A stretch of 62,044 nt of DNA, filler included, from Bipalium vagum (taxonomy: Eukaryota), in NCBI GenBank assembly GCA_037834085.1. It is 3 parts of 3 records of this genome, joined end to end, with 100 filler letters (N's around TTAATTAATTAA, not from the genome) between each part and the next. Parts side by side here need not be neighbours in the genome. Positions count along the whole stretch, not along the records: positions 24,187 to 40,284 come from JBBMKC010127262.1; 2 more parts are not named here. One strand, given 5' to 3'. Below are positions 1-62,044 of this stretch, piece after piece. The notes beneath the pieces were generated by a model. It ran no database searches. It saw nothing but the letters and a program-made list of their open reading frames with translations, and was not told where the DNA came from. Position numbers and translations under genes: made by a program. Position 1 is the stretch's first letter. Every line of letters begins with the position of its first letter.

Positions 1-2044
1 CCCTCTTCCAGACGCCAATTACTAAATCGGTCCCTCATTGCGGACCCGGATCCAATTTTAGTAATTATGATCCGTTTTAAAATGGTAAATATTTATTATA
101 TCGGTCCCTGCTTGCGGACCCGGATCCAATTTTGGTAATTGCGCTTTTCAATCACCAAGATTAGATCCTGAAAAATAATTACTATTTTTGTAAATGAACT
201 TTTAAATTAACTATTAATTATTATTATTATTTTTAATATTATTATTATTTTACCTCTGACCCTTTTGCGTCTTTAATTTAAATTTTAAAAAAGGTATAAG
301 GGATATGCCCTTGGTTAACCCAACAATATTAACTTAATGTTGCCAAAATATAATTTTCAAATAAATAAAAAAAATATAATTATTACTAATACATATTAAT
401 ACTATTTATTAATATTATTATTATTCATATATATATTTATCATTTATTTTTACTTATTATATTTATTATTATTTAATTATCACTTTATTTTTTAATGTTT
501 TATCAATCAAATTCGATTTTACATTTAATACATATATTATTTTTACAAAACGACATGACACATAACAATAAGAAACAAAAACAATAAAACACAAATGGAT
601 CACTAATATAAGTTTATAAGTTTTAAATAAATCAATTATTGATTGTCCGATGGGTTTGATTGATTTGAAATTGTTTGAGTCTGGGACGTTGCTCCTTGTG
701 GCTTTGAAGTTGATCGTAGTCTCCACATTATTATTATTAGTAATAGTATCCTTTTACTGTTCCATAACTTTCAATGATTTATTGGTTAGTGCTATGAATA
801 AACATAACAACGGTTAGAAACTATAAATACCGAGGTTGATTCTCTCCAATTATCTTGTTAAAATATATTATTGATCAGAAGTGGAAGAAAAAAATTGTTA
901 AGTTTGTATTTGTTAAAGCTCACTCTTTCTCCTTCCTTTCATTTTTTGTATTTCTTTTGAATTTTTTTTAATGATTAACTATAGAGAAATAACGATTTGG
1001 TTTTTTAAAATATTATTTATTTTAATTATTAAGGACTAATTTAAATTAATTAATTGGATTTTAAAAATATTAGTTTAAAAGTAACTACTGATTTTTAATG
1101 AGTAGCATGTTACCCCAAAATTACAATGAATTTATTTAATCATAATTTTAAAGAAAACTTTAGAAATGTTTTTTATTTTTATTAATATTTTTTTAAAAAA
1201 AAGAACACCATGATCACAGCTTGACTGTTCAATCATCAACGTTAAATACTATTACAAATTAATATAAAACCTAAGTTTAACTTTTTATATTAGGTAATCA
1301 GGAATATCCTGGCATAACAGTTTGATTGTTTGAGGGTTGATCTTGTTACTGTAATTAAATGGTAGCGTAGGTGACCTAAGATATGTGCCGACATATTTGT
1401 TATAACATAAATGTATTTTATTGCTATTAGTCATGTTATAGATTTCATTGCTAAGTTGGTAAGGTGCAGAATTTTTAAAGTGGGACTTACAAAGATTTGT
1501 AAGGGGTGATTGCATAGTGGCTTTCAAATGTAGTAAAGGCAACAAAGCTATAAAGATCACTATATTAGCATGCACAACCTAACCTCAACGAAAAATAAAA
1601 GTAATCGTTGTAAAATTTAATTATTTTATTACGATGTTTAATATAGTAGCTGTAAAAATCTATAACAAGGAAAAGGTGGAAAATGTAGGTACAATAAACT
1701 TAATTATCTTTTGAATTTAAAATTAAAGTTAAAAAAGCATTTTTCTGTGAGCGGTATACATGTACCTTGAAAGGAGATATTAAAAATCTGTACGAAGAAA
1801 AATAATGACCATTCGACAATTTAAGTCATTTTCCAAAGTTTCACTGATGGTAACCTGTCTACTGTATTGATAGTAAGAAATAACAGTTCGGTAAAAAGAT
1901 TTCATAAAATCATATTGAAAGCAGTCGGAAATTCAGAAATGTTTATATTTATCATTTTCTTCCTAAATATTATGTTGATGCACAATTATCCGCGTTTGGT
2001 TAGAAAATATTGTCTATCATTGACAATATTCGTTTATTATTGAG

Positions 2045-2210
2045 TATCATTGACAATATTCGTCTATTATTGAGTATTATTGCCACTGCGAGAAAGGATA
2101 GAAGGCAGTAAAATCATTTCGACAAAGTGTTTGGCAAAGGAACATTTAGCGAAAAACAATAGTGGTTTTCGCATTTCAAAGGTGATGATATCAACTTGGA
2201 GAACAACCCA
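2045..2210 (+). mobile_element. Mariner N-terminal relic
   Basis: EKG*KAVKSF..KVFGKGTFSEKQ*WFSHFKGDDINLENNP; preceded by a 30-bp tandem duplication (2015-2074). Confidence 0.6.
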
Positions 2211-3210
2211 GAATAATCATTAAAATCTGTATTTATTAAGCTGTCTTTCTTCTAAAATCCATTAGAAAACGGTCGATAATTATGCGTCAACCTCACACTT
2301 TTCATTATGTTTCGTCGTCTCTTAACTGATAGTGGCCATACCAACTTAAGACTCACTCTATATTCTAGTATTGCCATTTAATGCAAACATTTGAGCAAAA
2401 ACACTGTCACTGAAGAATTATTAAAAATTCTCCCCAGATATTTCAATGATGCTGGTATCCCCTCATTCCTTTAATATTTGGTGCCATGACGAATATTCCC
2501 GCAATTAGCAGTACTACCAGGTGGGAATAAAAACGGTTGGTTTTCGTAAGAAATGGACTTACCATTTCTCTATGGTGGATCACTGGTGTCCCGAGTTCAG
2601 GGGTCACTTATGGATATACACGTATATGTTGTATAGCATGCCATTTATAATATGAGGGATAATCCAATTAACAAAAATAAATATTGCTCGTTAAAGTGAT
2701 GAAATACACACGCCAATCAATGCTTACATTTAGTGATTATTTTTTGAGACCACTAGACCACTAAACATCAGAACACGGGCCGTACTTTGGACAGCACTGT
2801 ATTAGACAATACATAACCGATACCGTTTCTTTATTAATGGACACACTGTACTCCACCTCATTCTGTGTCAGAAACAAAAATAACTCATCACCATTAAGAT
2901 ATACTTCCGTGAACTTAGGAATCGGGAACAAACTTACCCGGACTACCTTTAGTTAAAAAATACAGGGTCCGACATGATTGTGAATTGTCCGAAATCAATT
3001 AGACAGACAGATAGAGAGAGAAAAAGAGAGAGAGACTGAAAAAGTTTATTTATTGAAATATTACAGAAATGATAATATCGAATCATGGGGCCTTTCTTTA
3101 ATCAAAATATATTTGCACCACTTTATAAAGCATATATCAGAAATATGAAAATAGAAAATAGGTTGCAATTTGTTCCAAGGTATTTACACAGAGGAAATAT
3201 CATTAAATCA

Positions 3211-3394
3211 CTAGAAGTGGTCCCTTGTCACAGCAAAGCGGAGACTGGCAGCGTCAGCCCCTTTCACAGGCACCATCGTCAGGCAGTAATGATACAGCAT
3301 ATGAGGAATACTTTGATATGGTTGACTGTATTCCCCGAGAACAAACCCCTTGTGATTTTTTGTAATCTTCATGTGAAGAAATAGTCCCTTATGT
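3211..3394 (-). CDS. SH2 adaptor terminal exon (C-terminal half of SH2)
   Basis: aattag| acceptor, phase 2, HKGLFLHMK...TRDHF*, TAG at 3211-3213; AATAAA on minus at 3045-3050. Confidence 0.9.
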
Positions 3395-3419
3395 CTAATT
3401 AAACATTAAAAAATTAATA

Positions 3420-3492
<73 letters not shown>

Positions 3493-5001
3493 AAACAGAA
3501 TATCATCAGATAATTGTGTACATATTTCGTTCGGAAAATAAATTCATTGAAAGTAAGAGAAGCAGAAACTTTTATTATATATTAAAATAATTTGATTATA
3601 TTTTCATTTAGAATCTTTTCGTAACGGGGAGAAAATAATAAACAGTGAAACAAATCTCATTAGCGTTGAAATTTACTCGTGGTAATAAAACTTTGTTTTT
3701 CAGCAACGCTCGGTTTTCTTTAAATTTTTCTTTTTCATTTTCCATTTTGCATTATTGACTGATGTCAAATAATCATTAAATATTAATTATAATATTAATC
3801 AATTAGTGAATGCACTGAAAAAATACGAGTTGAGAGAAAGGTACCGCGTTTCTACAGTTTAGAAACATGAAGTATTATAAATAAGGATTTAATNNNNNNN
3901 NNNNNNNNNNNNNNNNNNNNNNNNNNNNNNNNNNNNNNNNNNNNNNNNNNNNNNNNNNNNNNNNNNNNNNNNNNNNNNNNNNNNNNNNNNNNNNNNNNNN
4001 NNNNNNNNNNNNNNNNNNNNNNNNNNNNNNNNNNNNNNNTAAAAGTTCGAGAGAAAATGTTGATAATCTCAACTTTGCTGAAGATCGGTGGCAAAAGAAA
4101 ACAAATCTATCCGGAAATGGTAATCGGTCGTGGAAGTACCGTAATTGGATTTGTTGTGATAAAATCGCTAAGAAAATACCAAGCGAACAGCGCTGGCGAC
4201 ACTCGGGATCACTGATGATCGAGACGACTAAGAAAAGTGAATCAGAAAGTCAATATTATTGAACTTTATTGAATAAAGACCGAGCAGCGGATCATGTGGA
4301 CCAGCGACAGTTGGCAAGACGAGGTGGACCGAAGCAGAGTGATTAACGATTATTTTTACAAAAATAGCAAATTCATTTTCTGGGAATGGAGGTTGCCATT
4401 ATCCCGGCTGTGTGTGAACACACCAAACAGTATTGATCAATTATTAAAATTTCCACAAGGAAATTATTTCATACCTGCCAAAACCGTAATGAAATCGGAA
4501 AAGTTTCACTTCTTTCTCATCACTTACAATAAAACCCCAATTATACCCACGCAGACAATTCACAGATACCGTGGAAAAAGCCTCCCTTAATAACAACACC
4601 AGCGACGACAGCAGAGAGAACAATGGACCAATTTCCCAAACAAAAAAACCCATTGTTGTTGTGCTTTATTCTACATTTTCCAAACAAGATGCCATTAATA
4701 AATAGACTGTTTTCCCAGTGGAAGACCAATCAAAGCCGGGACTAAGCGAGGATAGCGGTTTTGAAATGAATTCTTCTCAACCTCCCACACTGCCCGAAGG
4801 TCATATCAGTCAAGGACGGATTCGGAGGAGAGCCGTTTCATAGACTACATTAACCTACCTTGCTGTTAGATATATGTGACGATGGTCAGCTCGGACAAAA
4901 ATGTCATGGAACTCAAGCACGAATTATTTTTACTTTAGAGAGAATATTACTGAATTTAAACCAATGAATGATTTTTAAAATTAAGATAATAACTGAGTGA
5001 C

Positions 5002-5076
<75 letters not shown>

Positions 5077-7688
5077 CAAATATGTTATTTAAAATATTTT
5101 CATTTTGATCATTATTTATATTTATTTCATTTTTAGCATTATTTATTTATTTATTTATCTCCAAAATGAGGGCGACATTCATTTGTCAAAAGAATTTGTT
5201 ATTATTATTATTATTGAATGATTTTAAAGACTTAACAAGATTATAAGGAAACGACAATTTATTAAAAAAATAAAAAATAAATCAATATTATCACAATTGA
5301 TTTAATAATTTTTGTTTATTTATTCAATTTATCAATATTATTGATGATATATTATTATTTTTCCAAAACAAATTTTCTTGAAAAACAATGTTCACAGTTG
5401 CTTTTCTTCTCGAAGAAACTCTCTCTGGGGTCCACCCACTTAACAATTTCTGAAAACCTTCTTTTACAGTCACCATTTCTCGACTGTTTTCGATCATGTC
5501 TTCATTTATTATTATTTGGTAAAATCAATCAAGACAAGCCGACAACACGTTAGCCAACTACTTCGTGACCCTTCCTCTTCAGTTGATATGATGGTTTAAC
5601 AAGAAAAGGTTCTCTCTGTCAGATAAACTTTGTGTAAGCGATAACCAAGCAAAGTGAGCACCACCAGTTCTCTCTTTTCAACAAGCATGTTTTGTGATTG
5701 TTATGATTTTCAACAAATCAACAGCCTGGTCTCCAAAGCGGATATTCCGGTTTGATAATTTGTTCAAGGATCCACCAATAGATTTAATGTTGTATAACTT
5801 TTATTTCGACTGCCAAAAATACATTTTAAAATCCCTTTTCCGACAATTTCCAAACTGTCCCAGTCCTTGGTGATGTTCTGAGCACTTGTTGGCAACTTAA
5901 GAATTCGCCATTCAGCGTTTGCCTGAAGCAAGTCCAATTTTCCCTTTTGTGTCAGATAAAAGTCCTTTTATAAGGAGATTTGTTAATCCTAAAGACATTC
6001 TCGATCTCTATCATCTTTACCCGTCATTCATCGACCTCTTCGCCCACCGACCACCTTTTATCACAATCACAGTCGATAATTCAAAGGTCCATGTACCCGA
6101 ATGATAAAACACCATCATGAACGACCGTCCAATGAAAAATTCAAGTAACTTTGTAATTTCCAACCAAACATTTTAGACTGTCAAGTTAGAAATGCGTTAC
6201 GCGTAACCTTCCAGTAACGTCTCGACTAGTTTTTCGAGGACCTATCTCAATGACTTCTTTTAAGTCACCATCATCTGCCGTCGCTCATGCTGATCATCTT
6301 TCAGATCAATATTTCCATGTCCAATTCGTTGAAACCATTTCCCGCATTGACTGTCACCAACAGCAATATCACCAAGCACATCGCACATCGTTCGGTATGA
6401 TTGTTTGGCAGTCTTTCTTCTTTTGAAATCATACCACACACATATGCAACTTTTGTGTCGCGGTTCGACATTCCTAAGCTCATTTTCCAACTAAAAACGA
6501 ATGAAATGAAAGGTGTAACATTAACACGATATCATAACACAGAGAGACGAGTAGACATATTAAAATGTAAAGTTACGGTTTTTGGTGCTTTTTTCAATAA
6601 TAAGTGTTATTCATTAAAACGCGCATTTCTCCCTTAACAACCGAATTTAATGCCAAAAGTGCTTGAATAGCGCAACACATATTTCATACCAACATCAATC
6701 AATAACTTGCAACCAATTTTTACATTCAATCTTCAATAAATGATGTTGTCCTCAGTGGACCTAAATATTTAGTGACATTGAACAAACAAACAGAATTTAT
6801 GCACCAACCAGCACTATGACATGTTTTGGAGATAAGTGAGGATTGGGGACCCTGAGCAAGAATAAAGCAAATAAAGCAAAACATAAAGCGCACTATGGAG
6901 ATCAATATTCATCAATGAACCTCGATAATGCGAGAGTGAACAGAATAGAGCGTTCTTTCAATGGATTTAAAGTTCAAAAGAATCTTTGAGGACATCGTCC
7001 ATGAAAGTCTAATATCATTTTACAGCAAATAAAATGAGAGGCCTTATCCGGAAACTCCATCGATTTTATTTTACAATTCAACAGTGTTGGCACTTTGAAC
7101 ACCGCGGAATATTTTAGCGGGACGAAAAGAATAGGACAATTGAAGAAGATCACAACCAGTGATGATTTAATGAAAGCGAAAGCTGTCGAAAAAGAGCAGA
7201 TGGAAGGTGAGGAGGACCGAGTGTTATTTAGAGGGGCTCTAAATCCCGTTGGGAAAGAGAGTTCCGACACTACCGGTATTTATTAAGTGAATCCAATTGA
7301 AAAAAGTGTTTCCACATTTTTGTTTAATGTATTCTTCAAAGAATCACGAAAGGAACACGAAAAACAGAATAATTTTTCCTTTCACTATCATATTATATTG
7401 AAATGAAACAAAAATATTTTGTTTTAAATGAATGTTTAATTTTTCAACCACCGGGGGGTCCAGGCTGAAGTTCATTCTCCACGTAGGTCGTCGTTAGGTG
7501 GGATGCAAAATGAAAAAATAGTTTCAGTAAACAAAACTGACAATATTACTTATAACATAAAAAGTCCATTGTCCCGTGAGAACGTGACAATTAGTCCCCA
7601 AAGCAGTCAAATTAAATAAATTTTTATATTTATCTTGAAAAAAAAATTTTTTTTTGATAAATTAAAAATAATAATATTTTATTACTAA

Positions 7689-7736
<48 letters not shown>

Positions 7737-10700
7737 TTAAACAGAACTTTATTAATTACAACGTATAAAAATTTTAATTTAATTACAATTTTATGTGATA
7801 TTAATGTTTTAAAATAATATTCGGTTGTGTCACGTGAAATGTGCGATGACTTCATCAGTTAACTTTTGCAAAGGTTTTACAATCCTTTATAATGAGGCCG
7901 CTCGAATGAATTATATTGACTTTTGAAATCCTCATATTAAAATATCGTATTTTGATATTTGTTTAAATAAATCAATAAATTATTGGAATGGCGCACAATC
8001 TGAAAAACAATAAAACTCGCACAATTTACTTATGTCGATCAAACGCGCAACCGTAGCAGAACTAGACTTAAATTTGAGTCAAGCCTTTCGAGATCTTCCA
8101 AAAATAATCGAAAAAATCTTTTTATTAAAGTCTAGCTTTATAATTTATTTTTTATAACCGAGGTAACGGTATTTGAAAAAGAGTTATAAAATGCAATAAA
8201 GGTTCTAAGGGTCGCATGGAACAAATAACGTCACAGAATTTCCAATGTAAAAGAATAAATCTTACTTTATTGTTAAAGAATATGCATTTTTGTTAGATTC
8301 ACTTCGTCGAACCAAAAAACTTCCGTCCGGGTGGCTTCCCAATAAGGTTTCAGCCTTTGACCGGGTAAGGTAAAAGTGATACCATCTACAATGAAGAATA
8401 AAAAGCGATAAGGACATAAAATCCATAAGAAAATGATTATATTTGATACTTGTCCCNNNNNNNNNNNNNNNNNNNNNNNNNNNNNNNNNNNNNNNNNNNN
8501 NNNNNNNNNNNNNNNNNNNNNNNNNNNNNNNNNNNNNNNNNNNNNNNNNNNNNNNNNNNNNNNNNNNNNNNNNNNNNNNNNNNNNNNNATCAGTGTAATA
8601 AATCTTTTAAATTCTGACACGGTCCACATATTCTTTTCAAAGCCTCACATTTTAATTCTTTATTCCTCGTGAGATTTCGGCAATCTTCAGTCGACCAAAT
8701 CTTTGGACAGTTTTTTTCTTTTTGCATTGAGGTATTAAACTTTTCAGACTTAAAGGGACAGCTGTTTACATCAGAGAATATTGATGTGCTTGTTCTAGAG
8801 GTTCTGGAAAAAGACCATTTCACATTGCCGTGATCAGTTCGATTTTAAAGTTAAACAAACATTTTAACACGTATTCCCTACCTACCTGAAAATTGAATAC
8901 GAGCTTAGTACTCGTATATATGCACGAGTTGTTTAAATAATGAACAATACGCCAAAGTACCCAATCAAATGTGTTGACTGATAAACCGCTTTAGTCCTAT
9001 AAAAATGTATTAATCTTTAGGGGACCCTTAACCATAGTAAAACAAAAAACTGGTTTCGATATCGGTTTACCAAAAATAAAATTAAAACTGTTACCGATGA
9101 CATATTTCGGTATATGTAACACGGATACCAGATAATTTTAACAAAAATATAAGGCCTGAGCACAACTTACGGCTGTTTTTCAAGGGGTATTTTGGAATTT
9201 ATGTTGATATGATAGCGCTTTATATTTTCCTTGGAAGGTTTGGCACCCTCCGAATTGGAATTTGCTGCTTTATTTCGATTGCTACTGTTTGCACTGGCTT
9301 TAATCTCCTCCTCAACCGATGAACCCTTCTGTAAGGAGGGTTTGTTATTGATAATTGATGGATCGATGAACCGTGTACCTGTAATATTACACAATCGTCA
9401 CATAGAAATGTCTCATTGAAAAATGTAACCTATACAAAATCTTATTAATTTCCATGCCTGAAGACAGCCCTTTTTTATTATTATTTTTAATTACTGTTAA
9501 GTGACATAAATCTAAAATCAATAATTTACTACTTAACTGGCACTTGATCATAATTGAAATTACTGATCAACTGATCTGCATCAAAGTGGTTTGATCCACT
9601 AAAAATAAACCAAAATTCGACGAACAGCGACAAATAATAATAATATTCATGGCACAATCAATATCCGAAACCGCGATCATTTCCATAATAATGATATTCA
9701 TCGATCAACAATGACGAGTAGAAGAATGCAAATTAGAAATAATGAAAAGAGAAAAGGACCACAAACCAGTCGACCGTTGAAAAGGTAAAAGGAAGGAGAA
9801 CAATTCCAATCTCACGACTATTGATCGTAAAATCAATATTTTTGAGAAAAATAATAAATTGATTGATCGGCCGTTTTGTGAAGTGCAAGAGCATTTCGAA
9901 CAGGGTTTATAAATAATTAAAACAGATATTGGACATTTCTTTTGTTGAAGATTACCCTCAATGAAACGATTTCGATGATATTAACATTAAATTCGATAAC
10001 ATAATCAATATTTAACGAAAATGAAATATTTGCACAATACTTTACTAATTAATCTTTAATAATGGTATAAAGTTTAACTCAATCAATTTAATTATATGCA
10101 CAAATTGATTTATATTCGATTAAATAAATATTATTGAGACAGGTTCGGTGACTGTAGAACTTCAGTAACGAAATAAAAGGGACCTCAACGGACAAATAAT
10201 AAATTTATTATTATTTATAAAATATAATCATTTAATGAAGGGTTATTTTCAATTTTAAGGGTCACTTTAAATTATAAGTCGTAAAGGTGTGATAACGCTA
10301 CTGACGTAACGTTGGCAACGATTACAGAGACTGTTCAACCATTCTGGGGTTGCTTAAGGAATACATTTTGACTTAAAACTGGTACTGTTTTCACTGGTAG
10401 AGATTTTTATCAGTGTTGGCGATTTCAAATTTTTCACCGTGTTTTCCGTTGACCTATAGAAAATCGCCATAAATAAATATTTGATTAAAAAATTTTTAAA
10501 GGACACTACCGAATCACGCTAGTTACATAGTGGGCGCCCAAAATCCCCAATTTCTCAGAAAATGAACCAATTTTGTCACAGTATTTGATTTTTCGAAATA
10601 TTAGATAATATCGTTGATTTATTCATCGATTATAATAAAAAACACGTGTGAGTATTGTGAGTAAAAATACGACATTCCATCTTTTTTGATATTCAGAGAT

Positions 10701-13048
10701 GACAAATGAGTGTAGGTTGGAACACATAATAATAATAATAAGTACACATTTTATGATCCAACTAAATGCCCGTTTGTCCCCCCGGCCAGAAATGACGGAT
10801 TCAGTTTTATTATTTCAACGATTTTTTAATCAATCAATTTTTACGATAATAATCGTTTTAATATGTCAAACTGAAGCGCCATTTCCCAAAGGTCAATTTA
10901 AAGTGTACACAATACCTTTCACATTTCCTACGACATGGTTGAACCAAATATTCGAATTTGCATTCCTTAAGAATTCCAGTTTCACCATAATGCATCAGAA
11001 CCAATTAGAAATAATTATTTCGCATCGGGTGATGGTTCTGCTTAAATGTTTAATTGAGAACTTATTTAAAGTTGTCGAAAATTTTAATAATTAAACTTTA
11101 ACATTGGGGTGGAGGGCAAAGGTTTTACAACAATTTCAAAAACACAAGACAAGGCAACGAAAAATAACAGTAACTAATCTTCAAAATGAAGTCCATAGTT
11201 GGCAACAGTTTGGTCCTCGCGAATTGCGAGTATCCTAATCAGTTTGGATTACCATTCCTGGAGTTTTGATTTTAAAAAATTTTTCCACATTTCTTCAACT
11301 TCTTCAAATGAACTTATTCTGTGTCTTCTTTGCTCTGTGAGGTTTCACTTTAAAATTCCTCTAAACAGAGAATCAACACTTTCTTACCGAATCGATCTTG
11401 TCTTGGGACTTAAGGAACAGGAACTTATTTCTTTTGTCAGTTGAGACTTATAAGGTAAATCAATTTCTTATCAAACGCGACAATGTGTTGCCAAAATTGC
11501 TGCTCTGCAAGACTTTGCAATTTTTGCAATTTCAGTGACCTCATGGGGATAGACATGGCGCTTCTTACGAACATAATCAAGTTTTGCAAGTGTCTCAAGA
11601 CCGTTTTGTGATCTAAACTAATTGTTAGCTCTTCGACGATGGCTCATTGCTCAACTCTGAAGGTTTTTCAAGTTGACGTCACCACAGTTTTAACGGTTAA
11701 CGAACGAGAAACAGTTATATGATTGATGGTTCCAACAACTTTAGCAGTTATATATCTCCTTTGAGGCTTCCTTGATAGATAACCCTCGATTACAGTAACA
11801 GAGAAGAGGGTTCGTTCATATTTTCTCAAATAAGTTATCTGTAACATGCAAAGAGCACATTGGAAAACTAAATACAATCAGCCATTACCACTTTATTACT
11901 TTGAATTATTGAGGATATTTAAAATATTGATTTCATTTATTCACATATTTATTGATCAATTAATGATTTAATAATAATTTTCAATGTTTTGAAAATATTT
12001 TTGCAACACTTTTGCCTCAACCTGCTGGTACCCCGACAATCAATAAGAAATAATGATAAAAAATAATCTGTGGAGATTTTGAAGGTGTATATAACCTTAT
12101 TTATATGTCGTCATGGAAACGCGTTTGAAAAACATTTTTTTCCTTTGAGAACAAACCAAAAAAATGTAAACCAAGATCAGATTAGAAAATAAACTGTGTA
12201 AAATCAGCGTTACCCAATCAAAATTAATTTAATTAAATAAAAATTCCATTAATTCGTCAATTATTTTCTTCCGGAAAATTTCCGTTCAACAAAATGCAGA
12301 ATCAATTTCAATCATTACTGAAAGAAAGGAAACTTATTAACCACATTTCTCGCTTTCCAATCAAACATTGAAGGAAATAAACAAATCTTCATACCAATCC
12401 CCAATCAATTGGATGAAATGTGATCTCCGTACATAATTTGATCCTTGCAATTTTGGTCTAAATGTCACGGTACCCGACTAATTAAAATTTAATTCCGTTG
12501 CGAACATTTTTCTGCGAACCAGTTTACATTTCCAATAAAACAAAATGGCACTTTTTATGTTTCTGTGGTTGCTTTCCGAAACTGTGTGTGTGTGTGTCAT
12601 GTCCGTATGGTGAACATGAAACCCTTTCCAAAAGCTTACACTGCTTCGTGTGATACCACCATCCATTAAAACAAAAAACAGTGAAAAAAAGTAAAGAACT
12701 TTTGTGATTTATTGACGAAAAAAAGTTTTTTTAATTAAAAAAATCGAATAATAAAAAAAATATTTCTGCTCAAACTCAAAATGAACTCCTTTCGTCTCAC
12801 AAGCTTGTCTATGGGAAATTTTCTGTTTTCCATTATGACCCTGGGAACTGTTATCAGCTCAAAGGGAGACTGATAAGGAATCAGAAACCGTTTGATATGC
12901 TCGAACAGAGCAAAAATGAAATATTAAATATTTATACTTTGCAGTTGATAAAGAATAACGAACCACATATTTCTCGGCAGCGTAACAGCAACTTTGATAA
13001 ATAAAGTGCTGGGAACTGCAACAGCCAATCTTATTCAATTGATATGAA

Positions 13049-13109
<61 letters not shown>

Positions 13110-16100
13110 TAAATAATAGCAATAATATTAATAATTGTGAGGCAAATATTGATTAGTTGTTTAAGAAAATAATTTAATTATTGGAAAATTTAAATTATTT
13201 AAAAATAATGATTTTTTCATATAATTGATTTGTAATAAAAAATATAGTGTGAAAAGCGTTTTGATTTGTATTGATGGATATTAATTTAGAACCAGTACCA
13301 GCGGCTAACAATAATAATAATATAAATTAATAATAATAAAATATAATAAATAATATAAACTAATAACGATAATATAATTAAAGATATAAAAAATATTTAT
13401 ATTATAAATAATAATAATTAATAATAATATTAATACTAATAATAATATAAATAAAAAAATAAATAATGAATTCATATATTTTTAAAACTATTCGTTGTTA
13501 ACCTCAAATAACTCAAAGAAGCTCAAGCAAGCTGGCTGACTCCTGGCTTACCCTTCTCAGTGACTGACCAGAAATGCTTGGTTATGCATCTACACAGTCT
13601 GGTGTGTCAGCCGTGGTAATAACATAGAAAATCATTAAAGAAATATTTATGTTATTTTTAAAAAAAAAAGAAATCAATAATATATTTTGATGTGCTCATA
13701 AACGTCAGGTAACACAGCATGGACATTATTTTTTATTGGTTTTTATCCGGTCAGTGTCTGAACAAATAGGTATTAGTATCATATTTTTCAAGGAGAGAGC
13801 CAGAGATTGAGTATTGCTTCATGATAATGTATCTATTCAACGGTAATCTTTGGAATCGGTTCAATTTGATTCGTTGCTGAAAGTGCTTCTTCGAGCTTCC
13901 TGATTCAGTAATTTCAGATTTCTATCCCATTTTAACGTTTCTTTAATGAACTTTGATGAGTTGATATTTCACACCATTGACGTTTTGAAGATAAAAGATT
14001 TAGAATGTTTCAATGGAAAGCCGAAGGACTTATTCAAAACCAATATTTATTGATTTTCTTAACCGGAAGTGTCACGGAAATGGAAAATTTAAAGGTTGAA
14101 ACCTTTCGTAGTCAGTTACAAATAATAAATTTTTGGCATTGAGCACATTGTTTGTCATTAAAAGGGTCACTTTTCATTACCGAGTACGAGACACTTCATG
14201 GACTCATCGACATCAAATAATATTTTGTCCGAAATGTGAAGCTACCAATCTCAAGTGATCATCTGATATTCTCCTTCTTCTTGACTGAACATAACACACA
14301 TGTATGTCACGACGTGTTGCACTAAGCCAACATGAAAAGGTTGTCAGTACTCAAGCATCTTGCCTTTTGTCTGGTGTCCAGTGATGGTACCTACACAGAA
14401 AAGGTCTTAGTACACTATTACAGACGCGGTCAACACAGTCGAAAAGCTTCGCATAGAGTCGTCTCTGTTGACATATATTGATTTTACTTTGTCAAATAAT
14501 ATCAGAATGTGTCACTAAAGATCTACTTTGGACTGATGGAGAGAATGATCATGACAACAAGCCATCATGAGAACAGGCCACCAATACTGAGCAAGAGCTC
14601 CATTGCAGTGTTGCTAACCCGTGACAATGGCAGGTGTATCGCTGAACGAGATCAACTGTTTGGAGTAGATGGATACGTCAGAATTTCGGACAAGTTTCAA
14701 TCTGTTATAGACTCTAATGATCACAACACTGCACAAAACCGCCTACAGAAACGGTGATCGGAATTAATTAAACTGAAATTCACAAATCAGTCATGTGTCA
14801 GTCGCTCATGCCAAAATCAAAGGTAAACAGACGTTTTATTATTTCAACGAACACCAAAAGATTGTCTCCCTTCACTTTCCAGTTTAAATGGGAAATAAAA
14901 CCAATATCCACCATAACCTTATTATCTCGATTATTAATGGTCTTCGTAGATAACGGTCACTTGTCACCTGAGCTCTTTACTGATTTATCAAATGTTTTCT
15001 TATAAACCTTTACCTCACCTTTGACCTCTTCCTTTTATTTACAATTGTTTACGTACATTTCCTCAATGATAAATAAATATGCAATCGTCTCTTCGCGTGC
15101 CTTTATTGACATAACCATTGCGCATATCCTTTCTAATACTTACTTGGTCAGATCTTCATGAAGCGATGTCGCTAATGCACAGTTATAAATAAAATAAGCA
15201 TAAACAAACAATATTATTGTCTCGAAACCAAAAATGCCAGGGTTGGTCTTCCTTCAACTTTTCTAATAGCTTCGACAGAGGCATCTGTTATCTAATTTTC
15301 TTAAGTTTAGCATCCAAATACCGGTCGTACCAAAACCGAGAAAAAAAGTAAATGAAGAATGAAATAGACAAAAATCGATATTATTATTGACAATTAACAT
15401 TTACAATAAATGGAGTACAACAGTTTTTTTATTATTTTCTCGAAACGATTTCCGTTAACAGATAACATTACTTCAGAAAGACAATACTGCAGTTTGCAGC
15501 TCTGCGGTAGTAAAACGGGAACATTCTTCGTATATTCAGTTTTTTGAACTGAAAAACCTTTTTTCTTAAGAGGACCCCAAATCTTAATTAAATTTCTTTG
15601 CCGTTTGTCTGCCCTCTTGCAGATTTAGGAGAATCTCCCTTGCCATAATAACATCGAATTAAATCAACTTGCAAATCTATATTCATACCGACATTCAAAA
15701 TATTTTTCATCATTGATTCATTGATTTGATTCAAAGATTTAAATAAAATATATTTTCATACAAAACTGGCAGCTTACTTATTCAGTCTTGGTACAGCCGA
15801 AAAATGTTACTTTATTTAAACTTTCACCAAATCCCGAGTCAGGTGACACGGCCAGTACTAAAAGTTGATAATAATCATAAGTTTTTATCATACCAAATAA
15901 AAATAAGCTTGAACAGTGTCCAATAGTCAAAAGTTTTTTGTTATATAAAAAACTTATTTTAAAAAGGTTTTCTTCAAATGATGGGCATCAAAATAAATTT
16001 CATCTCCAGTTGGACTGACACCAGAACCCATCGCATAAATTCTTTATCAGCAATTCATTTTACGTCAAGTTTAAAGGGGAAGAACTTTCAAATTATGGAT

Positions 16101-19100
16101 TTCCAAGACAGGTTTTCGAGGAGTAATGAGAATTAATTAACTGGTCATTTAAAATGTCTCACTAGGTAACATTTTCGATGATCTCCCTGTTTCCGTATTT
16201 ACTAATAGCAAAGTATTTTCACTCCACAATTTATGTCTCATGAATAGCGCCAAGAAATGAAACAAGCCGAAAAGAAGTTCTTCGTGATTCATGTGCCTGC
16301 ACCAGCCATATGGTCATGTGTGAGGATGAATAAAAGAAAACATGGAACTGTAAAAGTAAATAGTACAAGAGTGGCAGAAGTAAGAGTGTGCAACGATGCT
16401 CTCCCTGCTGGAAATCCCATTCATAAAAGAGAATTATCCGCAGCATCCTGCAGACGAAAGACTGGTTTTCTGGAAATAATCGGTGTTCGGACGATCATCT
16501 GCTTCACCTGTGATGCAGCGATACATGTGCATTTCAGTGTTCCGAAACAACGGAGGAATGCACGAGTCACCCTCACATTGAGGGCATATTAATAACCATT
16601 AGAGGCGCCATTGACTTCCAACGCAACTTGCAATAATTATCCCCGAAGAGCTGTCAAAGAAGAATGTCTATCGGAAATATTTTAATATCATTACCAGTGA
16701 TTCGTGTTGGGTAGTTTCGTTTCAAAGATTCCATCAGACCCATGAAACATCAACATGAACACTTTGCCCAGTTGATTAGTAACGAGACATTTGTCTGTTT
16801 ACTAAAAGTAAACTGGTTCCCACAACAAGAAACATGGCATCGTATCATTTATTGTTTATTCCAGTCATATTATGATAAATGGAACGCATATATTGTATTA
16901 TCAGATATTTTACATGAAATGTCCGATTTATTAACGACCGGTCGATCGATATCCTTGTGTAAAGCGATTGTTTGTTTGAACTACTTTTGGCGCATGTTTG
17001 AAATATGGGAAAGTAATTATTAGTTTGTCTATGTTTCGTCAGGTTACAAACCCAAACCTCATTTCTCTAAAATACACACTTTGATTGGATCTCGTTATTT
17101 TCCACTTCAAAAACGGCCTCAATGTAAGTTCCAGGTATCCATAGCAACCATAAGTCTCAACATTAGCATATTCGACAGACGGGTTCTCCATGAACTGACC
17201 AAAACTCATACCAGCAAGGAGGGTCCAAAGCATCGGTCCATTTTCACAAAAAGCATTTTTCAAAAAAAGAAGTCTATGGGGACATATGGCATAAATATCG
17301 TGACATAATATTATTAAGCAAAACACTCAAGTTAAACTTAAAATATTATTATTAATTAATAATTTTATAAAATAATTAAGTATCATTTTTTGTTTTTATG
17401 AAACAAAATCGATAAATCAAAACGATTTTCAACACATTTTGTTCATACATGATCTGGACATTTACTATTATTTATTATTATTTATTATTATTATTAAATA
17501 TTTATTATTTAATAACTTCGATTTTATTGATCATTTATCCAGTGAGCCATTGATGAATATTGATTTTTTCTTTGTCATTAAATAGAAAATCATTACCAAA
17601 TCTTTATGGAAAAATGATCAATAATACCTATCAGTTCCTTAATTGAGCGTCCATGGATGACATCCCAAGGTTCGTTGCGACTGTCCGTTTCTGATTCCGC
17701 AAAAGAGCTCGATACTTGACTGTTTCGCGATAGATTCGTTGGGCTTGGCTTCAAGGCATCCGCTTCAATGCTACTGAGCTTCAGAAATGGAATGGGACTG
17801 GTGTCGGGGAAGATGTGGACTGGAATACTGTCATCTGTTTCGTCAGTGAAGGAATCTATCGACACATTCAGTGGTTGCAGGATGTCGCCAGTGGTGTCCT
17901 CCTCAACGAAAACATTCTCACTTTCTTTGATCGCACTGGCACAAGTCTCGCTTTTCTCCTGCTTGCACTGACTTGATGGAAGCGAAACTTTCGTTCTCTT
18001 ACTCTCTTTGCCTCCAGACAAATTCATCGATAGATTGAACTGAAAGGCAATGTTTACTTTCAATCGCTAGACATTACAAGTCGGGAAAAATGCACAGAAT
18101 AATGTGCCGTTAATTTTTTTGACAAAATATCAATGGGAAACACAAAAATAACAATATCGACTCGTCGAAAAAATTCGATAAGTTTGGAATTATTCAATTA
18201 GACTGTTCATGAGATGTGCGAAGTGTATAAAAAGACAAAATGATATAAATATAAATTGATTAGCGACGTCAATCAGCCATGGACACCTCAGCCGGTCTTT
18301 GGCAGTCAAGATACATTCTTGGGTTATTATTAAGTCATTGCCAGGGTCATTTAAGGAAAGGCTCTTTCTCATCTTCGCTTTCAATTTGCATATCTCAGTC
18401 CACAATTGGAATCACAGACTATTTTTATTGATGTATANNNNNNNNNNNNNNNNNNNNNNNNNNNNNNNNNNNNNNNNNNNNNNNNNNNNNNNNNNNNNNN
18501 NNNNNNNNNNNNNNNNNNNNNNNNNNNNNNNNNNNNNNNNNNNNNNNNNNNNNNNNNNNNNNNNNNNNNNNNNNNNNNNNACAAATTTTGGTGCATCAAG
18601 TTCAGCTGTCTTTGATAACATTGGCAGTGCTTAGTGGACTAAGATTTATGTCCCAAAGTATTAATTAGGCATCCTCTCCTTCCACAGAAATGCCATTCCA
18701 CCATTTAATCAATAATTTTCATTATATTATTCCTAATATTTCGGGACTATTTTCAATCGATTTCTGCGTGGTCAAAATTGAGTCTTAGCTGTCAGTGGAA
18801 GTGCGTGCCGTCAGCATATTATTTTTAACATATGCATTAACATTTTCCCCTGGACTGATCGTGGTTCCAATATGGTGAGACGAGCTTTTACTTTTTTATT
18901 GATTGTCAGATCACGAAATGATCTGGATATGCACTATCAGTGAAGAAATAACAAACACGGAATTCCCACGGAAAATTTCACTGGAAATTTTAGTGAGAAA
19001 AAAAAATAAACGAGTTAAATTTTTTTTTCTGGTCAAAGGACCTCTGAAAGGTCACGGGCGAATACTGTAAATGGTCAAAAAGTCCTTTATTCTGAAATTT

Positions 19101-22100
19101 CCACAAGTCCTTCCTGCACTGCCCGTGTGCCCAGGAAAATAATTATCTCTGCCCAAATCTCCCAACTTAATTATCTGCTAATTCCAGATATGGGATTAAA
19201 TATTGTTTTCGTGGCAAATTATAATTTTATTGCCTCAGCGAGGAGCGCGAGATCTCAATTTATGATCCGTTCGTGATCAGCAGAGTTTCATAATAACATT
19301 TCTCCCCAATTCCGCTGGGTTCGTCACAGAATAATACGGGTTTTATTGCTGCTGATTATTTTTGTTATAAACGAATAACGACAACCAAGGAAAATAATAA
19401 AAAAGAACGTCCCCAGAAGAGACAGCCTTTTAATATTTTCCTGCTTTGCTTACATTTTTTCGACAAGAAAAATTACACAATTTTTTTTTCACGTTCTATT
19501 TTCAAAAATGAGATATTTTCGTTTGTTTAGCTATGTGAAAAATGACGTCATTTTTGTGTTCATATTTTAACTGATAAATGATCGAAACCTCACCTCTACG
19601 CCCTTTGACCAAGACTTGTTATAGGCATAATCATACTCTCCCATGCTCTCTGATAAAATCTTATCAATATCGCCCCGTTTTATTGAAAAAATCGGTATTG
19701 GTGATGTTGTCGGCTCATTTACCTGGTTATCAACTTGGACTAGCTCGATATTTTCCTTTTCGGTCATTTCCGAAACACTTTGGATCGTTTCATTATCGGA
19801 TTCCGATTCCTCTATAATCGTTGACGGCTTGCGGTGAGGCGGAATGGCTGGGGGCTCCTTAAGTTCGATAGTATTAATAGGCTCCATAATTTTATTCGAA
19901 CCAACGTTATTAGTGAGGCATTCCTGCTGTGCGTCTAAAGGAAAACAAAAATCAAGAAGACCTGAGACTAAGTGAGCGAATGTTTATTCAAATAAGATTA
20001 TGAATGAAAGTACTGGGAAGATAAACATGCTTGATGAAATGATACCACTTGAAAAATATCAAAAAATTCACTCTTTAATGTTTCAACCCCCGTCTTTGAT
20101 ATCACTTACAAACCTCTTCATTCGTGCTTCTGAAGCAATCATTTTATACTTTCATTACTCTTTGGATTCAATTGGCACAGTACCAAATTTTCTTACTTTT
20201 AATCGTTTTAATTGACACGTGTAAAACCCGATACTCACAAATTGAAGTCAACTATTCACTTTTTCTTTAAATGGGAAAAGTCGATGATCCCAACAAAATT
20301 TGTTTGAGTCGCGCAAAATTGGACATATTCAATGGTAAAAATAAAACATTGCTGGTACTTTAAATGAATCATCCTGAAAACTAATGCCACGTGATAACGG
20401 TCACAAAATCAAGTAACAACAATGTTATTCGATCAGTTTACCGTATTACACTGGCACATGGAAATCATCTGCAAGGAATGCACACACATTTAATATTTGA
20501 TTCTTTTGAAGTAGTGAATTTTTATTCTTTTTTAAACATTCCTCATTTTCATTTATATCTTTAAAACAATTATAAAAAAAGAATTTTCTAAATTTGAGTA
20601 TTTCAAGAGCAAGGAATAACGAAAATGAACTTCATTAAAATCTGCACAATAAAGCTACAATCTTAAAAGTTATTCAATTTAATTTTATCAATAATTATAG
20701 ATTTAAACCTGTTTTAATTAATTATTAAATTTAGATATTCACTCAATAATAGATATTATTTAAACTGATTCTCAAAATGATAAATCTTGACCTTATAAAA
20801 AAGATTATTATTATTATTTTTATATTATTAAACTTAGACATTGACATTTTCATGGTTTTTTAAAAAAACATGTTCATTGTCAGTTACAATTTCATAAGTC
20901 GAGGCAAAAAATATAAAATATTTATAGGAAATGTATAGGAAACATGTTTTTAATAACATTATAAAGTAAGATAAATAAAAACATAATAGAAGTACTGCTC
21001 AATCATTACAAATCGGACACCTTGTAAACCTAGCAACATGGTCCGGTTTATGGTAGGTCCGAATGGTAAAGGTATATTTAAATAAATACATACTGTGCTT
21101 TAATTAATGAGCTATCTAAAGTACAAAAAATTAATGATAATAATAATAATAATAGTCTTGTATACGTCAAATTTGTTTTATAAAAAAAATGTTATCTACA
21201 ATGAGTCAATCGTCATTTTTAAAAAAATTAATGTCTTTAGCGAAAATACGCAGTTATAAGAGACTGTTTCGCAAATGTTATCTTGCACTTCTTCCCAAAA
21301 TCCTCCTCTTCTGTCAAACAAATAGCAGCATATACTAGTCCGTGTCAGTATGTATTCATAACACGTAGATTGGATTAGAGAACATTTTACCATTAAATAT
21401 ATAAACTACTACCATCGAATCAAAAGTTTTGTTACTGCAAAAATGTTACCCCATGAGAATATTTAATCACCGAGTGGATGACTGTGCAGAGTATGAATAG
21501 GTTACTATGTAACCAAAAATTCATTTATTTCACTGCAGTCATTGTAAATTTATGATTAATTTCGCAAGTGCACTATTACTCATCTTATTCTATATTTAGA
21601 AGTGAAAGTTACAAGTGAAAAAGTCCGTCTCCTTATAAAAACATGTCGCTGAAATGATATAGAAATTAAAGAATGCTACCAGTTCATCTGTAAAGCATGA
21701 GACAACGACTCAGTATACTTAAGGACCATTTACCAATGACAGAACTTATTTTCGAGATTCGTATCTTCGTTTTGAAAATTTTTAAACTAATCTTAGACTG
21801 TGCTATAACCCGCGACATCTTCAACAGCCTTTACCAATAATGACAGATCAAACATCGAATTGCATTTTTTCTGTATTCATTTTAATAATACAATTATAAA
21901 TTCAAATGAGCGCACCGATATGTTTATTAAAAAAATTAAAAATATAGATTGAAAATAAAATATCAATGATTAAATCAATTTTTTAAGAATTGTGATTAAA
22001 AATATTTATTTTGATAAAAGAAAATTAAACTATCAAAATCACGGAAACTTTTGAGACCAACCGATGAATGAGGATTGAATTAAATTATTAAAATGAATAA

Positions 22101-22895
22101 TATCAAATATTAATGAATGAAAAAGAAATGATCAAACTTAATAATCATAATAATAAACATTTTAAAAACATTTCCTGTCAATCGATAGAAAGATTTTACT
22201 TGAAAAATAAATTGATTATGTTCACAAGATTAAAATATGTGTGTGTAAATAATCAATCTATTAAATGATAAATTAGTTATTATATTCTTGAAAAAATGAT
22301 TAATTAATAATAATATAATATGATTAATTAATATATTAATAAAGAAAAAATATAAAAATATTTTTAATAATTAAACCATGTATACAAAATAAGAATAAAT
22401 AAACATAAAATGTAAATGACAAAAATATTTTTTAATTTTTAAACATCCAATCAGGTTTAAGGTGGGTTTTAAAATGACAAAAAAATCAGAGGATAAAATA
22501 AAAAAGTGATACTAACTTTCATCAAAAGTATTGACGTTTTCTGAATATTCTTGAATATTACTGAGAAACTTTTCTACCAAGAACGATGAAATGGAATCTT
22601 GAGGATAATTGAAGCTTCTATTCTTGAAATTATTGACCCTATTGTCGGTGAAAGACTCGGACTGAGAAGGCACAAATATTTCGTCTTTCATCGGAAAATA
22701 ATTCATTAGGCTAGATTGTGAGGATTCTTCATTCATATTGACCAAAGCTTGAACAGAACTGATATACATAGGGTTTTCCCGAAAACATTTTATGTTGTCC
22801 TTTGGAGCAAACAACCGGTCCGTCGTGTTGATTGCAGGTTCCTGGCTTCTTAATAAATCAATGGGACTAAGGTGTGAAATATTAACTTCAAAATA
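3211..22895 (-). CDS. SHB/SHD/SHE/SHF-family SH2-domain adaptor protein, spliced gene (5' end unresolved)
   Basis: Manual splicing of 22895-22517, 19934-19594, 18039-17628, 9378-9171, 8385-8266 and 3394-3211 uses only GT-AG sites with matching phases (1644 nt, 547 aa + TAG). C-terminus ...KIPLEKQP|WYHFYLTRSKAETLLGSHPDGSFLVRRSESNKNAYSLTIK|HKGLFLHMKITKNHKGFVLGEYSQPYQSIPHMLYHYCLTMVPVKGADAASLRFAV parallels the SHB-family SH2 (PLEKQ-WYH...HMK...VLG..S.P..S.P...PIKGA). Upstream exons are S/E/P-rich with EYDY and EPWD motifs. Linkage of the three upstream exons is inferred from phase. Confidence 0.75.
3416..3490. repeat. (AAT)n microsatellite
   Basis: Direct reading; lies just intronic of the terminal SH2 exon. 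Confidence 0.95.
5002..5076. repeat. (AAT)n microsatellite
   Basis: Direct reading. Confidence 0.95.
6260..6695 (-). mobile_element. Mariner 5' relic
   Basis: WYDFKRRKTAKQSYRTMCDVLGDIAV...CGKWFQRIGHGNIDLKDDQH, mariner HTH; TIR-like sequence near 6670-6693. Confidence 0.78.
7690..7736. repeat. (ATT)n microsatellite
   Basis: Direct reading. Confidence 0.95.
8266..8385 (-). CDS. SH2 adaptor exon (N-terminal half of SH2, FLVRRSES motif)
   Basis: ttgtag| acceptor, |gtaaga donor, 120 nt, WYH...GSFLVRRSES...YSLTIK. Confidence 0.92.
9171..9378 (-). CDS. SH2 adaptor exon immediately preceding SH2
   Basis: ttacag| acceptor, |gtaagt donor; ends INSKIPLEKQP like the pre-SH2 PLEKQ motif of SHB-family proteins. 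Confidence 0.85.
11100..12030 (-). mobile_element. Old internally deleted mariner
   Basis: Degenerate TIRs near 11100-11135 and 11995-12030; peptides KTVLRHLQNL..VYPHEVTE, HIVAFDKKLIY, FGKKVL, and C-terminal FLKSKLQEW...NYGLHFED*. Confidence 0.65.
13049..13108. repeat. (AAT)n microsatellite
   Basis: Direct reading; source of spurious poly-Leu ORF 12859-13122. Confidence 0.95.
14330..14760 (+). mobile_element. Possible LTR-retrotransposon integrase relic
   Basis: Scattered VWCPVM, RVVSVDI, LTRDNG fragments in integrase-like order; very degraded. Confidence 0.25.
15470..16130 (-). mobile_element. Probable piggyBac transposase relic
   Basis: Fragments RIYAMG and IWYDKNL*LLST (cf. W.D.K.V..LST) in the expected order, followed by a Cys-containing tail; heavily degraded. 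Confidence 0.38.
17628..18039 (-). CDS. SH2 adaptor exon, Ser/Glu-rich
   Basis: Within ORF 17593-18063; ctttcag| acceptor (alternative in-phase AG acceptor starting the exon at 18066), |gtatta donor in phase 1; contains NEPWD. Confidence 0.65.
19594..19934 (-). CDS. SH2 adaptor exon with Pro-rich and Tyr motifs
   Basis: ctttag| acceptor, |gtgagg donor; PPAIPPHRK and EYDYAY motifs. Confidence 0.7.
22517..22895 (-). CDS. SH2 adaptor upstream exon (putative)
   Basis: ttttcatag| acceptor, open 126 codons, |gttagt donor in phase 1 matching the next exon. Confidence 0.55.
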
Positions 22896-23976
22896 CTATG
22901 AAAAAGAAGACAAGCTATAGATGCACTATAAAACGAAACACAAAACTGTTTACTGGCAGTCAAACGCGAACATGTTTTAGTCTGAATAACATAATAATTA
23001 TTATCATTTGAAGGTGCTCACCTAACAGAAATCAGTTCCAATTATAAGCGAAAATATACAACTAAATCTATAAAGAATTGNNNNNNNNNNNNNNNNNNNN
23101 NNNNNNNNNNNNNNNNNNNNNNNNNNNNNNNNNNNNNNNNNNNNNNNNNNNNNNNNNNNNNNNNNNNNNNNNNNNNNNNNNNNNNNNNNNNNNNNNNNNN
23201 NNNNNNNNNNNNNNNNNATTTCTATTATTATTTTTACAAATTTAAAACAATTTTTACACATATTATCCACAAACCCACACCCTCCTCTCCGAGGAAGTCC
23301 CCACTTTTCCGTGAGTAATTTTTAATAATAATCCTGAATTTCTTTTTTCTTTTTTTTTCTTTTTTTCCATGAATTTTTAATTATTTTTCTCGTATTTTTC
23401 TCGCTGGTTTCCCGTTCATTTTAGAAAATCTTTAGATAAAATTGATTCATTTTCTCTTAGTTCACATTTCCCTTTCAGTGTGAATTCCTCTTTCTCCAAA
23501 ACAATTCTCCCAGGTCGTCAACCGTGACTTTCCCAATATATTATTATCGCTCTTAACAACGCGATGTTACTTTATAATACTATGAATAAGAATTGTGACA
23601 GTGAAAGTCGATCAGCGTAGTAATTCTGCCGATCTTGTAATTCAATCAATCGGCCCATCAAACATTTTTCTCGGAAAAATGTGAACTCCTTTCGGTGTAC
23701 GACTGCTTTGCCAGATCGATTTGCCAGCATAATTTACGGTAATTAAGCCCTACAGAAGTCGGTAATTTAAAATGAATGTCAAAATCCAAAAGAATGATTG
23801 GGGACGTGAAAGGGAATTTGTCTTAAGAATGTAGGGAAATTCGACGAAAAGGAAGTTTTGACTTGTAAGGAGGACACGACGTTACGTATTCTGGAGTTAT
23901 ACAATTGCTTGGCTTAAGGGAAATTATTGTTGCTCACCAATCGCAATTGCGACACCAGATCTTGGTTGATACTCTT

Positions 23977-24017
23977 ACTATTATCATTTATTATTATTAT
24001 CATTTATTATTATTATC

Positions 24018-24086
<69 letters not shown>
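23977..24086. repeat. (ATT)n microsatellite at scaffold end
   Basis: Direct reading. Confidence 0.95.
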
Positions 24087-24186
24087 NNNNNNNNNNNNNN
24101 NNNNNNNNNNNNNNNNNNNNNNNNNNNNNNTTAATTAATTAANNNNNNNNNNNNNNNNNNNNNNNNNNNNNNNNNNNNNNNNNNNN
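24087..24186. other. Artificial scaffold-joining linker
   Basis: 44 N + TTAATTAATTAA (stops in all six frames) + 44 N. Confidence 0.97.
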
Positions 24187-25368
24187 TTCATATTTCACAC
24201 GCTAAGTAGGGCGGTGAAATATATTTGTTTTTCTTTACTGAGGACCTCTGAGCCTAAGAGCGAAAGGGTTTTTATAAATAATAAATACAATTAATAAAAT
24301 TCGAATCGGTCAAAGTTGGTCTCACTCATTTGTAAAAATAAATTTCGATTTCAATAAAAGTATTAAACTAAAAAATTGTTATCTCAGTTTATTTGATTAA
24401 GCGAACACAACCTATTTCAACCTTCAACCGTTAAGATCTAAGCAAAAATTAAGCTCCGCATTTAACATCTATTTTTCCACGCGTCTTAGGATCTTAACAT
24501 ATACATTTTGTGTTCAGACTGAATATTAAACCAACCATTAGTGACTTCATATATTTAATAATATTGATAACTTTAATTCAAGTTTTGTAACCACTGTGAA
24601 AGCAAATAAAGATTTTTTTTTGTACGAGGGACTCGACGATAACATTAGTGAAGAGTTATTGTTATGGTTGATATAACTTTTCACGAAGTTTAATAAATAA
24701 ATTTCGGTTAATATTTTATTCAAAAAAATTTTTATAAATAATGGAAAATAAGATTAAATAAATAATGTTAGTATCATCATTCTTACTAATATCTTTTAAT
24801 ATTTATTTTATGATCATAAATTTTTGGAAATATAACTTTGAATTCAATGGCTATTAAATTTAGAACTCATTTTTTCCGTTCTTGCAGAGTAGTTTAAATA
24901 AGAAAAAAATTATTATTTCACTAATCATTCCGCAAAATTCTTTCTTGGTTCGGAATTATGAAGCTGCGCAATCAGCGGGAACGAATTATCAGTTATCATT
25001 TAAAAGATTTTGAATTCCCTTCAAAAACTAGAGGAAAATATTTTTTAATGTTGCGAATAAACTTCAATTTAAATATAACACCAATGTTTCAAGTTTCTTT
25101 ATTTCATGATTCTAAATGTTTTATAGAATGCTTTATATCAGATTAAACTGTAACCAAAGGTAGAACCGTTTCTGGAAAATTCTTTATAAATTAAATAATT
25201 AACATTCACATTTTAAAGATCAAATTACATCGTGTGTAGAAAGAATTGTAATGTTATATTTTCCTTAATATACTTAAAATAATAGAATAAAGAACTGGTG
25301 TTTAAAATATAATACTCCAGCCATAAAAATCTTATTTTCAACTTTTTTTATAATCAAAAAACATCGAT

Positions 25369-26281
25369 TTATTTACAATAGCGATCGGCTTTCATCTTTT
25401 CACGTCTATCCAAAAGCTTTTCGTGCAACGCTCCGGTTTTGTTGGCCTTTTTAATTTCTGACTTGTCTTCTTTGCTCAACTTAATTTTTCCGCCCTGAAA
25501 ACTCTGAAATTTCTTTACATAATTCAACTCAGACTTCACAGAACCGTGTCTTTCTTCAACCGGCAGCAAATTAACAGGATCTTCGAACAGGGGCTTGTTG
25601 CATCTCAATTGTAATATTTCTGTTAGACCTACCTTCTCAGCATCGCAAGTCACTTCGATTTTGCCATCTATTTGATTTATACTGACAAAGCAAGAGTTGC
25701 GGCCCAGTAATGCTCCTTTGCCGTCCTCAAAAACCGGAGACCACTGCTCATTTTCACCCATCGCATCTCTAACGGCATTAACGGTATTCTTCAGACCCTT
25801 GGATTCGATACCCATGTATTTATTGTACCTTATTAATGAAAAAATAATTACCAATGTTATGAATTAAAATGTACCCTGTTTTCAATGATATTTTTGAATC
25901 TGATAAAACCATACAAGATAAGATTTCGTCTTCAGAAGGTGGTTCGTTAATTTTATGCGGAGGTCCAACAGAAAAAAGCCCATTGTCCAGAGGTAGTAAA
26001 TAATAACTTTCATTTTCATTACCCAATCCAACAATTTCAATGGCAACTCCTCCCTTACACTTATCATTTGAAATAGTATCCAATTTCCACCATCCACCGT
26101 GGTTATTCATATCCCTTTTAAATTCATTATCTTCGGGCATCAAGTCATCTCTTTTCACAATTTTCTTTTTTGGCTTTCCTATTTTCCTGATAAAAAATAT
26201 TTAATTCAAAATTCACTTTAAATTTTACATTCTATCATTTTTCAATTTTAATTTTCCAGGCTTTACATAATATTCATTCAT
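25369..26281 (-). CDS. FRG1: Protein FRG1 homolog, 274 aa, 3 exons (26281-26229, 26186-25875, 25828-25369)
   Basis: MNEYYVKPGKLKLK...GGWW...LDNGLFSVGPPH...KISLKTGYNKYMG...EQWSPVFEDGK...NYVKKFQSFQ...LHEKLLDRREKMKADRYCK*, hallmark FRG1 sequence; GT-AG introns of 42 nt (26187-26228) and 46 nt (25829-25874) restore one frame. Confidence 0.96.
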
Positions 26282-27334
26282 TTTAAAAAATATCTATGTA
26301 CATATATATTTAAACAAAGTAATGTTTACATTAAGTATTAAAAATATGTATGACCGAAATAATAGACCAATCTTATTATATTTTTCATACAAGTACCGAA
26401 TAAGAATTTATAATTATTTTAATTTGAATCACAAAAATTTGATGGAAGAGGTAAAGCAATTCATTTAAGTATCAATTATAAATTTTAAAGGAAAACAAGC
26501 AAATATCTCATACAAAGAAACAAATCAAACACTATAGACAAAAATATTCTATGGTAACTGGATAAAAACATTGAAATGAAAATTTTATATTTTAAGAAAT
26601 AATATCATCAATCAAAAAAGAGCAGCAACAAGTCTATAGGGTCCTTATAAGGGTCCCCACTATATACAGGTTGGGAACCATTGTCCTAAATCATTTAAAT
26701 ATATATTTATAATTATATATTTCTTTACATACATTGTACTTAATAACTTCTTATTACTTCACTTTCAACGAAAAAGAACCGATCCTGAAGACTCACCGAT
26801 GAACAGTATAAATCTATTGAATACATCATAAATATTGGATCTGAATCGCAGTGTTTTCATTCAGAGCAGATAATCGCTCTAGTATAATATGTTCAAGATA
26901 AAACCCTCTACAGAATATCTCCGCTTAGAGATAAAATGCATCTGGATACCGATGAATTTTTCATATCTTCAAAAAGATTTTACACTAAAGAGAATGGTTA
27001 TGATTACTGATGCTTAAAAATTCTTCCCAGGCTATCGATTGAATAAACGGTCACATCTTACTGCTCTCAACAAGTTCCAAAGTCCTTACTTTGCTAGCTT
27101 TTCGTATTTAACCAAAAAATAGGCAGAAATATCTATAAATTTAGTTGAAAATATAATATAAAAACATAATCTAAAGAATGGCTGAAATCTTATATCGCAA
27201 AGCGAGATACAATATTGATGGGTTATGGAGCAATAATAATGATGATAATAATAGTGGTGGTGGTAATTGTAATAATATTAAAAATAATAATTAATTATAA
27301 TAATAAAAATAATTATATTATTTGGTTTTGCAAT

Positions 27335-27366
<32 letters not shown>

Positions 27367-27434
27367 TTTTAATTAATAATTATAATAAGAATTTTTTTAA
27401 ATTAATAATAAAAAATATTTTTTTAAACAAAATT

Positions 27435-28150
27435 TGCGCAAGAAAAATCCCACCGTGGGATTTTCGGCAGATTAGCTAAGGGATTCCCTGACAGGATTCC
27501 ATTAGCCTTGATGAAACTATCTCGGCGTAGAGATAGTTAATGGCTATTAAGGAAAATAGCCTTCTCTAAGCGTAGGCATTGGTGATCGTTGACCAATCTC
27601 TACGACTATAAAAAGAGACTGCTATTCCCGTCAATTTGCCAAAAAAAATTCAAGGATCAATACAGAAATCAATTCAGGAATCAATTTCGAGACAAATGTA
27701 ATTATATCTGGTTTTCCTCCTAGTGGATATGCCAACGCAGAAGGATTTAACAAGGGAAACCCTAGATGATCTGAGAAGGATCTAGAGGGTGACTCAAAGA
27801 CCCCTTGTCGTTCTTGGTTCATTTACATATTTTGTTTTCGTTTTTAAATTATCATTATTAATTATTGATTTGATTATATTTCTCTTTATTATTAACGTTG
27901 TCATTGAACTTGAAACATTATTTCATTTCACTCGTTGATAGATTTTCAGTTTTGATTTGAATTGATTTTGAAGTTGTAATTGTTGTGATAGAGCGAATAA
28001 ATTTTTATTTCAAGTATTTTGATTCAGGTCTTAGGGATGCGGATACGGTATTGTGGTGGGTGTTTTGATTTGAAAAGGTTTAGAGGAATTACGGACACAA
28101 CAATTTATAAAAAGTGAGGAGTCACGAGCACACGACCACACGTTACTACG
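27435..28150 (+). repeat. Unclassified non-coding (solo-LTR-like) repeat, copy A
   Basis: Shares three colinear blocks with 48449-49010 (opposite strand); structured 5' module and TATAAAAAG at 27607-27615. Confidence 0.55.
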
Positions 28151-28658
28151 TTTAAGTATAATAGTAACAATATTTTGATATAGTAAAATATTTACATATA
28201 AAAATAAATTTTATAGAGGATAAGAATGAAAATGGACAAAAGAAATATTTATAATTTTTAAAAAATTTAATCCTAAATGAATTAATTGATTTGGATGATG
28301 AAAAAATTTTTGCAAATTCAGTTCTTCATCCTACTCGAATTAAAGAACACAAAATACAATACCTGTGAATCAAGAAAAAAGAGTAAACTTATTAATAATG
28401 AGTTATTAGATCCTAGACTATTGGAGTAAATAATCCAATCCCTTGCATTTAATTTTACTTAAGTGATTATAAACTGCTAATTAGAAATCGAAGTAAACTT
28501 TTTAATCAAAGAGTTATTTTTAATTATTCGACAATCGGCTCACTTACAAGCAGTGTCAGACTATATTTATTGTTATTATCATTTACTTAAATATTAAAGT
28601 TTAGTAAGATTTGATATTAAATCTCTTAAGCGATACAAAAATAACTATTTAATTAGAT

Positions 28659-28949
28659 TAGGCATGTCAAACATTAGGCTCATTGCAAGTATACTTGCGG
28701 CCCCACAGACGACTTACAACCATTTTGAAAAAATCAGAGAGACAAAGAAAAAGAGCAATATATGAGGCGTTTTCTTATATCTAGGGAAAGCTTGCCTAAT
28801 AGTATCACTTCTAAATGAAATCTTACATTTTCCAAATCTTAAGTGAACAAAAATGAAAAATATAATAATAAAATTGTAAAAGTAGGGCCATCATGATACC
28901 ACAAACTGATTCCTATGGTCCTCGTGGGAATCTGAGTTTGACATGCCTG
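28659..28949. mobile_element. hAT (Charlie-like) MITE, 291 bp
   Basis: 14-bp TIR (T/C)AGGCATGTCAAAC; 8-bp flanks AATTAGAT / ACTTAGAT (7 of 8 identical TSD). Confidence 0.82.
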
Positions 28950-29928
28950 ACTTAGATGATCACTTGAATTAACGACTATTTTCTTGTTACGTAATTTTTC
29001 TGTTAAAGCTTCTTTAATCGTCTGATGTCTGTATTTATTGGTTCTCGTTTTTACTGTAATCCTTGTAATTTTTTTGAATCAACTGTATTCCTTTTGAGTC
29101 CACTTTTAGTGATGTTTGCGTTTTTTTATTATGAAATGCTTAACGAAAACGCGATATATCAAGATATGTATATCGTATTTTTTGAGAGAGACTTCCACAA
29201 ATAAATTTGTATAACGCATAAAACTGTGCATATATAATAAAAATTTCTTTAGTGTATGAAAAAATTTTCAATATTAAAATCTAGCTTTGTTTTTAATATG
29301 AAATTAGAAGTACAAATATTATAAGTTTTCATATTTATGTTTAAACAAATAAATGAAATATACATTATAAATGAATATAGAATTTTTATCCATTACAAAT
29401 ATAACCTTCAACAATTATACTAAGTGTATCAAAAAATATTACCAACAGTATATTCATATTATTTTTGCATTTTCTATATAAGCTTAATGTTACTATTATT
29501 AGATTTTACTTAGAAATTATTCAGTATAAATTTAATTTTAGTAACTTTATGTTACTGATTGATTTTTTTAATCTTCAAAATGATTATTTTTAAATTAATT
29601 ATTATAATACTTTTATATTTAATAATGTTGGGTTCTAATATTATTAATGATTTTTTTCAAAAAGCCATGGGGATTTGATACATTAGGTTAATAAGTTTTT
29701 TGACAATCGTGTGGACATAGGTTTCAATCGGAATATATATATCAGCGTGGAGATTGAGTTTGAATAATGGCTATTAGAGAAAATAATCGTCCCTAACCTA
29801 ACCTTTTTACTATTTCATTTTTTACTTAAATTTATATTCCTGAATCTCAAATTTTTACTTATACCTTTAATTTTTTTCTAAAATATTATAACCACATCAA
29901 TTTATATTTAATAAAAAGGGCTTAATCA

Positions 29929-30415
29929 CTGATAGAGAATAAAAGCCGTTATATTTTTCTCATTGATATCAAATGTCCGATGGATATCCTGGAAAATTTC
30001 AGGAATTCAGATGAAGACAGTTTAGCTAAATATGCAGATCTTTGTAATCGACTTCAGATGTTGAAGCCTGATTACAAAGTTGTACTGCAGACATGCATAA
30101 TTGGGTCCCTAGGAACAGTACCACCAAAAACAGTTGATGTATTGGAGAAAATCGGTGTACGGAGGTAAAAAATTGGTCCACTTCTCAAGGAATGTGCAGC
30201 TTCAAATATTGAATACTCGGCAAAGATTTGGCAGTACCATGTTACAGGAATCCTGAAATCTATCTAGAAATGTGATATTCCCCGATGTCGACAAAGCTGA
30301 GCGAAGAAGGCTGAAGCAAAATTTCACAAAAGTGAAGAGCTCATCTGACAAAAATCCATGTAGATCTACTGTATCCTGAAGAAAAAACTCAAAATTATTT
30401 TTATTAAATAAATGT
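29929..30415 (+). mobile_element. 3' fragment of an RLE-encoding non-LTR retrotransposon (NeSL/R5-like)
   Basis: LIDIKCP...AKYADL...IIGSLGTVP...LEKIGV..*...YSAKIWQYHVTG (29929-30267) is the restriction-like endonuclease C-terminus; one in-frame TAA; short 3' UTR ending near AATAAA. Confidence 0.82.
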
Positions 30416-31349
30416 TATATATAAATAGTTAAACAAGGCAGTTAGACAACACATGGGTATTTCTGTAAGTCATAAAAAATCGCTTCTTTTCGGTACAAAA
30501 AACATTGTCCAAAATCTTTGGTAGTTTTATTTATGGGGATTGTTTTACTTTTGTTAGGATTTTTTTCTTTTAAATGTTCATTTTTCAATCCGAAATATTC
30601 TCCAATGATGAAAAGGTTTTCAATAGTTTGTTGCCTCTTTATACAGAAATTTTGCAATCAACCTCAAAAAAGAAAAATATTAATGTCAATAATTGCTGTT
30701 TGTAACAAGGCCCGGATATTTATTAAAATAGTTTTAAAAGATTAAATAGGAAAAGTACACTTTACCGAACTTTCTTTTTTATTTTTATTGTTTTTCCCGT
30801 AACCTAATGGTAGAAAAAGACTGAAAGAAGAAAAAAATGTATATGAAAATATTTTTTAAAAAATCTTTTTTTTTCATTTTTAGTGGGGATAAAAATAAGT
30901 AATGATAAAAGAAATATTACACAACTAAATTTCTTTTGGACATTATTTTCTATTTACTGATAATTATTCATCTTGATAATTATCTAATCCAATGACCCTG
31001 CTTCTCTTCTGAAACATACATTTGTCCAATTTTTTTTGTTTACCTTATTAGCTATCCTAATAGAGGATTGGAAAATAAGTTCTGTCCGCAAAATATGTAT
31101 TAGATAAAATATTGTACAACATCAGAATATAAGGTAAATAACGTGATAAGTTCTGCCATAAATCTTGTAATTCGATTGATTAGTAATATGAAATCGATTA
31201 TTTTGCTCTGATTTTTATTTTTGTAAGTTATAATACTTTTAATTGTAGTAATGAGATTTATCAAATATTTACGAGATTTATTTTTGTTGGAAAGATAACA
31301 TGAATTCTGCTGAAATTATGACTAAGATTAATATGGGTGCTTGAAAGTG

Positions 31350-31570
31350 AAATGGTTAATGAATGAATATTAAAGAGATGGATACCAATGTTTAAACATG
31401 ATGGTAACAATCAAACTTTTTATTGTTAGCATGATAATGCGAAATGATATGTAGTCCGACAATCCCTCCTAAATATTTTCACACTTGATTCTACTATAGT
31501 TCCTCACTTCTATACTCTTCAGACCTGTGACTGTCTGCTTTTATTTGTTCTCCTCACAACATAATCGTTT
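31350..31570 (+). mobile_element. Mariner catalytic-domain relic
   Basis: LL*HDNAK...PH..YSSDL...FYLFSS across frameshifts. Confidence 0.55.
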
Positions 31571-31619
31571 AAGGCCAGATGAAATTCATTTTTTGGTTTT
31601 AGTAACTTCAGATAAATAG

Positions 31620-31890
31620 TACAACATTGTTTTGATGCTCACACCAAATCTTGTTGCCAATTCTGACGAAGATTGGAATGAACTCATTTTAAGCCATGCT
31701 TCAATTCATTATTATTAGCCTTTATCTCAGGTTAGCCTAGTGGGTGATGAATAAGATAAATTTTCTCCAAACGGAAACGACTACACCTATTGACCTTTAT
31801 ATTTGTTGATCATTTTCCATCCAAACATTTATGTTTCCAAGGCGGAACTCATTCAAAAATGCTTCTTAATTTATAATTTTCCATATTCAG
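31620..31890 (-). mobile_element. Mariner N-terminal relic (very degraded)
   Basis: Minus-strand fragments YEFRLG..., SSSELATRFGVSIKTML. Confidence 0.45.
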
Positions 31891-33614
31891 CTAAAAAGAC
31901 GATTTAATTCAGATAAACAAAGAAAATATTTTAAATGAAAATTAATATGAAATAATAATTATTAATGATGTGTTCATAAAATTAAACCATAAATAATACG
32001 GTAGCTTAACAATTGATTTTGTAATATGCGAGAGAAATGCTGAGTTTAATAAACGCAATTTCGAAGGCAAACATCTATTAATTATAATTAATAATAATAA
32101 TTACAGTACCTGGCTATTGAAATAGATTAGAGTATTATTTTACAAACAATGGGGTAACCATAAAGCATAAGTTAACGTCGGCCATGATAAAGAAGACACT
32201 AGCTTGGGGACTGAAATACAAACACTACGGAGACACACTTTGGTCAAAAGTAAATAAAAATTTATTTTTACAAAACGATTTTCATTAAATCGGTTTAATT
32301 TCTTACGATTGAAAAAAAATTTCTTTGTTGTTTGAGTCTATTTCCTGTGGCCAGGTTCTGTAATAATAATATTTAAATTTATCCAAATATTAAGATTCGG
32401 TATTACTATATTTTTGAATAATAATTAATCTATAATAATAGGTAAATGGCACATAATTCTTATTTATTTAAAAACATTTTACCTAGATGGACCATAAATT
32501 TTAAAATATTAATCAATTAAATAAATAATAAAGTGAAAATAAAAATGAAAAATAGATAATTAATACTTGAATATAAATTATTAAACATAGTGAAATCAAA
32601 ATAGAAGATCCACAGTAAGTAACCAATGTGTATATTACCAGGACGATATGAAAGGAAGAAGAAGGATATGTCAGAAATAAATTAAAAATCTCTTCGTAAA
32701 GCGAAAAGAGACAAGTTTATAAAGCATTGTTTCAAAAAACAATATCAGTGTGAAATGTAGGTTTCTGACGAACAGAAGATATGTATCCTGTTGAGAGATG
32801 ATCAAAGCTAAAGACAGAGATCTTTTCCTTTGAATGAAACAGCTGAGTCGAATAGTGAAATAATGATGAAATTACGGATGGATAAAAACATCTTAGTGAC
32901 AATAAAGATAAAAGATATCTGCAAAATATATAATAAAAAAGGAAAAAATATATAAAATCGATAAATATTTATAAAAAGAAATCATATAAAACAAAAACAA
33001 AAACAAAAACAAAAATGGCCTTGAAAATTGAAATGATTGGTTGGGTGTTCATAATTTCTAAATCGAGGAAAGGTTTTTTGTTTAAATAGGCTAACATTAT
33101 TGGAAAATAAAATATTATAATTTTTTAAAAAGGTAAATAAAAGTATTAGGAAATAAATAAATGTCATTAGTGAAATTCTGATTAAAATAATTATACCAAT
33201 TCAATCAATTTTGTAACCTCTTAAAAATAATTTACTTTAAAAGTTTGTTGTTTTAATTCTAATTGAAAATTATTTTTTTTAGATTTAGTACTTCGAGTAT
33301 TTTTATTTGAAAATAATGAATGCATTCTTTGATTAATAAAAAAAATATAAAAAGTATTTTTATAAAAGATAATAAATAAAATATATTAAATAATTAATAA
33401 ATTTATTTTTCACTCTAAATTTTATATTTATATTAATCAATATTTATTGTAATATCCATATAGGTTTTGGATCATAATTTATAATTGACCAATGGTTATA
33501 TCATTATATGTTATTGTTCACAATATTTATCCCATCACTTTTAATTGAACATAGGAATCATCAAACGGGAATTGATATTTTAATTACATCATTTTTAATT
33601 GACCATAAATTTTA

Positions 33615-33937
33615 TGCAATAATTGGTCATTCGACTTGAGGTCTTGAGCCAGCTTTATCTTATATGAATATAAGCCTATGTCATCTTGAAAGATTCACCA
33701 CAATAATGTTAGGGAGACCTGTAATTCCTGAGAGCGGCATCAAATCGATTCATTTGGAATGGTAACATTCATAAGAGAAATGTCGAACTTTTGCATCAGA
33801 CATTTCACTGTTCTTGTAGTCGGATAATTATAACTGCCGAAATCTGTTTTAATACGCGTAACGTTCCCACCATGAACGGGTCTGTGATAATAAATTTGAT
33901 TTTTCTGCAATCCTTGTTCATTTGTACATTGATGCAT
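33615..33937 (-). mobile_element. DD41D (rosa-like, DUF4817 HTH) transposase N-terminal relic
   Basis: MHQCTNEQGLQ..IYY...YNYPTTRTVKCLMQKF...SI*CRSQELQVS..LLW*IFQDDIGLYSYKIKLAQDLKSND. Confidence 0.72.
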
Positions 33938-36900
33938 ATTTAAAATGGCGACAATTAATAAATGTAAACACGGAAATTTTAAAAAACTGAAATTTACTGT
34001 AAGGTTTATATTCAACATAGAAAGTACGTGGGGCACACTTTACTTCCTGAACGAACAACTCTGAATTATAATAGATAATATTTTTAAAACTTCTTTTCGA
34101 ATATATTGATATAACCTTTTATGGGGCTTTGACAATAATCGACTATGTACAAATCCCAATATTGTTTGATTGGTACTAGACCTCTGTGCGCCTTGGATTT
34201 TTGGTTAACCACATTTTACTAAATAAGTAAATATAAAAAATTAAATATTTAAATATTACTATAAAATATAATAATAAATTAAATTATTATTAATGGTTTC
34301 GTATATATAAATTTATAAAATATGACAATAAAACAAATAAATCTGAAATTGATTTGTTTAAATCCAAATTGAGCTCAATTATAGATTTTTCATTTTTCTG
34401 TTTTAATTATTATACGAAAAAAAAATCAAATATAATTCTTATTTATTATTTATTTCAAACTGAAATTTTACAATTAATGCAAAACCAATATTGATTAAAT
34501 TATTAGAAAAAAAACTTTACTAATTAAAACAAAATTAATAAGTGAAATTTAGAAAGTAAATAAAAATTAATCTCTTGTTTAAATTGAGATTTAGAGATAA
34601 GCACGGCAAATTAAATTATTTATAGAAATATTGATTTTTCTTTGAAAATTTTGAAAGAGGATAGCGGGAATTTGTTAACATCTCAACGTTGTGAAAACGT
34701 AAAAAAACAAGTCTTTTTATGGTGGTATGCTGAGAAAATTGAGCTCAGATTTTGCGATAAATTTCTTTTGCAACGCATCATCATTTCTCCTTCGAATTTC
34801 AAAAGATACAAGTGATGAATGCATCTGTATTTAATTTGTTTTAATTTGTAAAAAGAATAATGAAACAAAAGTTGAATGCTGCAACTATAATTCTTTGAAA
34901 ATTGTTTTCTTAAGAAATAAATTTCCGTTTTCCGAAGAAAACATAGCTGGCATAAATGTGAATGCAAAAATGATAAAATAAACAAAACAATCATTACAAA
35001 AAATAAACAAATAAAAAACAATAACATTTTTTTTCATTTTGATTTTTGTGAAAATATTTTGTTTATAATAAGAAAATGAAGTCCGGGTTTTTATGTTTTG
35101 ATTTCTGAGCTGGAATGGTGTGACAATAATTCGGGGTTTCAGTTAAAATTCTACTTAAATTTTTATATAAAAATATTTATTGGTTTTGTTTTAATGGAGC
35201 TAAAGAATCATAAGATTAACATCTTCAATAAAAGAAATTATTTTCTAAGTTAAATGGACTTGATTAATCTCGTAAGATTTAATTTTTATGTAAGTAAAAG
35301 AATGTTCGGAAGATCCATTTCAAAGTCCAACTCTCTTTAGAGAATCTTAATAAGATGAATTGTAAAGATTACATAAAGAAAGGTAAAGAAAAAACTTGGT
35401 TTTTCAATAGGCTATTCATATTCTCATCAGCCAATCAGATCACAGTAATTTATTTAAACAAAAATATTAATTCATAAATCATTTACTCCACAAAGGTATA
35501 GTTTAAAACAATTTCCTGTTATACATTTCTGAGAAAGTGAAAGACTTTAATTATATTCATCTGCACTATTCAATCAATCATTTTCCATAATAATTTTATT
35601 AAATATAGTGAATATTTTGAAATACAATTGTTATGAAAAATAAATAATGTCTTAATTTGAGAAAAACTTTTTTTTAATACTGATATTATCATTTAAGATT
35701 TTTAAAAATATTTTAATAAAAAAATATTTTTTTTATATCAGAAAATAATTGGTAATAATTATTTTTCGTAATTAAAATCATTTAAAAAAATATTATTAAA
35801 ACAACAGAGACATTTGTTTAAATTTTATCCACATTTAATTGTATTCAAAATTAAACAGATAACAAATAAGACGTCTTATGTTATATATTTTATCATTCAC
35901 TTCTTTTCAATTATTTATTTATTCATTTCGTATAAAATAAAAAATAAAAAAATTATATAAATAAAAATATATAAATTAAATATTTAAAATATATAATAAA
36001 TAATATATAAATAAAAATTATATTTTAATGATATAATACACATTTGATATCAATATTGAACAGATAATAATCATTTCTTTATATTAAAATCTACTAAATT
36101 TTTATCAAGCATTATTGTTATGCTCATAGAATAAAATAATTAATTAATAATAATTAATTAAGTACTTGAGGGTAAAAACAGTTCAATTAAATAATATTTT
36201 TAAAATCTTAAAATTAAGTAAAAATGATTTTATTTTTCAGTCTTTTCAAAACAAAAAGTATAAATAGTTATATAAAAAAGATTCGGGCGTTAACCATACT
36301 TGTTTACACAAAAAATGAAGGAGTCAAATGCTTTGGGTTGCAAATCACAAAAAAATTAATAATATAAAACGATGAAATGCAACACTTGTGAAATTAACAT
36401 TATTAATTATAATTAAAATAATCTAAATAAAATAAATATGAAATTATTTTTTTAATATTTTATATTATGAATAACTTTTTATATTTTTATATTATATTCT
36501 ATTTATTTATATTCTATNNNNNNNNNNNNNNNNNNNNNNNNNNNNNNNNNNNNNNNNNNNNNNNNNNNNNNNNNNNNNNNNNNNNNNNNNNNNNNNNNNN
36601 NNNNNNNNNNNNNNNNNNNNNNNNNNNNNNNNNNNNNNNNNNNNNNNNNNNNNNNNNNNNNNNNNNNNNNNNNNNNNNNNNNNNNNTTTATATAATATTT
36701 TTTTATTTCCATTATATTTAATATTTTTAATATTTATTTGTATTAGTTTCTGCTACGTTACCGGCAATTTCTAAAAACAAAAAGTACAATGTTTTTTCGA
36801 TGAAAATAAATAAATAATTTTTAATTTTTATTATTATATATTTAAACAAATTAATGACCTATATTTTGTATTAATTAATTTAATTATTTTTTTTTAAATA

Positions 36901-38324
36901 AAAATTTTAATTTATTGAAATTATTTTAAAAATTTATATTACGCTAAGGATTTAATTTTAATATATTACTTTAAAATTTATTCATAAAATATTTATAATT
37001 TATTTTTTATTATTTAATATAAATTAAGCACTATTCTTTACAATTTGTTTTTAATTTTTTCGAGAACATTTTAAAAGTTATTTATTTATTTTAAACAAAC
37101 TTCGATTGTTGTTTTTAATTTTGTTTGAAATGTCAATAAAATTTACAATTAAATCGAAATATTATTTGTCAATATTTATTGTATAATCTTGAAATAAAAC
37201 CAGAATTAATTTAAAAATTTTATGGCCTGTGAAACTGATATTTTTATTTTTAATTTTAAAAAAAAATAAAATAAAAAGTAAAATTTAATTAATTAAAAAA
37301 TTTTAATTTAAAATATTACTAAATATCGTACTTTTAAACAGTACGGCTTCCAATGTTTATGAGTTATTATAATTATTTTAAACTTTACAAAATTAGAATA
37401 TTTAAAATAAAATAAGCGTAAATATTAAAAAAATTTGAAGTTATTTTTTACATACAAGTTTTTAAAGACGATTGATCAGATAATTAAAAAATAAAAAAAT
37501 CAATAGTAATGGAATAATTAAAACAATATTGATTAATAACAGAAATAAATATTTATTAAAACAAAAAACATAATTAATGAAAACATTATCTCCATTTTGA
37601 TTAACTCTGAATTCCCTTTCTCCATTGATCCCTCAAAGATTTTTGTAAAATTACATGTCCAGTATTCCTTTGAACCTTTCAATATTTTTTTACAAATAAA
37701 TTGTTTTATTCAGTATTTTCTTAATTCATACTAAAAAATATGTAAACTTAAAAGTTAATTTTTACAAATAACATAAATGAACTAAGATCTCTTTTCAGAA
37801 AGAATTAATGAACTGGAATTATTTGAAATATTTTTAACAAATTTCCAACATGACAATGTCTCACTGAAATATTCCATTATTTTACCATGGCCTCTTACCC
37901 TTTGTTTTTATTTTTGTAAAGCTTTACCGTGCCATCTACAATATTACTCTTGTATATTACACATGTATACATTAAATCATCAAATTTCTTAAGATTCTTT
38001 ACTGGGGGTGAATGTTTTGTAAAATAGCTTCAGATCGAGTTCGGACCAATCTTTCGGATATTTGAAATGCAAATGTTGATGGAAATTCTCTGGGTCAGGA
38101 AATACTTTTTCCACACAGTCATACTTTCAGTAGGAATCTCTACAGATATCTGAGATAAGGTATAGTTTGAATTATAAATTTGCTCTAGTCTCTCATCTAG
38201 ATACACATCTAAGATAGTGCAGGTGTGAATTATAATTGAGAATTCATGAAACCGGGCTTAACTATTATTATATTATAACTTATCAATATAAATAAAATTA
38301 TAATTATATAATTATAAATAGTCT

Positions 38325-38490
38325 TTAACAAACTGAACAAAATGATTCAAAAGCTTAAAGAAGAACAGTCAATAGATCAATTACTATCCTATTACATAAT
38401 ACAGATAGACCACACACTGCACAAATGACTGTTGCAAAACTTCAGTATGTAGAACGTGAACTTCTTAATCATCCTTCATACTCATCAGTA
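38325..38490 (+). mobile_element. Mariner catalytic-domain relic
   Basis: ILLHN..RPHTAQMTVAKLQYVERELLNHPSYSS. Confidence 0.65.
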
Positions 38491-39689
38491 TCTTTATTTT
38501 CATTTGATAACATTAAAATTGATTTTTTTTCATTACTATTTTAAAGTTTTCAAACACAGATCTAATATTAAATTGAAACCTAGCTCAGATTTTTAGACTT
38601 TTCATCAACTATATTGTTTGACTATCCAGAAAGCCATAAATCATGAAGAGGATAAAAATTCAGTACTGAACTCCATAATTTCTAAAATTGTCATAGTAAC
38701 TTCTGAGCATAATGCAAAACATATTTTGGCGATTTCTATTTTGTTATTTTCTATGTTTTTTCTTCGTCAACATACAAATAGTTATACTTCACATGAATTT
38801 TGAAATTATGCTCATTATTTGAAATTATATTCAATTTATGATTTAATTGATTAAAACAAGTTTTATATATACTCATTTTCAATAAAAGTGCATAATTAAA
38901 ACTGAACCATATTTTCGATATTTTAATCTATACAATACCTTAAGAGTACCAAGAGAACAACGCAGCTGAAGATACATGATATCCCACAAATGTTCAATAT
39001 GAAATAAATATAAAATAAATAAAATGATCAAGTTATTGTTTCCACTTCTGATTCTTACATAAACTTTGGTTTTATACTGGTGGCATGTAGTCTCAAAATG
39101 TCTTTTAGAAAACTACTTAACGGAAATTAATCAATTTTATTAATGATAATTTTAAGGGTCTTAGAATTTCGTTGATGTTTGGAAAAATATTTAAATTATT
39201 CCTGATAAGTTCAAGTGATAACAAGATTCGAAACCCGTAAAATTGTGAAACACGTTCTTCCCAAAAATCTGGGAATTTCTGTGAAACTTATTTCATTTTC
39301 ATGAAGTCTTACTATTTGACTACTTTCAAAGAGATTGAATGTAATTTGTTTCCTTATTCCATTCATATTGCTCAACGTACTATAAGTACTTCTTATCAGT
39401 AATTATATGCTTATCTATTTAAATGATGAACATACGCAGATTTGGATATCTGAATAAATTATATTGATTAAACAACCCACACAATAATGCTGATGGAATT
39501 CATTAAAATAACCCAAATTTTTAAATGAATAAAACTAAATAAGTCTAAAAAGTCTGAAAACTTAAACTTCTGGAAATAGAATTTTTCATACGAAATGATA
39601 AAAATAAAGTAACAAGATTTACAATATAATAATCTGAAGAATAATGGAAATCTATTGCATAAACACAATGGATCTATTGTGATTCAACT

Positions 39690-39870
39690 CATAATACGAA
39701 CATCAACCTGCAACAACTCATGACTCACAAATTAACAGATCCAGATTTCCAAACTAAGAAACGCTTTGACTTTCAGATGATATGCTAGCCTTCTTAACAG
39801 CTCAGAAAGGTGTCGTTTCATGACAAGACAAATTTACAGGCATAAAAGAAATTATAAATACCACAGTTAA
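39690..39870 (+). mobile_element. Possible non-LTR RT relic
   Basis: ALTFSDDMLA-like motif across a frameshift; weak. Confidence 0.3.
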
Positions 39871-39971
39871 TTCAAATTTCAACTAGCATTTTCGAATATT
39901 TTTTGTAATACACGTACAGTACAATACATTTTTTTCTGTACTCTACGATAATTAATTTCATAATATAACTA

Positions 39972-40284
39972 TTGGGTTGGCAACTAAGTTTGTGCGCTTT
40001 TTAATACAAAAATTTTTCAAACTAATATATTAAAATTATCTTATTTCGATTGTTGTTTTAATAATTAAATCTTGTTAGCGGAGATTGAATTTACAATATG
40101 GATGATTAAAATATGCATTTTCGCCATATCTTGCTATATTATTTTAAGAAAGGTAAGTTATATATTATTTATTTAAATATTATATTATTCTCAAAAAGGA
40201 AAGCAAACCGCGGCGGTACATACAAAATTATGCAAAGTGTATGGAGTTGATGCCTTATCAAAACGCGTATGCCAAAAGTGGTTT
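39972..40284 (+). mobile_element. Mariner 5' end (mellifera-like), transposase start with putative 46-nt intron; cut by scaffold end
   Basis: TA + TIR TTGGGTTGGCAACTAAGTTTGTGCG; ATG at 40098, MDD*NMHFRHILLYYFKKG|KQTAAVHTKLCKVYGVDALSKRVCQKWF after removing 40153-40198. Confidence 0.88.
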
Positions 40285-40384
40285 NNNNNNNNNNNNNNNN
40301 NNNNNNNNNNNNNNNNNNNNNNNNNNNNTTAATTAATTAANNNNNNNNNNNNNNNNNNNNNNNNNNNNNNNNNNNNNNNNNNNN
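40285..40384. other. Artificial scaffold-joining linker
   Basis: Identical 44 N + TTAATTAATTAA + 44 N layout. Confidence 0.97.
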
Positions 40385-40457
40385 GTTAATATCACGACCC
40401 GGTTAATATCATGACTTTTTCTGTAACGGACGCCGTGATATTAAGCGGGTTGCACTG
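40385..40457. mobile_element. pogo/Tigger-like MITE end
   Basis: Repeated GTTAATATCA(C/T)GAC, inverted GTGATATTAA, terminal GCGGGTTGCACTG + TA at scaffold start. Confidence 0.6.
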
Positions 40458-42779
40458 TATTTTATCAAATTAAAGCATTCCCGAAAATCTTATTTCATCT
40501 GATTGCGTATGGATCTCTCCTTTCGACAGTAAATCCTGGTGAATCAAATGGATTTTTTTGGAAACATACATCTGAAGTGTAACCTAGGGTTTATAGTTCT
40601 TATCGATTGTCACAATATAAATAAAATCAATTGTTTCATTTGATAAATGCAGAATCTTTAACAATTTGTCTTTGTTAATGAGTACTATTCAATGTATATC
40701 GAACCTTCGTGACAATTTAATACTATCTACATTTCTCATTTTCCTGCCGCTAAAACATTATCAGACAAAGTAAGGTTAAGTTCAATTACATAGATCGTGA
40801 AAATATATAAATATCTGGAAGTTGATTTATATCTTAAAAGGCATTGTCAGTTACAAATTCTGTATAATTCATTCAGCTAGGACTGACAGGGATCAGATAA
40901 AAACTCGAATATCCTTTAAAAATAAGCTTTATCGACGTACTCGCGTAACTCGTTAAATCTCAGTATCAGCTCATCTTTCGGAATGATAACTGATTAGGTT
41001 TAGTAATGTGACATTTATATTGTATAAACAAGAGGCTTATTTTTATCTGATATTCCTCTGAAGAAGCATCACCACCATTGCTTTCTTAATACAAAAAGCA
41101 AAACAAGAACTATTTTAAAAGGTATAATGAAAGAGAAAAATAAATAATTCCGGGAAATTAATTATTCATCATATTATGTATATGTATAATAACCAAATTC
41201 AGATTAGTCAACCCTTAATTTATATTAATATTTATAAGAAAATATTTTCAATAATAATATCTTTCATGTCTCCTTGTTTTGTTATCCATTACACTAGAAA
41301 TCCTGGTTCATTAAAATATCTTTCTTATTTTTATTATTCAAATGTTTTGTAGGCGCTTATTATCTTAAAACATAACCTTAAGGATTTCTTAACAAGTTAT
41401 CAACCACTGACGAGCTGAGATCTTCCTATCTTTATAAAATAAAGTCTTTGCCCTCTACATATATTTGAAATAAGTTTTCGAAAAAAATCATCATCAGAAT
41501 AAATCTATAAATATGTCAATGTTTATCAATATATTTCTTATTTTTAGAGATCTGTTTTAATATAAATGTCGTCACAACAAAATCAAGTAGAATGATAGCA
41601 AGCGCTTATTGATACCACATGAGAAATAATCAATTATTAAATATAATACCTTTGTACCTTTGAGTGTAATATATCTTGTACATATTTAATTTATTTTTTA
41701 TTCATCAAAAAGAAATAAAAATATTGAGGCAAAGACTTTATATATTTGTGATGTGGAAAAAAGTCTTTACACAATTCAAGATAAATTCAACAATTCAAGA
41801 TGCGAACAGCATTTCAACAATAATATTTAGAATTAAATAACCACAGTAATTGGTTTGGCAGCTAATACTTAATACCCCAGTTTACTTCTCCCTCACAAAC
41901 GTATTTTTCTATCAGAGTTAACTTAATGTGATTGCTGTAAATTAACACAATAATATTACATTTTAGTGATTCTCCCCTACTGTTATTGAACTTTTTCTTC
42001 GAAATAAATTTTAAGATAATTATTTCCATCGTCTGAAATATATTATAGTAAAATGTTACCTATTTTATCTTTAGACATCAACTCATTTAAACAAAATATT
42101 TTCTGATCAAAAAACCAAATTATGTTAAACCAAGTGTGGTCCGTTGTTTTGGTGAGTTAAGTAAAACGGAGTCTTATTTTCTATCTTATTTTAATTTTTC
42201 TTTTCTCTTTTCTCCTTTTACGACCATTCTTATGAAACTAATTAATTTTTAGATTTGATAGCTCATTTCATCTGATTTTATCGCTTGATCATCATCTTGA
42301 ATCTTGATCAGATCTTTCTCATTGTGATATTTTGTCATTATAAAAATCCTTTTATTGCAAACTTTCTCTTACTTAATTCAGGTAACTTTTTGTGAGATCA
42401 AGTCCCTTGTCAGACAGATCTCAGTTTATGCATTAATTAGTTTGAATTATTGTCTAAATTTTATCGTTTTAATTATTAAATATCATAATTATTTTTTTTA
42501 TTAATAATGATTGATAAAAAAATACTGAGAAATTATACGATTTCCTGTTCTAAATTGATTAAATAATAATTTATCTTGGTAAAATCTAAATTAAACATGC
42601 ACAAGAACTTTTGAAATTAACAGTAAATTTAAACAAATAAATTTATTAAATGTTTCATTAAATTTTTAAGTATTTTAATTAAAAGTTAATTTCTAAAAAA
42701 CATAAAAACGGTCACCAAATCGAAAATTCCTTCTTTTAATCTGGAAAACTAATAATGACATGTTCAGACTTCCAATGCT

Positions 42780-43193
42780 TCAGGATACACAACAATAATG
42801 CTGGAAGTTACTTCCTTCACCTTTTTCCTGAAAAAACCAAATTTCAAATATTGTCTCGAGCCAGTTCAATTTGACACCAATTATTTGATTGAGCTCAAGT
42901 TTTCGCATAATTGATTTGTTGATTTGAAAAATTAAAACAACTTAAATTGATTTCATTGATTTTATGTAAAGTGGTAACACATTTTAATAATTTCTTCATA
43001 TTTATAAACGTTAATGGAAATCGACAAATAAAACGAAATGAATTTTTTTCTATCACGATTATTTTTTAAAATAATTTATTTTACATAATATGAGTTATTA
43101 ATATTTTTAAAAGGTTTTCTCTTTTTTTTATAACGATGCAACTGTCCACAAAGTAAAAGTGGAAAATCTGTAACATGTGGGTTAAACTCTTCA
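42780..43193 (-). CDS. Putative last two exons of an unknown gene (43193-43085, 42827-42780)
   Basis: tttacag| and ttttcag| acceptors, phase-0 donor gtaaaa; EEFNPHVTDFPLLLCGQLHRYKKKRKPFKNINNSYY|EKGEGSNFQHYCCVS*. Confidence 0.35.
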
Positions 43194-44379
43194 CTGTAAA
43201 AAGTTCACAGGAATAATATTCAAAGTAAATATTATTTTGATATTTCTCACACATCCTAAAACAGTGCATACACCGAATGAGGTTCTATTTACATTTATGT
43301 AAGCATTTCTTTCCTATTTAATATTTCATTAGGGAAACCAAAGTTAGAAATAATAACACATAACACTAAAAATGATAAATAACATCATAAGCCTCTAATA
43401 ATAATTATAATTATAATGATAATTATTAAGTCATTAAGTCATTAATTTCGAGCTTTCTAATCAAATATGATACTCAGTGCGTTATTAGCAAAGTATAATT
43501 CTATTCAGTGATTTGCATTCAAAAAGGACCCGAAGAGAAATGAAAATAATTTCGAGGCTTTGATTATAACATCAGAAGATAATAATGTCTGAGGATCATT
43601 CTCCTCATTTACAAAATCAAAGAAGGTCGACGCAAGTCTCAGTCTAAACATACTTGTCTAAATAGAATTGACTTAAATAACTAAATTGAAAATCCTAACT
43701 GGAGGATTAAGTTTCCCATTATAATTATCACGGTTTTCCATCATAATATAATTTATTATATTATTATTTTTCTCAAGGAAAATATATTAAATAATGTGAT
43801 TGAAAGTTATGAATATTATTATTATTATGATTATATTTTCAAAAAATTATACTTATTTTTAATTGGTTTAAAAGTAAAAAGAAATAAAATTATTGAAAAA
43901 ATTATTATAAAGAATTGATTTTTAATTATTAGGAAAAATAAAGAAAATAATAAAAAATTAATAAAAAAATTATAGTTTTTTTAAAAAAATTGTTTAAATC
44001 AAAAACATAATTTTAAAATAATTACTCAAAAAAAATTTAATTATTCTTTTAGAAATCTTATGTTTATTATTTTATTAAAATTGCTTTTAAAATATTATGA
44101 AAAATACTAATATACACTATTAAACATATTTAAAAATGTTTTTAAAGGTACATATTGATGTAGTTTATTTATCGATATTTTTCAGGGGTTTATATAAATA
44201 AATAAAACATTTATTAATAAAAAAATAATTAATTATTAAAATGAAAAAGATTATTGTCATATTAAGTCTCGGCATGTATTTATGTTCAATCCAAAAGCAT
44301 AATGTTTTTAAAAATATATTTCCTGTGAGACCTCAGTTCCCAAAATTGAAATCATCATATTAAAACCGTCTCAGATAAT

Positions 44380-44859
44380 ATTTCCAATTCTCTTATAATA
44401 GTAAAACAAATTTCATTCCATTTTTAGTGAATTACGTCATTTGTTGAGTAAAAAACTTGCATCATATTTTGCCGTCAATCCTGATCATTATTTGATTATG
44501 GATAATGTTAAATTTCACCACTCAAATTACGTAAAAGAAAAGCTCGGAGAATTAAAAATAAGCTATGATTATTTACCACCGTACTCTTCTCAATTGGATT
44601 CAATTGAAGAGTTTTTTATCTATGGTTAAAACCAGATATAGCAGTGTCAAGAATCAAAATCAGGAATGACTATAGAACAAGTTTTGGAGACTTTATTTTG
44701 GAGTAATGATTATAGTTCGCAATGTAGCGTATCTGTACTTCAATGGCTCCTTAGATGGAAAAGGCTCGTCAAAAATAAATTTTTATTTAATAAATGTATA
44801 TATTGTATTTTTCTAAAAATTTGTAAAAAAATAGACACTTATTAAATTGAATAACACTG
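44380..44859 (+). mobile_element. Tc1/IS630-type (DD34E) transposase 3' relic with right TIR
   Basis: LIMDNVKFHH...YLPPYSSQLDSIEEFF; terminal ...AATTGAATAACACTG followed by TA. Confidence 0.8.
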
Positions 44860-46489
44860 TATTATGTTTGTTTCAACTCATCACGAATATCGGTCACCTT
44901 TTGTTTTAATAATTATAATATTATTTTTCTGTACACTGTAGATTAACATTCATAATCTTCATTCTGTTTAAAAGAAATCTGAAGATCTCAAAGTATGCGA
45001 TAAATAACCAAATTTGGACAATGAAGCTTCAGATTTCTTTTCTTTGCAACAACCAAAATAAACTTCATTTAAAAAGTCTTCGAACTAGTTAACAATATAT
45101 GTTCTTTCATTTCTCAAGAAATTATATTAAGATTGAAACTCAGCAATCTCATAAAACAGTGAATACTGACTGACCTTTATGAGCAGTCAGTTGAGCAGGA
45201 TTGGATAAAAATTGTGTAAACATGATCATTGTAAAATCGATTGATAAGCTTGGTGAATTGCTTGTTTACAAAGGTTTATTTATATATATAACCAAGACCC
45301 TGTACCCAATTTGGGCATTCCTTCAATATCTAAGATTCTATAAACTGCATATATCGCTAACAGCTAGATATCTTGAATTCAACACCTAAATATATATATA
45401 GAGACTCATCTAGTAGAAGCAGCCTCGTCCGTGAGCATTTAATGAAGAAAAGCACAACTTAAATCTCCATACAAGGGAAAGTACTACAGATTCACCCAAT
45501 AGATGCGAAATCATTGTACTACTGGCAGCTTTGAAAGTTAAAAGGAGTAAAGGGCGCCGATTTTAGGGATCACGAAACCCGCTTACTACTATATAAAATA
45601 ACACATTATTTTCTTTAGTTAAGAATACCTCTTTGACCTTTTAAGCATGTCATTGAGAAAAATCATTTACAAGAGATTTGTTACAAAAAGTGTGAGACAA
45701 TGTAATTAAAATTCATGAACTAAATGACTGAATGCTCAAAAGGACACCCATTACTTTTATTAACATTTTCCACTTTATCTTGAATATTTTCAGTCACTTT
45801 GGTGAAACAAAATTTTAAATATTTTAAAAACGGAGGTAATTTTGGAGGAAAGGATTTTCTTAATTAAAGATTACCGTATGATAAATGAAAAATATTTTAT
45901 TTTTTTTGATCGGTTGGTTCAGGATATTAAAATTACAAGATAATCTTTGAAATGAGCATATTTCGTTCAGAAGGTAAATTTTGCTAATACGCACATTGTG
46001 GTGATTACTTTGAAAATGAACCCCTTCCCATCTCATGTAAGAATAAACTTAGATTTAAGTCCAGAATTAATGATTGAATTTCAATGGAAGATCCCCACTG
46101 ATTCAGTGATTACTTAATTTAAGCCGTAATTATTTTAATTGAAATGATTACCATGCTTCAAGGGACAAGCGGAATACTTGAAATATGTAGATTTATTTTC
46201 CATTTGATCATCTATGTTATTGTTTTTACATTAAGTCACATATTATATTCAATTCTCAATCGCTGTTTCATGAAAGAGAAGATATACATGTTTTAAATCT
46301 TGATATGAAGGCGTTTGAATACTTCAGCGGGACTTCATTGTCAAAACTGTCAATATCATATTTTTTAATATAACATTAGATTGGTATGAAAATAATTGGG
46401 TTTTTAACCGACAAGTGTATTATTAACATTTCAGAAGAAGCTTATTCAAAATATGAAAATCTAGAATCTTTTTTTCTTCTCTCTTTTCT

Positions 46490-46660
46490 CTTGTAAGCAA
46501 TGAGAATGCAGACAAGTGATAGTCAGTAGGCGACATATTCGATTTGTATGCTGGATGACGTAAACTTTATATCCCACACCATTCCGCTTCTGTGGAATTT
46601 GTTTTTCAAAGTGTAACTGGACATTATTATGGTCACTAACATATAAACATATGGCCAAAG
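46490..46660 (-). mobile_element. Mariner catalytic-domain relic
   Basis: HNNVQLH...QK then LRHPAYKSNMSPTDYHL, a degenerate HPPYSPDLAPTDYHLF. Confidence 0.6.
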
Positions 46661-46814
46661 GTATCATAAAAACTGAGAGCAAAATTGAATGACAGAATAT
46701 TACTAATAATAGACATTAGCAACAGCAAAAATTCGAACACATCTATTATATGAATTTAATTTAAAGTATTGAAGGTTTCACTCAATATTTGCAAAGCATT
46801 AATAATGAAATGAC

Positions 46815-47008
46815 TTTTGTTGGGCCAAACGAAAAAATGAAAAATCTAAGAAATTCTGGAAGGATGGAATATTATAATTTCCTGATAGATGGAAAAAGGT
46901 TGCGGAACAAAATGGAACATATGTATTTTAATAAATAAACTTAAAATTGCATTGTCTTACTTTTTAATTTCTAATTAAAATTCGGAACGAACTTTCCGGA
47001 CAACCCAA
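46815..47008 (+). mobile_element. Mariner 3' end with right TIR
   Basis: KSKKFWKDGIL*FPDRWKKVAEQNGTYVF*; TIR ...GAACTTTCCGGACAACCCAA + TA. Confidence 0.8.
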
Positions 47009-48448
47009 TAATATTCATTAAACCCATTATCGTGTTTAATCCGGAACAATCAACTTGTGCACTTACAGAGATATTTTGGGTTGACAATGACACTGTTTGT
47101 GATCATATTTGAGAAATTGATAACTAGAGGCTTCAAAACTAATTAAGACATCAATTAAGTGCAAAAGTCAGAGCTTATCCATTTAATATTTACTGTTAAG
47201 TAATAGAGATGAGGCTCTACTTAAAAAATTAATTCTCGTGACGATATCTTCTGACATTATCAAACGTTTTGGTAAAAATGTGGACAACGATTCTCACCCA
47301 ACCACAGTTTCAAAGCAGATACTTATTCCGATCATTGACGTGATGAAAGTTAATGATATTTATTATTTCAAATACGAAACATCGATCTGATCATAATGAC
47401 CACAGGACAGTGACTAATGAGTTCTTTCCTTTTTATCAGAGGATTTATTATTTATTTTAAATTAACGATTTTCTTTTTCAACAATTTTTCAATATTTCTT
47501 TTATCCTCAGAAATAAAAGCTGTTTTCAGGAAAATCATTTTTTATTTATGAGAATATTTTTGGTTATATTGGTTCTAGGTAACACTATCGTTTGTCTTGT
47601 ATAATTATGTATTAATATTGCTTGTATTATACAGAAACGGAACCATTTGATATTAACCATTTAAATTCTTTAAACGACAGTACCGTTTTTTGTAAAATTC
47701 TAGTTGATTAAAATTACTATGATTATTTTTTATTTTTAAATTAATACTGTTAATTAATTAGAGAACAATTCATTCAGAAAATTCATTGGTTTTGCTTTCA
47801 GTTTGAATATTAATCTCTAGTTTCCCTTCTTTTATTAATAATGACTCATCTTTCGTTCATCGTTATCATTGAAATTGTTCATAAATACTTCGAATTCTTC
47901 TGTGCTAACTTTACTTTAAACATACTCTCTGTCAAGTTGCAAAGAATTAGGAAAACTTTAGTAATTATTCACTTATTATTGAAAATAGATAAAATATAAC
48001 AAATGATCAATAATGAAATATTGCCCAATATTCTTACTGGACGTTTCCTTTCACTTTATTAAACCTTTTATGAAAAAAATAATATTCCTTTCCAAAATAT
48101 GTACTCCCGCAGTGTAACCATTCAACCAATAAATGATACTGTATAAAGATTAATATCTATTGATTTTTTTAATAATATTTACTCTTTCCATATTAAGCCA
48201 ATTTTTGCTTTAATCAATATTTTTAAATATTAATAAAGAGGAATAAACTTTAATAAAGAGAATAGACGATAAATAACTCTAAAATATTTTATCCCGTAAT
48301 GTGAGATTAGAGAGGGAAAAATTGACCGTAAATAAATCAAGATATTTTTAGAATATTTATTTATATTTTCCAGAAAGTGGAAGTGTATAACTCTATAATA
48401 AAATTTTCAGATTTGATAATAATATTTGTGTCTGTTTTGCAAAATTTT

Positions 48449-49010
48449 CGCTCGTAAATCACAAGTCCTCTCTTCATAATGTTGTGTTCGTTTTCCTGTG
48501 GTAGGTGCAAAAATAAAACCATAATTGAATCAAACCAATTACAATAAAACTATTGATAATCACAAATCACACAAGAATCCAAATTTATCTAAAAATCACG
48601 AACCCACTGATCCATGTCAAAAAATATAATAAAAAGTCAATTTCCTTTATATCAAACGAAAAAAAAGTAATAATAAATTATGGGGATAAATAAACACCTT
48701 AAAAATTTTTGAAAAATAATCACAAAAAAGAAAAAAAACGATACAAACTCACCAGGATCGACAAGGGGTTCCAGAGTTTTCCACTAGGCCCTTTTCTGGT
48801 CACCTATGGATTGCAAAACCCGCTGGTTCCCCTTGTTAAATCCGTTTGCTTTCTCATCATAGTTAACGAACAGAATTGAAATTACTGGAACAAGAATTTT
48901 CCAAAAGTGTTTTCGTCCAAAAATTGTCTCAAACTTAAAGAAAAAATCTTTAAAAAAAAAATCCCGACGACTGGACGCATCTCGAAATTATTCCAAGTAT
49001 CCGCATATGT
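48449..49010 (-). repeat. Unclassified non-coding repeat, copy B
   Basis: GGATTTAACAAGGGG...CCCCTTGTCGATCCTG|GTGAGT homologous to 27743-27818; second shared block 48449-48495. Confidence 0.55.
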
Positions 49011-49519
49011 CAAAATCTCGACCTGTTTTTTAAAAATCCGAAAATCTTTAACAGAACAATATATATTTAATAGAAAAGTTTTTGGATTTCCTCATAGTTA
49101 GCTGCCAAAAGGGTTTCTAAATTTAAATTCAATAAACAACGAAACACAGTCCCAAGTCTATTTTACATACAAATCAGATTATTTAAACAAAATAATTAAA
49201 TTATTCCAATAATTAAGATTTTTCTTAAACAGTTTGTGTTTCTTTAACTTAACTTTACTGTTCACCGAACCAAATATTCTGATGCGTTTGACTTTAAGCT
49301 TCATGTCCACGAAGGTGCTTTTTCACGTATTCGAACTCCGTAGACTGCTTCAGATTTATAATTTTATTTTTAATACTTTAGACAAAAATTTCGGGAGAGA
49401 ATTATTATTCGGAAATCTTTTACCAAAATCCTTATTTCTGAACGCAGGCCTGTCCAACAAATTTATATCTTGAGAGTAAAGAGATTGCTAAAGAATTTTA
49501 ATCCTTTGTTTTTCACAGA

Positions 49520-49760
49520 TAATCTGTGTTATAGCAGTCATATGAGGACGAGCATTATCACACACAATCTCTAAATGTTCAACCTTTATATCAAAGATGT
49601 TCAGAAGTAATAGATTGATTACGATCTAAAATCTGAAAACGAACAAAGCACCACAATATTGCAGTCAACGATTATATGAAACATCATGTCTGATATTGTT
49701 CTTATGGCAAATGTTAAGTGGTCAATGTTTGCAGCCATCAATATGAATTATCCTCTCAAT
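49520..49760 (+). mobile_element. Non-LTR reverse transcriptase relic
   Basis: FNLYIKD ... DIVLMAN spaced like the LSPxLFNLYI and YADD motifs. Confidence 0.42.
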
Positions 49761-51052
49761 AAATCTATTTTACTTCAACAACCACATTGCATTTTCATCA
49801 GATCTTTGAAACAATCTTCTACTCTGAATTTTCCAAATTTTTAAAAAACGCTGTTTTCTTTTGAAATACCTGTATACTTAAAAGACCTTATCGTTGAATG
49901 ATATAAAATAGAAGAGATGAACCTACCAAATTGCTCTAAAACACAGCACTGGGAAATTTATTTGTGGTTAGATGGATCAATATCCAAGCTTTGCAGTCAC
50001 AAAATGTACAAATAAAATTGTAATTGTAACAATAGTTTTTACTGGTGTTGCCATATCCATACAATATATACTCTTGTGTCATTCAAAGGATTACATCTTT
50101 GCTTACGAATCGTCATTCACCAAGTTTCTTTTCCCTCAAACACTTCATTTGAGTTGTTCTTCTATGCCCATTGAGATAAGCAAACATTTTTATTCTGTCA
50201 AGGCATTCCGTAACCGTAGAAATAGAAAAGCTTTTTATCTCAATTGAAAATCTCTTCTGTCTTAAAATTAACTAGAAAAATTAAGTCACATTTTCCGGTT
50301 TAATGTTCTTGTGTGAGAATTAAAGGAAAAAGAATTGAAATGAAGGAAAATAATTATGATTATTATTCTCGTGAGATATTTTCGAGAATAATTAGATTCT
50401 CTGCACAAATTCCCACTACAATAGATAAAGGAATAATAAGATTTCTTACATTTTCCTTTTATTTTATTTTATTTATAAATAATAAACCAGATTTTCAACA
50501 TGGAAATAATGAATAAGAAAAAGAAATACTTTGAGCATGAATCTTATGCTTTTTCATTATCATAAACGTATAATGCGTATGGAGCGCAAAAGGAATAATC
50601 GATATATTTTTCTCCCATTATTTTCAAATTATTTTCCTTCTTATCTTCCTTTCTTCACAGACAAATAATTGTAAAAACAATATGGAACGATAAAGAAATA
50701 CGTTAATTAAATAATATTTAATTAATCCACTGTTTGTTCGGCCATTATCAATCATTAATAGTAATATTCGATTAATTCGAGCGAAATCACTCCCAAAATT
50801 AATCAACCGATCTCATATTATATATTTACGTATATTATTTGAAAATCGCTTCGAAACCGAAAAATAATGCTTGTAACGAAATATATTTTTTATTTAATAT
50901 TATCAGATTAGATTTAGATGGGCTGATAAAAAAATCAATAAATTTCCATTGAACCGTGAAATAAATATCACACTGTATCATCTATTAAGGCAAAGAAATT
51001 ATATAAAATTAATAGAGAGAAAAAAAAATTATTTATTTTTCCTAACGTTCAG

Positions 51053-51118
51053 GTCCTGGACATTCGCATTATTCTGGGCAATTTCCATCCAAAATACAAT
51101 GAATACGTCTTTTGTAAG
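51053..51118 (+). other. Isolated 66-nt exon candidate
   Basis: cctaac branch-like motif, ttcag| acceptor, AAG|gtaagt donor; two frames open. Confidence 0.4.
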
Positions 51119-54100
51119 GTAAGTAATATTAAAAGTAGAAAATAAATGTTTTTTTAATGTTCCTTGAACTTTTTATTGAAATGATAATTTATAATTTTAA
51201 GAAAAATAAATGAAATATTAAATTGATCATCATTGGAATTTGTTTTAATAATTTAAATAATTACAATTTTGAAAACTCACCAAATTTAAAAATTAGTAAA
51301 GATGACATTACAAACGTTTAATGATATTTGGAAATTTAGTTTTAAATGTTACAACAGTTAATGAAGATGAAAGAGTTTTTTGAAAAAATAATTTATTTTT
51401 TATTTAGAAAAATTCAATATAAAACAAATACAAAAAGCAGCATTTTCTATATTCTATCGCGACATGTTGACTATTGAGTACCTTTGAGGCTTAGGTTTTT
51501 TCCCGATATGTAAAAAATCAAGTTAGAATATTAAATTCCAAAACTCTATTCATTCAAAGACGATGTTGATATCATTTTGGTGATGTGTTCACGGATTTAT
51601 TGTGATTCTTGACAGTAATCTAATTGCATACTCAAAGCATTTATTTATCCAATTATCATCCGACCATTGACATCGTTGAAACAAATTGTCAAATTCAAAT
51701 ATCTAACATGATTTATATAGCTACACTATATAAATATTTACAGATGTATTAAAATGCTACCTAAGTGTTTTTTCTTCAAAAACTAAATATATTTATGAAA
51801 CTGGAATTTAAGTTTTACCAGAGTGCTGATAAAAGTTGTGTGATATAATTTACTTTTCTTAATAAAATATTTATTAAAATTCGTTTAAAAATGAAACTTA
51901 CGGATGAACTTAGTAAAATTTTTACTTTAAATAATAAATAATAAATTACTGGATGACAATAAAGTTCACGAACAAATACTTTTACGTCTATTTTTAAACT
52001 TAAAAATTTCTAACTGTTCCTTTTCAATTGAAACGGCCATATTATAATATTGCGCTTTGATCATTTAAAAAATCAATTAATTAGGTTAATACAGTATAAC
52101 AAAGCAAAGAAAGAATAACTAAATAAAGATCAGTAATATTTGATAAAAATTAATCAAAATACGATTGCCTTAATTTTATTCAAGAACTTTATCGTCACTG
52201 CAATAAATCACTTTAATTAAGTAATAATGTGTTTGAAAAGTATTTAAAAGATTCCCGGATAATATTGGATTTTAATTTATATTTTACTTAATTCCATACA
52301 GATATTTGAACCGATGTAAAGTTTCAAACAAAGAGAGAGAAATGACCAAAAAGAATAAAAGAACCCTTTATAGAACTAAGATTCTTAGGAAAGATAGTTA
52401 AGGAATGATAGATGGGAATTTTTTCTAAATTTATGCCTTTATGACTTATGAGAATTGAAATAACACTCTACAATTTGTAAATTATATTAAAGTTTTAAAA
52501 AAGGCCCATTTTTATTTATAGTAGACACTAGGCGATAGAGTAGTATAAGAAAGAATACTTTAAATTAGATAAAATACTTACATAAAGATCACCATATATA
52601 CTGACTGTCTCTTTAAACGACTTTGGTTAAGAATTTCTAAAGCAAAATACAGACTAAGTGTTCTTATGGGCAACCTTTCATATTTGATTAAAAGGAAGAA
52701 TATAAAAGAACAATTAGGAAAATTCGTTTAAAGGCAATATTTCCTATTAGTCGACATTATTTCGATGGACAAAAATTGTAAATGTTTCCCTTGCTTCACC
52801 ACATATGTGATTTTGGACATTATGCTGATTCCTCTTGTACTGTTTGAGATTTCTAATCTCAACCTTTACAATCACAATATAATTCTTTGATATAATCATT
52901 TTTTATACTTGGGTTTCTTGTTGAATATGAATATCCTTTTTGAAACATGATGCATCTGTAAGAGTATTTTCCAAGCAGCTTCAGTATTTAATAGTCGGAA
53001 AATCTTTTTCTTTTTTAAATTAATTAAAATCTTAGATCGGAATAAATAACCTGTATAGTACATTTCAAAGTTAAAGAGTAATATGTAAGATACATGTAAA
53101 GTTCTTATTAATAATTAACATTATTTGGAAGTGGGGTTAGGCGAAATAATTATTACAAAGGAATCAGTGTTAGATCCTGGACACCATAATATTTTTAAAC
53201 CGAATCCACGATCACCATTAAAAAACACCAAATACTTTTTTCATTTCACTGCAAATAAATAATTAAAATTCATAAAACTTTTTTGTTAGTTAATATGTTT
53301 TCGCGTAAGTATTCTGCCAAGTTTGATTTCATTACCGGAAGGAACTTAATTTTCTTTTCCGTGCATTTCTGTGTTAGCAATATGATATCATGATAGGTTT
53401 TAAACTCAACGCCAACCATAACCAGTGCAATTAATGATTACCCATCTGGCTTCTGTCTTTTGATTTACAAGAGGAGAAATATCAAATATTTGGAAGTAAT
53501 CAATTTTACATTGCTTGAATATTCCAGAGGAAAAATATGCTGACTTGATTCTGTTTTCCAACATAAACAAGTTAAAGTCAAAAAATAAAGTTTGATACTT
53601 ACATTATGACATTTTTAAATTTGTCAAGGTCATTTTAAAATGTTAGTTTAATGCCAAGAGTTTATATTAATTTAATAACGCTTTTTGTTTAAAATATCGT
53701 AAAATTCAAATTAAACCCTCTTAGATCAATAAGTTTTTGAAAAATTAAGATTGCGAACTTTTTCACTGTCATAAAATAACTTAGAATTTTTTAGTTACAT
53801 ATTTTTTAATAATGAATTTTCGTACATTGTTAACGTGATCTAAGAAAAATTAAATGCTGAAAAAAGGATACCTCTGCTTACAGCGCATAAAATCCAAAAA
53901 TATCAAAATGACATATCATGAAAATATTTTATTATTTAAATTTATAATAAAAAGGACTGTTTTCTTAATAAATTCTCAAGAGTTTATCTGAGAAGCAGGA
54001 GTAATTTAATTTTGAGTCTTATCATTGTTAAAATATCAATTAATACCAGATATTGTTTTTTATATTCATGTTTATATTCAGTTGCTCCCAAAAGTCAGTT

Positions 54101-54399
54101 GACAAGCCTATATAGTTTGTATTTTAGCGAATATTTTTTAAAAGTTTAATTACATGAGATTTCATGTGATACATACCTTGAATATTAAGGATTAAAAGTA
54201 CACCAATTTTACTGGATATTGAGGACATTTTATTTGCCAAAGTTAAGCTTAACAATTTATCCCAAGCATAAGTAAGTTAACAAATATTTGAATATGTGGC
54301 AAAGAGTCCGTAAGATCCAACTAATGGTGTGTTCTCTTTGAATTTGAATACATCACACATTTTCCATTCTACATCAATATTAGTTCGAAAAAAGCTCTA

Positions 54400-54970
54400 T
54401 TTTTAGCCTACTATTATGATAACTAAATATTTTCAGTCACCGGAATTTAAACTCTCATGTTAAATCACTTGAAACCCATTTGCTTAACTTCCATCCTTTC
54501 CAATCTGATGCACATGCCTTCTAATTATTTCTTCGTTGATATTAAATATCAATCCAAGTTTTTTACATGTCAATACTCAAATCTAACCTAATTTTTTTCA
54601 ATCATCATTGTTTATGGAAACTGGTCTCCCAAATCTGGGTTCACCTTCCAGATTCTATTTGCCAATATAAACTTTTGGAACTAATTAGGAACAGTTTTTT
54701 TTACTGTGCCTTCTTCAAATGCTAAAACAATTTTTTTCGACGCGTTTCTGATGCATCAGATACAAGCTTGAATTAATAAAATAAACAGGAATGACTGATT
54801 AGATTTCTAATCAAAAATTATCCAAAATACGATTATAACATTTTAAAATATGAACAAACATATTTGATTTTAAATAATGTATTTAAACAAAGTTTTTGTA
54901 CAAGAAAATAATAAATTATTCGTTGAAATATAAATTACAAAATCGGGAAAATCTTAATTGGACATCCAAT
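54400..54970 (-). mobile_element. Mariner 5' half relic
   Basis: Degraded AFEEGTV..., EPRFGRP, RRHVHQIGK fragments; TIR-like AAATCGGGAAAATCTTAATTGGACATCCAA near 54940-54969. Confidence 0.55.
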
Positions 54971-56699
54971 TTAGCACTATAACAAAATTCACAAAAGATT
55001 TAATTCATAATGATTTGCATTGTGAATAAGACTTTCCCTAATAATTCTCAACTGTTTTTATTATCAAACCCCATCTATTTCCGATGATGTTGAAGTGCTA
55101 TGTAAGATAAGCAACCATGAAAGTTGTTAACCGGCTATCTCATTTATCTTTAAAAGACATTTTGTTCTCCTTTCCAAATCCTCTAAACTCTCCCTTGTAT
55201 ATTTATTATATATTTCAAATTTCATTTGAATAATTAATAACATTTTTTGTTCAGCTGTCTTCCATTATACCCACTTTGTGAAAAATTATCTTGTCAGTCA
55301 AAAATTAAAATAATTGCATATTTTTATAATAAAATGTGACAAATTCAACGAATTACCAATTTTTTATTATAAATATTTTTTATTATAAATATTTTTTTTA
55401 AAATATTATTTATCTATAAATAATTTTAAATATTACATTATAATTTTATAATTATAATAATTATAATATTATTAATACAAAAATATAAATCTTTATCTTA
55501 TCTAAACTATTAATTTCATGATTTTAGAAAGCTTTTTTTATAATTATATATATTATATATTATTTAAATTATTATTAAATAATTTAATATTATTAAATTA
55601 AATTTTATTAATTATTTTTAAATAAATGATAAATAAATATTTATTAATACATATAAAATATTCCATCAGCTGAAATATTTCAGATAAATTCTTATAAATA
55701 TTTTCCAATGCTTCCTTTCGGATTTATTATTATTATAATAAATGCTTTTTTCCGGAACATTTTTTATCTCGTTCTTAAAAATGATTTATATCAAGAGAAA
55801 AAATTTTAAATATTATTATTTTTTTTCATATTTATGATTTTTATTTAAACAAGAAAATAATTTTAAACTGCTCAAGTGTAACTAAATTTTCGAGCTGATA
55901 TTTTATTCATGAGCTGAGCAAAATAAAAAACTTTAAAATATTAACCAAACATTTAATTATTTTTATATTTTTTAAATTAATTCGAAAGTTTTAAAAATGC
56001 TTCATTTTAACTAAATAACATAAAAAAGTGAATGAAGTGCCTTGATATTTCTTTCCTATTATTTATTTTCTATATGTTTTTATTTATTTATTTTAATGGC
56101 GTGTGTTTAGAGGGAACTTGAAGATATTTCCTATTAAAGAATATTTGCACTAGAATTGTAACCATATCCGATAATGATTACATAGTTTTGACTACAAAGT
56201 AAGATTCAACAAAGTAAGTTGTCAGAGTCTAAAAAAGAACAAAAATAGCGGTTTATGAAAGATTGTTGAAAATTAGTTCAGTTGATGATAAGCTTAGGCC
56301 ATCAAAGGAAATCGGTCGTTAAACTCTAGATCACCATAGAAGTCCCTGAGAGAAATGATGTATTCAAACAAGACCTCGTTCCGATCAAAGTGGAAAGGAC
56401 AATCAGACATGATTTTATGAAGATTTAATCTGTAAACGAGGTTTAATCTGTTTAAACGAGGTTTCTGTTCTCCTTTTTCCCCAGACCACAATCGCCTAGT
56501 AGAAGATTCACATAGGTCTTCACCAGTAATTACGAATTTAAAAGAATCTTCTTACGACCCATATTATGGGATACCAAATTCATCAATTATTGAATAAATA
56601 CTTCCACCAGATATTCCGGCAGCCTTAGAAAATTCAATTATCATTATACATAGCTTATCACGGATTTATTCAAAAAGAAGTTCAGAATTTTAATCGCTA

Positions 56700-56920
56700 A
56701 TACTGGTGGATGGTTTTCACTTCTAAGCTTGTCTTAAATATTGGAATCTTCGTTTTTAATCGATTTATACATTTTCTAGCATTGCTAACACCAATTGTCT
56801 CACTTTTGTATACATTACTGTGAAAATCTAGTTGATGATTTTTCGCAGCGTTGTTTTCACCAGATTTAAACAAAAGATATACCATATGCCCTTGTTTTAT
56901 TTTCGTACTAATTTCAGGGT
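56700..56920 (-). mobile_element. Mariner N-terminal relic
   Basis: HMVYLLFKSGENNAAK...NVYKSETIGVSNARKCINRLK resembles the mariner HTH. Confidence 0.5.
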
Positions 56921-57789
56921 CTACGATATTTAAAGTAATATATTTAAACAAAAATAGTAATATTATTCTAAAATTATAATTCTTCATATTTATAAATGAA
57001 AAGGTTGTTATGTATAAACATCAATATTTTAAATTGTTTGATAATTTCGAGAAACGTAAGTAAAACCAATCGTTGTAAATATATGAACATTTTATACTCA
57101 CAAGAAAAACATTATAATAGGTGACATGATATGGATAAGTATAGAAAAAAATATATATATATATATTTCCTGCTTGTGGGCATAAGTCAAAAAATAGGTA
57201 CGAAACTCAAAACTGTTTATTGAGAAAGGGGTTAGCGTGAGGATCTAGTTTCTTCCCAAACCCTTTTCTATGCGGATAATAAATGCAACTATGATGGCCC
57301 AATTATTTCCTTCAGTCCGAAATTTAGATGAAAGAAATTTTTTTGAGATATAGATACCCTCTGCAATCTCACAGTATTTATTACTTAATTTGGAGCTTTC
57401 TCTTTTTTATAACTTTTTTCATACCATATGAAAACCATATTTTTCATGTCATCTAACAAAAGATTTAATGATCTCCCAAGAACCTCATCGTTTATTGTAT
57501 GATATTACCTGCACTTGAAATTATAATGCTTTTTATATTCCATCGGTCACTATGCTGACCTCTTGACTGAAACCAAAACATTTAATCAATCTCTTAATTA
57601 GACAATAACCGTTTAAAAATTCAATGATTTCTGAAAGTCAAAATGAATGTTTATTACAAATACCTTCCATCATTATTAACACTTTCCATACTGAAGATAA
57701 CGTATTCACAGTTCGTTTTATAAAAATTCAATTGGTTTCCAGAAACTCCGCAACTTTAGGTACTTTTTGATTATCTGTATTATTCCTTA

Positions 57790-57930
57790 AGCCCTGGTCT
57801 AAGAGACCGTGTTAAAGCTACCAAAAAATGATTCCCAAGGATTGATGTCTAGTGAGCGTGACGGTTTCGGTAATACATGAAACCTCAGGTTTTTAACATG
57901 CTGGCCTACGGTCTTGTAACAATAGACCCA
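57790..57930 (-). mobile_element. Tc1-like catalytic relic
   Basis: VLPKPSRSLDINPWE resembles WPSxSPDLNPIE. Confidence 0.45.
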
Positions 57931-58931
57931 CTTGTGATATAGCAACTTCTTCCATATACCTGGCCATTTTGTGGCCATTTGGCGAAGTCAGATTAACTGC
58001 ATTACTTGATCTTAACAAAGATTGCCATTAACAGTTCAAGTTTCTTTTATTCTTTTTCTTTCCTTCATTTTCTTTTTAATTATATTTATTGATTACAGTG
58101 CTTCATAATACATAATATTTTTATAATTGTATAATTCACCCAAAAAATGAAAATTTCGTTCCAACTTGAATTGGTTGACAGGTTGACACAAAGGCCTCCA
58201 AGTGTTTGATTTGCTGAACTCTGAACTTCTCTCTGAACTTCTATAACAAAAGAAGTTATATTATTTTTTTCAAAAATTTATCAAGTGATTTTTTCTTTAT
58301 GCTTCTTTAAGCAGAATCATAAGGTACCCCTTTCCTACTTCTGAATCTTTCCCATATTGATTTATGATTTGTATAGAGAGAAACAAATTGTCTTAGCACT
58401 TTCACATTGTCTTCAAATATTTTAATTCTTTTTCTAATTCATATCAAAATGTCTTGTTCTGAATTGATGAGTTCCTTTAGTTAGACCAAGCTTCTACAAT
58501 AAGCTTCTACAACCAACTTATCAAAAGCATTTTATTCAAATTGAACATGGATAAAGTCTTTTACAAATGTCATGTCGGGCCTAGATTTATCACCTGAAAC
58601 GTAAAATAAAATATAAACTTTTTCACCTCAAGCTTTAATGATACAGAAACCGAAAGATATAACAAAAAGGAGATATTTAAAGGAGATAAATCTTTGTTTT
58701 GGACCTGTTTTCACAAAGATTTCAAAGACTTGAGATTTATAATGGAATTTCAATGAACGTGTAATTATGCACCTTCAGTTTAAATGGAAAAAAAACAACA
58801 TGGATGACGACTATTTTCTCAGAAAAAATTAAATGTTTCATCAACACAATAAAAGATAAATAAGAAAATAGTGAATAAGAAAACTTGTGGGTTTTCTAAT
58901 TATAAATATCTATTTATAATATAATATAATA

Positions 58932-60180
58932 TTAGGTAACCAATAAAGGTCGTGCGGTTTAAGCTCAAAAATAACGAAACACAAATACAAAATCAGTCAT
59001 CGAAATAATCACCGCCACACTTTATAATATTCTGCCAACATGTCACTAAATGTTGTATGCCGGTATTTTGTAAAAATCTTTCGATTATGAATCGAAAAAA
59101 TTGCGGAGGGCATCGATAACAGTATCCCGAGTTTGGAATTGCCGCTGCCTCATAAAATTGTCCAGAGATCGGAAAAGATGGTAATCACTTTGGTAAATAT
59201 CTGGATAATAAGGTGGATGTGGTAATGTTTCACAGCCAAGCTCAGAAAATTTTTCATGTGTTAATCTTGCGATATGAGGCCTGGCGTTATCTTCTAAGAA
59301 GAGCACATTCTTTCGATTGATCAAAGAAGGTTGTTTCTGGATAAGTGCTGCTTTTACACGCACAAGCTGATCACAATAGACTGCAGCGGTGATGGTTTGA
59401 CCACTTTCCAAGAATTCATAATGAATAATTTCGGCTGTTGTCCATCAAACACACAATAAAATTTTTTTTGGATGTAAGGGGTTCTTAGGAGAATGCAGTT
59501 GAGGATAACCCATGACGAGATCGCTTATTTTTGCTGAATAATAGCCCTTTTTCGTCGAAGGTTAATAATCAATCGAGAAAGGACTCTGTTTATATCTTGA
59601 TAAGTTTGCTGAACAAATGGAAAAGCGGCTTATTTTGTTGGATTCTGACAAATCATGTAGGACCCATTTGCTTAATTTCCGCTTATTACCCAGCTGGTGA
59701 AGGTAAACCCGAATGGTTTCGTCGCTCACATTAGACTTTTTGCAAGCTCTAAGCACGTTTAACTGGATTTGCATCGATCACTTCTTTGAGATTGTTGTTA
59801 TCAATGACCGTTGGTCTTCCAGAACGTGCTTCACCGGTTAGGCTGAAATCCCTCAATGAAAATTTTTTAAACCACTTTTGTGCTGCACGATCACTTACAG
59901 CATCATCTCCAAACTCCCTACATATTTTTCGCGCAGCTTCGGCAGCTTTCGTGCCAAGTTCGTATTCATAGAGTAAACTACTTCGAATAAGCGCTTTTTA
60001 TGAGGTCATTTTGACTAAGTAATTGAAGTTTTAAAATAATCTTTTCTAATTTTTTTAAAAATCAATTGAAAGAAAAAATATTACCTAACCGAAATAAAAC
60101 AATATAAATAATTCCTATCAATAAAATCTATCATAATAGGCGGTATTAAAAAAACCGCACGAACTTTATTGGTTACCTAA
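58932..60180 (-). mobile_element. Full-length mariner (DD34D) DNA transposon, 1249 bp
   Basis: 29-bp TIRs TTAGGTAACCAATAAAG(G/T)TCGTGCGGTTT with 1 mismatch, TA on both flanks (58930-31, 60181-82), internal transposase. Confidence 0.95.
58993..60009 (-). pseudogene. Mariner transposase pseudogene
   Basis: MTS*KALIRSSLLYEY...QKWFKKF...RSGRP...KWVLHDL...EDNARPH...HPPYYPDIYQSDYHLFRSL...GGDYFDD*; stops and frameshifts present. Confidence 0.92.
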
Positions 60181-61930
60181 TATAAAGGAGTGCCTTATTA
60201 ACATTATAATTCTTTAGAAAAGTAATAATAATTGTTTAAAAATTTAATTACAATTATTTTTTAATATTATATGAAATACTTCTCTCACAGAATTAAAACT
60301 ATGTACTATTAATGTTAATTAATTTTTAACTATTAAATTAATTATTTTATTATAAATTATTTTTACTGTTTTAATTTATACATTATAAAATAATATTTAT
60401 TTTTTAATTATTAAAAATTAAAAATAAAAATTATTTTCTAAAATTTAAATTTGACAAATTAAATTTGAATAGTTTGATAAATCTGACTGAAAATTAAAGT
60501 TATTTATTTTATTTATTTATTTTACTTAAAAAATCCTTAAAAAATTCCTCTTTTATTGATTGCAAACCAAAATATGTTAACACAGTTAAAAGATAATAAA
60601 GGAAATACAATTTAATTATATTAATATTTTTTTTACATATTAAAAAAAAGTAAAATATTAAATAAAATAAAAATATGAATAAATTTTATTTTGACAGGCT
60701 TTTCAACAGGGTTTGATTGGAAGAAATTATGTTTGGATCATATTTGGGCAAGGACATTATTCCAAAAATCCATTTATTAAAAAAAATAAAATAGACTGCC
60801 AAATGAAGTCCACTTTCCAGTACCACATTGCCCTTGACTACCTTCCCTTCTGGAATGAAGAAATGCATTCAATTTCCAATTTGGTAACTTTTATTATTAA
60901 GATATTCTAAAAAGCCTAAAAAATGTCCTCAACTCTAGAAGCCATATCTTTTCCACCAAATCTACAACGATTATAAAAAAAAATTAATTTTTTATATAAT
61001 AGGTTGAGGAACACCATTTGAGAATGGCGCAAGTGCTTGAGTGTGATACCCAAATATGAAACCACTTTCTAAAACCTCTTTTTGTGATCTTACCCTATTT
61101 TTCTAAAAGGTGAGGTCAAATCTCTCCATTGAATAGACGGAAATGGAAAGTAAACATGGCTGATTAAACTGTTTTAAATATAAACGAACACCCTAAGGCT
61201 TTCTGTAGATTATTTCTCCTATCTTTTAAACTCCTGTCAGGTCGACCAAGGTCTTCGGACTGCTGATTTTCTTCCCGTACTACAAAGTAAAGGTCAATAA
61301 CCCCTTTAATTTTTCATTGTAAGGATAACACTGGTTTATTTCGTAGAAAAACGTGCACCTTCCAGCGTCAGTTTTTATTTCTTCATTTCTTCATTTTTTT
61401 GTATTATGCTATTCCGTTTTAAAAGACTTTACAGTTAGTGTCAGCAGAAGATTGTGGACTTATTTATCATTTTCATTCTACTTCAATGGGGATATTTAGT
61501 GAATCAGAGCTGCTCCCTTTGCTTGAGAAATTTCAGGAAAATGTTAAAAATAATTGATAATTAAGTGATTGATGGAGGAAGAAAGAAGAAATTTCTTGGC
61601 AGAGACTTCACTTAATTATAACTTAAGCCATTTGTGATAAGCTCTGTTTATGATAATATATTACCTTTAGTCTCTGTCACCCCTGCAGTTTCTAATAAAA
61701 ATCGAAATAATTACAGAAAATAATGTTAATTAATAATATCACAGCATTTCTCCGAAACGGTGTTGGGTTAAATTAATTTTTACGATCATTTGAGTAATTG
61801 TTTCTATCACTGAAGAAAATAATCGATTTGCTGACAAAAGGAAAGTTAATACTCATAACTGTTCTATTTATTATTAGGATTTATTAACATTTAAATAATA
61901 ATAATAATAATAATCAAGCTAATAATTTTA

Positions 61931-62044
61931 ATTTTAATATTCATTTTAATATTCATTTTAATATTCATTTTAATATTATTTTTAATATTATTTTTAATAT
62001 TATTTTTAATATTATTTTTAATATTATTTTTAATATTATTTTTA
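61931..62044. repeat. 12-bp minisatellite
   Basis: ATTTTAATATTC x3 then (A/T)TTTTAATATTA x6.5 to window end. Confidence 0.9.

Follow-up and report, generated by a model that had tools for sequence, protein, structure and literature searches.

A 46-nucleotide intron-like insert with near-duplicate junctions in a mellifera-subfamily mariner copy of Bipalium vagum

Tc1 and Tc3 of C. elegans carry short introns in their transposase genes, and mariners in the strict sense are, to our knowledge, normally intronless. A similar arrangement is found in Minos, where a 60-bp intron divides the transposase gene into two exons (PMC2874221). In these three Tc1-like elements a single short intron of the size class typical of the host lies near the 5' end of the transposase gene, all copies are intron-bearing, and splicing has been shown experimentally. 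Spliceosomal introns whose sequence still clearly reveals how they arose are few. New introns found in Daphnia populations are reportedly flanked by short direct repeats and have been attributed to break repair. Duplication of a segment containing AGGT is an established way of creating an intron, though one that has rarely been documented (PMC3265369, PMC4974935), and proven recent intron gains are rare (PMC4974935). In the Rogers model, which PMC4974935 describes and PMC3265369 demonstrates, the intron corresponds exactly to a single duplicated unit.

The window analyzed here is a stretch of 62,044 nucleotides (filler included) from Bipalium vagum, and positions 24187-40284 of it are the piece JBBMKC010127262.1, which is AT-rich (about 26% G+C) and has at 39972-40284 the 5' end of a mellifera-subfamily mariner. 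We consider it about an even chance that this mariner copy bears a private, duplication-born and probably spliceable insert, whose private status, spliceability and underlying repair mechanism we infer from the features described below.

On the plus strand, a TA dinucleotide (39970-39971), which is the expected mariner target-site copy and is present on the 5' side only within the piece, stands directly before the 5' terminal inverted repeat (TIR) of a mellifera-subfamily mariner (39972-40001, the length of 30 nt being taken from Rpmar relatives). The first 18 nt of this TIR (39972-39989), TTGGGTTGGCAACTAAGT, are exactly those that begin the Rpmar23 TIR and also match the TIR of Rpmar12, whose first letter is printed W; both elements come from Rhodnius prolixus and are listed in the mellifera subfamily (PMC4678618). 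The TIR is present as a single copy within 24187-40284. Between it and the ancestral ATG lies a 5' untranslated leader (40002-40097), which could be loosely aligned with the leader of an ant mariner (L002, GCA_000611835.1) whose ATG aligns at 40098. The ancestral open reading frame (ORF) starts with ATG GAT GAT TAA AAT (40098-40112), and residues 1-20 of the homolog align from 40098 through the TAA. Candidate exon 1 (40113-40152) begins at a second ATG (ancestral codon 6), continues with HFRHILLYYFKK and the first base of a Gly codon at 40152, and has 81% identity to residues 5-20 of the best protein match (P0001); the reading from this ATG is MHFRHILLYYFKKG. Candidate exon 2 (40199-40284) encodes the rest of the N-terminal helix-turn-helix and ends at the piece edge. 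The Pfam profile HTH_48 ('HTH domain in Mos1 transposase') matches 40177-40284 over profile positions 8-43 of 50 (E 1.7e-10, 41.3 bits against a cut-off of 24.1). Because the piece edge cuts the ORF after 187 nt, the DD34D catalytic domain would lie beyond 40284, where filler letters follow in place of genome sequence.

Exon 1 and exon 2 were searched as separate queries. Among 1.84 billion representative proteins, 19 matches were detected, 18 of which align over most of the query and are mariner N-termini; the best one, P0001 (61%), comes from an ant genome, and the remaining one, P0003, is unrelated and repetitive, its match being confined to residues 11-32. The assignment to a mariner transposase made in a preliminary description of this DNA is thus borne out by the TA, the TIR, the HTH_48 match and the mariner N-termini among the protein matches. 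The Bipalium copy resembles other mellifera mariners (Rpmar12, Rpmar23 and the ant element) in the first 18 TIR nucleotides, the TA before the TIR, a leader of about 125 nt and an N-terminus of the form HFRHILLYYFKKGK...CQKWF that matches HTH_48, and, outside the insert, its coding DNA can be aligned well with that of the ant copy. Unlike the mellifera mariners that we found, it has 46 extra nucleotides in the helix-turn-helix region and a TAA at codon 4, and its catalytic part falls beyond the piece edge.

The two candidate exons are separated by the 46-nt insert (40153-40198, plus strand), a candidate GT-AG intron in phase 1 with GTAAGT at its start, AAAAG at its end and a G+C content of 11%. 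When it is left in place, the ORF from 40113 stops after 45 aa; from 40199 the family sequence resumes in another frame, as (G)KQTAAVHTKLCKVYGVDALSKRVCQKWF, up to the edge at 40284, and exon 2 is open across all 28 visible codons. The predicted spliced junction would join ...AAGAAAG to GAAAGCAA or, in a longer form, ...TTTTAAGAAAG to GAAAGCAAACC. The DNA alignment with the ant mariner contains one gap of exactly 46 columns, 40153-40198, with good identity on both sides, and the related mariner N-termini among the protein matches are uninterrupted at this site, running straight through YYFKKGK; the 46 nt are therefore an insertion relative to the family. Exact removal of 40153-40198 restores both the frame and colinearity with homologs, as seen in the ant DNA alignment and in the tblastn segments, which abut on the homolog. 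It had been claimed that the transposase reads YYFKKG, is interrupted by 46 nt of the form GTAAGT...AG, resumes as KQTAAVHTKLC once these are removed, and thus carries an insert relative to the mariner family. All of these sequence statements were reproduced, and the 46-nt block is the only extra one in comparison with the ant mariner and the related N-termini. We have little doubt that the insert is real in the genome.

Other copies were sought in several collections. The 45-aa unspliced ORF had no exact match in the assembly collection, and pattern scans of the prokaryote genome and viral contigs for the TIR, exon 1 and a conserved exon-2 word gave no match either. The sole metagenome match to an exon-2 20-mer (L001, 1424-1443) lies on a bacterial-looking contig without a mariner around it and was discarded as a chance hit.

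The two junctions of the insert lie in a direct repeat. Copy 1 (40135-40157, plus strand) extends from the end of exon 1 into the insert by 5 nt, codes for YYFKKG and includes AG/GT (the slash marks the junction); copy 2 (40181-40203, plus strand) comprises the 3' end of the insert and the first 5 nt of exon 2 and reads, in the exon-2 frame, YYSQKG, a decayed YYFKKG. The copies are identical at 19 of 23 positions with a start-to-start spacing of 46. By scanning all of 24187-40284 for 23-mers with at least 19 matches at offsets 30-100, we obtained a background of about 1.3e-4 per position and offset, most of it in microsatellites, and at offset 46 the junction repeat is the sole 23-mer match of 19/23 or better. 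The low scan rate and this single match at offset 46 indicate that the repeat is real, and a chance resemblance of the junctions was ruled out on the same basis. The near-identity of the junctions (19 of 23) given in the preliminary description was hence reproduced and proved unique at this spacing in the piece. Most of the background matches in the scan come from a zone of short-period tandem repeats at 27264-27340. At the protein level, tblastn aligned 40110-40157 with homolog residues 5-20 and, in a different frame, 40177-40284 with residues 12-47. Both segments cover residues 12-20, which the DNA therefore encodes twice, once in each frame; the downstream version, ILYYSQKG, is a decayed ILLYYFKKG.

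The similarity at spacing 46 ends with the 23-nt repeat and drops to background level beyond it, and the duplication therefore explains only half of the 46 nt. The other half is an AT-only filler (40158-40180, plus strand; 23 nt, 0% G+C), which holds a third copy of TATATTATT at 40161. This word was found three times (at 40135, 40161 and 40181) as exact-word repeats and in local alignments, and TRF reports a period-15 array at 40158-40189. Within 24187-40284 no further copy of the filler was detected at up to 3 mismatches. An introner- or MITE-like insertion was considered and ruled out, given that there is no second filler copy in the piece and that a 23-nt 'target duplication' fits no known transposon class.

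Among the four differences between the repeat copies, the three that lie away from the junction are all on the downstream (insert) copy, where TTT has become TCT and AAG has become CAA (F to S and K to Q), one of them removing a competing AG. The upstream copy keeps the consensus FKK, and F is found at that position in most relatives keeping the YYFKKG stretch, with a few decayed fragments differing. This insert-side bias mildly favours selection for splicing, on three sites only and with a probability of 1/8 by chance; error-prone synthesis of the new copy could give the same bias. The four differences over 23 nt point to an event that is not very recent.

The host introns available for comparison are the two of an FRG1 gene in the same piece. 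This gene appears complete and has three exons on the minus strand (25369-26281), with its ATG at 26281 and its stop, TAA, at 25369-25371; the Pfam FRG1 match has an E-value of 7e-41. Intron 1 (26187-26228, minus strand; 42 nt, GTAAAA to ATCAG, 14% G+C) is flanked by ORFs that carry the FRG1 domain, and across intron 2 (25829-25874, minus strand; 46 nt, GTACAT to ATAAG, 17% G+C) the Pfam FRG1 profile continues from one ORF to the other at profile position 46. In the protein search, the best FRG1 matches are 72-78% identical (ENA and metaclust entries), followed by spiralians at about 50%. On an ENA metagenome contig, the 72%-identical relative has its FRG1 sequence in two neighbouring ORFs with 56 nt between them, which fits the same split.

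The mariner insert, with 46 nt and 11% G+C, is close to these FRG1 introns of 42 and 46 nt and 14-17% G+C (exons have about 41%), a comparison that rests on the two introns of the piece and hence on a very small sample. Its donor site is AAG/GTAAGT (40150-40158) and its acceptor site AAAAG/G (40194-40199); past the donor site the insert has no AG except the terminal one, and use of the next AG, 5 nt downstream, would break the frame. A TTTAAAT is located about 20 nt before the AG and TTATTCTC precedes AAAAAG, again with two host introns only for comparison, and neither a branch site nor a pyrimidine tract stands out beyond the general AT-richness of the insert. Both the size match to the FRG1 introns and the spliceosomal character that had been attributed to the insert hold with regard to GT-AG ends and to local intron size and composition. 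The junctions of FRG1 intron 2 also look alike (AGG/GTACAT at the donor and AAG/GTACAA at the acceptor), which may reflect a preference for AG/GT proto-splice sites in this genome. The junction-proximal part of the argument for duplication in the mariner is weaker on this account; the upstream part, based on TATATTATT, is not.

With respect to the state of the copy, the ATG at 40098 and the TAA at 40107-40109 confirm the stop at codon 4 reported previously. In FRG1 the conserved C-terminus is followed directly by TAA, which shows that this codon is a true stop in this genome; a ciliate-type code (TAA = Gln) that would rescue codon 4 was ruled out for the same reason. The ATG at 40113, two codons past the TAA, could start a protein that lacks only five poorly conserved residues, and the copy is therefore damaged but not certainly dead.

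Apart from FRG1, the piece is mostly transposon debris. Just upstream of the mariner lies a Tc1-like transposase remnant (38879-39375, minus strand), in which an ORF matches HTH_38 weakly (E 0.02); another ORF of this region contains an IEHLWD motif, which we take to be typical of Tc1-family C-termini and for which Pfam gave no match. A 62-aa ORF at 29980-30168 (plus strand), ending in ...IIGSLGTVPPKTVDVLEKIGV, presumably resembles the C-terminal tail of some retroelement ORFs; it has no Pfam match. The only assembly gap of 24187-40284 is one sized N gap at 36518-36686, as in a scaffolded draft, and the region around it (35200-37200) is extremely AT-rich, with G+C as low as 11-18%.

Regarding its origin, it is very likely that the insert arose by local duplication. 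The claim that it was born by tandem duplication stands in so far as part of it copies the adjacent exon end together with AG/GT, but only 23 of the 46 nt are repeated and the middle 23 nt are AT-only. The repeated segment contains AGGT in the form AAAG/GTAAG in copy 1, and the corresponding sequence in copy 2 is AAAG/GAAAG. An intron consisting of one duplicated unit, as in the Rogers model, would have its start repeated at the start of exon 2; here GAAAG agrees with GTAAG at four of five bases and no match follows. The case is like the Rogers-type gains in ATP2A1 (PMC3265369) and the potato RdRp gene (PMC4974935) in that the upstream repeat provides an AG/GT donor, the downstream repeat provides an AG acceptor, and removal restores the message; it is unlike them in its partial repeat with AT-only filler in between and in being a candidate intron. 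The intronless form of the site is found in distant relatives (the ant element and others).

The order of repeat, filler with a partial third copy, and repeat looks to us like replication slippage or templated, error-prone repair of a break, and it is the third TATATTATT copy in the G+C-free filler that indicates stuttering or templated repair. We propose that a mellifera-type mariner copy gained 46 nt inside the sequence coding for the N-terminal helix-turn-helix, when the 23 nt ending in ...AAAG/GTAAG may have been re-copied 46 nt downstream by a stuttering local duplication, with AT-only filler between the copies that would have restarted on TATATTATT. The event might have been replication slippage, or templated, error-prone repair of a break, and breaks are frequent in cut-and-paste elements. 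The insert starts with a consensus donor (AAG/GTAAGT) and ends with AG because the copied segment holds a latent AG/GT within its Lys-Gly-Lys codons (AAA GGT AAG), and GT...AG ends result from any duplication with its junction at AAA GGT AAG. The duplication does not by itself account for the T at donor position 6 or for the loss of the inner AG. If the copy is transcribed, the spliceosome would probably remove the insert and restore the frame; we put the chance that a transcribed copy is spliced here at about one half.

As an alternative, the insert could be a working spliceosomal intron common to a mariner lineage of this genome that is, or until recently was, active; a single duplication of the AG/GT exon end would have created it, and selection would have kept and tuned it since. 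Such an intron would account for the perfect donor, the single usable acceptor and the host-like length and composition, for the restoration of frame and family colinearity upon removal, and for repeat differences that lie only on the intronic copy and in one case abolish a competing AG. Exon 2 is intact as far as it is visible and scores above the HTH_48 cut-off, and short introns do occur in other Tc1/mariner transposase genes, such as the 60-bp intron of Minos (PMC2874221). However, the single visible copy is incomplete and has a stop at ancestral codon 4, the related mariner N-termini and the ant element are uninterrupted at the site, and branch site and pyrimidine tract are no clearer than AT-richness in general would make them, so that we regard this possibility as doubtful. 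It is accordingly a tentative suggestion that a mellifera-type mariner lineage in a short-intron host might have gained a working 46-nt intron in its helix-turn-helix region in one repair event.

The same stop at codon 4, the decayed transposon material all around and the ease with which an AG/GT duplication produces GT...AG ends (the family's Lys-Gly-Lys motif supplying AAAGGTAAG) would also be expected if the insertion were dead, being never spliced or never transcribed, and its resemblance to an intron a by-product of duplicating AAAGGTAAG in an AT-rich genome that would be of no consequence biologically. This appears unlikely to us, since a 46-nt GTAAGT...AG unit would probably be recognized upon transcription in genomes with introns of about 40-50 nt, as general knowledge of intron definition suggests, and since duplication explains neither the sixth donor base, T, nor the lost inner AG. 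An assembly artefact, namely a mis-joined or stuttered AT-rich contig end inside a repeat family, 86 nt after the insert, is very improbable. It would be in keeping with a piece that ends inside the element, with the sized N gap as the mark of a scaffolded draft, and with a low-complexity insert in which TATATTATT occurs three times; however, 4 of 23 positions distinguish the two copies of the repeat, and past the insert the sequence reads in frame for another 86 nt. Simple stutter or collapse artefacts usually give identical copies.

Compared with the systems described at the outset, the insert shares with the introns of Minos, Tc1 and Tc3 its position near the 5' end of the transposase gene and its host-typical size class, whereas those are Tc1-like elements and the present candidate is seen in one copy of a mariner in the strict sense. 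Like the Daphnia gains, it has direct repeats at both junctions with unrelated filler between them; unlike them, its repeat is longer (23 nt, imperfect), and it sits in a copy of a transposon, not in a cellular gene under selection. The mariner case would be a variant of the AGGT-duplication route, consisting of duplication plus filler inside a transposon. Should the insert be confined to a single decaying copy, it is an ordinary indel, useful as an illustration of how readily intron-like units form in AT-rich genomes with short introns and as a caution for gene prediction there, no more. If it is spliced and carried by transposing copies, it would show that repair of a break within a cut-and-paste element can generate an intron in a single step and that a mariner acquired by horizontal transfer can adapt to a host whose introns are tiny. 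If the insert does belong to a mariner lineage, it would be a rare, still legible record of intron birth in a mobile element able to spread the new intron, and its intronic repeat copy would since have lost both its coding sense and a competing AG.
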